From positions 1-64,000 of the forward strand of contig JBEKKX010000008.1 in assembly GCA_050010515.1 (NCBI GenBank): a stretch of DNA of 64,000 nt, in the 5' to 3' direction. Under the pieces are notes generated by a model. It saw nothing but the letters and a program-made list of their open reading frames with translations, was not told where the DNA came from and made no database searches. The stretch comes from Candidatus Bathyarchaeia archaeon. GTDB lineage: Archaea; Thermoproteota; Bathyarchaeia; Bathyarchaeales; Bathycorpusculaceae. Below are positions 1-64,000 of this stretch, one piece after another. Numbering within the stretch: the first letter of the stretch is position 1; each line of letters starts with the position of its first letter. Position numbers and translations under genes: made by a program.

Positions 1-77
1 GTAAATTCTACCGTTCAATTGGCCAGGTCAATGCTGAAACAATCAAACGCTACATAGAACAATCTAAGCATCCATAA
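1..77 (+). mobile_element. tnpA: IS200/IS605-family Y1 transposase TnpA, C-terminal end (partial, runs off the window)
   Basis: Frame from base 3 reads KFYRSIGQVNAETIKRYIEQSKHP*, matching the TnpA C-terminal helix with the catalytic Tyr (YI-x-x-Q-like). Not in the ORF track. Confidence 0.7.
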
Positions 78-85
78 TTTTTCTG

Positions 86-119
86 AAGATACCGCAACCG
101 TAAGGTTGCGGTCATTCAT
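86..119 (+). mobile_element. IS200/IS605 right-end subterminal hairpin
   Basis: Perfect stem ACCGCAACC-gtaa-GGTTGCGGT (91..112), preceded by GAAG and followed by CATTCA, just after the tnpA stop. Confidence 0.65.
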
Positions 120-258
120 TTTCCTGTTGGGAGGCATGTACCCAGGTGTCTTGTAAATCGGTTTCATCTGGGTCACCTGATTTGGTGGTTGTGCATGCCT
201 CCTAAATAAAATCAACTATCCAAGGGCACAAGCATCATTCTAAAATGCACTTGCGGAT

Positions 259-897
259 CTACTGGAATTGCCAATAGATTGAATTAGCTGAGATTATTAT
301 TGATCCATCATGGCTTTTAATCTGCAATTCCCTTGTCAAGAACCGGTTTAAATGAGGTTCATTATCGATAATGACTTTTCTTAACGCTATTGCAGGCTTC
401 AACTTGTCTGTAAATCTATCCGATTGTTCATTGTCACGTACGTCTGGATTTTCTGAATTTTCTATTTGCCGATCTCGCTCGCTGCCGCCTAAGTACGTTA
501 TTCGCTTAACTCCTCTTTCGAGAAAGAACCGGACGGGATCTGATAAGAAATTATAATACCAATCGCCGGTGTAAAGGGTGGGCGCGCCAACGGCTAATAC
601 CAAACGCTCTGCAGGTGAGAGATATGGCAAAATAACTCTCTCAACCGAGGTCTTTGGATTATTGTGAAAAAGTGTGTATAGCCCCGCAACATGATCTTCG
701 TGAAGATGTGAAAGTATTAGCAGATCCAATTTTCCGTTTGGAAGGGTATTCTTGTAGTCCAAAACTATGTCGTTCAGGTGCTGCTTTCTAAAGGAGCCAC
801 AATCATAGACAAACTCAAAGTCATTAATTTTTCCCGAATAGAAGAGCCCTTGCCCGGCATTATGAAAAATGAACTGTCTATTGGGTAATTGCTGCAT
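259..897 (-). CDS. MBL-fold metallo-hydrolase, probably C-terminally truncated
   Basis: N-terminal GQGLF, YDCGS and SHLHEDH (HxHxDH) motifs. Ends at 212 aa close to the IS end, without recognisable later MBL His motifs. Confidence 0.6.
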   Translation of the reverse strand: MQQLPNRQFIFHNAGQGLFYSGKINDFEFVYDCGSFRKQHLNDIVLDYKNTLPNGKLDLLILSHLHEDHVAGLYTLFHNNPKTSVERVILPYLSPAERLVLAVGAPTLYTGDWYYNFLSDPVRFFLERGVKRITYLGGSERDRQIENSENPDVRDNEQSDRFTDKLKPAIALRKVIIDNEPHLNRFLTRELQIKSHDGSIIISANSIYWQFQ

Positions 898-1014
898 CCA
901 GGTTCACCGTTCTCTATTGTAAACAACTTGCTTTTTAAGTCTGCTTTTAAAGAACTTCACTGGCCATCAAACTCTTTGCCAATCATCAATTACAAATTAA
1001 TCTTGTGAGTTATT

Positions 1015-1080
1015 GAAAAAAATGGGGCTTTGCGGGTGATATCTCCATGCGTAGAGAGCTCAAATCCCACCCCTGCACCA
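1015..1080 (+). repeat. Direct repeat copy 1 ending in a tRNA 3'-end-like sequence (att-like)
   Basis: GAAAAAAATGGGGCTTTGCGGGTGATATCTCCA...GCTCAAATCCCACCCCTGCACCA; closely similar copy at 2186..2250. Confidence 0.7.
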
Positions 1081-1180
1081 CTTATGAATCAGGAGTCAAA
1101 CTAAAACGCACTATAGCGAAGGCGTGGAACGCTAAATCTTAAATACAAAGTCAATACAAATCGCTCTTTGCGGGATTGTT

Positions 1181-2164
1181 TTGTCAACCCAACAATCGTG
1201 TGGTAATGCGTTGGACGAGTGGAAAGAAGCACGTTCTGTACTCGCCAGATTTGACAACAACCTTCATGATCTAAGGAAGTACGGATTTTCTTTCGTCACT
1301 GCCCTATTGGCAGCCAACGGTCTTATCAGCGTAGGCGGCACATCAGTGGTTACAGCTGAAGTTAAGGCGAGCATCCTTGTGGTCACGATGGGATTGATTG
1401 TGACTCTTAAACTCTTAGATAGCCATTATCTGGGCTTCGAGAACGCTGCTTCGTTACGCTGCAGAATGTTGGAAGACAGGTTGAACCTTGAATTGACTGG
1501 TGACGTTGCTTATTTCTACAATTTAGAGCATTGGTGGGCATACATACTGGCTCTTTACCTGGGATTTGTAGGCCTGACAGCATCACTCGGAATTGCAATC
1601 TTTTGGAACCAAACAGTCCTCCTTGTTTTGATAGGAATAGCAGCTGTGATTTCTGCAGTGTTGATAATTGTGATTGATAGGATAAGGTTAGCGAACAAAG
1701 ATTTGCAGGATTGGACCGTCGACTTGAAAATAGTCTGTCAAGGAACCCCCCTAAGGATAACTTACACCAACCTTAACTTTAACGAACGCAAGCAACCTGG
1801 AACTTTCACCCTTTGGTGGACAGTAAAGCCTTTACAGGTGAACAATCTGAAAGAATTAACGAAGGAACCGCCCGCGAAGGTCGTAAAGCTGAGGTATTTT
1901 GAGAATCATGTCTGGCTTTGGGAGACCGCTCAGGTGGAACCTGGGCTGTATGAGTTTGAAATGTTCTCCAACAGAGGGATCATAGAGGGAATTGAGGCTA
2001 AGACCAAAGACGACAAAATTGACGGAGCAACGGTAAGGGATCGATTTGAAAAAGTAATGAGCGAAAAGGGGAATGCTCCGTGTAAATGGATAATTCAAGT
2101 TACTTCGACCCCTAAACCAGCAGGGCCTCTGACGACTATTCTAGATGCGCTAAGCCATCAATGA
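1181..2164 (+). CDS. Hypothetical membrane protein (about 4 N-terminal TM helices plus a soluble C-terminal domain)
   Basis: 327-aa ORF with hydrophobic segments, TATA-like CTTAAATA upstream; sits between the two repeat copies. Confidence 0.65.
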   Translation: MSTQQSCGNALDEWKEARSVLARFDNNLHDLRKYGFSFVTALLAANGLISVGGTSVVTAEVKASILVVTMGLIVTLKLLDSHYLGFENAASLRCRMLEDRLNLELTGDVAYFYNLEHWWAYILALYLGFVGLTASLGIAIFWNQTVLLVLIGIAAVISAVLIIVIDRIRLANKDLQDWTVDLKIVCQGTPLRITYTNLNFNERKQPGTFTLWWTVKPLQVNNLKELTKEPPAKVVKLRYFENHVWLWETAQVEPGLYEFEMFSNRGIIEGIEAKTKDDKIDGATVRDRFEKVMSEKGNAPCKWIIQVTSTPKPAGPLTTILDALSHQ

Positions 2165-2185
2165 TTCGCTTAACTCAATGAGTAA

Positions 2186-2250
2186 GAAAAAAGGGGTTTT
2201 GCGGGTGATATCTCCACTCTGCGAGGGGTTCAAATCCCACCCACTGCACC
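2186..2250 (+). repeat. Direct repeat copy 2 ending in a tRNA 3'-end-like sequence (att-like)
   Basis: GAAAAAAGGGGTTTTGCGGGTGATATCTCCA...GGGGTTCAAATCCCACCCACTGCACC; has a T-loop GTTCAAATC and an acceptor-like CTGCACC. Confidence 0.7.
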
Positions 2251-2483
2251 TCTATAAGCAAAACGTATGGGGATCCCAACGGGCGATGGTTATTGCTTTT
2301 TGTGTTAAAGTTTGCGTTTTCTGAATATTAGCATTCTCGATTGAGCAGATATGTTCAAAGCCATTTTCTATTATGTCCTTGCTTCTTAATCGGTTTTCCT
2401 GTTGAAAGCAGAAATATAGCTTCTAAGCCGAAAAAGTGGCCTTTTGCGATAATAATTGAGAATCTAAAATCCAACTTGGCGAT

Positions 2484-3296
2484 TCAATGGTTTTTTGTTG
2501 CCTTTTTAAGTTCAGATGCAGTTGCTTGTAGCTCCTTTAGGAGAAGGTCGATGTTTTCCTGATGTGCTTTGATTAGGTTTATGAAGGCGCTTCCAACAAT
2601 TACGCCGTCAGCACCTGCCCCAACAATGCGCTTTACATGCTCAGGCTTTGAGATGCCAAACCCAACCGCCAGCGGAATCTTGCCAGAAGTGAAAGGCAAA
2701 ACTCGCTTGACCAGCTGAATAGTTGAATTCTCAATCGCTGACTGCGCACCTGTAACGCCGAAATGTGAAACAAGATACAGAAAACCTGAAGAACACTCAA
2801 CAATCCCCTCAAGCCGCTCATTAGAAGTGGAAGGTGCGGCTAGAAAAATTGTGTCTACACCAAATTGGCTTGCGGCTTTCTTGTAGTCGCCTGCTTCCTC
2901 CACAGGTAAATCTGGAACTATGACGCCGTCAACCAGGCACTCGCTGGCTAAACCGAAAAATTTCTCCAGCCCCATCCTGAACACTGGATTATAGTAAGTC
3001 ATTATTACAACTGGCGCATCATGGCTTTGCCGTATTTCCTTAGCAATTTCTAGCACTTTAACAGGCGTTGTGCCAGCAGCTAAAGCGCGTACGCTTGCAG
3101 CTTGAATTGTTGGTCCATCAGCAATCGGGTCGGAAAAGGGAAGCCCAAGCTCTAAAATGTCTACGCCGCCTTTGATTAAGGCGTCAGCAATTTTCGCCGT
3201 CAGTTCTGGTTTTGGATCTCCAGCCATAATGTAGCCGATGAGGGCTCCGTTTCCCTGCGCCTTAGCATTTTGGAATGCCTTGTTTATTGTGTTCAT
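2484..3296 (-). CDS. trpA: Tryptophan synthase alpha subunit
   Basis: [27 protein letters not shown] and ADGVIVGSA motifs. Confidence 0.97.
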
Positions 3297-4489
3297 ATTT
3301 TTGCTCCTATGTAGTCTGCTATGGTTTCAACGTCTTTGTCTCCCCGTCCCGACACTGTTACAACGATTGACTGGGTCTTCTTCATTTTTGGAGCTATCTT
3401 CATTGCGTAAGCCACTGCATGTGAGGACTCTAATGCAGGCAGGATTCCTTCCTCTCTGGACAAAGTGAGAAAAGCATCTACCGCCTCCTTGTCTGTGGCT
3501 GAAACATATTGCGCTCTTTGGAGGGTTTTTAGGAAGGAGTGTTCTGGTCCAACGCCCGGATAGTCTAAGCCTGCGGACACGCTGCTTGTGTTCTGTATTT
3601 GCCCATTACTATCTTGAAGAACGTAAGTTAACATGCCGTGAAATACGCCTTCTGCTCCTGCACCAAGAGAAGCGGCGTGTTTGCCTGTTTCTAAGCCTTC
3701 TCCTGCAGCTTCAACACCATAAAACTTCACCTCATTATCATCTTCAAAGGGGTAGAATGTGCCTATAGCGTTGCTTCCGCCGCCAACACAAGCAACCAGT
3801 GCGTCTGGCAGTTTGCCTTCCTTTTTCTGGAATTGTTCTTTGAGTTCTTTGCCGATTACGCTTTGGAAATCCCTAACAATCATAGGATACGGATGGGGAC
3901 CGACGACTGAGCCGATTAAGTAATAAGTCGTCTGAAGGTTTGTAACCCAATCCCTGAACGCTTCGTTTATCGAATCCTTGAGGGTTTTTGAGCCCGCTTC
4001 CACAGGATGCACTTGCGCGTTTAGAAGTTTCATCCTGAAAACGTTAAGCCGCTGCCTTTCGCAGTCTTCCGTGCCCATGTAAACCTCAGCTTTTAAACCT
4101 AAAGCAGCGCAAGCTATTGCTGTGGCTACGCCATGTTGACCTGCTCCTGTCTCAGCGATTACACGCGTCTTACCCATCCGCTTAGCCAGCAACGCTTGGC
4201 CGATTGTATTGTTTATTTTGTGTGCTCCACCGTGGGCTAAGTCTTCACGTTTAAGGTAAATCTTGGCGCCGCCCACTTTACGCGTTAAGTTCTCAGCGTA
4301 ATACAATGGTGTCGGTCTTCCAACGAATTCTGAAAGGTAGTAGTCAAGTTCTTTCTGAAAACTTGGGTCTTTCCTTGCTTGTTCGTAGGCATCTTCCAAC
4401 TCCTTAATCGCTGCCATCAGGACTTCTGGAACAAAGCGACCGCCATATTTCCCATATTTTCCGTTAATTGGGTAATTGCTTACTTTCAT
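3293..4489 (-). CDS. trpB: Tryptophan synthase beta subunit (TrpB1 type)
   Basis: [15 protein letters not shown] (PLP lysine), [17 protein letters not shown] and [11 protein letters not shown] motifs. Confidence 0.98.
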
Positions 4490-5265
4490 TTTGCATTCAC
4501 AAACTCCTTAACTTTTTCTTCAATGTTATCGGTTGACATTATGGCTGATCCGCTAAGGAAAGCGCATGCACCACTTTCACGCAGAAACCGTATGTCTGCT
4601 GGCGTATTTATTCCGCTTTCGCTTACGACCACTTTGCCTTTTGGATTATTTTCGGCAAGAATTTGTTTTGTCACGTTCAAATCCACCTTTAATGTTGCAA
4701 GGCTACGGTTATTTATCCCAATCAAATCAGCGCCTGTTTTGATGGCGGATTGAAACTCCGATTCGGTGTGGGTTTCAAGCAAAACTTCAAGACCGAACAG
4801 ATGAGCCCCGTCTATCATTTCGTTAATGCTTTTTTCGCAGTATCCTCTGTCAAAAAGCGTTTTAATTAGCAAAACGGCGTTAGCTCCTATCTTTGATGCG
4901 GCTTCGATTTGTATTGGGCTTAAGATTATGTCTTTCATGAGGATGGGAAGTTTCACGGCTTCTCGCGCTTCAGTCAATGCTTCTAGAGAGCCGTTGAAGT
5001 GTTTTGGCTCAGTTAACACGGATATTGCGGTTGCTCCGCCTTTTGCCATAGCCTTCGCAATCATGCTTGCTTTAACGTTTTTTCTGATTACTCCGGCTGA
5101 TGGTGAAGCGGCTTTGATTTCGGTTATGACTGGGTTAGCTTTGCTTTCTAAAATTGCCTTCTTTAAGCTAATGCGAACTCTTTCTGTCGGCTTTAACGTT
5201 TCATAGTATCCGCTTTCAATTGTTTCTTTAGCATCACGAATCAGCACATCTAGAAAATCACTCAT
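4486..5265 (-). CDS. trpC: Indole-3-glycerol phosphate synthase
   Basis: [24 protein letters not shown] and SESGI motifs. Confidence 0.96.
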
Positions 5266-6319
5266 ACTTCGCTTTCAACTCCTCAAGTTTTGACAGGTTT
5301 CCGCCTGAAGCTTTTACTAAAGCCTTAAGCTTGGCGTAGGCAGCTCCGCTTTCGATTGATTTACGGGCTATTTCCATGCCGCCTTCGAAGTCTTCTGCTT
5401 CCCCGCCAACAATGATTCCTGCCGCACTGTTGACAAGCACAAACTCCGCTTTGGGGTCATCTAAGGCGCAGTTGCCGCTGAGAATTTTGAATAAGGTTTC
5501 AGCGCTTTCCTCAGGCGTTTCCGCTTTCAAATCGGCGATGCTTGCTTTTTCTATTCCGAAATCGCTTGGAGAAGCCTCTCGTTCTGTTACTTTGCCTTTC
5601 TTTAACCATGCAATAGCCGTCTTTCCAACCGTTGACACTTCATCCAAGCCATCTAAGCCATGAACAACCATCGCTTCCTCGCAACCCAGCCGCTTCAACG
5701 CATAAGCCAATGGAGCTGTCAGTTTAGGGTCGTAGACGCCGAGCAGTTGGGCGTTGGCGCATGCTGGATTAGTTAGCGGTCCCAGAAGGTTGAATACTGT
5801 GCGAATCCCTATTTCGCGTCTTGGCTCAGCCGCATACTTCATGGCGGGATTGAAAGCTGGAGCAAACATGAAGCCTATCCCAACGTTTTCTATTATACCT
5901 TCAACTGCTTCGGGCTCCAAATACAGGTTAAGACCGAGCTTTTCTAGCACGTCGGCGCTGCCGCTTTGGCTGGTTACAGCCCTGTTTCCATGCTTAGCAA
6001 CCGCAACGCCGGCTCCTGCAATGACGAAGGCTGCTGCTGTGCTCACGTTGAAGGTTTTTATTTTGTCTCCGCCTGTCCCGCAGGTATCCACTAGGCGGCT
6101 ATGCACATGGGGATGTATCTGGCTGCTCTGCTCACGCATAACAGAGGCAAAGGCGATAAGTTCCTCAACAGCTTCACCCTTCATTCGCAAGGCTGTTAGA
6201 AAAGCAGCAGTCTGCGAGCTTGTTGCTTTTCCCGACATAACTTCTCGCATTATCGCTCCTGACTCGTCGCTTGTTAAGCTGTATCCTTCGATGAGTTTCT
6301 GAATGCCTTCCCTAATCAT
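5258..6319 (-). CDS. trpD: Anthranilate phosphoribosyltransferase
   Basis: DTCGTGGD, NVST, KHGNR, GSAD and GLDE motifs. Confidence 0.97.
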   Translation of the reverse strand: MIREGIQKLIEGYSLTSDESGAIMREVMSGKATSSQTAAFLTALRMKGEAVEELIAFASVMREQSSQIHPHVHSRLVDTCGTGGDKIKTFNVSTAAAFVIAGAGVAVAKHGNRAVTSQSGSADVLEKLGLNLYLEPEAVEGIIENVGIGFMFAPAFNPAMKYAAEPRREIGIRTVFNLLGPLTNPACANAQLLGVYDPKLTAPLAYALKRLGCEEAMVVHGLDGLDEVSTVGKTAIAWLKKGKVTEREASPSDFGIEKASIADLKAETPEESAETLFKILSGNCALDDPKAEFVLVNSAAGIIVGGEAEDFEGGMEIARKSIESGAAYAKLKALVKASGGNLSKLEELKAKYE

Positions 6320-6906
6320 AGCCGTCGCCTCTCATCCAAGAAGTTTTTAATTATAACTTTGCCGTCTTCGCAGAGAATCGATTCGGGATGAAATTGCACG
6401 CCATCAATCGGGTACTTAACATGCCGAATGCCCATAATTTCACCGTCATCAACGCATTCTGCGGTAATTTCTAAGCATGAAGGAATAGAGCACCGTTCGC
6501 CAGCAAGCGAATGATACCTCGTTGCCGTAAATGGGTTGCGTACACCTGTGAAAATGCCTTTTTGGTCATGTTTTATTGTGCATGTTTTTCCATGCATGAG
6601 CCTTTTGGCATGGATAATTTTTCCGCCATAAACGCTGATTATGCCTTGGTGACCTAAGCAAACGCCTAAAGTTGGAATTGTAGGACTCATGGTTTGCAGA
6701 ATCTTTGTGCAAACACCAAAGTACCTATCATCTTCAGGTGTGCCTGGACCTGGCGAAATCACAATTCTGTCAGGATTAAGCTTGGTTAACTGTTCTAGGG
6801 CAACTTGGTTGTTTCTGTAAACGATGATTTCTGCGCCCTGTTCACCTATGTACTGGACAAGGTTGTAAACGAACGAATCGTAATTATCGATTACTACTAC
6901 CTTCAT
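6316..6906 (-). CDS. trpG: Anthranilate synthase component II (glutamine amidotransferase)
   Basis: IDNYDSF, SPGPG, GVCLGHQ and QFHPES motifs. Confidence 0.97.
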   Translation of the reverse strand: MKVVVIDNYDSFVYNLVQYIGEQGAEIIVYRNNQVALEQLTKLNPDRIVISPGPGTPEDDRYFGVCTKILQTMSPTIPTLGVCLGHQGIISVYGGKIIHAKRLMHGKTCTIKHDQKGIFTGVRNPFTATRYHSLAGERCSIPSCLEITAECVDDGEIMGIRHVKYPIDGVQFHPESILCEDGKVIIKNFLDERRRL

Positions 6907-8319
6907 GGTTTTGCGTCTCCAGCCTGCTCAAGTGCCTGCATCAGCGCTTTTGCCTTGTCGTCTGTTTCGAACCATTCTCTTTCTGGAACTGAATCAGCTA
7001 CGATTCCGGCGCCAGCTTGAATGTACGCTTGGTTCTTGTCGGCGAAGAGGGTGCGGATGGTTATGGCAAAGTCGGCATTGCCATTGTATGAAAAGTAGCC
7101 TACTGCGCCAGCGTAAGGTCCACGCCTAGCTGGTTCAAGTTCATCAATGATTTCCATCGCTCGCACTTTTGGTGCTCCAGAAACCGTGCCAGCTGGAAAA
7201 ACAGCCCGCAGCGCATCATAGCTTTGAAGGTTTTCTTTAAGTTCACCTACCACTTGCGAAACAATATGTTGCACGTGGCTGTACTGGTGGATTTTCATGA
7301 ATTCAGGCACATGAACGCTTCCATACTTGGAGATTCTGCCAATATCATTACGTGCTAAATCGACAAGCATCACGTGTTCAGCACGTTCTTTTGGGTCGGC
7401 AAGCAGTTCACGGGCTAACTTGTTGTTTTCGCCGGGGTCTTCAGCAACGGGTCTTGTTCCTGCAATGGGGAAGGTTTCCACAATTCTATTTTCAACTCGA
7501 ACAAGCATTTCCGGGCTGGAACCAACGATTTGCCGATCGCCTGACTTGTAAAAGTACATGTAGGGTGAAGGGTTAATGGTGCGAAGACACTGATAAAACG
7601 AAATAAGGTCACCTTTTACGTGGAACTGGTAGCGTTTGGATAGGACAACTTGGAAAATGTCTCCTGCGGTCACGTATTCTTTTGCTTTTTCTACCGCTTT
7701 TTCGTAGTTTTCTTTTTTAGTGTTTACTTTAGGTTGAGTGTAAGATAATTCTTCAGAATTGATTGGTTGCTTGACTAGGCTTTCAACTTCGGGTAGGCGA
7801 TTCTCGCTTCGGTAATAGTAGAATGCTTGTCGCCGTATATGGTTGAAGATGAATCCGTCGTCAAATATGCCCATTTCCAAGTCAGGGAAATTCAGGTCAG
7901 CTTGAGAGTTTTCTGACAGTTTTTCCCAGTAACGTACCGCATCATACGAAATGTAGCCGACCGCTCCGCCAATGAATCTGAATTCACTGTTTGAGACTGC
8001 AGCGTCTTTGAGTAGGCTTTCTATGAGTTGCAGGGGGTCGGTTGTTTTCTGTGTGGTTGTTACGTCCGTTCTTTCGTTTTTGATTTGGGCTTTTTTGTTC
8101 TTGGTTTGGAGGATTATTTTTGGGTCGAATCCGATGAATGAGTATTGTGCGAGTTTTTTCGGTCCTTCGATTGATTCGAGAAGGTAGGTTGTTTTGTATT
8201 GTTTTTGAAGTTTTGAGAATATTTCGAGGGGTTGTTGTGTGATCTGGATTTTTTTGATTTTTAGGGGGTTAGCTGGTTTGGTTTCGGTTGTTGTGTGTGC
8301 GCCAAAGGTGATTCCCCAT
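6903..8319 (-). CDS. trpE: Anthranilate synthase component I; full length needs a +1 frame change near 8305
   Basis: C-terminal SPE, KERAEH and GTVSGAPK motifs. The frame stays open upstream of the track's 7880 start through LLESIEGPKKLAQYSFIG and GGAVGYISYD to a TGA at 8343..8345, with no in-frame ATG/GTG/TTG above 7880. Confidence 0.9.
8269..8319 (-). CDS. Putative trp leader peptide MGNHLWRTHNNRNQTS (16 aa, one Trp)
   Basis: First ATG after the predicted transcription start, with AAGGAAG upstream; Leu(CTT)-Trp(TGG) at codons 5-6; TAA at 8269..8271. Confidence 0.55.
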   Translation of the reverse strand: MGNHLWRTHNNRNQTS

Positions 8320-8357
8320 TTTTGTTCGTGCTTCCTTATGGTTCAGAAGCATACGTC

Positions 8358-8397
8358 AGTGTACTATTTAAGGCTTATCTGCACTAAAATGTACACT
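8358..8397 (-). promoter_or_regulatory. trp operon promoter with TRP-box-like operator
   Basis: Minus-strand TATA CTTAAATA (8366..8373) flanked by the inverted repeat AGTGTAC (8358..8364)/GTACACT (8391..8397); hexamers TGTACT, TGCACT and TGTACA at 8360, 8380 and 8390. Confidence 0.6.
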
Positions 8398-8716
8398 AAG
8401 GTTTGAGCACAACACTCATCCAATCCAGATAAGCCTTCGACGCATCAACAATCGGAAGCGCCAGAACCTCCGGAACCTCATAACTATGCAAACCTTTCAC
8501 ACGCTCAGCAACTTGCGAAAACAAATCTACGCGCGATTTCATAACGATTAAGCATTCCTCAGCCTTTTCAATTTTGCCAAACCAATGGAAAAATGACGCG
8601 ACCGGATTAACGATGTTACCGCAAGCAATCAAACGTTCATTCAAAAGTGCCTGTGTTATTTTTTCTGCTTCCTGCTTATCCTTCGCAGTAACTAATATGA
8701 TTATGTAATTGTTCAA
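8396..8716 (-). CDS. cutA: Divalent-cation tolerance protein CutA
   Basis: LIACGN, HWxGKIE and HSYEVPEV motifs; 106 aa. Confidence 0.93.
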   Translation of the reverse strand: MNNYIIILVTAKDKQEAEKITQALLNERLIACGNIVNPVASFFHWFGKIEKAEECLIVMKSRVDLFSQVAERVKGLHSYEVPEVLALPIVDASKAYLDWMSVVLKP

Positions 8717-9340
8717 CAGTTCCCACCCAGGTAACGTTAAGTTTTGAGGAATAAATAAACTTGATTTACTTGAATTTTGCCCTTTCTACCGAACTTCAAA
8801 ATATTTTACATAGGAGCCATTGAACTCAAAAATTTATGACGTGAAAGAGGAATATGTAATTTCGAGGCTTATTATTGCTAGTTTAGGGAGAAATTTCCCG
8901 CCGTCATATTTCGCCATCGGAATCCCAATTGTCTGTAAATCTATGAACAAATGCCAAATAGAAAAGGTAAGATTAGAATAATCTACTGCTAGGAAAATTC
9001 AATGACCATAGTCTACAGTTTGCTTGCGGATTTGTGGAACTTTATTTATAATTAGCGCCGCGCGGCTAGTCTTCTCGGCTTTTAGTGCAAAGTTTTGAAA
9101 ACTGCCTGAGCAAATTTAGCTTTTTTGCAGTTTTCATTGCAGTAGCCGCTCTTCAAACCTGCAAACGTGCCTAAGCCGACTGAATTGCAGGGTCACGAGC
9201 GTCTCAGGCGTGTTTTCAAGTTCGACCGCCACCTACTTTGTTGCTGGAAACGGAACGTGGTAGGTGAATTTGGGTCTCCCAAGACTGTTTGAAGCCATTT
9301 TCTCCTTAACAACGAGGCTCGAGAACAATCGCAGAGCAGA

Positions 9341-9970
9341 CTATGCTTTAAAAATCTCAATTTTCACCACAAGATATGCCCAGTAATTGCCGGGTGTGAC
9401 CAAGCCTTGAGGCCCTACAAACGCTACAGATAGGGGTCCTTGACCTGAAGCTAGGCTTGTACCATTGCAGTAGTAGGCAACGATCATCTTCAACGGCTGC
9501 GAGGCTTGTACTGTGGCTCCTGTCGTCGGATCGAAAGTGGTTAGTCCTTGACCATGCACCTGTTGATAAGTAAATGTCACCTGATAACCATCTGATCCCG
9601 TAACATTGACTTTCTCGCTGCTTGTAATACCTCCAACTAAATCCAAGAGAGTTAAAATAGGTACTCCCGTGTAATTCCCAAGATAAATCGTACCGCAAAC
9701 GTTACAAGTCATTCCCCCCTCACTGTATCCTCCATTTGCCGTGTAAGATTTTAAGGCGGCGAGTTCGCGTGAGTTCAGAACTTTTTGTTGTCCGTTAGCC
9801 CCTACGAGGGTCAAGTTCAGAGCTGGAAGAGTAACATTCGATTTTGTAACGTTTGAAGATTGCCAATAGATCTGCCAGGAAACTACGACGGCTACGATAA
9901 CGAGGATGATAAGAGGAATCGCTAACAGTTTCTTGTTGAATTTGCTTTTTGCTTCCGACTTCGCATTCAT
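9341..9970 (-). CDS. Membrane-anchored molybdopterin-binding-oxidoreductase-like domain protein
   Basis: N-terminal TM helix; YTGVP, DGY, VAY..NG and GPL pattern of the sulfite-oxidase-like fold; contains CNVC. Confidence 0.7.
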   Translation of the reverse strand: MNAKSEAKSKFNKKLLAIPLIILVIVAVVVSWQIYWQSSNVTKSNVTLPALNLTLVGANGQQKVLNSRELAALKSYTANGGYSEGGMTCNVCGTIYLGNYTGVPILTLLDLVGGITSSEKVNVTGSDGYQVTFTYQQVHGQGLTTFDPTTGATVQASQPLKMIVAYYCNGTSLASGQGPLSVAFVGPQGLVTPGNYWAYLVVKIEIFKA

Positions 9971-10785
9971 TCGTTTGTTCCTCCTTGTTTTTTGTTTTTG
10001 GTCTGTTTACTTTTTCTGAGAATTACTGCGGCTGTTGCGGCCGCAATCAAGACTGCGATTACAGTTATAAATGTGTAATTTGTCATTGGGGGCGTTTGTT
10101 TGCCTGGCTGTGTTGGCGTTGCCAATGTGGAAGAAGGTGTTGCGGAAAAGTAAGGCGTTGGAGAAGGTGAAAGTAAAGGAGAGGGAGAAGGCAAATTAAT
10201 GTTCGGCGGTGGAGGAGGAGGAGGTATTGCGTAAACGGAGACTCCGTTGTCGTCGTATCCCAGACTTTCCTCAGTGCCTAAAAAGTTGTAGTTTACAAGT
10301 TCGATGTTTGTGAGCAAGGCTATCCACTTGTACCCCCACTCGCCAGGCACTACCATGGTAAACCCAGGTAGAGGATTTCCGTTTAATGCGTAGGCTAGCA
10401 CTATGTAGCTTTGCTGTGCTGTCGCTATTGGCAAGTCTGTTGTAAAGCCGTCGCTTGCAAAAAAGGCGACCTTGATCGCGTTGGGGGAAACTCCTGCTGT
10501 CTCCAGTACCGTCCAAAGTTGGACTCCGGTCCAGTTACCTTCTGCGACCGCAACGCCAGGGTCATCCACGCAATACATCACGGCATATTCAGTGGTTTGG
10601 GGCATAGCCTTCAGATCTGCCAATGTAAGATTCAAAGGGTTCTTAACAAGTCCAGTCACGCTTAGCTGCCAGGTGGTAGTGTTAGTCTCTGCATGAGCGG
10701 TAGGTTTTAAACTCCAGCTAAAGGAGGCGACAAGAAGTAGTCCGATTATTGTTGCAGTTACTAATAGAAACGCGGATTGCTTCAT
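9967..10785 (-). CDS. Secreted, membrane-anchored sulfite-oxidase-family (MsrP/YuiH-like) molybdopterin-domain protein
   Basis: Signal peptide from ATG 10785; WQLSVTG, MYCV (Mo-ligand Cys position), WTGV and PGEWGYKW motifs; Pro/Ser/Thr linker and C-terminal TM helix. Confidence 0.8.
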   Translation of the reverse strand: MKQSAFLLVTATIIGLLLVASFSWSLKPTAHAETNTTTWQLSVTGLVKNPLNLTLADLKAMPQTTEYAVMYCVDDPGVAVAEGNWTGVQLWTVLETAGVSPNAIKVAFFASDGFTTDLPIATAQQSYIVLAYALNGNPLPGFTMVVPGEWGYKWIALLTNIELVNYNFLGTEESLGYDDNGVSVYAIPPPPPPPNINLPSPSPLLSPSPTPYFSATPSSTLATPTQPGKQTPPMTNYTFITVIAVLIAAATAAVILRKSKQTKNKKQGGTNE

Positions 10786-11174
10786 TATGTTACCAACTTT
10801 ATTGGTTGACAAAATATGACACGTGGCATATTTAAGAGTATTCCCGCTAAAAGGCGTTACTTCACGAACCAATTTGGCCTTCAACTGCTTGTAAACATCT
10901 TTAGCGCCAAGTTATAGTGTAAACATCATTTATCAGCATACCACAGCAATAACCCTCTTAACCTTGGCTGGTCACCCTCAACCAGAGCCAAGTAACTTAC
11001 TGGATTAGCGTTTGCAAACTTGAGGTAATAGTCTAACTCCATAAGGCATCAACCCCTAACACGCTATTGCTAACAGCAAAAAATTTTCGCTTATCCTCAG
11101 TTGAATAATAAAAATTTGCTTTAACAAACACAATAAAGTTTAAAAGAGACTTTTCCATCTCTAAACGGCTTTAT

Positions 11175-11243
11175 CAGAGGCAAGAGACATACGTGCGAAC
11201 CGGTAGGAGCCAGTTCAGAAAACATGCGCTCAACTTGCCCCTG
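11175..11243 (+). promoter_or_regulatory. Long hairpin in the 5' leader of a small ORF
   Basis: CAGAGGCAAG pairs with CTTGCCCCTG (9/10); inner stems GAG/CTC, CGTG/CATG and GAAC/GTTC; TATA-like TTTAAAAG about 30 nt upstream. Confidence 0.45.
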
Positions 11244-11275
11244 TAAAAATCACAGTAACAAAAGGAGGAAAAGAA

Positions 11276-11401
11276 ATGTTATCAAGAGATTGTGACGGAT
11301 GCTCCCAAATGAAAGCGTGCAGTAAACGTTACTTCATCGTGGAAAAAGGCAATTGTGTCTTCTGCCCAGACGGAACAGCCCATTTAGTAGATGGACTATA
11401 A
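11276..11401 (+). CDS. Cys-rich microprotein MLSRDCDGCSQMKACSKRYFIVEKGNCVFCPDGTAHLVDGL (41 aa)
   Basis: Strong AGGAGG ribosome-binding site; CxxC...C...CxxC...H pattern; below the ORF-track cutoff. Confidence 0.7.
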   Translation: MLSRDCDGCSQMKACSKRYFIVEKGNCVFCPDGTAHLVDGL

Positions 11402-11660
11402 AATCAAGCGAAAAAATCATTTTAAAATTTTTTCATTTGCTCCGTTTTTTTTATTTTCTTACTGATTTTTCGCGGTAAATAACCAAAAAATGAATTACAA
11501 AATGAATTCAACAATAAAAAAGAATTAATCATTTCATAAAATTTTAATCGCATAATATATAATTTTTTTGTTTGAGAAAATGCGTTAACGCTGTTTTTGA
11601 GAGACACATGTTAGCGACGAAAGAATTAGGTAGCTCGGCGGTCATTTAACGCGTAGGAGC

Positions 11661-11897
11661 TTAACAGAGGGTGCAAATCATCAAATAATCCTTGACGTGA
11701 TCTATTCTTAATTTATGGCTCTTAACGTAATCTTCCAATTGATTGGGCAATGATTCACTAGCTAAGGTTGCATCCGTTAGAACTACATAGCCTTCAGTTT
11801 CAGTATCATAAATCCCCCACTCAGTAAACCCTTTGAATACTTTAGGGTGACAGGCGGGGAACTTCTTTGAAAATTCTATTGCTTCAGCAAAATCCAT
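11661..11897 (-). CDS. Hypothetical protein (78 aa)
   Basis: ATG-started ORF with protein-like composition; no family recognised. Confidence 0.55.
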   Translation of the reverse strand: MDFAEAIEFSKKFPACHPKVFKGFTEWGIYDTETEGYVVLTDATLASESLPNQLEDYVKSHKLRIDHVKDYLMICTLC

Positions 11898-12226
11898 GCA
11901 AACAAACCCGATTTACATACCAATTTGCTGCATGAAATTATTAAAAACTTATGCGTAAAACAGGCTACAACTTTGTTTAAAATTGTCAGATCGCACCGTT
12001 GTGAATGGCAAAACTTCGGCGGATCAGGGCATCCCCTCACATATCACGCCATACCTAACCCGTGTTATCAGTTTCAAAAGAAATCAAGTTCGAACCAGAA
12101 ACGTTTAGATCTCTACGTAATTTGAACCCAACGGTTTCAAGCCGCATTTATTGCAATTGGAATTTTACCTTGATCGCTTTTGAACGGAATCATAATCAAC
12201 CATAGCTCACTTCTGTAAGTGAGTTA

Positions 12227-12457
12227 TCATGTTTCCTGTTTGCTTTTGCGTCTTCTATCAATCAAACGGAAGGCTGCGTTAGCGCCGACAAAAATTACCA
12301 ATAAAACCAAGAGAAATCCAAGGAAACTGAAGATTCTAGCCAGCAAGAGAAACAAGTTCAACACTAGCACAACAGTGGCGATGATGAAGATTGCAGCCTT
12401 CTCTTTAACGATAACCTTAGGAGACATAGATTTGTTGGTCACGATTAAATGCACCAC
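12227..12457 (-). CDS. Small two-TM membrane protein
   Basis: Two hydrophobic helices followed by a basic tail. Confidence 0.5.
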   Translation of the reverse strand: MVHLIVTNKSMSPKVIVKEKAAIFIIATVVLVLNLFLLLARIFSFLGFLLVLLVIFVGANAAFRLIDRRRKSKQET

Positions 12458-12743
12458 TTGCTCTTACTAATCTCTTTCCCGTTCACTGCAACTTAAACGT
12501 TGAAAGAGCATGGATTAGTCAACTTAGTTTCCTTGAAATGTCTGCAAGCAAAAAGCTACAGTGAAAAAGCGAAAAAGTGACAATAATGCGGTTCGTCATC
12601 CAGAGTTGACAGGATTAACCCTGAACATTGGTCCAAAATTAAGGGGACTAATTTTTTTTATCTTTTAGGAATAATCAATTCTCATTCCTTTTTTTAGAAA
12701 TTCTAAAAACAAGTTGCATTGAAATTTTGAAAAAAGAAAGAGG

Positions 12744-13484
12744 TTATGTGGTTGTGGGTCCTGCGGCATGACGGATTTCGGGTTTTTCCATTTCTAATCC
12801 TAATCCTTCAGCGACGCGGCGGCCATATTCTGCATCAGCTTTGGCGAAGAGTTTCGTTTGTCGAATTTGGATTTCTTTGTTAGCGTTTCGGAGGTGGGAA
12901 ACAATGTTGCCGATGAGGTGGTTTCGATCCTGTTCCGTCATCGCTTTTCGGTACAGTTCTCCGGGTTGAATGAAGTCATCGTTTGGATAGGTATATCGCT
13001 GTCGCCCTGCGGTTCCAGAGACTTCAAACGTTGGTTCAGCAGCTTGAATGTCTGGTTCGGGACCATTAAAACTGTTGGGGTAATAGTTGGCTGTGCCCTT
13101 ACCGTTTGAGTCAAACCGCATAAAGCCGTCTCGCTCGTAGTTCTTCATTTCTACGCCTTTTGGCCTGTTAACTGGAAGCAAGTGATAGTTGGGTCCTAGG
13201 CGGTAGCGGTGAGCGTCGTAATATGCGAATAAGCGTCCTTGCAGCATTTTGTCTGGTGAAGCAGCGATGCCTGGTACAAAGTTTGCTGGGGAAAACGCGG
13301 CTTGTTCTACTTCAGCGAAATAGTTCTCAGGGTTGCGGTTCAGTACCATTCGACCAATATTCATAGGAGAATAGTCGCCGTGGGGCCACACTTTCGTGAC
13401 GTCGAAAATGTCAAAGCGATAAGTTTCTACGTCTTCCGGAGGCATTATCTGCACTTGTAGCGTCCAAGACGGATAATCACCGCG
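12744..13484 (-). pseudogene. katA: Monofunctional heme catalase, 3' half only
   Basis: RGDYPSWTLQVQIMP, FDVTKVWPH and DKMLQGRLFAYYDAHRYRLG (proximal Tyr). Homology ends at an in-frame TAA (13485..13487), so the N-terminal catalytic His/Asn region is missing. Confidence 0.85.
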
Positions 13485-13569
13485 TTAAGAACCGCATCAA
13501 TTTGGGGTCAAGTCTCTACCGGACGCATACACGTTTGGGAGTAAGTGCGGTCCAACTCGTCCAACAATT

Positions 13570-13603
13570 TTTTACTGGTAAATTGGTGCTGCTATCCCCC
13601 GTC
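13570..13603 (+). repeat. 34-bp degenerate direct repeat, copy 1
   Basis: TTTTACTGGTAAATTGGTGCTGCTATCCCCCGTC; 28/34 identical, ungapped, to 16030..16063. Confidence 0.55.
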
Positions 13604-13647
13604 TAATAGTAGCGCACGTATTACAAAAGCAGCCAGAGCCTGCTGTA

Positions 13648-14423
13648 TCAGTTTAATGGACCTAAGAAAAAATACGATTTATGGAGTTCAAAACCGATGG
13701 AGGAATATACTCGAAATGCTGTTAAATTGTAGTTTCTGACGGAAATCATAGGCGTCGAAGGAATTCTTAGGATTTTTTCAACGAACGCTGAAACTATGCT
13801 CGTGGCATACCCTCTGTTCCTAAATGGCGTGAGCGTTACGATTGGACCGATCAAAACTCCATAATCATTTACTCTGGCCGCGCCTACTGAGACTAGTTTT
13901 CCACTTTCTCGGATGCCAAGCCACATAGAATCTGCAAACCGAGATTTGACTTGCTCAACCGTACCAATCCACAATTCTCGTTCCAAGTTAGTCTGGCTCA
14001 TCAATTCTGAAATTTCAAACGCATCTTCAATGTTTAGCTTGATGGGCACGGTTGATATTTTGACGTTTTCTCGCCCTCTCTTGATGGACATTATTGTCCA
14101 TTTATTTTTAGAAGAAATGGACGGATATCTATCTTGAACAATCTTCTCATGCTCGACGGGAATTTGAAGGTAGGCGTGGCCACATGTAACTTTTCCAGCA
14201 TGGTCAGAATCGCGGCTTCCGTTCCCCTGAGCTGTATTACGTGATTATCGTAGTTCAAGCCTATGCCAATCACTTCTTTCTTGTCATCTGTGACCACGTA
14301 AAATCGGCTTTTTTCTCTATTCTGATTGTAGTTATAAATGAAATAATAGTTGTCCACTAAATCTCCATAAACATATTTCCAGAATGATTTCTCCAGGGAT
14401 TTGTTGAGCTCCGTTAGTTTCAT
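13648..14423 (-). pseudogene. GNAT acetyltransferase split by a frameshift
   Basis: ORFs 14091..14435 and 13648..14091 join with a 1-nt shift near 14180 (...EKLH/GHAYLQIPVEHEK...); acetyl-CoA motif FRNRGYA. Confidence 0.75.
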
Positions 14424-14519
14424 TAGACCAACCAATTGTTTGTATTGACGATGTTGTAAAAAATTTTTCGGAAGAATTTACACAATAAGTTTTCAAGCGC
14501 GTAAGACAAACATGGCTGT

Positions 14520-15860
<1,341 letters not shown>

Positions 15861-16029
15861 TTATATATATTGTTTCCCATCCACGCCGCTTTTCGACCAC
15901 AGAGCCAGCAGGCTTGCCCTGCCCGGCTATGGCAATCTAGTTTCAGTCCAAGCGTTGAGCTATGGTTTCGAACCCGAACTCGCGAGTTCAGAGACGGGCA
16001 ACTTCACCAATTGAGCGTCCTATAGAAGA

Positions 16030-16063
16030 TTTTACTGGTAAAATGGGGCTAGAATCCCCCATC
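16030..16063 (+). repeat. 34-bp degenerate direct repeat, copy 2
   Basis: TTTTACTGGTAAAATGGGGCTAGAATCCCCCATC; pairs with 13570..13603. Confidence 0.55.
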
Positions 16064-16216
16064 AACCCGGAAAGTGGAAAAACCAACTAAACTATGCGAT
16101 AAGAATAACTAAGTGCACAAGCAACGGCTCCAAACTCTAACGGGGAAGGGAATCGTACTCAAGTCAAAAGCCCATCACCAGCTTCTGGGCGAATCCCCAG
16201 TTTTGGAGACTGAAAG

Positions 16217-16342
16217 CTATTTGCGTTTCCTGAAAAGCTCGAGATAACCCATTTCGCAAACGTATTCGTAGCCTGCTTCCATCAGTTGGCAAACTTCTTG
16301 TTCCGAGTGAGCTACTTATGCTGTATTGTTATCACTAGCTCT
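16217..16342 (-). pseudogene. C-terminal remnant of a tyrosine integrase-like protein
   Basis: Reads DNNTA*VAHSEQEVCQLMEAGYEYVCEMGYLELFRKRK*, resembling the ..LxEAGF/YEYV..FRKRK tail I recall from Bathyarchaeal integrases; internal TAA at 16316..16318. Confidence 0.55.
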
Positions 16343-16344
16343 TG

Positions 16345-18564
<2,220 letters not shown>

Positions 18565-18634
18565 TTAAGGATTAGCTTATCACCCTTTCAAGTTAGGAAA
18601 ACAAGCTCTACTTAAGAGCCTCTTAAACGCATTA

Positions 18635-19585
18635 TTACATTTGTTTGTTGCTTTTCTGTTGCTGTGGCAGCGTTACTGGGATTATGGTTGCTTTTGAGAG
18701 GTTTTCTTGCTCATTAAGAATTAGTGATATGGCTTTGCCTTCGGGGACGATTATCTTAGTGTTGTTCTGCAAAGCTGTTGCAATTGTGTCTAGTTGCTTG
18801 AAGACTATGGCGCTGTCTTTGAAGTACGTGGTTATAGCCTCGTTCCTTAGTTTGGTTGCTTGGGCGTCTCCTTCAGCGATAGTGACGGTGGCGGTTTTTT
18901 GGCCTTCAGCTTGGAGGATGGCTGCTTGCTTTTGTCCTTCTGCAACTTGAATCGCAGCGTTTTTCTCTCCGCTCGCCAAGGTAGCTTGAGCTATGGCGGT
19001 TTTTTCGGCTGCTTGCCTTTCGTTATCTGCTTTGAGGACGGACTCCATGGATATTATGAGGTCTTTCGGCGGCTCCAAGTCTTTGATTTCTGCTCGTATG
19101 ATTTCTATGCCCCACTTCTCTGTCTGTTCATCTAGGGCTGTTTTGAGGCTGGTGTTGATTATGGGTCTGGAAGTGTTAGCTATGGCCATGTCCATGCTGC
19201 CTATGATGTCCCTGAGCACTGTTCGGGCGAGGGTGTCTATTTGGTCGGCGAAGCTTGCAACGTTGTACTGTGAAGCCTTCACTGAGGTTTCGTCGGGTTT
19301 AATTTTGTAGAATACTACTGCGTCCACTCCCATGAAGACTTTGTCTTTGGTTATTACATCTTGGCGCTGCACGGGCGTCATACGCTCGGTTGTGTTGACT
19401 TTGATTAGGCGGTCTACGAAGGGCACAAGAAATGTTATGCCTCCTTGAACGAATCTGTGGTATTTGCCAAGCCGCTCTACTAAGCCTTTTTCTGTGGGTC
19501 TAACAATGCGAAGTGAAGAAACGACTGCGTATATGACTATAACTAAAAGTATCACTATTGCTATGATTTCGATTATGTCTGCCAT
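18635..19585 (-). CDS. SPFH/band 7 (stomatin/QmcA-like) membrane protein
   Basis: N-terminal TM helix, VERLGKY, ITKD and AEGxKxAxI repeats. Confidence 0.92.
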   Translation of the reverse strand: MADIIEIIAIVILLVIVIYAVVSSLRIVRPTEKGLVERLGKYHRFVQGGITFLVPFVDRLIKVNTTERMTPVQRQDVITKDKVFMGVDAVVFYKIKPDETSVKASQYNVASFADQIDTLARTVLRDIIGSMDMAIANTSRPIINTSLKTALDEQTEKWGIEIIRAEIKDLEPPKDLIISMESVLKADNERQAAEKTAIAQATLASGEKNAAIQVAEGQKQAAILQAEGQKTATVTIAEGDAQATKLRNEAITTYFKDSAIVFKQLDTIATALQNNTKIIVPEGKAISLILNEQENLSKATIIPVTLPQQQKSNKQM

Positions 19586-19682
19586 ACTATCTCGTCCCTC
19601 TTGCCTATTCTTCTTAGGGTTATGAAGGCAGATTTAAGATTTGCTTAAACTAAAAGGCTCAATTTGCAAGAAGGTAAAGTTA

Positions 19683-19709
19683 GAAAGCGGGCCCGGATTT
19701 GGATCTGCG
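19683..19709 (-). repeat. Decayed duplicate of the tRNA-Arg 3' end (att-like scar)
   Basis: GAAAGCGGGCCCGG is identical to 22212..22225, followed by ATTTGGATCTGCG versus ATTTGAACCCACG after a 4-nt gap. Confidence 0.65.
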
Positions 19710-19797
19710 CCTTCCCTCTTTCATTTCTTCAAGATTCTATGCGCTCAACAGCCAAGCCGTGTCTGTGTTTCTAACTCGGTTTTTGACCAGCAAGTTT

Positions 19798-19833
19798 ATA
19801 TGAATAATAATTCATATGAAATATAATTCATAC
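19798..19833 (+). promoter_or_regulatory. Tandem palindromic ArsR/SmtB-type operator
   Basis: Two overlapping ATATGAA-N6-TTCATA(T/C) palindromes (19798..19817 and 19814..19833) immediately upstream of the ArsR gene. Confidence 0.75.
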
Positions 19834-19851
19834 GATTGTTAAGGGCAAGAT

Positions 19852-20214
19852 GTGAACGAAATGAAAAAAGGACTAACAAAAATCTGCTATCGATTCTTCA
19901 CCAACCTAGCAAACCCCACAAGACTCGCCGCCCTCGAACAGCTAATGGAGAAACCCATGAGTGTAAACGAACTTGCAACCGCGCTCGGACAAGAACAAAG
20001 CATGATCTCACACAACCTTAAACCATTACTCCAATGCAACCTCATCACCATCAAAAGGCAAGGCAAAAAACACATCTACACCATCAACGAAGAAACCATG
20101 CTCCCCATCTTTGGAGCCATCGAAAACCACGCTCAAAAATTCTGCCCCACAGGCGGAAAATGCCTAAAAGGAGAAAACTCGCATGATAAAAAGAAAAATC
20201 GTAAACATAAATGA
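19852..20214 (+). CDS. ArsR/SmtB-family transcriptional regulator
   Basis: LANPTRL, SVNEL, QSMISHNL and RQGK..IY winged-HTH pattern; C-terminal CPTGGKC. Confidence 0.9.
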   Translation: MNEMKKGLTKICYRFFTNLANPTRLAALEQLMEKPMSVNELATALGQEQSMISHNLKPLLQCNLITIKRQGKKHIYTINEETMLPIFGAIENHAQKFCPTGGKCLKGENSHDKKKNRKHK

Positions 20215-20836
20215 AAACCTCTGCAACGGATGCGGCAACTGCATCCCCAAATGCGCAGAAGGCGCCCTCCAAATAGTAAACGGCAAGGCAAAAATAATCA
20301 ATGAGGTCTACTGCGACGGTTTAGGCGCCTGTTTGGGACAATGCCCTCAAGGAGCAATAACCATAACAGAACGTGCAGCAGAACCCTTCGACGAAAACGA
20401 AGTGCACGAACACCTCAAGAACAAAACAAACCCCACGCCGTCCACAAGCATCCAAGCCAACACGACGCCGCAAAAGCCCCAGTGGCCTGTAAAACTAAAC
20501 CTTGTCCCAACGAAGGCTCCGTTCTTCGAAAATGCCAACCTGCTACTTGCCGCTGACTGCGCCCCTATTGCACTCAAAAACTTCCACGACACACTAATGT
20601 CTGGGAAACGAGTCGTCATAGGCTGCCCAAAATTCGACGACGCCAGAGCATACGCCCAAAAACTAACTGAAATCCTCAAACAAAACAACATCGCAACCGT
20701 GACCGTTGCCCATATGGAAGTTCCCTGCTGTACTGGCTTAAAATGGGCAGTAAACAAGGCGCTTGAATTATCAGGCAAGCAAATTCCAGTTAAAGAGTAT
20801 GAGATAAAAATTGGAGGCGAAATAGTTGAGCTCTAA
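20183..20836 (+). CDS. 2[4Fe-4S] ferredoxin-domain iron-sulfur protein (family often found beside hcp)
   Basis: CNGCGNCIPKC, CDGLGACLGQCP, QWPVKL, AADC, GCPKFD and MEVPCC motifs. Confidence 0.88.
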   Translation: MIKRKIVNINENLCNGCGNCIPKCAEGALQIVNGKAKIINEVYCDGLGACLGQCPQGAITITERAAEPFDENEVHEHLKNKTNPTPSTSIQANTTPQKPQWPVKLNLVPTKAPFFENANLLLAADCAPIALKNFHDTLMSGKRVVIGCPKFDDARAYAQKLTEILKQNNIATVTVAHMEVPCCTGLKWAVNKALELSGKQIPVKEYEIKIGGEIVEL

Positions 20837-21080
20837 AGATAAACCCATGGAAAAGAACCCTCAAACATGCCCTGGACTGCGGGACCTGCTTCAGCCTAAA
20901 CCAGCCTACATTAAATGCCATGTTTGCGGCGGCGACCTAGAAATTTGGAGTGATGAAGACAAAACAGTGTGTCCGGAATGTGGAGCCGAATGGAAACGCC
21001 CCGACAAGACAGCCGCCTGCCTAGAATACTGTCAGTACGCCGACAAATGCCGAGGCATCATCGAATCCCGAAAAACCTAA
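20826..21080 (+). CDS. Small Cys-rich zinc-ribbon/Fe-S protein
   Basis: CPG, CHVCG.LEIWSDE, CPECG and CLEYCQYADKC motifs. Confidence 0.75.
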   Translation: MSSKDKPMEKNPQTCPGLRDLLQPKPAYIKCHVCGGDLEIWSDEDKTVCPECGAEWKRPDKTAACLEYCQYADKCRGIIESRKT

Positions 21081-21083
21081 AAT

Positions 21084-21572
21084 GTGGAGATGAGTCTTTT
21101 GGTAAAAGTTATCGTCGTTTATGACACGAAGTATGGCAACACAAAACTTGCTGGGGAGACCATTGTGGAGGGAATAAAAGAAGTTGAGGGTATTGAAACC
21201 TCCATTGGCTACGTAAAGGAAATCGACATTGGAAAATTGGCTGATTATGACGCAATAGTGTTAGGCGCGCCAAATCACATGGGTAGACCTTCTCAAACTA
21301 TAAAGAAGTTTGTTAATAGGTTGGCTGAACTTGATCTGAAAGCAAAGAATGTAGCTATTTTCGGCACTTATTCGGGGAGGGTAAGAGATCCTGACAGAGC
21401 GGTGAAAAAACTAGAAAAAATGGCGGAAAAGAAGTTGCCTAACCTAAAACTAATTTCATCAAGTCTATCAATAAGAGTGAATGGGATACCTGGTCCTTTG
21501 GTAGAAGGAGAATTGCCTAAATGCAAAGACTTCGGAAGAAGAATAGCAAATCAGCTAAAGCAAAAACAATAA
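21084..21572 (+). CDS. Flavodoxin-family protein
   Basis: YDTKYGNT phosphate loop; GAPNH and FGTY motifs. Confidence 0.88.
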   Translation: MEMSLLVKVIVVYDTKYGNTKLAGETIVEGIKEVEGIETSIGYVKEIDIGKLADYDAIVLGAPNHMGRPSQTIKKFVNRLAELDLKAKNVAIFGTYSGRVRDPDRAVKKLEKMAEKKLPNLKLISSSLSIRVNGIPGPLVEGELPKCKDFGRRIANQLKQKQ

Positions 21573-21692
21573 TCCAGTTTTTTCCTCAATTGATTCCGCT
21601 ACTGTCTGGGTGTTTCTGCAATCACATTAAGTGTGCGCATCAAACCTTATCTTATTATCTGAAATATTCTTTAGGAAAAGGGAGAGTTACAA

Positions 21693-22061
21693 TTGAGTAA
21701 GCAGCATCCGCGTATAACGAGAGAGAAAAAAACTATTGACAAGATGGTTCACATATACTGCAAAGGTCACCACGACACCAAAAGGAACGAGCTGTGCCCT
21801 GAATGCACCGAGTTTTTGTCATACGCTTTCTTGCGATTGGACAAGTGTCCTTTTCAAGAAGAAAAATCTACCTGTGGCAAATGTTTGGTGCACTGCTATC
21901 AGCCTCAGATGAAGGAGAAAGTGAAGAAGGTCATGCGGTATTCGGGGCCGCGGATGCTTTTGCACGGTCCTGGTTTGGCGTTGCATCACACGTTTGATGG
22001 ACGCAAGAAGCCTCAAACACTGGAAGAATTCAGGAAAAAAAAGGCTCAAGTTCCAACCTAA
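21693..22061 (+). CDS. YgbA-family (NO-responsive) protein
   Basis: REKKTI..M..YC, LCPEC, RLDKCP, CGKC.VHCY and MRYSGPRM motifs. Confidence 0.9.
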   Translation: MSKQHPRITREKKTIDKMVHIYCKGHHDTKRNELCPECTEFLSYAFLRLDKCPFQEEKSTCGKCLVHCYQPQMKEKVKKVMRYSGPRMLLHGPGLALHHTFDGRKKPQTLEEFRKKKAQVPT

Positions 22062-22216
22062 AGGCGCCCTGCCTCGCCCCGATATTACCTGTTGAAATAT
22101 CTAATTAAATAAAAGTAAGTGAAAACGAATATTTCCGCTAAAAAGCAAGTGGACCAAAAATTTCTCAAGTTGTTTGGGGCTCTATAGGTTCAGATCCTCC
22201 AGTCCAAAAGGGAAAG

Positions 22217-22292
22217 CGGGCCCGGTGGGATTTGAACCCACGATCTCCGGCTCCGAAGGCCGACACCTTAATCCGTGCTAGGCTACGAGCCC
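22217..22292 (-). tRNA. tRNA-Arg(TCG)
   Basis: Cloverleaf GGGCTCG...CGGGCCC; anticodon arm TCGGC-CTTCGGA-GCCGG; T arm GTGGG-TTCAAAT-CCCAC; CCA not encoded. Confidence 0.95.
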
Positions 22293-22383
22293 ACCTTTGA
22301 CAACTCAATAATGCAGTAGCATTAAAGATTTACGACAATTCTTATAAACCAACATAATATTAAACTTGTGTCGCCCTTAACGC

Positions 22384-22461
22384 GGGCCGGTAGCTCAGCA
22401 CGGCTGGAGCGTTCGACTGATAATCGAAAGGTCGCCGGTTCAAATCCGGCTCGGCCCACCA
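22384..22461 (+). tRNA. tRNA-Ile(GAT)
   Basis: GGGCCGG...TCGGCCC-ACCA; anticodon arm TTCGA-CTGATAA-TCGAA; T arm GCCGG-TTCAAAT-CCGGC. Confidence 0.96.
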
Positions 22462-22756
22462 GCTTAATTATGGCTCTTTTGTTTCTTGTAGGTGTATTAA
22501 TTTTAACGCTGACATCAAGACGCCTTTATCTTGCTTTTCTGTTTCCGCTGATTTAGCGTTTCATGGTTCAGCTCGATAGGGTTTAACGGCGGAATTGTCG
22601 TTAAAAGGACGTAGCTATGTTTGGATATGGTTACTTGGTAAAGCTTGGTTTTTAATTCTGGTATCTTAAAGTGATTACGCTGAGCTCCTTTAGGACAGAA
22701 AAATTATTTTGCGCTATACTATTAAGCAACGCAAAGACTTCTTAGCCTGAAAAAAT

Positions 22757-23758
22757 ATGACCCGGTTCTCTCCCGAAACAATTTGGAACTTAAACGAAAA
22801 AGAACTCTTAAGCTTGCTGGAATCAGGTTTGTTTACGCTTAAGCCCAAAGAAATCCGTTTTTACGCTCCAAGCTTCACCTACTACAAAACAAAATATTAC
22901 TGCTCATCCCCAAATAGTTTCCCAACTATTTCCATTACTGGCACATCTTGCGCGTTGAATTGCAAACATTGCGGGGGCAAAGTGCTTGAAACCATGCGTC
23001 CAGTGCTCTCGCCTAAGGAACTGTTTGAGTTATGCACTAAGCTGAAAAAGGACGGCGCTCAAGGTTGCCTCGTCAGCGGCGGATGTTTGCCTGATGGCTC
23101 TGTGCCTCTTAACCAGTTCGTGCCTGCGCTTAGGAGAATTAAGCGGGAGCTCGGCTTAACAGTTTTTGTTCATACAGGCATAATAAATCTTGAAACTGCC
23201 GTTTCGCTCATGGACGCTGAAGTTGATGCAGCATTAATCGATGTTATTGGTTCAAAAGAAACTATAAAGAAAACCTACAACCTGAACATAACCTTGGATG
23301 ATTATGCGGACTCATTGAAGGCTTTGGACAAATCAGGATTAAATTTTGTGCCTCACGTTATCGTTGGGTTAAATGAGGGCAAATTAGACGGTGAACTAGA
23401 AGCGCTCCAAATGGTCAGCAGAGTTAAGCCTTCTGCCTTAGTAATAATAGCGTTCATGCCTATCCACGGAACAGCCATGGCAAAAACACCGCCGCCCAAA
23501 CCGCTCGAAATAGCCAAAGTCGCATCGGTGGCACGGTTGATGTTTCCAGAAACTCCATTGATTTTGGGTTGCATGAGACCCAAAGGTGCAATACGCGGCG
23601 AAACAGACGTTTTAGCGTTGAAAGCTGGGGTGGATGCAGTTGCGTTTCCCAGTGAAGAAGCCGTAAAATACGCGGAAACCAAAGGCTTCACGATTTCTTT
23701 TTCTTCTTACTGTTGCGCTCAAATGTACATCGATGCTGCTGAAAAAATTAAAAAATAA
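22757..23758 (+). CDS. lipS1: Radical SAM protein, archaeal lipoyl synthase subunit LipS1-like
   Basis: CALNCKHC (CxxxCxxC) plus GCMRP and the C-terminal CC motif characteristic of LipS1. Confidence 0.75.
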   Translation: MTRFSPETIWNLNEKELLSLLESGLFTLKPKEIRFYAPSFTYYKTKYYCSSPNSFPTISITGTSCALNCKHCGGKVLETMRPVLSPKELFELCTKLKKDGAQGCLVSGGCLPDGSVPLNQFVPALRRIKRELGLTVFVHTGIINLETAVSLMDAEVDAALIDVIGSKETIKKTYNLNITLDDYADSLKALDKSGLNFVPHVIVGLNEGKLDGELEALQMVSRVKPSALVIIAFMPIHGTAMAKTPPPKPLEIAKVASVARLMFPETPLILGCMRPKGAIRGETDVLALKAGVDAVAFPSEEAVKYAETKGFTISFSSYCCAQMYIDAAEKIKK

Positions 23759-23850
23759 TCGACTTTTGCCTGATTTTAACATTTTACCCCCCAAAACCCG
23801 AATCCAAAATAAAAAATGGTTTTTTGGGGGCTATTCCAGTTTAGCAAATT

Positions 23851-24690
23851 TCAAGGGGTTGAGGTTATCTTGGTTTGAGACGAAGCGCTTCCTCGTTTTC
23901 TCATATAAAGCAGTAGAAAAATAATGATAGCCAACAAGAATGCAATTACTACAAGAGCTATAGTGGTTATTAGTAAAAGAGATGAGTTAAGAGCACTGCT
24001 AACAGATGTTGAAGTTGGCGTTGGAGTTAGCGTTAAAGTTGAAGATGAGGGGGCAGGGGTAGGACTTAAGGGAATGTTCGCAGGAATATTTAGTGTTTGC
24101 GTGTTACTCCAACCACTCTCTGTACCGTGAAAAACGTAAGGGGAGTTTATGAAGGGGTCACCGCTTCCTGTTATATATCCTATTAATGCTTCAACTTGGA
24201 TGTCGCTTTGGTTACCAGCAATAGCCGTTAAGGGACTATCGCTTTGACCTTCGATGGAAATTGATATCGTGGTGTAAATGGAATTTGATTGTATTGGATA
24301 ACCGTTATAAAGATTGTAAACCTCAACCCAGTCGTCTTCATTGTGGGGTTTAATGCGAACATTATACCAGAAGTAAGTGGTATCTCCAGAACTGTCAATA
24401 ACCTGATGAGTAAATGGTTGATTCTTAATAGTTATATTCACAGCACTGTATTCGTTAGTGTAGCCAATTTGAGCCACAACCTGTCCCGAACTTTGGTTTA
24501 ACGAATAAGTTGTAGGTACATTGACAGAAGGACCAACAAGCCGTACGGTGAATTCTGGAACAGAAGGCGTAGGTATTGGTGGAAACGTAGGCGTTGGTGT
24601 TTGAGCAAGTGCTGGTTTAGCCATTATTAGACTTGAGGCGGCTAAGAGAACAATAAGAAGCAATGAGAAACTCTTGCCTATTCTACCCAT
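23851..24690 (-). CDS. Secreted, C-terminally anchored cell-surface protein
   Basis: Signal peptide, PTPSVPEFT, beta-rich domain, Ser/Thr/Pro linker and a TM helix with a basic tail. Confidence 0.75.
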   Translation of the reverse strand: MGRIGKSFSLLLIVLLAASSLIMAKPALAQTPTPTFPPIPTPSVPEFTVRLVGPSVNVPTTYSLNQSSGQVVAQIGYTNEYSAVNITIKNQPFTHQVIDSSGDTTYFWYNVRIKPHNEDDWVEVYNLYNGYPIQSNSIYTTISISIEGQSDSPLTAIAGNQSDIQVEALIGYITGSGDPFINSPYVFHGTESGWSNTQTLNIPANIPLSPTPAPSSSTLTLTPTPTSTSVSSALNSSLLLITTIALVVIAFLLAIIIFLLLYMRKRGSASSQTKITSTP

Positions 24691-24966
24691 ACTTAGTCTT
24701 AGAGACGGTTTTCGATAAAAGGGTTCTTGTAAAGATTTCTTGACACAAAAAGCGTGTGCTGCTATTACCGAGTACATTCTATGGTTTATGTTCTCTTCTC
24801 TTTTATGGTCTAATCAATATCAGTACTGTTTTTCTGGTCTCTTTGAATTGTCCGTCGGATTGGGGTTCACGCTACATTTTGTTTGTTTTTTCTGCGCTTC
24901 TCAAAGTCAAAACGACAGAGCATAGGTATGACTATTGCAACTTCTAGCCGAGGAAGGAAAGAAGGA

Positions 24967-25557
24967 TTATAACATTTTGTAGCCCAGTACAATGGTCCAC
25001 GCTGAAACAATAAGTCCCGACACGAATTCTGGAATAGCCACATTTGGTACATACTTAAAGGCAAACAATAGTATCCAAGGCAGTGCTGCGGCAATACCAG
25101 TTGAAACCGTGAAAAGAGCCATTCGTCCCCGATGGGCAAGCAAAAAAGCGCAGGTTATAATGAACATTGATATGGGCATTAACGTGAAGAACGCAACTGA
25201 AACTGCATAATGCGTCCCAGAATAGTGCTCGTTAAAAACGCCAATAGCGATAAGCGCTATCGTTGCTGCTGCAAAGACTGCGGCTCCAATTTTGCCAACC
25301 CAAGTTTTTCCAAGGTAGGCATACAAGCCAAATAATGCAAAGTTTAAGGCTAAAAGCCCGCTGGCGCATAGCCCGAAATTGAAGAGTGCTCCAGTTATGC
25401 CTGCTATTACGCCTAAATCGCTTAAGGCATTGCTTGTCCAGCTGAAGGAGGGATAGGATGCGATGGCTATCAGAATGCAGGTAAACGCAAGTATGGGTGC
25501 AAATATTCCCGTGGCGGCTCCGAATCTTTGTTTTCCAGTGTTTCTATATTCAGGCAA
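24967..25557 (-). CDS. DUF998-like membrane protein
   Basis: PSFSWTSNALSDLG, FN.GL, GVF and conserved His; multiple TM helices. Confidence 0.8.
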   Translation of the reverse strand: MPEYRNTGKQRFGAATGIFAPILAFTCILIAIASYPSFSWTSNALSDLGVIAGITGALFNFGLCASGLLALNFALFGLYAYLGKTWVGKIGAAVFAAATIALIAIGVFNEHYSGTHYAVSVAFFTLMPISMFIITCAFLLAHRGRMALFTVSTGIAAALPWILLFAFKYVPNVAIPEFVSGLIVSAWTIVLGYKML

Positions 25558-25768
25558 ACCCTTGATTCCTCAATAACCCTGATGGGTGTAACTTGCTTTA
25601 AGAATTTGCGTCCTAAGAACAAGCCGCCTTAACGTCTGCGAAAAACGAGCGAATAAGTAAAGGACGAATGTTAAGCAGAGCCTGCTGTATATCAAGAATT
25701 CTTGGTTTGTTCAATAATCCCACATGTGAAAAGCGAAAGGTTAATGAAGGAAAGTTGATGTGTATTGC

Positions 25769-25894
25769 TGGGTTTGCCGGTCAAAGGGCACGGGTTCCAC
25801 CTGATCCCATTCCGAACTCAGAAGTTAAACCGTGTTCCGTTTCCAGCTGTAGTGTGGTCTTAGGCCATGCGAACCTGGGAAAGCTGGTAGCCCA
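25769..25894 (+). rRNA. rrf: 5S rRNA (not linked to 16S/23S)
   Basis: CACCTGATCCCATTCCGAACTCAGAAGTTAA core; terminal helix TGGGTTTGCCGG/CTGGTAGCCCA. Confidence 0.93.
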
Positions 25895-25974
25895 CTTATA
25901 CCTAAAAAAATTTAGGTAGATTTGGCATAGCTTTATAACTAACTGTTAATAGTTTTTTGGAAGTGGTGTAGACA

Positions 25975-27078
25975 TTGAGTCTTCTTTCAGGAAATAACAC
26001 GCTTCTTCAGGTACTTAGCCTGGCTTCATATGGGTTCTTTATAGTCTTAATTTTCTATGGTCAAAGAATCCAAATGTACGTTATGATCCGGGAGGTAGAA
26101 AACTCGCTTCATAAATTAAAGTTCATAAAAGAGGAAGGGCGGAAAAACGCCATAGATGCCATAAAAGAAATTGGCAAACCACCAGTTGACCCTACGGCTC
26201 GTGTCGACCGCTATTTAGAATATTTCACTATCGGTCCACAGAGCATGGATCCAGCAGGCATAGTTTACAAGCTTGATCATATCCTTGATGTTAGGGATAC
26301 ACGGTTGAAAGATGAAGTTAAACTGATGGCGCCAGCAAGCGATGACGTTCAAGTGAACAATTTAGAAAACACTTTGGAAGCCGCAATGGCGTTGAACTTC
26401 ATCTACAAAGTGGTAAGGCACTTTTACATTCAAGGTAAAAAGACTCTAAGCCTCTATGTAATAATGCAAATACAAATGATATTGCCAATGGTAATGAAAG
26501 AAGCCGAAGCATACGCCAGCGCTCTGAAAGCCTTCGCTTTTGGACAACCAATCGGCGATGGCGCAGGACCATTAGTAGCTGCAAAACTAATGCACGGCTA
26601 CGAAATCCGCAAATTGCCAAAAGACTGTGTCATGGCTACAGTCCCAATTGAAGGACGCACTGCTTTAATCATAAAGGCTGAGGGTCCAGGCGGAAATGTT
26701 GGCAAACCAGGTGATGCTGTCGAAGCAGTCATTGAAGAAAATGAGGGTAAAATTGCTAACGTAATAATGATTGACGCTGGGTTAAAACTTGAAGGCGAAA
26801 CACTAGGCGAAGTCGCAGATGGAATCGGCGCGGCAATCGGTGGACCTGGCGTAGACCAGTACAAGATTGAAGAAAAACTCACAAAATACCATATCCCGAT
26901 AAACGCTGTAATAATCAAAGAGGACATTGGCGATGCAGTATCACCACTGCGCAAAGAGATCAACGATGCCGTTGACAAAGTCATTGAACGAGTCAAAGCC
27001 GTCATCCTGGAGCGAACCAAAGAAGGAGACAAAGTTATAATCGTAGGCGTCGGCAACTCCATCGGAGTTGGACAATAG
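25975..27078 (+). CDS. DUF1512-family protein
   Basis: N-terminal TM helix; PIGDGAGPLVA, KAEGPG, IDAGLKLEGE and GVGNSIGVGQ motifs. Confidence 0.85.
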   Translation: MSLLSGNNTLLQVLSLASYGFFIVLIFYGQRIQMYVMIREVENSLHKLKFIKEEGRKNAIDAIKEIGKPPVDPTARVDRYLEYFTIGPQSMDPAGIVYKLDHILDVRDTRLKDEVKLMAPASDDVQVNNLENTLEAAMALNFIYKVVRHFYIQGKKTLSLYVIMQIQMILPMVMKEAEAYASALKAFAFGQPIGDGAGPLVAAKLMHGYEIRKLPKDCVMATVPIEGRTALIIKAEGPGGNVGKPGDAVEAVIEENEGKIANVIMIDAGLKLEGETLGEVADGIGAAIGGPGVDQYKIEEKLTKYHIPINAVIIKEDIGDAVSPLRKEINDAVDKVIERVKAVILERTKEGDKVIIVGVGNSIGVGQ

Positions 27079-27089
27079 GGGATAAAAAA

Positions 27090-27533
27090 ATGGCTCAAAA
27101 TCAAACATCAGCAGGAACCCAAAAAATCTCAAATTACATCTTGATGATAGTCTTAATTGTTCTAGCGCTTTCCGTAGTTTCTCTATTATTAGCGGTCAGT
27201 GTCTACTTAAACGGTGTTTCCACACCAAGCCAAGCTGGAGCAGACGATTTAGCAGCGGGTTTCCTAGCGATCATTGGTTTAGTTGCTATGACCATGTCAA
27301 TGTTCACACTGTCTCAATCACGGAGGCAAGCAGCAGAAATGAAAATTGAAATACCCAAAGTAATGACAACCATCGAGTGCAAGAAATGTGGGATCAAAAC
27401 AGTGCGTGAATTTCAACGCGGCGATTATGTCTATAAAGAGCTTGATGCGTGCCCGAAATGCCCTGACACAAAACAGTTGATCACTGCTATTTACAAGGAT
27501 GTCAAAGAGAAAGAAAAAACATACAATGTCTAA
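27090..27533 (+). CDS. Two-TM membrane protein with a C-terminal zinc ribbon
   Basis: CKKC...REFQRGDYVYK...CPKC...ITAIY; directly follows DUF1512. Confidence 0.8.
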   Translation: MAQNQTSAGTQKISNYILMIVLIVLALSVVSLLLAVSVYLNGVSTPSQAGADDLAAGFLAIIGLVAMTMSMFTLSQSRRQAAEMKIEIPKVMTTIECKKCGIKTVREFQRGDYVYKELDACPKCPDTKQLITAIYKDVKEKEKTYNV

Positions 27534-28432
27534 GTTAAAACTTCGCAGCCATCATCTTTTAACAGCACCGTGTGCTCGGCTTGAGCAACGGGTTTTTTGC
27601 TTACTTCAACGAATACTGGATAACTCATAATCGCTTTTGACGCAAGCAACTCCTTGAATGCAGTCTTGTGCTGTTCTTTAGGAACCACGCCCGTTAGCCA
27701 TCGTTCAGCAAAAGGCAAAGTTCTAAAATTAGACTCAATGTACTTGAGTAGTTTTTCGGCAGATTCGTTTTTTACTGATTTTGCTTTAAGTAAGCGGTAA
27801 ATGGTTGTTTGCGGTGAGTCCTCGACGCGGCCAACCGCTTCAGGCAATGTAACGAATGGTTCAATGGCGTAAACTTCGCCTGCTTTCACCTTCGTAAGTG
27901 ACACTTGAGCCACGTTAGGTATAGATGTTCCCGCGTGAATTAAGTATCTTCCAACAGAGTGACCCGTCAGGTTTGAAATGGGTTTAAAACCGCGGTTTTT
28001 TATCGTGGTTTCTATTAAGCTGCCGATTTTGCCCAGCGCCATGTCGCCATGAATGTTTTCTATCACAGTTTTCAAAGCTTGTTCAGCAGTGTTTGCCATG
28101 CTTCTGCCTTCCGGATTGAAAGAAGCCGTGAATGCTGTGTCGGTGACGTAGCCGTCCACATGGGCACCTAGGTCTACTTTAACCGTGGACCCTTCAGGTA
28201 TCCTTAGCGTATCGTTGGGGGGTGAAGTGTAATGTGCGGCTACCTCGTTGATGCTGACGTTGCAGGGAAATGCAGGTTTGCCGCCTTTTGCTCGGATTAA
28301 TCCTTCGGTTTTTTCGCATACATCGATGACTAGCATGTTTTCTTTGACGTACGTTTTCATTTCTTCTCTAGTTTCACGCAGGATCCGTCCTGATAAGCGG
28401 AATTTTTCAATTTCTTCTTTGTCGTATGCCAT
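27530..28432 (-). CDS. map: Methionine aminopeptidase type II
   Basis: PAFP, AAHY, DLGAHVDGYVTDTA, NLTGH, AIEPF and QAEHT motifs. Confidence 0.97.
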   Translation of the reverse strand: MAYDKEEIEKFRLSGRILRETREEMKTYVKENMLVIDVCEKTEGLIRAKGGKPAFPCNVSINEVAAHYTSPPNDTLRIPEGSTVKVDLGAHVDGYVTDTAFTASFNPEGRSMANTAEQALKTVIENIHGDMALGKIGSLIETTIKNRGFKPISNLTGHSVGRYLIHAGTSIPNVAQVSLTKVKAGEVYAIEPFVTLPEAVGRVEDSPQTTIYRLLKAKSVKNESAEKLLKYIESNFRTLPFAERWLTGVVPKEQHKTAFKELLASKAIMSYPVFVEVSKKPVAQAEHTVLLKDDGCEVLT

Positions 28433-28538
28433 CTTGTTTCACTTTGCTGTGTTAGATTGGATTATTGTGTGGATGCTTAAATGCGTAACTTACCCTGCTA
28501 AGGCACCTATGGAACTTGACTTTATCTCATATGGTTTT

Positions 28539-29099
28539 TTAGGGCTTGTAGATTTTGGGGTCAAGGATTGCAAAGTTGTTGCCGCCCACGTGATAGAGCA
28601 TCCTTGCCTTTTTCAGGTCATAGCTTTCCGTGAAGACGCCCATGTCTGCGTAGGCTTCAAGTATTTTGCCCACGAAAACCGTGTGGTCGCCTGTTGTAAA
28701 TTTGCTGTCAACACTGCATTCTAAATGGGCTATGCACTCGCGTATTGCTGGCGCCTTGACCTTTTTACCGGGCATCGGTGTTAGGTTTGTTTTTTTGAAT
28801 TTGTCAAAGCTTCTGCCCGTTAAGGAGCCGCATGCGTAGACGGCTTGCAATGTCTCCAGTGTTGGAATATTCACAATGAATTCCCCTGACTCATCAATTA
28901 GGGTGTGGGAGTGGCGTGTTGGCGCGAGGCTGATGGCTAAAAGCGGCGGGTTAATGGAGGTTGGCATAGCCCACGCGAGGGTTGTAATGTTGGGTTTACC
29001 TGCTTTTCCAACGCACGAAACGAGAACTGTGTGCATTGGATGAAGAAGCCTGTAAGCTGAGGCTATGTTTATTTGAGTTTTTGCGGACACATAAATCAC
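28539..29099 (-). CDS. Flavin reductase family protein
   Basis: INPP, EFIVNIP, GS..G...DKF, LEC and GDHTVFVG motifs. Confidence 0.9.
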   Translation of the reverse strand: MIYVSAKTQINIASAYRLLHPMHTVLVSCVGKAGKPNITTLAWAMPTSINPPLLAISLAPTRHSHTLIDESGEFIVNIPTLETLQAVYACGSLTGRSFDKFKKTNLTPMPGKKVKAPAIRECIAHLECSVDSKFTTGDHTVFVGKILEAYADMGVFTESYDLKKARMLYHVGGNNFAILDPKIYKP

Positions 29100-29174
29100 C
29101 TTTGTAAAGTAAAACTAGTGTTGGTGTGTTCGCTTATTTCTCTTTTTCTTTGATTCTAACCGTCAAGGGCATTT

Positions 29175-29462
29175 TCATGTGCCTTGTTTGGCTTTCTTCT
29201 CACGCCTACATGCTTGACTCTCTTCTAAAACTTCTTCTTCAGTCGGCTTCTTTTTTCCTTTGTTTTGTTCGTCGATTTCCTTGAGAAGTTCTTTTAGGTC
29301 CGCTAAAGGAGGAACCTTGAGTTTTACTACCACAAGTTTGTCGTCCTTTCGGTACACGCAAAGTTTAGTATTTGGCGTTATCGCTAATTCTTTTCTAAGT
29401 CGTTGTGGGATAACTATCTGACCTTTACTTCCCACAATCGCGATTTCAAATTCTTCTTCCAT
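29175..29462 (-). CDS. AbrB/MazE/SpoVT-family DNA-binding protein (orphan antitoxin)
   Basis: VGSKGQIVIPQRLRKEL motif; no toxin ORF follows. Confidence 0.85.
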   Translation of the reverse strand: MEEEFEIAIVGSKGQIVIPQRLRKELAITPNTKLCVYRKDDKLVVVKLKVPPLADLKELLKEIDEQNKGKKKPTEEEVLEESQACRREKKAKQGT

Positions 29463-29632
29463 TTTTAATCAACTGATAAATTATTTGAGGTTACTAAGTA
29501 TAACTTTCATACCGCCAATAAATAAGTTTTCTTTGTTTTTCCCTTCGCAAAGCCCAGGTCAATGATGCCTCTTGGTTTGTTACGAAAAAGTTTTATCTTT
29601 ATTACTTGTTTACTGCGAAGGATGATGAGTTA

Positions 29633-30010
29633 ATGCGCAGAATATTGCTTGGCGCTTTCGTAGGCTTCATTGTAACCCTATTGTTAGGCGTAACCCTAGG
29701 CTTGTTGCTGCCTTTCGTGGGAATCCTAATTGGCATGTTCTTCGGCGGATTTTTTGCCGGAGTCATAGCCCGAGGCGCAGTCCGTGGAGCAATAGCTGGG
29801 TTGTTGGCAGGATTACTTGGCGCAGTGATAATCGTAATACTTGCGCTCGTTGGCGCTACCTTGATGGGCGGATTAATCGGCGTCATTGTCGGTGGACATT
29901 TGGGTGGCATGGTCGGGTTAGCCATAGGCATCATAGGAGGCATACTCGCTGCCTTGGGCGCAGTCATCTCCACAATCGCTGGTCTCATAGGCGGAGCAAT
30001 AACACGATAG
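29633..30010 (+). CDS. Gly-rich membrane protein (DUF5518-like)
   Basis: Several GxxxG-rich TM helices; ATG after the GGATGA RBS. Confidence 0.7.
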   Translation: MRRILLGAFVGFIVTLLLGVTLGLLLPFVGILIGMFFGGFFAGVIARGAVRGAIAGLLAGLLGAVIIVILALVGATLMGGLIGVIVGGHLGGMVGLAIGIIGGILAALGAVISTIAGLIGGAITR

Positions 30011-30124
30011 CAGTATTTGCTGCATCATTTTTGTTTATTGAAAATTTAACCGTTTTATATGCTGCTGACTTAGGATGTACGTGGTAATTCCAGCGACCAA
30101 GGGGAAAGGAGGTACACTATTGAT

Positions 30125-30466
30125 ATGAAAACTACGTCAAAAATGCGGGTATCTATCCGCATAAGCAAGGCTAGGCGAATTCTGAGTGTTGATACTGAGC
30201 GGACAAGGCGGAAGCTTATCGTGCAGCTGGAAGAGATTTTCCATATCGCTTCTGACTATGCACGCGGCAAAATCGATAGAGTCACCGTTGAGGATGGCAA
30301 GAAGCGACCACTCACTATTGTGGAACGCCAGCACTGGGCACGCATTGCAGCTTACACTGTCCAGATCATCAATAACACTGCAAAAGGGATTGATGAACGC
30401 CAAATCAATTTAGACCTAGACAAATTAGAAGCCATGCTCAATAAAACAGCAGCAGCGGGTCCTTAG
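30125..30466 (+). CDS. Hypothetical protein (113 aa)
   Basis: GGAGGT RBS upstream; helical basic protein; no family recognised. Confidence 0.6.
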   Translation: MKTTSKMRVSIRISKARRILSVDTERTRRKLIVQLEEIFHIASDYARGKIDRVTVEDGKKRPLTIVERQHWARIAAYTVQIINNTAKGIDERQINLDLDKLEAMLNKTAAAGP

Positions 30467-30795
30467 AATATTGTAGGCATCTCGTCCACATTTTTCCGTA
30501 TGTCTGATATTGGCGTGACAAGGTGGAAATTGAAATCTAGAAAGTACACGAAACCGACCATTGTAACAAGGTCCCTCACAGCCTCTGCAGTAGGGGCTTC
30601 AAACAGCATGAAAGCCTTGTGGTTAGGATCAAGATGAAGGTCCAAAAGAACTTTCACGTTAAGCTTCTTGCAGAGCGCCGGAAGCTGAGCGTACGCTTTT
30701 TTTGCCATCTCTCTTGATGCTTTGTTGGACATTGGGCACACATCAGGAGGATGCGTTCCTATTATGGCATATTGCGGCACAATAACACTCTCCAT
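30463..30795 (-). CDS. Small ferredoxin-like-fold hypothetical protein (GYD/DUF3303-like)
   Basis: HPPDVCP, H..FMLFEAPTAEAV and VTP pattern. Confidence 0.6.
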   Translation of the reverse strand: MESVIVPQYAIIGTHPPDVCPMSNKASREMAKKAYAQLPALCKKLNVKVLLDLHLDPNHKAFMLFEAPTAEAVRDLVTMVGFVYFLDFNFHLVTPISDIRKNVDEMPTIF

Positions 30796-30984
30796 TCTAC
30801 TCCAGAGATAGGATATAAGAATTTAAGAACTTGAGGCTGTAAAATCACAGCAGCAAGTTTCTTTTAGAGAATAAAGTGACAAGTTAAACCATATTTCACT
30901 TTCACTTACCCCTCCACTACCCTCTATAGTCGTTTGTTCACCTATCTTTTAAGAACTATGAACCATATGCGCGAGCCAAAGTGA

Positions 30985-31218
30985 TTGCATATGAAAACGA
31001 AAACAGAACTTTTACCCACAGAGAATGATATCCCAGTGGATTTAACGTTACATGATGTTCCCGCTTCGCTCATTAGCGAGTTTGCGGAGAAAATCGTTAG
31101 ACCCTACTACAACGGCAACTTGAACGCTGCCATCCAAGACCTAATCCACAAAGCACTCTCAGAACAAGACTTCGTCCACTCCCACATAACGCACGTTCGA
31201 AATGCTGCGGAGCCTTAG
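30985..31218 (+). CDS. Small hypothetical protein, possibly ribbon-helix-helix type
   Basis: Beta strand followed by two helices (FAEKIVRPYYNGNLNAAIQDLI). Confidence 0.55.
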   Translation: MHMKTKTELLPTENDIPVDLTLHDVPASLISEFAEKIVRPYYNGNLNAAIQDLIHKALSEQDFVHSHITHVRNAAEP

Positions 31219-31327
31219 CAAAGATGAGTAAGACTGCTCCTTCATACCGAATGACTCTGGAATGACGACAAAAAACTATTCAGGAAGAGAAAATGAAATG
31301 ATGGCGAAAAATACGTTCTATTGGATT

Positions 31328-31383
31328 CTTTACCGTTTCATGTGGTATTGTTCGATTAGTCTTTAGCACTTTTTCTCTGTGTT
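31328..31383 (-). repeat. Duplicate of the trpS 3' end, copy A
   Basis: CTTTACCGTTTCATGTGGTATTGTTCGATTAGTCTTTAGCACTTTTTCTCTGTGTT aligns with 32931..32985; minus strand encodes IEQYHMKR*. Confidence 0.85.
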
Positions 31384-31447
31384 TTCTGCATAAAGTTAAA
31401 GAGGTCAAAACATTAAAGAAGTTATTAAAGCCAGTACTTGGGAGCGT

Positions 31448-31753
31448 TTGAGGATTATGCAGAGATCACTTGAAGACGTAAAACAGCAACTTCAAGCGTT
31501 AAAGCCCACTCTAAAGAAACGGTTCAAGGTGGAAACCATCGACATTTTTGGTTCTTATGCACGGGGTGAACAGACTGAAAAGAGCGATTTAGATATTCTA
31601 GTAACATATTCTGAAATGGTTGACTTACTTTTAATCGCTGGCTTGCGAAGATACCTTAGGCGAAAACTCCACATGAAAGTGGACGTGATTTCAAAAGAGT
31701 TCCTAAACAAGTACATTAAAGAACAGGTTTTAGAGGAAGTTGTATCTGTGTGA
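31448..31753 (+). CDS. MNT minimal nucleotidyltransferase (MntA-type antitoxin)
   Basis: FGSYARGEQTEKSDLDILV and KVDV motifs. Confidence 0.92.
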   Translation: MRIMQRSLEDVKQQLQALKPTLKKRFKVETIDIFGSYARGEQTEKSDLDILVTYSEMVDLLLIAGLRRYLRRKLHMKVDVISKEFLNKYIKEQVLEEVVSV

Positions 31754-32115
31754 AAAGAGACCACATAGAACGCAGCCCCAAGCTTTACTTATCTGAAATC
31801 CTTGATTTCATTGATAAAATCGAGACGTACACTAAGGGGATGCCCTATGATGATTTTGCAAAGGATGCCCGAACAATAGATGCAGTAGACGCTAACGTAC
31901 GCAACATTGGTGAAGCCGTACGTGTATTAGCCAAACACCGTACGGTTAAAGAATTATTTTATCGTTTTCATATACCATACATTGACCTTTCCGATATGCG
32001 AACTGATCTAACACACGAATACTTCACTATAAGCCCAAAGTCTATTTGGAAAACAGCTCAAACATTAATAACCCTAAAACCTCAATTTAAAAAAGTTCTT
32101 GAAGAATTGAAATAA
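31750..32115 (+). CDS. HEPN/DUF86 RNase toxin (HepT-type)
   Basis: IGEA and RTDLTHEY (Rx4HxY) motifs; overlaps the MNT stop. Confidence 0.9.
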   Translation: MKRDHIERSPKLYLSEILDFIDKIETYTKGMPYDDFAKDARTIDAVDANVRNIGEAVRVLAKHRTVKELFYRFHIPYIDLSDMRTDLTHEYFTISPKSIWKTAQTLITLKPQFKKVLEELK

Positions 32116-32145
32116 AAGAAATTTTACGCTAAATACATTAGAATA

Positions 32146-32197
32146 TTTACTGTTTTATGTGGTATCGTTCGATTACATCTTGCTTAGTGCTTTTTCT
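32146..32197 (-). repeat. Duplicate of the trpS 3' end, copy B
   Basis: TTTACTGTTTTATGTGGTATCGTTCGATTACATC... aligns with the trpS end from 32932; minus strand encodes DVIERYHIKQ*. Confidence 0.8.
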
Positions 32198-32229
32198 ATT
32201 CTGAAATGTTCTGTCAGAAGGCTTATATT

Positions 32230-32249
32230 TTACCCAATTGATTGGGTAA
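32230..32249 (+). promoter_or_regulatory. Perfect inverted repeat, probable autoregulatory operator of the AbrB-VapC pair
   Basis: TTACCCAAT-tg-ATTGGGTAA between the TATA-like TTATAT (32223..32228) and the TTG start. Confidence 0.65.
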
Positions 32250-32263
32250 TATGGTGGTTTGAT

Positions 32264-32506
32264 TTGGCTGAGACTACCTACTACAAGGATAAAGTATACC
32301 TTCCACGTGAAGTTCGAGAAGAATTAGGGCTTGTTGACGGTGATGTCCTTCATATTGAAGTGGTTCAGAAGGGCGTGGCAAAGTTGAGTATTGCCCGCGG
32401 GTGCCGAACAGCCAAAAAAGCTCTTGAAATGTTGGATAATCCACCTGATTTAGGTAAAGTAAAGGGGCGACTTTCTAGGGAAGACATTTATGAAGATATT
32501 ACTTGA
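32264..32506 (+). CDS. AbrB-family antitoxin (VapB-like)
   Basis: KVYLPREVREELGLVDGD motif; GGTGG RBS before TTG 32264. Confidence 0.85.
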   Translation: MAETTYYKDKVYLPREVREELGLVDGDVLHIEVVQKGVAKLSIARGCRTAKKALEMLDNPPDLGKVKGRLSREDIYEDIT

Positions 32507-32930
32507 TACAAACATCCTTGTGCATGCCTACAACAAATCTTCCCCTAATCAAAAACAAGCCAGTAAAATAGTAAAGCAAGCATTAAAAGGCGAAATAGAC
32601 GCATGTTTGCCCTCTCAGGTAATTTACGAGTTTTTTGCAGTTATAACCAACCCAAAAAGGGTTGAATGCCCCATGGATTTGGATGAAGCTGCAGATTTAT
32701 GCTTAGACCTTTGGGAATGCCGTGAAATTGAGAGAGTAACGACCACTTCACTAACACCTATTGAGGTCTTCAAACTGGTAAAGGAACTAAGATTAGCAAA
32801 AGGCAGAATATTCGATTGCATAATAGCTGTAACTTCAAAAGAGAATAGTATAGACGCAATTTATACTGAAAATGTTAGCGATTTTGAAAACTACCGCTTT
32901 CTTAAAGTTATAAATCCTTTTAGGCCATAG
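32490..32930 (+). CDS. PIN-domain toxin (VapC)
   Basis: LLDTNILV, VIYEF, FDCII and YTENVSDF motifs. Confidence 0.92.
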   Translation: MKILLDTNILVHAYNKSSPNQKQASKIVKQALKGEIDACLPSQVIYEFFAVITNPKRVECPMDLDEAADLCLDLWECREIERVTTTSLTPIEVFKLVKELRLAKGRIFDCIIAVTSKENSIDAIYTENVSDFENYRFLKVINPFRP

Positions 32931-32932
32931 CT

Positions 32933-34039
32933 TTAGCGTTTTATGTGGTATTGTTCGATTATGTCTTTGGCTTTTTCTCTGCGTTCCCTATGCTGTTCTA
33001 AGAATTTGTTGAGTTTGTCTGCAATGTCTTTTTTGCATTCCCCGCATAGCATCCCGCCTGCTTTGCATTTGCGTTCTCGTTCGACAAGTTTGCTGCTGTC
33101 TTCTTCAAAGAGGAAGAAGTAGTATTGGAATATGCTACAGACTGTTGGGTCGGCGCCTGTTTTCCGCTGCTCCGCTGCTGTGCCTTTGCCGCCTGTGAAA
33201 GCGTTCCAAATTTTCTTCTTCACCACGTCTGGCGGGTCAATGGTGAATATGCTGGTTTCTGGCATGCTTGCGCTCATTTTTCCGCCCACGCCGAGCCCGG
33301 GAAGGAAGCGGCAGTGGATTTGAGCAGGTTTGTAGTAGCCGAGTTTTTGGGCTACGTCGCGTGTCACACGCCAGTACGGGTCTTGGTCGATGGCTGCGGG
33401 GATAAGCGCTGGCACATTCTCGCCTGTGAGTTTTTTATGGATGAAGCATGGTGCGGCTTGGATGGCTGGCCAGAATACCCAGCCGATGTTGGTGCTGTCT
33501 TGAAAGCCGAAGCTGCTGCGCGCGGTGCTGTAAGTGATGCGTTTGGCAACTTCCAATGTAATGTCGTACAGCAAATCGATATCTTCGGTGTCGTAAATGA
33601 TGAAGGTGTTCTCTGGTTTGAATCCCAGTGCTATGAGGTCTAGGGCGTTTTCATATGCGTATTTGCGCGTTTCTTTCAGGCTGGCGTCGTCATCTACGAG
33701 GTATTTTTCGTCGTCTGTTAGCTGGAAGTATAATCGCGTATTAAATTTTTGTTGAATGTGAAGCGTAAAAATCCACGGCACTAAGTGGCCAATGTGCACT
33801 GGTCCTGATGGTCCTCTTCCTGTGTATAGGACGAATTTTATGCCTTTATCGTAGAGGTCAAGGACAACGTCTAGGTCGCGGTGGCTGAAGAATATTCTTC
33901 TTTCAAGTTGAACGTGCAGTTTGCCTGTGTGTTTTTCCACTTTCTCAAGCAGTTGGGGGGTTAATGGTTGGGTGCCGAACTCACGTATTAAACGTTCGTA
34001 GTCTACTTTGCCTTTTACTTCCCAAGGTGTAACTACCAT
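32933..34039 (-). CDS. trpS: Tryptophanyl-tRNA synthetase (archaeal/eukaryal type)
   Basis: YTGRGPS, HIGH, DQDPY and KMSAS motifs. Confidence 0.97.
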
Positions 34040-34262
34040 TTCGTTATTGTTTTCTTCAGCGTTAGATGAAGCCGTCTTGTATCACCAGTCATTGTCAAGA
34101 ATGAATTCGTTTTTGAATATATCTTTTTTCACAAAGCGAACTCTTTTGGTTTGGATATCTTCCTCTAATCTTTTAGTTCAAGAAAGCATCAGTTCAGATA
34201 TCCTACCTGCAGGGGGATGCAATAGATTTTTTAATGTTCACTTTTTATCTTATTCGCGGTGC

Positions 34263-35297
34263 ATGCATACGGCAGAAGAAATTTGGGTTCCAATGGATGG
34301 AGACACCTTTGTAACTAAAGACGGCTTCATACTCAACACCTTTGGATACGAGCATCCAGACGACCGCGTTTTTGCATTTCTCAAGTACATCCCAGCAAAA
34401 TTCAAAGAGCTCTTTAACGTTGAAATGCTGGAGCGAACATGGAAATTCGGCGATAACCAGCTTTTCAGGGCAGAAAAACTCTACACAGCTAAAAACTACC
34501 AGACTTTCATTGAAGCCTTCCGCAAAAACTTTCCAGACTATCTCTACTACTGCCCCTTCCGCAACAAGGAACTAATCACTGCACCCTTCGGGTTAATTCA
34601 GCAGGTTTTTGTTCCTAAAGACCGTTTAGTCTGGTTGAAGAACCTTCTGAAACGTGATAACCTGCAACAAATGGCTTTAGACCTCATTCATTTAATATCC
34701 AAAGAATCAAACGTTAGCTTAAGCGACTTTGGCGTTCACGGCTCCATCGCTTTGAACATGCATGCGCCAGAATCAGACATAGACTTTGTTATTTACGGCA
34801 CAGAAAACTTCCGCCTAGTAGAAGAAGCCATAGCAAGACTTGTTAACACTGGAAAACTAAGCTACATTGTTGGCAACCGCTTGGAAGCCGCAAGAAAATT
34901 CCAAGGAAAATACCAAGGCAAAATATTCATGTACAATGCAACGCACAAGCCAGAAGAAGTCAAAGCAAAATATGGAGCATATCGCTATATACCGCTTGAC
35001 CCAGTGCGCTTCCAAGCCACTGTTTGCGATGACACTGAAACCATGTATCGCCCAGCAACCTACAAAATATCAAGCTATAAACCCCAAGACGACCAATCAG
35101 AGCTTGACTTGGATAAAATTCCCACTCAAGTTGTCTCAAACATCGGCTGCTACAGAAATATCGCCCGCAAAGGAAGCGAAATCAAGGTCGCAGGCAAACT
35201 AGAAAGAGTTGAATCAACAACTTCAAACGAAGTCTTCTACCAAGTGGTTGTTGGAACAGCAACCTCAGAGGAAGAATACATTTGGCCAACAGCTTGA
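34263..35297 (+). CDS. Predicted archaeal nucleotidyltransferase (COG1665-like), paralog 1
   Basis: GYEHP...FLKY and GVHGS-x9-SDIDFVIYG motifs; OB-like C-terminus. Start moved to ATG 34263. Confidence 0.8.
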
Positions 35298-36355
35298 AAC
35301 TGCGCGACCGCGACGCAATCCAAACGAGTGAAGGCTTAATCTTCCGCGTCTTCGGCTACTCGCATCCGCCAGACGCTTACATCTGCGATGCAGAGTATGC
35401 TTCAGCAAACATTTTCAAGTCAACCGACCCGCGAGCGCCAAGAACTGGCAGAAACCAGCTTTACTACAAATTCTATAATGACGAAGGCATGAAGTTGGTA
35501 GCTAAGAAGTATCCTCAGCACTTGGTTTTTAATGAGATGCTTGGGCTAAAACTCGTCGGTGTAAAAGAAGCAGCTATCATGGAAGCAAGAAAACCTGAGG
35601 AGCGACTAGCAGCTTTGCTTGAGGCTGGGCCAACGGACGAGTTGCTGGGTGCAATGGAACATGTGCTTAGCATAGCACTCGAAAATTCGGGCTTAACTGC
35701 GCGAAATTTTGGAGTGTTCGGCTCGATGCTTCATGGTTTCCATAACCCAAAGTTTTCAGACATAGACCTCACAGTTTACGGCAAAAAAGAAAACTCTAAA
35801 ATGAGAAAAACGCTTGAAGCCCTATACAGCGATAAGAGTTCAGGGTTGCATAACGAGTTTGAGTCAGACCAAGCCATGGCGGGCAAGGAGTGGCGATTCA
35901 AAAATTTCACCGTTGAAGACTTCGTTTGGCATCAGCGAAGAAAACAAATCTACGGTTTATACGACGATAAAGCCAGTGGAAGAACCATAAAAGCCGAGTT
36001 TGAACCTGTAAAGGCTTGGAGTGAAATCAAATCAGAATACGACCCCCAAACAGGAATCCAGCAAAAAGGCTGGGTTAAACTCAAAGCACGCATCACAGCG
36101 GATGATGAAGCACCCTTCATTCCATCAATCTACGGCATTGAGCCATTGGAAGTGTTAAGCGGCGGACCAGAAGCGCTTGAGGCTAAGAGAGTTTTCTCTT
36201 TCATGGAAGAGTTCCGACAGCAAGCGCAAAAGGGCGAAGTGGTAATTGTTGAAGGCAACCTCGAAGAAGTAGTGTCGCCAAAAGAGAGTTTTCGTCAGGT
36301 TACTTTGACTTATTGCCCACGCTACTACGAGCAAACCTTGAAAGTGCTGCATTAA
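35282..36355 (+). CDS. Predicted archaeal nucleotidyltransferase (COG1665-like), paralog 2
   Basis: RDRDAI, GYSHP and GVFGS...SDIDLTVYG motifs. Confidence 0.8.
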
Positions 36356-37371
36356 ACATGTGACAGAACCATGTAATCCGACGGTTTATTGCCAAGAATC
36401 AAACGGTAATATTCGCCACCGTTTTTATTGTTGGTTACCAATTCAACTTTTCCTTGCGCCTCAACTGCTTCACCGTTCTCTGCTTGTTCACAGAACCTGC
36501 CGCGGAAAGAAACAATTTCCTGTATTGGCTGCAACTTGGGTCCTTCAACAACTCGGACATTTTCAAGCTTGTATGTGCAGGGTGTGAAAAGGGAATCTGA
36601 GTTGTCTGCTATTTTGGCTGTTATTTTAGCGTAGCCACTGTTTTTGAAGCACACGTCCCCATAATGCTCGCTTATTTCGCTCCAATCCTTCACAAAACGG
36701 ATAAAATAGTCAGTTCCCATGAACTTGCCCTGAAACGCCTTGCGACTTTCGACTAAAACGAAGTCTTCGAAGCTCATCTGGGTGTCTTTCGAACGGAAAT
36801 CGAATAGCTCTTGCAACTCCAATCGACTATAAGGCTTGAACCCAGAATTCTCATCTTTAAGCAGTTTTTGCACGGCGGCGTAGGCTTTTCGGCAATTCTC
36901 CACCCCATAAACCAGGGGGTCTATGTCTGATTTTTCAGTGGTTAATCCAGCCATTATCGACCCGGAAATGCCTATGCTGCTCCAGGGAATATTCGCTTCT
37001 TTTTTTAGGGTTTCAGCCAGCTGCAAAGCCTTGTTCTCTAATACGGTAAGGTCCTTGGATGTACGTAGTGACCAGAGTTTTTCTTCAGGCTTGTAATGCT
37101 CAGCTACTTGTGCGATTGGGACTTCGCACATTGTTTCCCCAAAGACAGGGTCAAAAACTATCAAATCGGGATGATTTTCTTGCAGGTACTTGAACCTGTC
37201 ACCTAGGTTGTAGACTTTGCCGTAAGTGCCTTCTTTGCCTTGCCTTGTGCCCTGCGGCGAGGGAATAAAACGCGGAAACGCAACAATCTTGCCTGCGGGA
37301 TGAACTAAGCCTTTAACGTCAAAAACCACTTTGCTCTTTGTTTTAATTAAGTCGCCTTCCCGTGCTTTCAG
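36352..37371 (-). CDS. Predicted archaeal nucleotidyltransferase (COG1665-like), paralog 3, probable CTG start
   Basis: REGDLI, GLVHP and GISGS...SDIDPLVYG motifs. The conserved N-terminus lies upstream of the track's GTG; CTG at 37371 follows GGAGAGG. Confidence 0.8.
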   Translation of the reverse strand: MKAREGDLIKTKSKVVFDVKGLVHPAGKIVAFPRFIPSPQGTRQGKEGTYGKVYNLGDRFKYLQENHPDLIVFDPVFGETMCEVPIAQVAEHYKPEEKLWSLRTSKDLTVLENKALQLAETLKKEANIPWSSIGISGSIMAGLTTEKSDIDPLVYGVENCRKAYAAVQKLLKDENSGFKPYSRLELQELFDFRSKDTQMSFEDFVLVESRKAFQGKFMGTDYFIRFVKDWSEISEHYGDVCFKNSGYAKITAKIADNSDSLFTPCTYKLENVRVVEGPKLQPIQEIVSFRGRFCEQAENGEAVEAQGKVELVTNNKNGGEYYRLILGNKPSDYMVLSHV

Positions 37372-37438
37372 TTTAAACCTCTCCTATCAAAGCGTAACCA
37401 ACGGTTTGTCCATGCAATATTAAAAGAAGTTAGTTATT

Positions 37439-37648
37439 TTATTGGGAAAAAGATCCTTTTATGGGTAGCTCTACTTCTTTTGCTTGCTTCTGTCTCTTTG
37501 TAACATTGAGGATGGCAAACCCTATGACATTTCCCTTGGTATCCAGGCGGAGGAAAACGTCGTCACCAGCATCTTTGAAGTAACCTTTCCGAGGCTTGCC
37601 TACTTGTACCTCCAGTAGATCTCCTTGAGGATCGAACCAAACCTTCAC
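37439..37648 (-). CDS. DUF2283-family protein (putative antitoxin)
   Basis: WFDPQGDLL...LD.KGNVIGFAILN pattern. Confidence 0.8.
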   Translation of the reverse strand: MKVWFDPQGDLLEVQVGKPRKGYFKDAGDDVFLRLDTKGNVIGFAILNVTKRQKQAKEVELPIKGSFSQ

Positions 37649-37959
37649 TGGTTCTTTTTCCAGATTATGTCACCTTTCTTTATTTTATCAGTAAAGAAAG
37701 CCGTTACTATAAAACCTTCGCCGTCCTTAACCTGTACAACTACCAACATAAATTTCTGGGTCACTGGAGTTTTGGCATAGAGCTTGTAAAACAACCAAAT
37801 TTGAGGACTACGTTCGCTCTCTCGGATTTCATCAGGGTTAACTAGCGACTCCTTTATTCTATACCTTTGATTTTTCATTTCTGGGTGACTTAGCACATGC
37901 TTCCATCTGTTTACATCAAGACTTACGACTTTTCCAAGTTTGCAAGTCACTATTAACAA
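37645..37959 (-). CDS. DUF4258/RelE-like (BECR-fold) putative toxin
   Basis: RWKHV..HPEM, NPDEI and FIVTAFF motifs; translationally coupled to DUF2283. Confidence 0.7.
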   Translation of the reverse strand: MLIVTCKLGKVVSLDVNRWKHVLSHPEMKNQRYRIKESLVNPDEIRESERSPQIWLFYKLYAKTPVTQKFMLVVVQVKDGEGFIVTAFFTDKIKKGDIIWKKNQ

Positions 37960-37994
37960 AGGGCAAGCTCTCGGCTGTAAGCATAGTATATTGC

Positions 37995-38390
37995 TTATTT
38001 TAAATAGCTTGTCACCAATCCCTTAGCCTTGCCATGCTTAGTGCCCTGTGGCGACACTTTCATCTCCGTAGATTTTAAGTTTGCACAGGACTTTTCACGT
38101 TGATTTCTGACTGCGCTTATTTTCCGGATAAATTGTTTGTCTTCTTTGATTTTATTGTTCGTTGCTTCTCTGTTTTCATAGTAGTAGGATAAGGCATCGT
38201 GGACTTGTTCAAGTTTTAAGTGTGGGTGAGCGTTAATTATTTCGTCTGGTGTGCGGTTAAGATACTCATACTTGATCGCTATATCTACAATTCTGACACG
38301 CGTTCCAGTTACCACTGGGCTACCGCCACAAATTTTCGCATTAATTGCAACATAAGGGTGTTCTGTTTTAGTCTGCAAATTCAAACACAC
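37995..38390 (-). CDS. DUF433-family antitoxin; its tail overlaps a truncated DUF5615-like toxin start
   Basis: ICGGSPVVTGTRVR and QVHDALSYY motifs; an overlapping frame near 38040..38085 reads LKIYGDESVA and then stops. Confidence 0.75.
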   Translation of the reverse strand: MCLNLQTKTEHPYVAINAKICGGSPVVTGTRVRIVDIAIKYEYLNRTPDEIINAHPHLKLEQVHDALSYYYENREATNNKIKEDKQFIRKISAVRNQREKSCANLKSTEMKVSPQGTKHGKAKGLVTSYLK

Positions 38391-38516
38391 ATTTTTGCTT
38401 AGTTACTTAACCTTGTGTTTCAGAAACTCTTAACCCTTTATTGGATGCACGAAAAATTACAAAGCACCTCTCAATACTTTAATAAATCTTTTTGAATATT
38501 TACAGTCTGTGCAACA

Positions 38517-39464
38517 ATGAACAACCAGGAAAAACCACAGTACATTTCCAAATGTTTAGAGTTGGCGATACTGCTTGAAGTTAGCGCAGAAAAACCTGGC
38601 AACGTCAACTTCACCACGGGCTTTGAAGGAACTATATGTCAGCATTTCTTGGCTTCAGCCGTTGCTGCAGGATCATCCTTCCAAGAAGCTGCTAACCGTG
38701 GAGCTTCAGTGGCAGAAAACAAGCTTGGCATAAGCGAGGTTGGCTTGGGACAACTAATAAAGACCTGCGCCAGCGATGTTAATGCTTGGCAAAGGGGCGG
38801 AAACACGATTCTCGGCACCATAATGCTGTTTATGCCTATCGCTGTAGGCGCGGGTATGACCCCAACCAACAAAAATTACGCCTTTGATTTTTCCGTTTTG
38901 CGCAAAAACATTGACTTGGCAGTTAAATCAACCACCGCATTGGACTCGGTGCACCTCTATGAAGCAGTAGACATTGCCAACCCGAGCGGTCTCAATGACG
39001 CGCCAGACCTTGACGTAACCGACCCACGCTCGAAAGAGCGCTTAATAAAAGAGAATGTTACTTTGTTTGAGGTTTTCAAAATCGCCTCAGCATACGACGA
39101 CATCTGCGCAGAATGGGTAAACAACTACCCAGTAACCTTCGACTTAGCCTACCCATACTTGATGGAGCAGCTAAAAAGCAAACCCTTGAACACAGCAGTC
39201 ATTCACACTTTCCTAAAAATTCTCTCGGAACGCCCCGACACTTTTATAGCAAGAAAAGTTGGCAAGGAAAAAGCAACGGACATGTCATCTGACGCTAAGG
39301 CTGTCTTGGAGCTTGGCGGATTAGAAACCGAGAAAGGCAAAAAATGCCTCACAGCATTTGACAAGAAACTACGGCTATCCCAAAACAAGTGCAATCCTGG
39401 AACGACTGCGGATTTAACAGCGGCTGCTTTGGCGCTTTGCACCCTGAGCGGATACAGACCTTAG
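38517..39464 (+). CDS. citG: Triphosphoribosyl-dephospho-CoA synthase-like protein (archaeal CitG family)
   Basis: LEVSAEKPGNV, NTILG, DTFIARK and NPGTTADL motifs. Confidence 0.88.
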   Translation: MNNQEKPQYISKCLELAILLEVSAEKPGNVNFTTGFEGTICQHFLASAVAAGSSFQEAANRGASVAENKLGISEVGLGQLIKTCASDVNAWQRGGNTILGTIMLFMPIAVGAGMTPTNKNYAFDFSVLRKNIDLAVKSTTALDSVHLYEAVDIANPSGLNDAPDLDVTDPRSKERLIKENVTLFEVFKIASAYDDICAEWVNNYPVTFDLAYPYLMEQLKSKPLNTAVIHTFLKILSERPDTFIARKVGKEKATDMSSDAKAVLELGGLETEKGKKCLTAFDKKLRLSQNKCNPGTTADLTAAALALCTLSGYRP

Positions 39465-39791
39465 GCAAGTTAGGGTTAATTTTCATTGGGCATCGAAAGA
39501 ACGTTTATGATGACTTCTCAAAAATGCTATACCAGAAAAATGATAAAGGAAAGGTCGGCGTGCAAAAGGCCATTCGAGATGCTGATGTTCGGAAAGTCTG
39601 GGTTGCTGTTGAAGCTGCAAGGGATGGCTAATGTTACCAAAAGCGATGTTACTTATTGAAAAAACCGCTTGTTAAGGCTGGCGCATTAGTGCTTAAGTTA
39701 CAAGACCTTGCTACATTCTGAAACGTTGATTTTATCCAAGGCGGCTTTATCATTATAAGTGTGGAAAAACAAATAGTATTGGGGAGTCAGT

Positions 39792-40355
39792 TTGGAGTTT
39801 CAACGGGTTGCTATTTATCTTCCGCTTTTGGGATTGATTGTTTTGGTTCTTGTTCTTTACTCGCCTCAGATTTTTGCTACGTATATTCCTGTTTTTTCTC
39901 CAATGAGTTTTATGGATAAGATCACTGTGCTTCTCACGTTCGCGCTTGCTTCCTTCGCCGCAGTTGAAGGTTATTCAACATTCATGCGAACTTCTCTGGA
40001 AACCAAATGGCATAAAATTGAAGATGCTAGAAACGAACTGGAAAAAGCTTATGGTCCATTGTACACGTTATTAAACAAAATCACTTCCTCAAGCGATGAA
40101 AAGAAAGGTTTTTGGCTGGAATTTGAAGAGAGAAAAAAGCTTGATGAGATAATGGCAACGTATCCTTTTATGTTTTCATCTCAAATCAACGATTTGTGGC
40201 AGCAAAAAATCCGCAAACTCGGAACTCTGCTTGGAAATTCTGATATCAAGTCTGTGCATGAAATAAATCTGGATGTGTATGTGGAACTTAGAAACTTGAT
40301 CAACGTGGAGTATGCTCGCAAAGTCAACGAATATCATGAGCTGTTGAAGCATTAA
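39792..40355 (+). CDS. Hypothetical membrane protein
   Basis: Two N-terminal TM helices and a helical soluble domain (LEKAYGPLY). Confidence 0.65.
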   Translation: MEFQRVAIYLPLLGLIVLVLVLYSPQIFATYIPVFSPMSFMDKITVLLTFALASFAAVEGYSTFMRTSLETKWHKIEDARNELEKAYGPLYTLLNKITSSSDEKKGFWLEFEERKKLDEIMATYPFMFSSQINDLWQQKIRKLGTLLGNSDIKSVHEINLDVYVELRNLINVEYARKVNEYHELLKH

Positions 40356-40526
40356 GAAATCTGTCTTGCCTTACACTTTGGGCGTCTGTCATATGAACAG
40401 CTCTAAACATGCTGCCTTCCAATTGCATCTGCGTAATCAATGCAGTTTCCGAGGACTGAGAAGGGAAATACTTATCCTCTGCTAGCGGATTTATTTCGCT
40501 ATTCTAGTCATCGAGGAGGATAATAG

Positions 40527-41519
40527 GTGTCGCAGTCGAAGATCAGTTTGAACAAGTCGGCTTTGAATTTAATTAATAAGCTGTGTGGTGAAGCCGATAA
40601 GTATGCGATTACGATTGAAAAATCGGAAAGTGGAGCGACTTTAATTGATGCAGGTATCAACGCGGAAGGCGGCTTTCTAGCTGGCGAATTAGTCACTGAG
40701 ATATGTTTGGCTGGTTACGGAAAAGCTTCTGTTTTGCCCATTCAGTATGGCGATATTATTTTGCCTTCAGTCTTTGTGGTTACGGATCATCCTGCGTTGT
40801 CAACTCTGGCGTCTCAGTTTGCAGGTTGGCAAGTGAAGGGTGAAGGTTTTTCTGCTATCGCTTCGGGTCCCGCTCGGGCTTTGGCTCTTAAGCCAAAGGA
40901 TCTTTATGAGAAACTTCAGTACAAAGATGAATCCGACACGGCTATCCTTGTTTTAGAAACTGAGAAGAAGCCTCCAGAACCTGTGATTCAGCTAATTGCT
41001 GACAAATGCAAAGTCTCGTCCAAGAACCTGTTTTTGGTGATGTTTTCCACTACGAGTTTGGTGGGGGCTACGCAAGTTTCTGGCAGGATTGTGGAAACGG
41101 GATTACACAAGCTTGAGAGGTTAGGGCTCGACCCGATGATTGTGAAGCATGCTTGGGGTTACGCGCCGATTGTTCCCCTCCACCCGAACGCCGGCGAAGC
41201 CATGGGAAGAACAAACGATGCAATTCTCTACGCAGGAGTAACGAACTATACTTTGAGCTTTGATGATGAGGTTAAGCTCGAAAACATAGTGAAGCAGGCG
41301 CCTTCTTCTTCATCTCAGATGCTCCAGGAAGCCCGAAGACTTGCTCAGAAAAATCCTCGTTTTCTAGACATCTTCAAGGAGGCTGGCTTCGACTTCTACA
41401 AGATTGACACCAACATCTTCGCCCCAGCAGTTGTAGCCATAAACAATACAAAAACAGGCAAGACTTTCCGTGCAGGAAGCCTAGATGTTGACGTGATAAA
41501 AGGATCTTTAGGACTTTAA
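40527..41519 (+). CDS. mch: Methenyltetrahydromethanopterin cyclohydrolase
   Basis: SQFAGW, SGPARALA, QVSGRIVETG, AMGRTND and DFYKID..FAPA motifs. Confidence 0.95.
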   Translation: MSQSKISLNKSALNLINKLCGEADKYAITIEKSESGATLIDAGINAEGGFLAGELVTEICLAGYGKASVLPIQYGDIILPSVFVVTDHPALSTLASQFAGWQVKGEGFSAIASGPARALALKPKDLYEKLQYKDESDTAILVLETEKKPPEPVIQLIADKCKVSSKNLFLVMFSTTSLVGATQVSGRIVETGLHKLERLGLDPMIVKHAWGYAPIVPLHPNAGEAMGRTNDAILYAGVTNYTLSFDDEVKLENIVKQAPSSSSQMLQEARRLAQKNPRFLDIFKEAGFDFYKIDTNIFAPAVVAINNTKTGKTFRAGSLDVDVIKGSLGL

Positions 41520-41785
41520 AAGTTGGCTCACACTTTGAGAAATTGGAAGGAAAACTTGCCAATCTGACCATGAACATAGCATTCCAACCCCCATTTGCAA
41601 AATGTCCAATAGCTCCTTGAGGTCGTGGACGGTGTTGCGCCAAACCGCGCCCGCCTCGTAGTTGGCGACGTCCTTCGGCACTCGTTCGTTTGGGTTTTGG
41701 GGGTCGATGAAAAGCTTTTTGAGGGGTTCAGCTATATGATAGGCTAGTAGGGAGAACCTTTTGCGTTCCCGTGTGAATACTCGGA

Positions 41786-44700
41786 TTGTTGATGATGTTG
41801 ATTTCTGGAGTTTTAGCTGAGCCCGTTCTCGTTGGGAGAGAAAAAGAACTCGAAGAGCTAGAATTATTCTTAAATTCGGCAATTGAAGGGAAGGGGAAAA
41901 CAGTTTTTGTCTCGGGCGAGGCAGGCAGCGGAAAGACAAGGCTCGCGACGGAGTTCTTGAACAGGGCAAGAAAACAAGGGGTCACTACGCTGACTGGGTG
42001 GTGTCTTAGCAATGCGGCAGTACCCTACTTTCCTTTTTTTGAAGCTTTCAACGCTTACTTCTCAGGGGAACAGAGCGAAGAAAACGAAGATGCCAGCGCT
42101 CAATTAAGTGGATCCAAAATAGAACCAATTGAAAAGAAAAGGACTTGGGGGCCAAAAGACATAGACATTATGTCGTGGCTGAAGGGTCCAACTCAGGCTG
42201 AGCAGCTTGGAAAATCTCGGATGATATCTCCTCAGGTGTGGAAAGACCAAACCTTCGCCGCCGTCACAAAAACCCTCACAGCCATCTCGGCTAAGAAACC
42301 GATAATCCTGTTCATAGACGACGTACATTGGGCAGACTCGGCATCGTTAGCACTAATCCATTACATTGCCCGAGCGATGAATTCTGAGAAAGTTCTCCTC
42401 TTAGCAACGTTCAGGAGCGAGCAGCTCACAGCCGACGCAGAGGGCAGGCCGCATCCATTGGTCGAAACACTGCGACTGATGAAGCGCGAGGACCTGTTCA
42501 AAGAAATCAAGATCGCTAACCTTAATCAAAAGGATGTTTCGGAGCTTGCCGAAAACATGCTGGGAGGCGACCTCCAACAAGAACTAGCAGCAAAACTCGC
42601 GGAAGAAAGCCAGGGAAACCCGCTGTTCATAGTGGAGTCGCTGAGGATGCTGCATGAACGCGGCAGCCTAATTCATGAACACGACAAATGGCGCCTGGCT
42701 CATGGTGAGATAGGGATACCGGACAAGATTCGGGACATAATCCTGCAAAGACTGAGCAGTTTGACGCGTAATCAGAGAAAGGTGATTGACGTCGCTTCCG
42801 CTATGGGAGAGAGGTTCGACGCGGAACTTGTTGCTTCTGTGCTCTGTCAGGAGTCGGCTGAGGCTATTGAAACCTTGGATACGATTGGGCAGACCACTGC
42901 TCTGGTTTGCTGCGAAGGAGAAATGTACCAGTTTGATCATGCTAAGTCTCGAGACGCAGTGTACAGTGAGATTTCTCCAGCCCAAAGAAGGGTGTATCAC
43001 GCTAAGGTTGCAGAGAAGCTCGAAGGCAAAGGCAAGGATGGCAAACTGCCGTTCAGTGATTTGGCTTATCATTATGCTCAGGCTGGGAACAAAGAGAAAG
43101 CAGTAGGGTACGCCTTAGCGGCAGCGAAGGACGAGCTGGCGAGGTGGAGCAACTTACAAGCCATCAAACACTTTGAGTACGTACTCCAGAATATCCTAGA
43201 AGGGCATGCTGAAGAGAAGAGAACCGCTTTAGAAGGGCTTGGAGACGCTTATGCTGCCAACTACATGTATGGAGAAGCAATAAAGACTTTTGACGAGCTT
43301 GCCGCCCACGAAACGGGCGTGGTGCGGCTGCGCGCTCTCAGAAAGGCTATGGACGCGGCTTTTCTCAAAGGCGACACTGATCTTGTACTGGAATATGCGA
43401 GGAAAGCCGAAGAGGTGACCGTGGATGATCGCTTGGAGGAGGCTCGATTTATCAACACCATGGCAAGAGCCTGGGGTTTTGCGGGCCGCGGAGACCAGAA
43501 AATGGACATGGCAGATTACGACGCGGTTCTGCAGGTATTTGAAGAAGAGAACTCTATCGCTGACGCGGCCGACGCACTGTGCAGAAGCGGCTTAGCGTGT
43601 GTGCGTTTCGAAGATTCGCAGGAAAAAGGAGTGGGTCAACTGCTGCGTTCAGTTGCCATTTTTAGGGAACTCGGCGACGTCCGCAAAGAAATAGAAGCCA
43701 CTTTAGGCACAGGGTATGCGTTCTTGGTTTTTACTGGGCTTCTTCCAGAAGCCAGACGTGAATATTCCAACGTCCTGAGGATTGGCCAGAAATTAGACGT
43801 TTTTGCCGAATTGGCTCAGGCGAGCACCAGACGCTTTAGCTTTGCTGATGAGGGCGAAGAGGAAATTGCGGAGATAGTGTCTCAGGCCTTAAAAGGGTTG
43901 GAGTACTGCAAGAAAACAGACGTAAACTGGATACAAGGCTCTCTTTATGCAACTCTTACCAGTGGGTACAGTAAACTTGGGGATTTGAAACATGCGGATG
44001 AGTACTTTGATAGAATGACAAAGCTGCCTCCAGAAATTCTCTCGCATTACATGAATATTTTTGCGGTTGCCGTGTCTAAAGGCGTCTATTTCGCTGCCAA
44101 GGCCCGGTGGGAAGAATCGAATCAGTGTTTCGAGGAAGTCCTAGAGTATTCTAATACAACATACGCATACTCTGGCCAAGAAATAATCGGTAGATCAAAC
44201 TATGCTTGGGCTCTTGAAAAGCAGGGCAGAGCTGAGGAGGCAAGAGTTCAGCAGGACAGAGTTCAGAAACTATATGAGCAGACTGAAGAAAGGTTTGGGC
44301 ACGCCAACGTGCAACTGAGTCTTATGATGCCGAGAAAGGTTCAGGTTGGGGAAAAGTTTGAGATGCGCCTCGACCTGGTTAACGTCGCGAGAAGAGCGGG
44401 CAACCTCACCAAAATCGAGGGCGCAATCCCCCCTGAATTCAATGTTGTTAATCTTCCATCGTATTGCAGCCTGCAAAACGGCAGCCTCGAAATGAAAAAC
44501 AGAGAAATCGGCGCTTTCCAGGCTGAAACAGTCAAGGTCACCTTACAAGCAGTGAAGGCGGGTACCTTCACGTTAAACCCAAAAGCAGTCTACATTGATG
44601 AATTGGGAGAAACAAAAACCTACAACCTCAACCCAGCTTTGATAGCAGTCCAGCCAGCCCAACCAACAGTACATGTTCTCTCGGGACGAATCTCCAGCGG

Positions 44701-45355
44701 CTTCGAAGAACTCGACGACCTGCTGGGAGGAGGAATACCCGAAAACTACGCGGTGGTTCTGGTTTCGCCTTCTAGCGATGAAAGAGGTCTACTCATTAGA
44801 CGATTCATAGAGGTAGGAGCAGAAGCGAGTGCGGTAACTTTCTACATGACAGCAGAAGCAAGAAACGGGAAGGTTTTGGCGGAAAAATATCCATCCAACT
44901 TTTACCTTTTCATCTGCAACCCCCGATCAGATGTCATAGTTCAAAACTTGCCGAACGTAGTTAAACTTAAAGGCGTAGAAAACTTAACCGAAATTGACAT
45001 CGCTGTAACAAAGGCTTTCCGCACTCTGAGCCCAGCCGCAATCGGTCCGAAAAGAGCCTGCATCGAAATAGTGTCCGATGTCCTCCTCCAGCACCATGCC
45101 GTAATCACAAGAAAATGGCTAAACGCTCTTCTCCCGGACCTCAAGACCAAAGGCTTTACAACGTTGGCGGTCATTGACCAGAACATGCACCCGCAAGAAG
45201 AGACACAGGCAATCACAGGTTTGTTCGACGGAGAAATCAGGATTACCGAAAAAGAAACTGCTAACGGCGTACAAAGGAGTCTCAGAATCAGGAAACTGAC
45301 CAGTCAACGGTACTCAGAAAACGAACTTGGTCTAACTAAAGAAAAACTATTGTGA
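41786..45355 (+). CDS. Multidomain STAND-like AAA ATPase, TPR repeats, Ig/BatD-like domain and degenerate KaiC/RAD55 domain
   Basis: LVGREKEL, GEAGSGKT, FIDDVHWAD and GNPLF motifs; TPR-like helices; C-terminal SGFEELDDLLGGGIP with Walker A degenerated to SPSSDERG. Confidence 0.85.
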   Translation: MLMMLISGVLAEPVLVGREKELEELELFLNSAIEGKGKTVFVSGEAGSGKTRLATEFLNRARKQGVTTLTGWCLSNAAVPYFPFFEAFNAYFSGEQSEENEDASAQLSGSKIEPIEKKRTWGPKDIDIMSWLKGPTQAEQLGKSRMISPQVWKDQTFAAVTKTLTAISAKKPIILFIDDVHWADSASLALIHYIARAMNSEKVLLLATFRSEQLTADAEGRPHPLVETLRLMKREDLFKEIKIANLNQKDVSELAENMLGGDLQQELAAKLAEESQGNPLFIVESLRMLHERGSLIHEHDKWRLAHGEIGIPDKIRDIILQRLSSLTRNQRKVIDVASAMGERFDAELVASVLCQESAEAIETLDTIGQTTALVCCEGEMYQFDHAKSRDAVYSEISPAQRRVYHAKVAEKLEGKGKDGKLPFSDLAYHYAQAGNKEKAVGYALAAAKDELARWSNLQAIKHFEYVLQNILEGHAEEKRTALEGLGDAYAANYMYGEAIKTFDELAAHETGVVRLRALRKAMDAAFLKGDTDLVLEYARKAEEVTVDDRLEEARFINTMARAWGFAGRGDQKMDMADYDAVLQVFEEENSIADAADALCRSGLACVRFEDSQEKGVGQLLRSVAIFRELGDVRKEIEATLGTGYAFLVFTGLLPEARREYSNVLRIGQKLDVFAELAQASTRRFSFADEGEEEIAEIVSQALKGLEYCKKTDVNWIQGSLYATLTSGYSKLGDLKHADEYFDRMTKLPPEILSHYMNIFAVAVSKGVYFAAKARWEESNQCFEEVLEYSNTTYAYSGQEIIGRSNYAWALEKQGRAEEARVQQDRVQKLYEQTEERFGHANVQLSLMMPRKVQVGEKFEMRLDLVNVARRAGNLTKIEGAIPPEFNVVNLPSYCSLQNGSLEMKNREIGAFQAETVKVTLQAVKAGTFTLNPKAVYIDELGETKTYNLNPALIAVQPAQPTVHVLSGRISSGFEELDDLLGGGIPENYAVVLVSPSSDERGLLIRRFIEVGAEASAVTFYMTAEARNGKVLAEKYPSNFYLFICNPRSDVIVQNLPNVVKLKGVENLTEIDIAVTKAFRTLSPAAIGPKRACIEIVSDVLLQHHAVITRKWLNALLPDLKTKGFTTLAVIDQNMHPQEETQAITGLFDGEIRITEKETANGVQRSLRIRKLTSQRYSENELGLTKEKLL

Positions 45356-45486
45356 TCGGCTTGGAACAGAAATTGCTGAATTGAAAGAGCGCAAAAGTCT
45401 GGAGCGCGCCCGCCTACCATAGAAGAAGAAAGGAACGAAAGAATTTTAAGGTGCCAAAACGCAACATAGATTGCAGGGGTAATCAG

Positions 45487-45867
45487 ATGATTGTTACAAG
45501 TTCCAAGCCATACGGAGTTGTCAGAGGCATGCTCAAGAAATGGAAGAAAGTTGGAATCGTATCCTGCAACTCCTGCGCAAGGGCTTGCGAGACAGGCGGA
45601 AAAGAAAAAATGGAAGAACTCGCTCAGAGACTAAAGCAGGACGGGTTTGACGTAGTAGATATGGAATTGGTTCCGATGGCCTGCAACGTCGATGCAGTCA
45701 AGAAACCAGAATATCGCGCTGATTACTTGGTAGCTTTGGCATGCGATTCTGGTGTTTGTACTCTTCAATCACTTTTCACTGACAAAATAGTTGTTCCAGC
45801 TCTCGAAACGATTGGACTTGGAGCTAGGGATGCGCAAGGCAACATTTTCTTGATGAGAAAATTCTAA
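45487..45867 (+). CDS. Small Fe-S protein resembling the MetV (methylene-THF reductase accessory) N-terminal domain
   Basis: MIVT..KP, CNSCARACETGG, AC and ACDSGV motifs. Confidence 0.6.
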   Translation: MIVTSSKPYGVVRGMLKKWKKVGIVSCNSCARACETGGKEKMEELAQRLKQDGFDVVDMELVPMACNVDAVKKPEYRADYLVALACDSGVCTLQSLFTDKIVVPALETIGLGARDAQGNIFLMRKF

Positions 45868-46013
45868 GAGTCCAAAACTATCATGCGTTGGCAAACCACG
45901 AGTCAAGTTCTACGTTTCCAACCTTAGCACAAAACCGTCTCACCAACATTCTTCACCACATAATATCAGTACAAGGCAGCGCGCTTGTTCGTTCGGTTTT
46001 GTAAGGACATTAT

Positions 46014-46652
46014 TTACGCGTGCGTGCCAGTTTGATTGCTACGTTCTATCGCTTCTGAAATCACCAGCTTCAAATTGTGAGGCCCAATTCTTTTCGTCTC
46101 CAAAACTGAGAGACCGAAATTCAACTTGTCTATTTCTTCAAGGTTCTTCTCAACTTCTCCCAGAGTATCAAAAAGCAGGATACCTTTTAGACCACTAAAA
46201 AACTGTCTAAAGATGTCCTCATCAATACCTTCTTTCAACGCTTTATTCTTAAGATGCTTGTAAAAATCTATCATTCCCGGGTCCAATAACAAGAGTTTAT
46301 GAGTAGGGTCAGCTTCAAAAAACTTCCCTTTCCCACCAAGCAAGCAGTCAATGCAGCTCACCGCGTCTACTTTAATTACGCCATATTCCTCGGCGAGCTC
46401 TTTCATCTCATTATTTGCACCAAGACACAGGTCCCCGTAAACCAAAATTACCCTTCCAGAAAAACGGGGGAGCGTTCGTTTTAGAACTTCCCGAAGATTC
46501 TTCTCCAAAAGAGCGTAATCTCCGTGGAAGAACTTGCTTACAAAAACCAAATCAGCATCCAGATCGCCTCTTTTCACGAGCTCCTGGATTTCCGCCTTCA
46601 AAGCACTGCAAGACACTAAACAAGGCTTCTCCTTTTCACTAACCATTAACAA
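46014..46652 (-). CDS. DUF1638-domain protein
   Basis: SCSAL..E, H, LVYGDLC and SCIDCLLGG motifs. Confidence 0.75.
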   Translation of the reverse strand: MLMVSEKEKPCLVSCSALKAEIQELVKRGDLDADLVFVSKFFHGDYALLEKNLREVLKRTLPRFSGRVILVYGDLCLGANNEMKELAEEYGVIKVDAVSCIDCLLGGKGKFFEADPTHKLLLLDPGMIDFYKHLKNKALKEGIDEDIFRQFFSGLKGILLFDTLGEVEKNLEEIDKLNFGLSVLETKRIGPHNLKLVISEAIERSNQTGTHA

Positions 46653-46668
46653 ACATCCCGCTTACCTG

Positions 46669-47547
46669 CTAAGCGTGCGCGCTCGAACATGGTCTTAACT
46701 GTTCTGACAAACGCTCAAGCGCCAATTTTCTCTTGAAATTATCTGAACATCCAGTCGCATGGAACGTGTAGTCGCGATCCTTAATTGTCTCCTTGTGAGG
46801 CTCGTATGGGATGATTCCTCCGCACCATGCGCATCTCGGAGTACTATCATCAACCATCGATATTCCTCTTTCAGTAATGTTGAAGATGATCCAGCGGGTC
46901 TGATGCTTGACGCCCTTAATTGAGAATATCCTGAACATTCTGGTAATCTCCGAACCTGTGTCGTCCAGTCTCATCTCAAAGATCCCGTTGAACATGGTCC
47001 TAACTGTGCTGACAAACATGCTATCGTGGGACGTTGGGATCAAGGTGAAAAAAGCTAGAGCGTTCAGGCTTCTCATCTTGGCTGTAACTAGTTGTAGAAA
47101 CTTCAGAGTCGTATCTGGATTTGATTGAATCGCCAGATCTGTGATTGAATCAAAAACAAACCTCGGCTTCGATACGTCTTGGCAGATTTTCTGACATGCG
47201 ATCATAACTCCGGTGAGGTTTGCCGGGTTAACCGTTACGAATGGTTCGTTGCCCGTAGCGCCTCGAACTCGCCAGGAATACGCGTCAACCAGCCTAAGGT
47301 CGCCTTTCATCCCGTCCTGGTCTTCCATGAGTTTTTGAATTGACGCTTGGATCTCGCCGCAATCTTCGTCGGTAGACAGGTAAATTCCAGTTTCTTTGTT
47401 TGACAGTCCTCTGGCTATGAAAGTTTTGCAGAAGGATGTTTTTCCAGCACCTGAGTTACCTATGAGGAGGTATATACCGCGGGGAATCTCTCCATCTATC
47501 AAGAAACTTGCACCTGGAAAAACCTCAGTTGAAACCATCTTCATCAC
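46669..47547 (-). CDS. KaiC/RAD55-like ATPase with a C-terminal TRASH-like metal-binding domain
   Basis: GNSGAGKT, STDE and VFDSI motifs; SIKG in place of K.RG; CAWCG...FHATGC tail. Confidence 0.82.
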   Translation of the reverse strand: MMKMVSTEVFPGASFLIDGEIPRGIYLLIGNSGAGKTSFCKTFIARGLSNKETGIYLSTDEDCGEIQASIQKLMEDQDGMKGDLRLVDAYSWRVRGATGNEPFVTVNPANLTGVMIACQKICQDVSKPRFVFDSITDLAIQSNPDTTLKFLQLVTAKMRSLNALAFFTLIPTSHDSMFVSTVRTMFNGIFEMRLDDTGSEITRMFRIFSIKGVKHQTRWIIFNITERGISMVDDSTPRCAWCGGIIPYEPHKETIKDRDYTFHATGCSDNFKRKLALERLSEQLRPCSSAHA

Positions 47548-47796
47548 GCACGCGCCTTCTCAAATAACGCGCGATAGTTTCATTAGTGTCTTGTTATTAT
47601 TATACTTTAATTTAAGAGCGCGCCAGCTTGTTGCAAAATTATGAAAGTTGACATGTTGCTGTTTTAAGCGTCGTCGCCGTTGTTGTTACCCCTAAGTCCG
47701 ATATTGCTTTGATGGGTTCTATGCATACGTTCTGCTCTGTTCTATCTTCCTACAAAAATTATAAATAGACAGTAGAGTCTTTTAGCATCTTCGAAG

Positions 47797-48573
47797 GTGA
47801 ATATATTGTCAGATTCTGTGACGACGGTTCCTACTGGAATTGAGGGTTTGGATGAGTTGATCAGCGGTGGCTTCCCGCAGAATAGAGTCATATTAGTGAT
47901 CGGAGGACCAGGTGCTGGAAAAACAATACTTGCTTCCCAATTCTTATACAAGGGCATCGCCGAACATGGTGAAAACGGTGTTTTCATCAGCTTAGACGAG
48001 GGTAAGAATCATTTCTTTGCTGAAATGGCGAAATTCGGTTGGGATTTCAAAAAAGCTGAGCAAGAGGGGAAGTTCGGTTTCCTCGACGCTACAAGGCTCT
48101 CCAGAGTTGCCATGCTTAAGGAAAAAATGATGAAAGAGGAATCAAGCAGTCTTCGAGGAAAGGAACTCCAGGTCGACAGGTTGGTGGAAGACATGCAGGC
48201 GATTATAAAGAAAGTCAACGCTAAACGCGTGGTTTTGGATACGCTTGCTTCGCTTTTCTACAGGTTTTTGGATCCGATAGAGAGAAGAACCGCTAGCGTA
48301 GACCTTATAGAAGCGCTTTCCGATTGCGGTGCAACAGTTCTCGTTACTACAGAATTGGCTAAACTTGGTCTTGAACGAAATATATCTGATGAAGAATTCT
48401 TGGTCCACGGTGTCATTATGATGCAGACTCTGTTTTCAGGCGGAACCACAACTAGAGGACTACAAGTTGAAAAAATGAGAGGTGTCAGCGTAAACACAAA
48501 CCTTGTTCCCTACACGATCGACAAAACCGGAATAGAAATTTACCCAACCATGTCACTGTTCAGAGAAAAATAG
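47797..48573 (+). CDS. KaiC/GvpD/RAD55-family ATPase
   Basis: TGIEGLDELISGG, GGPGAGKT, VLDTL and EKMRG motifs. Confidence 0.9.
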   Translation: MNILSDSVTTVPTGIEGLDELISGGFPQNRVILVIGGPGAGKTILASQFLYKGIAEHGENGVFISLDEGKNHFFAEMAKFGWDFKKAEQEGKFGFLDATRLSRVAMLKEKMMKEESSSLRGKELQVDRLVEDMQAIIKKVNAKRVVLDTLASLFYRFLDPIERRTASVDLIEALSDCGATVLVTTELAKLGLERNISDEEFLVHGVIMMQTLFSGGTTTRGLQVEKMRGVSVNTNLVPYTIDKTGIEIYPTMSLFREK

Positions 48574-48617
48574 AACCAAAAAGCACACGCTGTACAAGTT
48601 TTTAGTTCCTCCGTCTT

Positions 48618-48803
48618 ATGGCTTCTAAGGATTATGGGAAACCGTTCCTGCAGATTTTCCGCGAAGCCGACAAAGACTTCTACAAGATTGACCACGGATT
48701 GTTCGCGCCGGCAGTGCTAATGATAAACAACGCTAAAACTGGCAGAACATTCAAAGCTGGAGAAATTAACCCTAAGGTGCTAGCTGAATCCTTAGGATTC
48801 TAA
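48618..48803 (+). pseudogene. mch: mch 3'-end fragment
   Basis: [27 protein letters not shown]; the 18 bp GACTTCTACAAGATTGAC are identical to 41391..41408. Confidence 0.88.
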
Positions 48804-48819
48804 ATTTTTATCTTTTTTA

Positions 48820-49419
48820 TTATAGCATGTTAGCATGTCGTAAGTTTCGTTTGATTATTACTGCAATGAAGTAGCCTATTGGAATAGTATATAGTGCCAG
48901 CGTTGCATTAAATATGCTTGTGACAGGTACATAGTATCCTGTTACGATTGGTTGTGGAATCGAAAAACCGACTGGCGGCGGAAAGGGAAGTGTGACATAG
49001 TTTACGGCTGTCATAATTATGACGCGGAATGTGATTCCAAATGCGGTATAAGCTGTTGCCAAAGATGTATTGTATTTCCATTTTGCCGATGTTTCCTTGC
49101 TTGATATTCTTTTGTAGAAAATAGTGTGAGCAATGTACATGCCTAACAACATTGAGAGTGTGGCGGCTAAGTTATAGACAGGTCCTAACGGACTGGCGCC
49201 TTGGAAGATAGCGAATAGAACTACGGCGTTTAAACCTGCTATTGCTATGGCTGATTTTAAGTTTAATAACAAGGAAGCAGCTACAATTGGTATTTCCCAG
49301 ATTTGGTATATTAAGAAAGGCGCGTATGGGGCTGGCAGGAAGATTTTTGATATGTCTGGGTTAAGAGCAACCGTTAGGGAAGCAAAGACAATCGTTAATG
49401 TTATGGCTTTAGTTTCCAT
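48820..49419 (-). CDS. ECF transporter S-component-like membrane protein
   Basis: PAPYAPFL.YQIWEIP motif; about six TM helices; FRV.IMT.VNY. Confidence 0.75.
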   Translation of the reverse strand: METKAITLTIVFASLTVALNPDISKIFLPAPYAPFLIYQIWEIPIVAASLLLNLKSAIAIAGLNAVVLFAIFQGASPLGPVYNLAATLSMLLGMYIAHTIFYKRISSKETSAKWKYNTSLATAYTAFGITFRVIIMTAVNYVTLPFPPPVGFSIPQPIVTGYYVPVTSIFNATLALYTIPIGYFIAVIIKRNLRHANML

Positions 49420-49545
49420 AGTAATCAGATTAGTGGCTATGCCTAATTATTTAAGAGTAGCTACTCAAAAAAGGGTGGTGATCAGCGTAAAATTTGGAAA
49501 TAATGATAAATAAGCCAACATAAAATAAGATATAGGGAAGCGCAA

Positions 49546-50796
49546 TTGTCGGAAACAGTCCAGTTCACATCATCTGACGAAGTTAAACGGTGGCTTGAAA
49601 ACCAGACAAGCTCGATCCTCTCGCCCGTGCATGCTCAAGCCAAAAAATTAAGGGACGATATGAACGCCGCAATCGAGGCCGTCGGGGACGTAAGCCAGAT
49701 GCTTTTGGATAATAGTACAAGAGAAATCGATAGAAGAAACATGAAAGTTTACAATCGAGCCAGAGCCCTGAACAAGCTTGCTCATTTATTTCTTGACCGT
49801 CTCAAAAAACTCAATCTTCCAGAAGAAATTTCTTACGATACCTTAAATAGATATGCTCAGGAAATTCAAAAAGTCTTTATTGTAATCGATATAGACATTA
49901 AGAATTGGTTTCCAAGAATTTCACCCTTCTTCATTATGGATAGAAGAAAATTTTTAGCCATATACGAAAGATCTAAACAAGCATATGCAGCCCTCAATGA
50001 CTTTGTCACAAAAGAGTACATTAAAACTAAAACTTTGGAAGAAGCCTTCCAGCTTCTAAATGAACTTCAAAACGTCCAACAGCAATTAGCTACAATCGGA
50101 GAAGAAAAAGAAAAAATAAAGGATGAGCGTACACCGATCGAAAAAGAAATAGCTGAACTGGAACAAAAAATTGCTGAGTTGAAAAATAGCGGACCGATTG
50201 ATAAGCTAAACTCGGTAAACGCTGAAATAGAAGTGTTAAGCGGTGAATTGAAACATTCGATTAGGTATCTGCAAAAACCCTTCATAAAAATGCAAGCATT
50301 AGCTACCTCGGGTGGTGGAGGTGGAATAACTCCGGATGAGCTTAGCAAGGTGAATCAGTATTTGGCGAATCCTTTTGACGCGTTGATAGCTGAGGAGATT
50401 GGTTATCCGATGCTTAAGGAGATTTTGCAGAAGCTTGAGAGTTTAATGGCTGAGGACAAGCTTAAATTAAAATCTGATAAAGCAAGGAAAGCCGAACAGG
50501 CTTTAAATGAGATACTCAAGGCAGACTCGCTCGCCAAGCTTCAAATCAGATGTGTGGAAATGGCAACTACAAAAGAACAGCTGTCAGGTTCTCCAATGAT
50601 GGATGAGGTAAAACGCAATCTATCCGTGTTTCAGGCGCAGGTTGACCAGCTAAAAGCGAGAAAAACTAGCATCGAAACACATGAAGCAGTAAAAGAAAAC
50701 ACGTACAAAGGGGCTGTTGATAAAATCAGCAATCTTAAGCGGTCAATTGAAAGAGATATTTACAGCTCAATTGAAATAAAAGTTCAAATTCCCTAG
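49546..50796 (+). CDS. Coiled-coil hypothetical protein
   Basis: 416 aa, E/K/L-rich heptad repeats. Confidence 0.75.
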   Translation: MSETVQFTSSDEVKRWLENQTSSILSPVHAQAKKLRDDMNAAIEAVGDVSQMLLDNSTREIDRRNMKVYNRARALNKLAHLFLDRLKKLNLPEEISYDTLNRYAQEIQKVFIVIDIDIKNWFPRISPFFIMDRRKFLAIYERSKQAYAALNDFVTKEYIKTKTLEEAFQLLNELQNVQQQLATIGEEKEKIKDERTPIEKEIAELEQKIAELKNSGPIDKLNSVNAEIEVLSGELKHSIRYLQKPFIKMQALATSGGGGGITPDELSKVNQYLANPFDALIAEEIGYPMLKEILQKLESLMAEDKLKLKSDKARKAEQALNEILKADSLAKLQIRCVEMATTKEQLSGSPMMDEVKRNLSVFQAQVDQLKARKTSIETHEAVKENTYKGAVDKISNLKRSIERDIYSSIEIKVQIP

Positions 50797-50811
50797 TTGC
50801 CGTGTTTCGCT

Positions 50812-51732
50812 TTGGATTTATCTTCACTTGTCGAAGAAGCTTTAAGCATTCAAAGCAGCGGCTTTATCGAGACAGTGGACAAAGCCATGTCCTTGCTGCA
50901 GAATGAAAATGGGCAAATTGGCAACTTAACAATAGTAAACCGTTTAGTTAAACTTGAACCGTTAGGCGAAGCATTAGTAATCGGCGACTTGCATGGGGAC
51001 CTAGAAAGCCTCATCATTATCCTGCAAACAAGCAGATTCGTCGAGAAAATGGAGAAAACCAAAGAGGCAACGTTGATTTTTTTAGGCGATTACGGTGACA
51101 GGGGAGACAAATCAGCAGAAATCTACTATGCAATTCTGAAGCTTAAGCTTGCTTTTCCCGGGCAAGTTGTTCTGTTGCGTGGAAACCATGAAGCGCCAAA
51201 AGATCTGTTGGGTTATCCGCATGATTTGCCCTTCCAATTCCAAAACAGGTTCGGGGAAGATTGGAAGATGGCTTACGAAAAAACACGGGCTCTATTCGCT
51301 TATTTCTATAATGCCGTGTTTGTTGAGGACCGATATTTGATGATTCACGGCGGCGTATCTCCACAAATCAGCAGTCTCCAAGACATTGCTCAAGCTCAAG
51401 AAAACCACAACGAGGCCGTGCTTGAAGATTTGCTTTGGAGCGACCCCGACGAAAACTTACAAGGCATTTCTTCTTCGCCGAGGGGTGCAGGGCAACTCTT
51501 TGGCAAAAGCGTAACGGAAAAGGTTCTTGGAGAGTTGAACGCTAAAATTTTGATAAGAGGCCATGAATCAAGTGACTCAGGCTTCAAAATCAACCATGAC
51601 GGCAAAGTCTTAACTTTGTTCTCAAGAAAAGGCTCACCCTACTTTAACAGATATGGTGCATATTTGCAGTTACCGCTTTCAGAAAAATTCGAAAATGCCC
51701 AGCAGCTTATTCCATGGATTCATAAATTTTAA
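50812..51732 (+). CDS. PPP-family Ser/Thr protein phosphatase
   Basis: GDLHG, GDYGDRG, RGNHE, HGG, LLWSDP and RGHE motifs. Confidence 0.93.
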   Translation: MDLSSLVEEALSIQSSGFIETVDKAMSLLQNENGQIGNLTIVNRLVKLEPLGEALVIGDLHGDLESLIIILQTSRFVEKMEKTKEATLIFLGDYGDRGDKSAEIYYAILKLKLAFPGQVVLLRGNHEAPKDLLGYPHDLPFQFQNRFGEDWKMAYEKTRALFAYFYNAVFVEDRYLMIHGGVSPQISSLQDIAQAQENHNEAVLEDLLWSDPDENLQGISSSPRGAGQLFGKSVTEKVLGELNAKILIRGHESSDSGFKINHDGKVLTLFSRKGSPYFNRYGAYLQLPLSEKFENAQQLIPWIHKF

Positions 51733-51761
51733 CTATATACAATCATCGATTTGTCTCCCTC

Positions 51762-51822
51762 TTGTGTGTGCGCACAGCCTACCCCCCAGGATTCAGTATA
51801 TGCTCCAAATAGGATCCAAATA
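51762..51822 (+). repeat. About 60-bp dispersed intergenic repeat, copy 1
   Basis: TTGTGTGTGCGCACAGCCTACCCCCCAGG...AATAGGATCCAAATA; similar to 58036..58093. Confidence 0.65.
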
Positions 51823-52044
51823 GTTAAAGCGGATGCTTTCGTGCTAAATGGAGTCTGTAATTTTTTTACAAGTGTTGATTTTACAATCAAACGAAGCTAA
51901 CGCGCCATGTCGAAATGCTTAATTGTCCGCTAACGCTAACTGAAATAATAATTGATTGCTTCTTGCTGCAATACTGATTAGGCTTGCAGGGCATCATCAA
52001 GATAAGAATCAATCAAAATTAATCAAGGCAAAGAGGTTTAATGG

Positions 52045-53058
52045 TTGCAAAACGAAAACGCCATTCAAACGATTAACCTAACGAAAACATTTAAATCAAA
52101 AATTCAAACTTCTGAAACCAAATTTTTCAAGCGCAAAACAGTTTCCGTAAACGCTATTGACAACCTCAATTTTGAAATTAAGAAAGGGGAACTTTTTGGG
52201 CTTTTGGGACCTAACGGTGCAGGAAAAACAACTCTGGTCAAAATGTTGTGTACTCTTCTTCCGCCAGACAGTGGAACCGCGTTAATCAACGGTTTCGACA
52301 TAATCAAGCAGCAAATGAATGTTAGGCGGTCACTTGGCACTCTTTTCAGTGTCGGAGAAAGAGGCTTCTTTTGGCGGCTGAATGGTTACAGAAACCTAGA
52401 ATTCTTCGCTTCAATCTATAATGTGCCGAGACAAAAACGGCATGAACGAATTATGGAAGTCTTGGAACTTGTGGGTTTAGATAACAGCACTTTTCAGTTG
52501 TACCAGAAATATTCTGGCGGAATGAAAAGAAAACTTGCACTCGCAAGAACCCTGCTTCCAGACCCACCCATAATTCTGCTTGATGAGCCAACGACTGGTT
52601 TAGATGCTATTTCTTCAAGGAACATTAGGGAATTTGTCAAAAAAAACGTTCAGGAAACAGGCAAAACAGTGCTCTACACTACGCATTATATTGAGGAAGC
52701 AGCGCAAATCTGCGATAAAATTGCTATCCTGAAGCAGGGAAAAATCGTGGCTTGCGACACTCCGAACGCTTTGAGAGATAAAATCAAAAATGAAGAGTTA
52801 ATCTACTTAATAGTTGAGGAAATAACACTGGCTCAGATTGAGCAAATGCGTTCTTTACAAGGCGTAATAAGTATAACTGAAAAAACCGACGAAGACTCAC
52901 TGCCTAGCCAGAAGGAATTGCGCGTTGAGTTGAAAAGTGTTGACCTGCTTCCATCAATCTTCGATTTTCTGTTTGAACAAAAAATTAAGTTAGTAAATTT
53001 CAAGCGGGAAGAACCCACCTTAGAAGACGCGTTCATTGAATTAACCAAGAGAGCATAA
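52045..53058 (+). CDS. ABC-2 type exporter ATP-binding protein
   Basis: GPNGAGKTT, YSGGM, LLDEPT and TTH motifs. Confidence 0.95.
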   Translation: MQNENAIQTINLTKTFKSKIQTSETKFFKRKTVSVNAIDNLNFEIKKGELFGLLGPNGAGKTTLVKMLCTLLPPDSGTALINGFDIIKQQMNVRRSLGTLFSVGERGFFWRLNGYRNLEFFASIYNVPRQKRHERIMEVLELVGLDNSTFQLYQKYSGGMKRKLALARTLLPDPPIILLDEPTTGLDAISSRNIREFVKKNVQETGKTVLYTTHYIEEAAQICDKIAILKQGKIVACDTPNALRDKIKNEELIYLIVEEITLAQIEQMRSLQGVISITEKTDEDSLPSQKELRVELKSVDLLPSIFDFLFEQKIKLVNFKREEPTLEDAFIELTKRA

Positions 53059-53061
53059 ACT

Positions 53062-53853
53062 ATGTGGGATGAACTGGAAAAAATTTATTTCTTCATGAAA
53101 CGAGACGTCATCAGCTTCTCCACTTACAAGACTAACATTGCTATACTTATTTTAACTGCATTGTTTGGCGCGTTATCATTCGCTTTTTTGGGCTCAAACG
53201 CAACCATGCAAAGCGAGCTCAAATATGACCATCTGACCCTAACCGCTTACCTGCTTATCGGATTAGCCTTTAACACTTACCTTGGTCAAAGCATAACATT
53301 GGTCCAAAAAACCATCAACCCTTGGTCGCTGGAAGAGGTTTTGGTTTCGCCAACAAGCTTAACAACATTCATCGTCGGCAGTTCTCTTTGGGGCTTCATA
53401 TGGAGCACCGGCGTAGTTATAATCTATCTTGCCGTCGGCGTGCTAATTTTCGGGGTAATGTTAAGTGTTAACATTTTGGGAACAATAATTGTTTTAGCGT
53501 TAGGCATCGGCACATTCATTGGTTTTAGTATGATTGGTGCGGGAATCCTTATTTTAACCAAGCAAGGCGACCCAGTGACTGCGCTTATAACCATAGCGAC
53601 AAGCTTGTTCGGAAATGTTTTGTTTCCGCCGCAAGTTATGCCGGCTGCGCTGCAAGCGATTTCTTATGTGTTTCCGCCATACTACTTTTTCACGTGCATC
53701 AGGCTTGTGCTTACAGGCTGGACAATACAGATGATTCTTCCAAACCTGTTGATCTTAACGTTAATGTGCGCAATAATTGTTCCGTTAGGATATGTTATTT
53801 ACGCGTGGTGCCTGAAAAGGGCGAGGAAAAACGGAACCCTCGCATGGTTCTAG
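53062..53853 (+). CDS. ABC-2 type permease
   Basis: Six TM helices; LEEVLVSP and FPP..MP motifs. Confidence 0.9.
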   Translation: MWDELEKIYFFMKRDVISFSTYKTNIAILILTALFGALSFAFLGSNATMQSELKYDHLTLTAYLLIGLAFNTYLGQSITLVQKTINPWSLEEVLVSPTSLTTFIVGSSLWGFIWSTGVVIIYLAVGVLIFGVMLSVNILGTIIVLALGIGTFIGFSMIGAGILILTKQGDPVTALITIATSLFGNVLFPPQVMPAALQAISYVFPPYYFFTCIRLVLTGWTIQMILPNLLILTLMCAIIVPLGYVIYAWCLKRARKNGTLAWF

Positions 53854-53869
53854 ATTTTTTTGGTTGAGA

Positions 53870-54296
53870 CTATTGAGTAGGTTTGGGGATTTGGGTTATT
53901 TGATGCGGTTCTTTTCTGGGAATCTTGAGGTTGTTGAAGTGCTTGTCAAATGATACTATAGCTTCTACGTTTGTGTCAAGTGCAATTGCATACTGGATGG
54001 CGTCGTCCATGTCAAGTTTGTTTTGTGTGGCTAATTCTGTAGCTTTGATTTCATTTGTTAAGTCGGTTGGGTAGATGCGTAGTCCTTTGTAGCCTGTGAG
54101 GCTTGAGAGGAAAACCTTGAGTCCTTCCAGTCTTTCAAAGCTGTACATGGCCACGATTAAAGAATGGACCAGTGAAGTCGGTCATTACTCCTAGTTTTTT
54201 GCCTTTTTTGATTTGCTCAAGAAGTTTTTCACATTCTTCCTTTTTGGCTTGACACAGAAGGACTTCTAGAAAAATGTTAGTGTCAACAGGGTACAT
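53870..54296 (-). pseudogene. PIN-domain toxin with a frameshift
   Basis: MYPVDTNIFLEVLL... from ATG 54296; one extra base near 54170 separates it from ...VHSLIVAMYSF...DDAIQY...SFDKHF. Confidence 0.8.
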
Positions 54297-54561
54297 GAGT
54301 TAGCTCTTTTTTCGCCCAAACCTTCTGCGTCTCATGTTGTAAAGTCACCGAGTCTACGTTCACATCCTTAAGTAGTCCTTCTATGGCTTTTACGGGGTCA
54401 CCTTCGAAGTTGGCGGGTTCTTTTTCGGTTGTTGAAAGCCATTTAAGGATGGCTTCCTCGGCGGCTTTGCTTAGAGCTCCTTTTCCGTAGCCAAAGCGTT
54501 TCATGGCTGCTTCTCTGAATTTCTCTTTCACTTTAGGATTTATTTGGACTCTGAGAGACAT
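54283..54561 (-). CDS. Ribbon-helix-helix antitoxin
   Basis: KFREAAMKRFGYGKGALSKAAEEAI motif; overlaps the PIN start. Confidence 0.8.
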   Translation of the reverse strand: MSLRVQINPKVKEKFREAAMKRFGYGKGALSKAAEEAILKWLSTTEKEPANFEGDPVKAIEGLLKDVNVDSVTLQHETQKVWAKKELTHVPC

Positions 54562-54651
54562 GTTATATTACCTTATTGCCATATCGCTGAATTAGCCTTT
54601 ATCCTTTTTTCCTATCTAACTACTACAAAACTTTTACCAGAAGTTGCAGAC

Positions 54652-56346
54652 TTATTTCGCAAGAATTCTCTGCAGGTTAATTTCGAAAGCTGCGACTGGG
54701 TTCTCAAGTTTCCAGGCCTCAAGCACCAAAGGATTAACTTCGCCGATAATGCCAATTTCGACGTCGCCGACTATTATTTTGCCGATTCTGCCTTCGATGA
54801 AGCTTGGATGAGCGGTTTCTTTTATTTTCCAGTCAACCCCAAAATTAGCAAAAAATGCGTCGAGGTCAGATTTGATTTCGGTGAAGTTAGCGTTTGCGTG
54901 TGCTGTTGCGGCACAGAGCCATTCTTCGTCTCTCGTTCTGGTCTCTTTTGCTTCGTCTGGCAGGGTGACTTTGCCGAGTTCGAATATTTTTTGGGGGAAC
55001 TCTACGGATTGGTTGTTGCTGAGGAACTCCATGATGCTTGGCAGCAGCCAGTTGCGCAGGCACGTCATGGTTACCACTTTGGGGTTGGCAAGTTCCACAT
55101 TCTTGGTTTTTTGCGTGTTCATTTTTTCGAAGAGGTTTTCTTGATTGGTCAATGTGTAGGTTAAGATTTCTTGGTAGCCTAAACCAACCATAAGTTCCCG
55201 TGCGATATCGATTAATCGCTGATCTAGCTTTGCACGCCCAGTTGTGGCTAGTTCGCGCCAACGTGGCTCAATATTGTTATAGCCATAAGCGATGGCGACA
55301 TCCTCGATCAAATCGACTTGGTGCATTACGTCTACGCGGTAGCATGGAACAAGCACCTCTACGCTGTCAGCCTGCGTTTTTTCGATGCCTAAACCTGCAG
55401 TTAACAGAAGCTCAGAAATGCGATGTGCCGAAAGCTTCAGTCCCAAAAGCTTATTCGTGTACTCGACACTCAAAGACAAGCACCTGCTGCTAAAATCTGG
55501 GGTTACCACTTCTTTCTCTGGGTACTCTGATTCTTGTGGGTAATGGATTGTTGCCGAGTAAGCTTTTCCGCCGCGGTCAATCAAGGCGGAAGTGACAAGG
55601 TTAAGCGTGTTTAACACTGTCTTATGCATGGTGCCTGTAACTTCAACAAGCAGGTTGCGTGTTTCTTCGGTGACTTTGCCAAGGTCGTTTGAGTTTATGA
55701 TTGGCGGAAAAGACAACACGTTGCCTTTAGAGTCAAATAGCATCGGGTAGACAGGGTGTTTTTTGACTATGTCGCCATACTCAATGCCTTTAGGGTGCCG
55801 CTCAAGGATTTCCGCTAAACTCATTTTTTCTGTAAAGCCCAGCGGAACAAAGCTTACATCGTTCGGTTTGGCAACCGTGTACTCTAATGGCGGAGTTATC
55901 AGGTCTATGTTGTATATGCCGATGGATGTTTTTTGTCGGCTTCTGCCGTAAGTTTTGTCCAGTTTGTCCTGTAAGTGCATTAAGCCGCGGATTATGGGGT
56001 CAGTCAGGTGAATATCTTTTACTACGGAGCAGCAGATGAACGGGCGAATGTTGTAGAGTTTTGCGTTAACATTTACCTCTATAGCTGGTTTGCCGGCTGC
56101 GTATTGCTTAAGCCCTTTTTGTTGGTTTAGGTAGCCGCGTAATGCTCGGCTTAAACCTTCAACACTCCAAAGGTCAGGGCGGTTGGTGTCTTTCATTTCT
56201 ATGCTGACGACGCCTTCACGTTCACTGTAAAGCTTGACCTCGCCCTTGATATAGACTAAAATCTCATCTAACCGTGCCATGTCACCCTGCAGCTCAAGGC
56301 CAAGCAAGCGCTCAAGCTCCTGGTATTCAACGTCGATTGTGGGCAT
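54652..56346 (-). CDS. pheT: Phenylalanyl-tRNA synthetase beta subunit
   Basis: NRPDL, PPIINS, R.DVMHQVDLIEDVAIAYGY and FELG motifs. Confidence 0.97.
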   Translation of the reverse strand: MPTIDVEYQELERLLGLELQGDMARLDEILVYIKGEVKLYSEREGVVSIEMKDTNRPDLWSVEGLSRALRGYLNQQKGLKQYAAGKPAIEVNVNAKLYNIRPFICCSVVKDIHLTDPIIRGLMHLQDKLDKTYGRSRQKTSIGIYNIDLITPPLEYTVAKPNDVSFVPLGFTEKMSLAEILERHPKGIEYGDIVKKHPVYPMLFDSKGNVLSFPPIINSNDLGKVTEETRNLLVEVTGTMHKTVLNTLNLVTSALIDRGGKAYSATIHYPQESEYPEKEVVTPDFSSRCLSLSVEYTNKLLGLKLSAHRISELLLTAGLGIEKTQADSVEVLVPCYRVDVMHQVDLIEDVAIAYGYNNIEPRWRELATTGRAKLDQRLIDIARELMVGLGYQEILTYTLTNQENLFEKMNTQKTKNVELANPKVVTMTCLRNWLLPSIMEFLSNNQSVEFPQKIFELGKVTLPDEAKETRTRDEEWLCAATAHANANFTEIKSDLDAFFANFGVDWKIKETAHPSFIEGRIGKIIVGDVEIGIIGEVNPLVLEAWKLENPVAAFEINLQRILAK

Positions 56347-56347
56347 T

Positions 56348-57877
56348 TTATGTCACCTGTTTTCTCCTTAGCCAATCAAGGTCTTGGCTGAAAATCAGAC
56401 GTATATCATCGATGCCTGCACGCATCATAAACAATCGGTCAACGCCAAGTCCCCAAGCGATAACTGGCACTTTTACGCCAAGCGGCAAGGTAACTTCTGG
56501 GCGGAAGATTCCTGAACCGCCGAATTCTACCCAGCCGTAGCCTTCTTTGTAGGCGCTCAGTTCCACGCTGGGTTCTGTGAATGGGAAATAGTCCGGTTTG
56601 AAGCATACTTTGTCTGCTCCAGCAATCTCCATAGCAAACTTGCCCAGCACGCCTAAGAGGTCTTTCAGGGTTAGATTTTCATCTATGATTATGCCTTCAA
56701 CCTGATTGAACTCTGACAGGTGGGTTTTATCGGTTATTTCTGGACGGTAAACCCGCGCTATTGAGAAATATTTGCTTGGAACTTGGAAATTTTTGCTCTC
56801 CAATGTTCTTGCGCTGAGACATGTGCCGTGACCACGCAGAATCAACCGCTGGGCTGCTAGCAGTGAGTATTTGTATTCCCATCCTGTTGAACCTGTTATC
56901 CAGCCGTTCTCATGCGTCTCCGAAACATGCTCGACCGCTTCGCCATGTTGCCCTATCTCGCCGTACTCTGGGTCTTTGATGTAGTAGATGTCGCTTGGTT
57001 CACGCGCTGGATGGTCCTGCGGCACGTAAAGAGCATCGAAGTTGAAGAAGCTGGTTTCAACGTTGGTACCTGTCATTTCTTGGAAGCCAAGGTTAACAAG
57101 TTTTGCCCGAACCTCATCAAGGAATTGTAAGTAAGGGTGTTTTTTTCCAGGCCAAGTTTTAGCTACAGGCGCTTCAATATTGTACTTTTGCAGTTTTGAG
57201 GTGTGCCATTTGCCTGTGATTATAAGTTCTGGTGTGAGTTGGGTTACTTCTTGAGGGGCTGTTTTGGCTTCTGCGGCTGCTTTTTTGCCTTGAGGGGTGA
57301 TTTGGAGTGTGCGTGCGGTTTTGGGCTCAATGGTTAAGAGCGTGCGTTTCTTCAGCTGTTCGGCTGCTACTTTTAGCTCTGGGCTTAAGTCTTCCAGTGC
57401 TGCTTGGTCCTTGTCGTTTAGGTATTTAAGGAGGGTTTCGTCGCATCCTTCCTCAATGAACTCTTGATGCAGCAGCGGTTCAGCTATGCGTATTGTGTTG
57501 TCGCTTGAGGTGTAGAGTGCCCATTTTTTTCTTATCGCCCAGCCAAGCGCAATCTGAACAAACTCCGGTTCAATTCCCGTTTGCTGCGCCGCTTTTTTGA
57601 GATCGGCTACTCCGCCGAGCGCTGCCACGGCATGGATTAGTTTGCGTTCGGGCAAGCCGTTTTTCGCGTATGCCTCACCTTCAGCTGTTAGTTTGATGAC
57701 GTTTTGGTATTCGGCGTGTATGGCGACGTAGCTTTTTTCTTGAAGAGTTAGCCCAGTTCGCATGACTGCGGTATCTGGGAAACCACATGTGTCAATTAGT
57801 TGTTCTACTGAGGCTTTTCCGCCAAGCGATGCTAGTGCGGAGAGTAATTGTTGTTCTTGCGTTCTGAGCTCAACCAT
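56348..57877 (-). CDS. pheS: Phenylalanyl-tRNA synthetase alpha subunit
   Basis: NFDALYVPQDHPAR, THLSEF.QVEG, YFPFTEPS and GIFRPEV motifs; ATG at 57877. Confidence 0.97.
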   Translation of the reverse strand: MVELRTQEQQLLSALASLGGKASVEQLIDTCGFPDTAVMRTGLTLQEKSYVAIHAEYQNVIKLTAEGEAYAKNGLPERKLIHAVAALGGVADLKKAAQQTGIEPEFVQIALGWAIRKKWALYTSSDNTIRIAEPLLHQEFIEEGCDETLLKYLNDKDQAALEDLSPELKVAAEQLKKRTLLTIEPKTARTLQITPQGKKAAAEAKTAPQEVTQLTPELIITGKWHTSKLQKYNIEAPVAKTWPGKKHPYLQFLDEVRAKLVNLGFQEMTGTNVETSFFNFDALYVPQDHPAREPSDIYYIKDPEYGEIGQHGEAVEHVSETHENGWITGSTGWEYKYSLLAAQRLILRGHGTCLSARTLESKNFQVPSKYFSIARVYRPEITDKTHLSEFNQVEGIIIDENLTLKDLLGVLGKFAMEIAGADKVCFKPDYFPFTEPSVELSAYKEGYGWVEFGGSGIFRPEVTLPLGVKVPVIAWGLGVDRLFMMRAGIDDIRLIFSQDLDWLRRKQVT

Positions 57878-58035
57878 ACAGCTTTCCTTCGTCCACGTAA
57901 GTTTTGTTAAGGGATAATTCTTGCGCCACAAATAAAAGCATGCTGATTGGCTTAAGGGTCTAGTGCTGGTGCGGTTTATAAAAACAAAAAATAAAACTTG
58001 TGTATATTTAGCTCTTGGCTTTTGCCTCAGGGTAT

Positions 58036-58093
58036 TTGTGTGTGCTCAAGCCTACCCCCCGGTCTACTAGATGCGCCTAATAGGCTCCAAATA
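58036..58093 (+). repeat. About 60-bp dispersed intergenic repeat, copy 2
   Basis: TTGTGTGTGCTCAAGCCTACCCCCCGG...AATAGGCTCCAAATA. Confidence 0.65.
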
Positions 58094-58329
58094 TGATTCA
58101 ACATAGATGTGCATGGAGGTTAAGTTGCGCACTTTGCATGCAAAACGGTGCTTTTCAACATAGAAAAAGCTGTTTTTTTATGTAGAAAAAAAGCACTAAA
58201 AGAAAAAAAAGAGCTAAATACTCACTTCAGATGTTTTCCTTAATCACACCAAAAATGGTTAAGAATTAAGTATCTGGAACAGGCATATCGTTGTGATTTG
58301 TTTATACTTGGAAAACAATGAAACACAGT

Positions 58330-58647
58330 CTAAATATCTAAGTCGTTTAAAAATTTCCAGAATTCTTCGATACACCTGATAACTCTTATTTCCAAATAGT
58401 TAAAGCCGTAATTTGTGTCCTCATCAATTGGTTCTCTGAAAAACCCCACTGTATGAGGATAATTATTTTCAAACTCCGCAACATCCACAATATCCATTAA
58501 ACTAACTTGGGACTTTGAGTTTCCCTTCTTACGATCTTTGAACACTACTGAATAGTAAAGGTATTTTCTTTCCTCATTTCCTGACGCGGGAAAACTGATT
58601 AACCAATCCATCTCTTGGAAATGAAAACTTTTCCTTTTTCTTTCCAA
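58330..58647 (-). CDS. Hypothetical protein (AT-rich)
   Basis: GGAG RBS before TTG; 105 aa; no family recognised. Confidence 0.55.
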   Translation of the reverse strand: MERKRKSFHFQEMDWLISFPASGNEERKYLYYSVVFKDRKKGNSKSQVSLMDIVDVAEFENNYPHTVGFFREPIDEDTNYGFNYLEIRVIRCIEEFWKFLNDLDI

Positions 58648-58843
58648 TTTCCTAGCTCCTCAACCTCAACACATTCAACTACCAATGTGCAGCATACCTA
58701 TGTTAATATTTGCCGTCAAAATTAAAGTTCTGACCAGCAAAAATTTTTGACAAGTACTCGAATTAACTTTCTTTTTCCAGTTTTTTCTATCAAAGGTAAA
58801 TTTAGGCTATTTAGTTCCTATGTTCGAATCCCAGGTACCTACG

Positions 58844-58957
58844 CAGGTTGTTCCCATGGTGGAAGTGTTTCCGCTTGAGCAAGCCGCAGTGGCTTTTGAA
58901 CGGATGATGGCTGTAAAGGTTCATTTCCGAGCAGTCCTAAAGGTAAGTGAGGGTTAA
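58844..58957 (+). pseudogene. C-terminal remnant of a Zn-dependent alcohol dehydrogenase
   Basis: VVPMVEVFPLEQAAVAFERMMAVKVHFRAVL, typical of an AdhP-type C-terminus; no upstream coding sequence. Confidence 0.65.
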
Positions 58958-58959
58958 AC

Positions 58960-59673
58960 ATGATTGAAATCTTAAAAATCATTCAAGAAAGACAATCCGC
59001 GAGAGTACCCTTTGACCCGAACCGCCCAGTACCAAAAGAGAAGCTAAAACAGATTTTAAATGCTGGAAGATGGGCGCCAACCGCACACAACATGCAAAAC
59101 TACGAGGTAGTCGTCGTTGACGACAAGGCAGTTCTGGAAAAAGTAGGAAACATCAAATCACGCATATCCGAAGATTTCCTGCGCGAAAACTATGAACAAT
59201 TGTCCTTCTCAAAAGAGGAACTTTTGAAAAAGAAAACCGGAATCCTAGGCACAATGTTTCCGCCAGCATGGGTAGACCCAGCGAAAATATCAGAGGCTGC
59301 CCGCCAAACTGCACCTATGCCGCTGACCCAGTCCATCCGAGGTAGCCCAACGCTTCTGATAGTGATATACGATTCTAGGAAGAGGGCACCTGCTTCAGCA
59401 GGCGACGTTTTAGGTTTCATGAGTCTAGGCTGCGTTATGGAGAACATGTGGCTTATGGCGCAAGCTTTAGGAGTTAGCCTACAAATTCTCAGTTCCTTCG
59501 CCGCCCCCCATGTGGAAGCAGAGCTTAAGCAGCTTCTCGGAGTTCCCGAATACATGAAAATCGCTTATACATGCCGCTTAGGATACCCCACCTCCTCAAC
59601 CAAAAACCTCAGAGTACGCCGCGACATAGAAGACTTCGTCCACCATAACCAAATCGGAAACAAGGGTCTATAG
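58960..59673 (+). CDS. Nitroreductase-family protein
   Basis: I.ERQSAR, WAPTAHNMQ, ENMWLMAQALG and RLGYP motifs. Confidence 0.92.
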   Translation: MIEILKIIQERQSARVPFDPNRPVPKEKLKQILNAGRWAPTAHNMQNYEVVVVDDKAVLEKVGNIKSRISEDFLRENYEQLSFSKEELLKKKTGILGTMFPPAWVDPAKISEAARQTAPMPLTQSIRGSPTLLIVIYDSRKRAPASAGDVLGFMSLGCVMENMWLMAQALGVSLQILSSFAAPHVEAELKQLLGVPEYMKIAYTCRLGYPTSSTKNLRVRRDIEDFVHHNQIGNKGL

Positions 59674-60250
59674 CAAGAATTTGCCAGCCAGTTCTTATTA
59701 TCTGCTGTAGCGATTAGGAAAAAATGAAACTTAGCTTAAACCATATTCCTTCTTGCGGGCTGTTTGTCTCCCACGTAACCTAACACTTAACCGCATAGCT
59801 GAGCGTCGCTTTAAGCTTGGTCAAGCTCTCTCGGCGTGGGATTTTGTGCCCGTGCCCACTGTGTCCCATGTTTGGGTGAACCCGCCATCACAGCAACGCA
59901 AGCTTTGTGTTTCTTGCAGCTTCCGTTGGGTCCGTCGGCATGGATTTATCCAGTGGGATAAAACATTACAGTAAAACTGAGCAGTTAAGTATTACTATCA
60001 AAAGAAAGTGTTAAGACCCGTTTTTCTAAGTCTAATCTAAATGAGCCCAAAATTAGTGAGCCCATAGCTTAGCAAATTAAGGCAGAGTAGGCTTGCGACA
60101 CTATTTTTTCGATGTCTTCGGCGTCTGTTTCATGGTTATTTTGTTGGATAGGCTTGTTTTTGGCTGTTCTTTTACGTCACGCATGTTCATTGTTACTAGT
60201 CACTCAAGTTCATTGTTATAGAGTGTTTTAGAGAGCGCTAAAAGTGCCAT

Positions 60251-61249
60251 TCATTTGATTATGTTTTGCGGTTTGCCTTGAATGAAGGCTTTAATGTTTT
60301 CAATGGTGCCGTTAATAAGCCGCTCTAAGGACTCTTTACTGTTAAACGCGCAATGAGGCGTTATAATCACGTTTTTGAGCCTCAAAAGAATATGCTCTTG
60401 CAGCATCGTTGCCAACTGTTCCCGTGGAACATTATCCAAAAGCAACTGTGCCTCCTCTCGAATAAGTGCTTCTTCCTCCAAAACATCCAAGCCTGCGCCT
60501 CTGAGATGACCACTCAAAAGTGCTTCAGTTAGCGCTTGTGAATCGATGAGCCCGCCTCTTGCGGTATTGATTACGACGGCGCCTTTTTTCATACGTTTGA
60601 TGGTGTCCTTGTTTAAGAAGTGATGAGTCTCATTGTTGAATGGCAAATGTAAAGTAACCACGTCTGACTGCGCTAGCAAGTCAGGCCAATCCACATACTT
60701 GAAGCCTAAAGTGTCTGCCAAATTCATGTTAGGAAACTTATCATAAGCCAACACTTCCATCCTGAAGCCCTTAGCTATCTCAATCACTTTGGTGCCAATC
60801 CTACCAGTGCCCAGGACTCCGAGGATTTTCCCGTTTAAATCAAAGCCTCGAACGCCCTCACATGTAAAGTCGCCTTGACGTGTTCTCTCGTAAGAGTCAT
60901 GGATATTGCGTGAGAGGGAAAGAATCAAAGCGAACGTGTGCTCAGCAACAGTAACCTCACCATAATAAGGAACATTGCAAACTAAAATGCCCCTTCGCCT
61001 GCAAGCTTCAAGGTCTATGTGGTCAAAACCCATTGAACGAGTAGCGATTAAACGTGCCTTTTCAAGTTTATCGATGACGTCACTGTTCAGGTTAGAGTAA
61101 ATGAAAACTGAAACAACCTCAAAATCCACAACTTGGTCAACGTCTGCTTCACTTAATTCCTCCTTGAACAGGCGAATCTCATAATCGGCTAACCCCTCTT
61201 CTAGAAGAGGCTGCTCCCAATCTTGAACCTCAAAGAAAGCAATCTTCAA
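60251..61249 (-). CDS. D-isomer-specific 2-hydroxyacid dehydrogenase (D-LDH-like)
   Basis: RSMGFDHID, GTGRIG, INTARG, LDVLEEE and TPHCAF motifs. Confidence 0.93.
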   Translation of the reverse strand: MKIAFFEVQDWEQPLLEEGLADYEIRLFKEELSEADVDQVVDFEVVSVFIYSNLNSDVIDKLEKARLIATRSMGFDHIDLEACRRRGILVCNVPYYGEVTVAEHTFALILSLSRNIHDSYERTRQGDFTCEGVRGFDLNGKILGVLGTGRIGTKVIEIAKGFRMEVLAYDKFPNMNLADTLGFKYVDWPDLLAQSDVVTLHLPFNNETHHFLNKDTIKRMKKGAVVINTARGGLIDSQALTEALLSGHLRGAGLDVLEEEALIREEAQLLLDNVPREQLATMLQEHILLRLKNVIITPHCAFNSKESLERLINGTIENIKAFIQGKPQNIIK

Positions 61250-61716
61250 AAAACTCGCCGCTGTAACATTGAGTCTTATGCTTGGTATAAATAATTTGGT
61301 ATGTATTTTAATCCCTAAAGTGTGAAAAACATCGAGCAGAACACATTAAAACTTCTATCACAGTACCAGAAATACGGGTACTCTTTTTTTGGTCGTTTAG
61401 ATAGCAAAAAGAGGGCAAGTAGGTTATTTTTAGCTAGTGGGAATAGGTCTAAAAACTAGGCAGGTAGGCGCAATATTGCCTTAGAAATTGCACAGAAAAT
61501 CCTAAAAGGGGTATACTATTTGCTTGGCAGTCTCAGTAGCAAAAAGAAGGCTCCCCCCGTGGGTAAGTCAGCTTCTCAAACAAGCGTTTATATGCTGTTA
61601 TGGACGCCCCTTCCTTGGTAGAGAGTTAGTCATGTTATCTTCTAAGAGTTAAAACGCTAATTCCGATTGGTAAGGTTTAAGTGTGACATTCATGCTTTAT
61701 GAGCAAGGTGCATTAA

Positions 61717-61878
61717 ATGCCAACTCACGGTAGTTTATCTAAAGCTGGAAAAGTCCGTTCTCAAACGCCGAAAATCCAGGCGACACCAAAAACATCGCCA
61801 AGCCCAAAAAACCGAAACAAACGCAACTACGAGAAACGCGTGATTCTGCAACGGAAACCTGGGCAAAACTGGATGTAA
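61717..61878 (+). CDS. rps30e: 30S ribosomal protein S30e
   Basis: [19 protein letters not shown]; 53 aa, below the ORF-track cutoff. Confidence 0.96.
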
Positions 61879-61977
61879 GCGCACAAGCAAAAACTGTTTT
61901 TTCAAGCCTAAACATTCGCGTAGCGCTAGCGTAGTTTATTTATCACTTAACTAAACCATATTTTGGTACCCTAAACC

Positions 61978-63579
61978 TTGAAAAACGAAAATGCCTTACG
62001 GGAAATCATAAACATTCTAATGGAAATGCCTCATGCCACACGTGAAGACGCGAACCGCCTAAAAATAAAAACCGCAGCCAAATACCAACTTGAAGAGGTA
62101 CCGTCAAACGCTGATTTAATAAGCCTTTTAACGCCAAAAGAAACGAAACGCCTCTTGCCCATTTTGCGAAGGAAGACAACGCGTACAATTTCAGGCGTAA
62201 CAGTAGTCGCCACAATGACTAAACCCTACCCGTGCCCACAGCCTGAACCGTGCGCTTACTGCCCCGGAGGACCAGCCCAAGGCAGTCCACAAAGTTACAC
62301 GGGGCGTGAACCAGCAGCCATGCGCGGAACCCAAAACAACTTCGACCCGTATCTGCAGGTCAGAAGCCGCGTCGACCAACTCTCGGCGATTGGGCACAAA
62401 GTGGACAAAATCGAGTTAATCGTCATGGGCGGAACCTTCCCTGCTACACCTATGGATTATCAAACTTGGTTTATCCAACGCTGTCTAGACGCAATAACTG
62501 GCAAAAACTCCCAAAGTTTGGAAGAGGCAAAAGAAAACGCTGAAACAAGCAAAATCCGCAACGTAGGCATAACCGTGGAAACTCGTCCCGACTGGGCAAA
62601 ACAGCAACACGTTGACGCAATGCTTGACATGGGAGTGACGCGCATCGAACTTGGCGTGCAAAACCCCGATGACGAGATATACCGTTTAGTTGGCAGGACC
62701 CACACTGTAGCAGACGTGCAAGAAGCAACACGCATAGCCAAGGACGCGGGACTCAAAATTGTTTACCATTTAATGCCTGGAATGCCGGGCTCCAACCCTC
62801 AAAAAGACATTGCAGCTTTCAGACGGGTTTTCACAGACGCATCCTTTAAACCGGACATGATAAAAATTTATCCATGCCTATGCATAGCTGGCACAAAAGC
62901 GCATGAGTGGTACCAAAAAGGCACCTACAAACCCTACACAACAGAGGAAGCCATAGTACTCATCGCTGAAGTCAAAAAGTTTATTCCGCCATGGGTAAGA
63001 GTCATGCGCGTTCAACGTGACATTCCTGCAGCACTAATTTTGGCTGGCGTTAAAAAAAGCAACCTTCGCCAACTTGTGCATGAGCAACTTAAAGCGCAAG
63101 GTGCCAAGTGTCAATGTATTCGTTGCAGAGAAGTGGGGCACAGAATGGAAGTTGACCATGTGAAGCCAGACCTGGAAAAAGTCACAATCCAATCCATCAG
63201 CTATGACGCTTCAGAAGGCAAAGAAATCTTTATTTCAGCCGAAGACCAACAAAACAAAATCCTACTAGGCTATTTGCGCTTGCGTGTCCCCTCAGCAAAG
63301 GCTCACAGGCCAGAAATCACCGCCATACCATCTGCTATTGTTCGTGAGCTTCACGTTTATGGTCCACTTGTGCCAGTTGGAAAGCATTCTGCTGGCGCTT
63401 GGCAGCATAAGGGTTTTGGTGCAGACTTGCTTAAAGAAGCCGAACGTATGGCGCTTGAGGATTTTGATTTGAAAAAGCTTTTAGTTATAAGTGCGTTAGG
63501 AACAAGAAGGTATTACATGCGTTTCGGTTACGAGCGCGATGGAGTTTACGTGTCCAAAAAACTGGAGAATCCTCTATGA
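61978..63579 (+). CDS. elp3: Elongator protein 3 (tRNA U34 acetyltransferase; radical SAM plus KAT)
   Basis: RTISGV, CAYCPGG, QSYTG, ETRPD, RVQRDIP and VRELHVYG motifs. Confidence 0.96.
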   Translation: MKNENALREIINILMEMPHATREDANRLKIKTAAKYQLEEVPSNADLISLLTPKETKRLLPILRRKTTRTISGVTVVATMTKPYPCPQPEPCAYCPGGPAQGSPQSYTGREPAAMRGTQNNFDPYLQVRSRVDQLSAIGHKVDKIELIVMGGTFPATPMDYQTWFIQRCLDAITGKNSQSLEEAKENAETSKIRNVGITVETRPDWAKQQHVDAMLDMGVTRIELGVQNPDDEIYRLVGRTHTVADVQEATRIAKDAGLKIVYHLMPGMPGSNPQKDIAAFRRVFTDASFKPDMIKIYPCLCIAGTKAHEWYQKGTYKPYTTEEAIVLIAEVKKFIPPWVRVMRVQRDIPAALILAGVKKSNLRQLVHEQLKAQGAKCQCIRCREVGHRMEVDHVKPDLEKVTIQSISYDASEGKEIFISAEDQQNKILLGYLRLRVPSAKAHRPEITAIPSAIVRELHVYGPLVPVGKHSAGAWQHKGFGADLLKEAERMALEDFDLKKLLVISALGTRRYYMRFGYERDGVYVSKKLENPL

Positions 63580-64000
63580 GTCAACTTGAAAATTCAGGTT
63601 ACAAGGGCGCAGCCTTAGAAGCCCTCAAAAAAGCAGACTGCGACGTTGGAGACATTATCCGAGTCATCAGCAAAGGCAAAACCTATGAAGGCATCCTCAT
63701 ACCCCGCTCAGAACTAGGCGAAGGCACCGTAGTCATCGTTAAAATGAAAAGCGGCTACAACATCGGAATCCGCATCACAGCCGACGTCAAAATTGAAAAA
63801 ATTGGAAAAGGAACAAAACCAGCCTTTGCTTCGCCACAACTGCCAAAACAAAACCCAGTCTTGCCCCATGTTGTGATAATGAGCACAGGCGGAACAATCG
63901 CCAGCCGAGTTGACTACCGTACAGGAGCAGTACGCTCAGCGCTTTCCGCAAGCGACCTCTACGGTGTAGTTCCTGAACTATCTGATGTTGCCCAAGTTGA
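63576..64000 (+). CDS. gatD: Glu-tRNA(Gln) amidotransferase subunit D (partial, runs off the window)
   Basis: KMKSGYNIG and STGGTIASRVDYRTGAV motifs. Confidence 0.95.
   Translation, partial: MSQLENSGYKGAALEALKKADCDVGDIIRVISKGKTYEGILIPRSELGEGTVVIVKMKSGYNIGIRITADVKIEKIGKGTKPAFASPQLPKQNPVLPHVVIMSTGGTIASRVDYRTGAVRSALSASDLYGVVPELSDVAQV

Follow-up and report, generated by a model that had tools for sequence, protein, structure and literature searches.

The first gene of the tryptophan operon in a member of the Bathyarchaeia, trpE, is probably translated by means of a programmed +1 frameshift in which a hungry codon in the ribosomal A site senses the operon's own amino acid product, a reading based on comparative analysis of nucleotide sequences. 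The window, i.e., the whole stretch of 64,000 nucleotides of contig JBEKKX010000008.1 analysed here, encodes this operon on the minus strand, to which all the features described below belong.

The leader ORF, the trpE frame and the promoter

Re-reading of the minus strand bore out all the coordinates of a short leader ORF that had been proposed from the letters of the window alone. The leader (8269..8319; 16 codons plus TAA) reads ATG (8319-8317), GGG, AAT, CAC, CTT (8307-8305), TGG (8304-8302), CGC and so on to TAA (8271-8269), and the TGG at position 6 is indeed its only Trp codon. The Shine-Dalgarno-like AAGGAAG that had been reported ahead of this first ATG is located at 8331..8337, 11 nt 5' of the start codon; in relatives, SD-like GGAG/AGGA motifs are found 6–11 nt 5' of the leader start, with a consensus 'gg' peak at -14/-13.

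A full-length archaeal trpE overlaps the leader ORF in a frame offset by one base. In line with the sequence-only reading, the trpE frame opens at 8342, directly after TGA 8345-8343, and contains no ATG, GTG or TTG before TTG 7880, i.e., it is start-less over 154 codons. Start-like codons account for 5.4% of all codons in this genome and a run of 146 codons lacking one has a P of about 3e-4; the start-less run exceeds the chance expectation. The trpE body (anthranilate synthase component I, 6903..8303) extends in the +1 frame from GGC 8303, and the ORF matches the profile of the archaeal enzyme (TIGR01820) over positions 1-449 of 449 with 551.7 bits, the curated cut-off being 512.05 bits.

The two frames meet at the heptamer CTT_TGG_C (8301..8307), where CUU, the codon of tRNA-Leu(GAG), would occupy the P site and UGG (Trp) the A site. 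The P-site codon is slippery and the base that follows allows +1 re-pairing, after which UUU and GGC would be read; the coordinates confirm that a +1 slip at CTT_T yields the predicted 471 residues (5 + 466). The genome encodes tRNA-Leu(GAG) and has a single gene for tRNA-Trp(CCA). From the shift site, the trpE frame runs through an A/C-rich, G/T-poor linker (8229..8303), within which the leader frame terminates, before reaching PLEIF, the first motif conserved in TrpE.

The trp operon is intact according to the NCBIfam assignments of the downstream genes, namely, trpG (6316-6906), trpD (5258-6319), trpC (4486-5265), trpB (3293-4489) and trpA (2484-3296). The overlaps between these genes noted earlier were confirmed, each gene overlapping the preceding one by 4–8 nt (2484..6906), which suggests translational coupling along the operon.

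The promoter region (8359..8396) contains a TATA-like TTAAATA (8371-8365) within the conserved TAAGCCTTAAATA, flanked by an inverted repeat, GTGTAC (8396-8391) and GTACAC (8364-8359). The promoter sequence is conserved among relatives, and the end of the TATA element lies 39–47 nt before the leader ATG in most of 92 loci. A TGTACA box is present at 8395-8390, and at least one such box was found within 120 nt upstream in 55 of the 92 loci. In Methanothermobacter, TrpY represses the archaeal trp operon via TGTACA 'TRP boxes', and the boxes near the trpE promoter, which flank the TATA element, are a putative operator of this type. TrpY, however, acts on transcription, a layer separate from the leader frameshift; a literature search on TrpY and TGTACA returned nothing relevant.

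Conservation of the cassette and the probable site of the frame change

Conservation was assessed on archaeal trpE 5' ends anchored in loci L001-L110, in which 101 loci carry the leader cassette, corresponding to 94 unique ones. The cassette, [start] RGG NAT NNN NTT TGG N, which reads as TTT GGN in frame with trpE, is present at 94 of the 99 unique bathyarchaeal trpE 5' ends. The five exceptions are two in-frame fusions (L011 and L040) and three genes with ordinary starts (L092, L095 and L097). The alignment of trpE 5' regions that had been suggested as a check thus recovers the out-of-frame start followed by NTT TGG throughout the 94 unique loci. The leader start codon is ATG in 87 of these, GTG in 4 and TTG in 3, and never CTG; the P-site codon is CTT in 60, GTT in 24 and ATT in 10, so that NTT_T is found in all 94, as are TGG in the A site and GGN as the +1 codon. 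The leader frame invariably closes, after 7–51 codons, and contains one TGG in 92 of the 94 cases.

The trpE frame itself shows the same features across the relatives. It lacks any ATG, GTG or TTG from its last stop to the conserved domain in 46 of the 94 loci, and in 31 it is closed by the TGA of an ATGA. In 46 full-length relatives, the 100 codons that follow the site contain 0.87 start-like codons per 100, vs 3.5 and 5.0 further on, an approximately six-fold depletion. The linker varies between 21 and 31 codons, with 11 different lengths, and TTT GGN is nonetheless in frame every time. The Phe codon at the site is TTT in all 94 loci and never TTC, against a genome-wide TTT:TTC ratio of 50:50. 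The invariant T of TTT could be exchanged synonymously as far as the trpE frame is concerned, yet it begins UGG and is the base on which the slip would land. Related forms of the cassette are found in ammonia-oxidising archaea and other Thermoproteota; in the ammonia oxidisers, the cassette reads ATG GGT GRN NNN NTT TGG and appears to lie right at the 5' terminus of an mRNA that is leaderless.

The sequence-only reading had also pointed to a G-rich stretch just upstream of the shift site, and the comparison agrees, placing an anti-SD complement 1–2 nt upstream. In the window, this internal SD-like stretch, GGGGAATC (8310..8317), is complementary to the 16S rRNA 3' tail and ends 2 nt before the P-site codon. 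The 16S 3' end of this genome is ...GGATCACCTCCT; leader nt 3–11 (GRGGNAUCY) fit the 3' end GGAUCACCUCCU, with nt 3–6 and 8–9 highly conserved, nt 4 being A or G (opposite U) and nt 7 free. Aligned by eye, GRGG is complementary to CCUC and AUC to GAU, with one or two rRNA bases left unpaired, and we infer that the leader stretch may pair with the 16S rRNA. RNA structure does not appear to contribute as a stimulator, the fold of 8345-8225 being no more stable than those of shuffled sequences (z = +0.43). A transcription attenuator of the trpL type was considered and rejected, given the single TGG in 92 of the 94 leaders, the lack of a significant fold and the overlap of the leader with the gene.

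Stop codons bound the site in both frames, which confines the frame change to NTT-TGG. On the upstream side, a TAG in the trpE frame directly precedes TTT in seven loci (L089, L090, L146, L148, L151, L158 and L160); on the downstream side, the leader stop is found one codon past TGG in L087 and immediately past it in L149 and L175. Furthermore, in three natural fusions (L011, L040 and L153) the leader ATG...CTT is in frame with trpE; L040 has lost one G from TTTGGC relative to L038, and the fusion in L153 is seen against L154. These comparisons show the frame change at NUU_UGG to be conserved and, as far as they reach, apparently required. The proposed +1 shift at CTT_TGG is supported by the conserved cassette, the stop codons in the two frames, the fusions to the leader ATG, the invariant T and the anti-SD complement, and a programmed +1 frameshift is, on this comparative evidence, strongly supported.

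The same cassette precedes a second gene, of the LeuA/CimA type, which is the first gene of an ilvBN-leuCDB cluster, with an Ile codon as codon 6. The leader of this gene conforms to [ATG/GTG] GGG NAT NNY TTT ATY in 29 of 30 loci, and TTT ATY is found in all 30. The Ile codon is ATT in 13 loci and ATC in 17; this T/C change is synonymous in the leader frame and replaces Phe with Ser in the gene frame. Both LeuA/CimA-type paralogues fall in one NCBIfam 2-isopropylmalate synthase subfamily, and the gene could serve the biosynthesis of either Ile (as CimA) or Leu. Three scans of the window's own genome turned up the cassette before trpE and the LeuA-type gene and in no third gene family; the remaining candidates had in-frame starts close by. 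A strict pattern applied to 81 genomes of the family yielded 21 matches vs 1 in the control, all of the trpE or LeuA type save for one internal Met in a stress-protein-like ORF of genome G327. In the ammonia oxidisers, the LeuA-type cassette is absent, with ordinary ATG starts in 5 of 5 genomes.

Alternative explanations of the out-of-frame start

The frameshift could be real but constitutive, i.e., a fixed recoding event that provides a low, constant level of TrpE, with UGG retained to permit the slip and to supply the Gly codon rather than to sense tryptophan. Every comparative argument for the frameshift holds equally for this possibility, and frameshifting in the E. coli pheL leader is judged incidental, and not used, in the available text of PMC3082878. 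We nevertheless consider it unlikely: a constitutive shift offers no reason for the A-site codon to suit the pathway product in two unrelated operons (UGG in 94/94 loci and AUY in 30/30), and the enzyme can be made without the shift, as the three frame-fused lineages show.

Another explanation, which we find distinctly improbable, dispenses with the frameshift: a near-cognate codon within the trpE frame, ATC 8312-8310 or ATA 8339-8337 (AUH in relatives), would serve as the start of TrpE, and the ATG ORF would be an overlapping uORF that competes with or regulates this start. In most loci, the trpE-frame codon at nt 8–10 is ATC, ATT or ATA. The variable positions within nt 4–19 (7, 10, 13 and 19) are third positions of the trpE frame, a pattern that would also fit Gly-Ile-x-Phe-Gly translated from a near-cognate AUH start. 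Some in-frame start-like codon is found upstream of TTT in 26 of the 94 loci, and in 10 of these it is an ATG or GTG directly before TTT, one codon on from AUH, so that these ten could start conventionally; an in-frame GTG is present at nt 5–7 in all 17 ammonia-oxidiser loci. Against such a start, the codon in question is ACT or GCT in L077 and L078 and GTT in L023, L064 and L079, a trpE-frame stop separates it from TTT in L089, L090, L146 and family f62, and the linker of f62 has no canonical start. The ATA/ATC alternative raised by the sequence-only reading thus fares poorly, as it cannot work in L077, L078, L089, L090, L146 and f62. The GGGG/GAGG that precedes AUH by 1–2 nt is too near to serve as an SD, and the upstream GGAG is 17–20 nt off. 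Besides, the invariant T of TTT, the restriction of nt 1–3 to start codons and the in-frame fusions would be left unexplained, and a ribosome stalled on UGG would cover AUH, so that starvation would repress rather than induce the operon.

The remaining explanation, an assembly indel (e.g., within the run of CACACACA) or decay of trpE into a pseudogene, has a negligible probability and is already refuted. A lone genome with an out-of-frame start would resemble an indel, but contigs of three DNA runs from different studies (X6, X8 and X11) cover 8100-8500 and agree that the site is indel-free. The same frame relation recurs at 94 unique loci, which derive from numerous assemblies and a variety of sequencing technologies. 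The ORF has its full length, scores above the TIGR01820 cut-off and belongs to an intact operon, and the frame relation is conserved in relatives, unlike the CA run. The 2-nt indel entertained earlier is thereby excluded. The sole RNA run (X20) gave a 295-nt contig over 8248-8500 that comes from a 90–95% alike relative and shows neither a transcript start nor transcription. Transcriptional slippage is not supported either: the site has only a T3 run, and the length of the A-run before the ATG varies in relatives while the distance from ATG to TGG is constant.

Proposed mechanism, related systems and implications

Under the sensing frameshift that we favor, the ribosome would initiate at ATG 8319 and read Met-Gly-Asn-His-Leu, which would leave peptidyl-tRNA-Leu(GAG) on CUU in the P site with UGG waiting in the A site. 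The GGGGAAUC just behind would pair with the 16S rRNA 3' end, in the manner of bacterial prfB. Under a shortage of charged tRNA-Trp, the A site would stay empty, tRNA-Leu would re-pair +1 on UUU, GGC would be read next and the ribosome would go on to make the 471-residue TrpE, with translation passing via the 4–8 nt overlaps to trpG, D, C, B and A. When tryptophan is plentiful, UGG would be decoded and translation would terminate at TAA 8269, leaving the cell without new TrpE, whose own frame offers no start codon. The dependence of the shift on tryptophan is our inference, strengthened by the invariance of UGG and by the sister cassette with an Ile codon before the ilv-leu gene. With GUU or AUU in the P site, and likewise at UUU_A of the LeuA-type gene, re-pairing after the slip would be only partial, and we know of no studied precedent for a shift so early after initiation (codon 5/6).

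The closest known system is bacterial prfB (release factor 2), which is controlled by an autoregulatory +1 frameshift at CUU UGA C, with an internal SD, at codon 25/26. Both systems have a short 0-frame ORF before a main ORF in the +1 frame, a CUU-U-G-N-C heptamer on which tRNA-Leu would slip from CUU to UUU, a G-rich complement of the 16S 3' end a few nucleotides upstream, and a slow A-site event that would report the level of the pathway's own product. In the present case, however, the A site holds the sense codon UGG (94/94) rather than the stop UGA, charged tRNA-Trp rather than a release factor would be sensed, the host is an archaeon and the gene trpE, the shift falls at codon 5/6 rather than 25/26, and the P-site codon can also be GUU, AUU or UUU. 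The trpE cassette is, by this comparison, likely to work like prfB and is not a member of the prfB family.

Slow sense codons are known to promote similar shifts. The yeast Ty1 +1 frameshift takes place at CUU AGG C, where the tRNA of the slow codon is always rare and the product ratio is fixed, and 'hungry codon' frameshifting occurs in E. coli. As in these cases, tRNA-Leu would slip +1 off CUU while decoding of the sense codon in the A site lags (the slowness being presumed for trpE), and a downstream RNA structure would not be needed. Unlike in Ty1, the codon specifies the amino acid made by the operon, which would turn it into a feedback sensor, and an SD-like stimulator is present. In bacterial attenuation of the trp, leu, ilv and phe operons (trpL and its like), ribosome stalling at end-product codons of a leader raises operon expression; the cassette shares with these systems a short leader ORF, with an end-product codon, before the first biosynthetic gene, but has no tandem sensor codons and no predicted terminator or antiterminator, the leader and the gene overlap in different frames, and it is the reading frame rather than transcription that would change. 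Finally, the antizyme +1 frameshift, a eukaryotic polyamine sensor with a stop codon in the A site, is likewise a regulatory +1 shift that reports, through its efficiency, on a metabolite under the control of its pathway; it differs from the trpE case in its eukaryotic setting, in the A-site stop, in being stimulated by high metabolite and in making an inhibitor rather than a biosynthetic enzyme.

In the literature searched, no description of a frameshift in trpE, or of one that senses an amino acid, was found for archaea, in agreement with the earlier suggestion that this substitute for attenuation is undescribed in these organisms. The available text of PMC8211752 and PMC3711429 does not mention trpE, anthranilate or tryptophan, and the supplements of the latter, on clusters of frameshifted genes, might list such a cluster. 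The available text of PMC5009743 mentions hungry-codon frameshifting and the antizyme frameshift, the latter also named in the record of PMC4505036, and does not mention trpE or anthranilate; the two occurrences of 'tryptophan' in PMC5009743 concern a conserved Trp codon close to a frameshift site, an unrelated case. Because a related form of the cassette occurs in cultivable ammonia-oxidising archaea, the idea is directly testable.

To our knowledge, archaea possess neither coupled attenuation of the bacterial kind nor T-box systems, and little has been described of how translation in archaea adjusts the making of amino acids to their supply. We see an even chance that Thermoproteota use a modular, ancient substitute for attenuation, in which a five-codon leader (an anti-SD complement and NUU) would be followed by one sensor codon whose empty A site triggers a +1 shift, UGG for trpE and AUY for ilv-leu, with the trpE form extending from Bathyarchaeia to other classes. 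If the tryptophan-sensing frameshift is real, it would explain why, across hundreds of genomes of Bathyarchaeia, gene callers truncate trpE and one LeuA-type gene or misplace their starts, errors that can give Bathyarchaeia the false look of auxotrophs. It would also be, as far as the literature searched shows, the first natural sense-codon 'hungry' frameshift that serves as an amino-acid feedback sensor. The prfB design, i.e., an SD-like stretch, CUU_U and a slow A site, would then have arisen or persisted outside bacteria, and a change of a single codon would move the sensing logic from one operon to another.

The trpE locus and its leader

In the window, the open trpE frame spans 8342-6903 on the minus strand; its product is a full-length archaeal anthranilate synthase component I (551.7 bits against TIGR01820, profile cut-off 512), and the reading-frame scan found no ATG, GTG or TTG in this frame before the TTG at 7880, 154 codons in. 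One base out of frame with trpE lies a 16-codon leader ORF with a single Trp codon, ATG GGG AAT CAC CTT TGG CGC...TAA (ATG 8319-8317, TAA 8271-8269, minus strand), preceded by SD-like AAGGAAG (8337-8331, minus) and TATA-like TTAAATA (8371-8365, minus). A +1 slip at CTT_T gives a predicted TrpE of 471 residues. The sequence-only reading holds for the out-of-frame leader, the missing start and the product length, and its positions for the leader ATG, CTT TGG, stop and open trpE frame proved exact when re-read. The gene heads a trpE-G-D-C-B-A cluster (2484-8342, minus) in which trpG, trpD, trpC, trpB and trpA each overlap the preceding gene by 4-8 nt; no trpF was seen among these overlapping genes.

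The 25-codon linker that follows the shift site (8229-8303, minus) is nearly free of G and T and rich in Thr, Gln, Lys, Pro and Asn. Its composition, which within the genus is A/C-rich, unlike that of distant lineages, might reflect avoidance of start codons, SD-like sequences and RNA structure; no structure stands out in the predicted fold of 8345-8225 compared with shuffles. The TATA element is surrounded by GTGTAC/GTACAC, an inverted repeat, and by a TGTACA box (8359-8396, minus), and at least one TGTACA is found within 120 nt upstream in 55 of 92 related loci. Given these boxes, which we take to resemble the TrpY operator (the site of the trp repressor) of methanogens, trpE transcription may be controlled as well. 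The stop codon (TAG, 8398-8396) of cutA, encoding a divalent-cation tolerance protein (8396-8716, minus), falls in the upstream arm of the repeat.

Conservation of the cassette and the site of the frame change

The trpE 5' ends were taken from 30 matches (L001-L030) in 24 genomes sampled within the genus and its order, one being that of the window, from 40 named public contigs, and from 40 further genomes across 16 families of the class, hand-picked for family coverage from the 181 of 401 sampled genomes with trpE. Anchoring on PLEIF, the first conserved TrpE motif, yielded 108 loci, the distant contigs L067 and L068 not being anchorable. The out-of-frame ATG...CTT TGG sought by such alignment is present, in the more general form NTT TGG, in 101 of the 108 loci (94 unique). 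Among the unique loci, the start codon is ATG (87), GTG (4) or TTG (3), codon 2 is RGG in 90, codon 3 is NAT in most and codon 4 is unconstrained; the P-site codon is CTT (60), GTT (24) or ATT (10), the A-site codon is TGG in all 94, and the trpE frame continues with TTT GGN without exception. All 94 leaders reach a stop and are 7-51 codons long. The linker takes 11 lengths, from 21 to 31 codons, with the frame relation unbroken at each; 46 loci have no canonical start between the opening of the trpE frame and the conserved domain, and in 31 the TGA of ATGA closes that frame. The cassette is missing from two bacterial contigs (L066, L070) and from three Bathyarchaeia loci with ordinary SD-led starts (L092, L095, L097), and L011 and L040 have the leader ATG joined in frame to trpE. 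Two public contigs, one titled Acidoferrum, a bacterium (L038, 82% identity), the other Nanoarchaeia (L063, 62% identity), carry Bathyarchaeia-type trpE with the cassette and are probably mis-binned.

Outside this class but within the phylum, a non-random sample of 39 trpE 5' ends, chosen for N-terminal match reach or family spread, contained 21 with the five-codon form, 10 with 3, 6 or 7 codons ahead of NTT TGG, and 8 with ordinary starts. One family, f40 (L149, L157, L163-L177), has the cassette in 17/17 loci, as ATG GGT GRN NNN NTT TGG in 16 and with an extra codon in one; archaeal AmoA was found in all three genomes tested, identifying these archaea as ammonia oxidisers. In 16/16, 21-23 nt separate the end of the TATA-like element from the ATG downstream, and under the usual archaeal promoter geometry, by which this spacing indicates where the transcript starts, this suggests a leaderless mRNA starting at that AUG. 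In these loci, nt 5-7 also form an in-frame GTG, which may be a conventional start of trpE.

Stops in both frames flank the site. A trpE-frame TAG immediately precedes TTT in L089 and L090 and, outside the class, in L146 and family f62 (L148, L151, L158, L160), whereas the leader ends one codon past TGG in L087 and has TAA right behind TGG in L149 and L175, outside the class. Taken together, these stops confine the frame change to NTT and TGG in the ribosome. Compared with its relative L038, L040 lacks one G of TTTGGC, a loss that could be a sequencing error in its assembly, and the frames are fused at exactly that point; L011 and L153 are independent in-frame fusions. Comparison of the loci, at the level of sequence, shows that the frame changes at NUU_UGG.

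The Phe codon at the site is TTT in 94/94 unique loci, TTT and TTC being used equally in the window's genome; its third T makes no coding difference to trpE, yet it opens UGG and is where tRNA-Leu would settle after the proposed slip. This genome encodes tRNA-Leu(GAG) and one single tRNA-Trp(CCA). Its 16S rRNA ends in ...GGAUCACCUCCU, with which leader nt 3-11 (GRGGNAUCY) can pair as GRGG/CCUC and AUC/GAU. The proposed pairing would explain why nt 4, which faces U, is A or G, why nt 7 is unconstrained and why a trpE-frame stop (TGA) is tolerated at nt 2-4. The putative paired stretch stops 1-2 nt short of the P-site codon, as it does in prfB, the bacterial release factor 2 gene.

A sister cassette before a LeuA/CimA-type gene

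A search for long start-less ORFs in the genome of the window revealed one more gene of this kind, a LeuA/CimA-type synthase (P0003; loci L111/L113) outside the window (G000:C15:10293-11837, minus), with no in-frame start for 62 codons and a 10-codon leader, GTG GGG TAT TGC TTT ATT...TAA, one base out of frame. Among the best-scoring 30 class orthologues, taken from the 119 genomes (of 151) that gave a match, TTT ATY is found in all 30 and start-GGG-NAT-NNY in 29. In the 27 loci parsed by script, the leader is just 6-10 codons long, with the stop directly behind ATY in 13 of them. ATY is ATT in 13 orthologues and ATC in 17. The leader frame reads Ile either way, but in the gene frame this change swaps Phe and Ser; what is conserved is therefore the codon of the leader frame. 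One relative has this gene at the head of a cluster with ilvB-ilvN-leuC-leuD-leuB-paralogue-pheA. The two cassettes thus have a common design: a start, NUU as the fifth codon and one codon for an amino acid made by the operon. The LeuA/CimA-type cassette is absent from the five ammonia oxidiser genomes inspected, and no third gene family was found in scans of the window's own genome or with a strict pattern over 81 genomes of its family. A CobD/HisC-type aminotransferase ORF (P0002, L112; G000:C31:20139-21275, plus) has no ATG, GTG or TTG in its first 71 codons, its homology beginning at about residue 18 (HGGD...), and the cassette is not present.

Proposed translational control by tryptophan

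The locus is best read as having a programmed +1 frameshift at NUU_UGG, the proposed drive being scarce Trp-tRNA: the A site would stand empty at UGG and the P-site tRNA would move forward one base, whereas with ample Trp the short peptide would be terminated and no TrpE made. We infer this Trp dependence, as well as the spread of the effect to genes downstream of trpE. A constitutive shift that senses nothing would not account for two different codons, UGG and AUY, each matched to its pathway. Alternatively, TrpE could start in its own frame at the near-cognate AUH (leader nt 8-10), and some support for this comes from variable positions that recur with a period of three and from the loci with in-frame ATG or GTG; this explanation, which includes the ATA/ATC start considered in the sequence-only reading, would fail in lineages with a stop there or without AUH, and its regulatory sign would be wrong. 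The 2-nt indel also considered there is excluded, contigs from three DNA runs of three different studies having no indel at 8100-8500 (one has CGC, the commonest variant among relatives, instead of CAC).

In 46 full-length relatives, the first 100 codons past the site have about one-sixth the density of start-like codons found later in trpE, as a translational gate would require. The proposed programmed frameshift is nearest in kind to prfB, Ty1, antizyme and bacterial leader-peptide attenuation, and no amino-acid-sensing or trpE frameshift in archaea was found in the literature searched, including two recoding reviews and the main text of a genome-wide frame-transition survey. The architecture is common with prfB, but here the proposed sensor is a sense codon, the host an archaeon and the target amino-acid synthesis; on the best reading, what is new is a prfB architecture with a sense-codon sensor that would control amino-acid synthesis in archaea.
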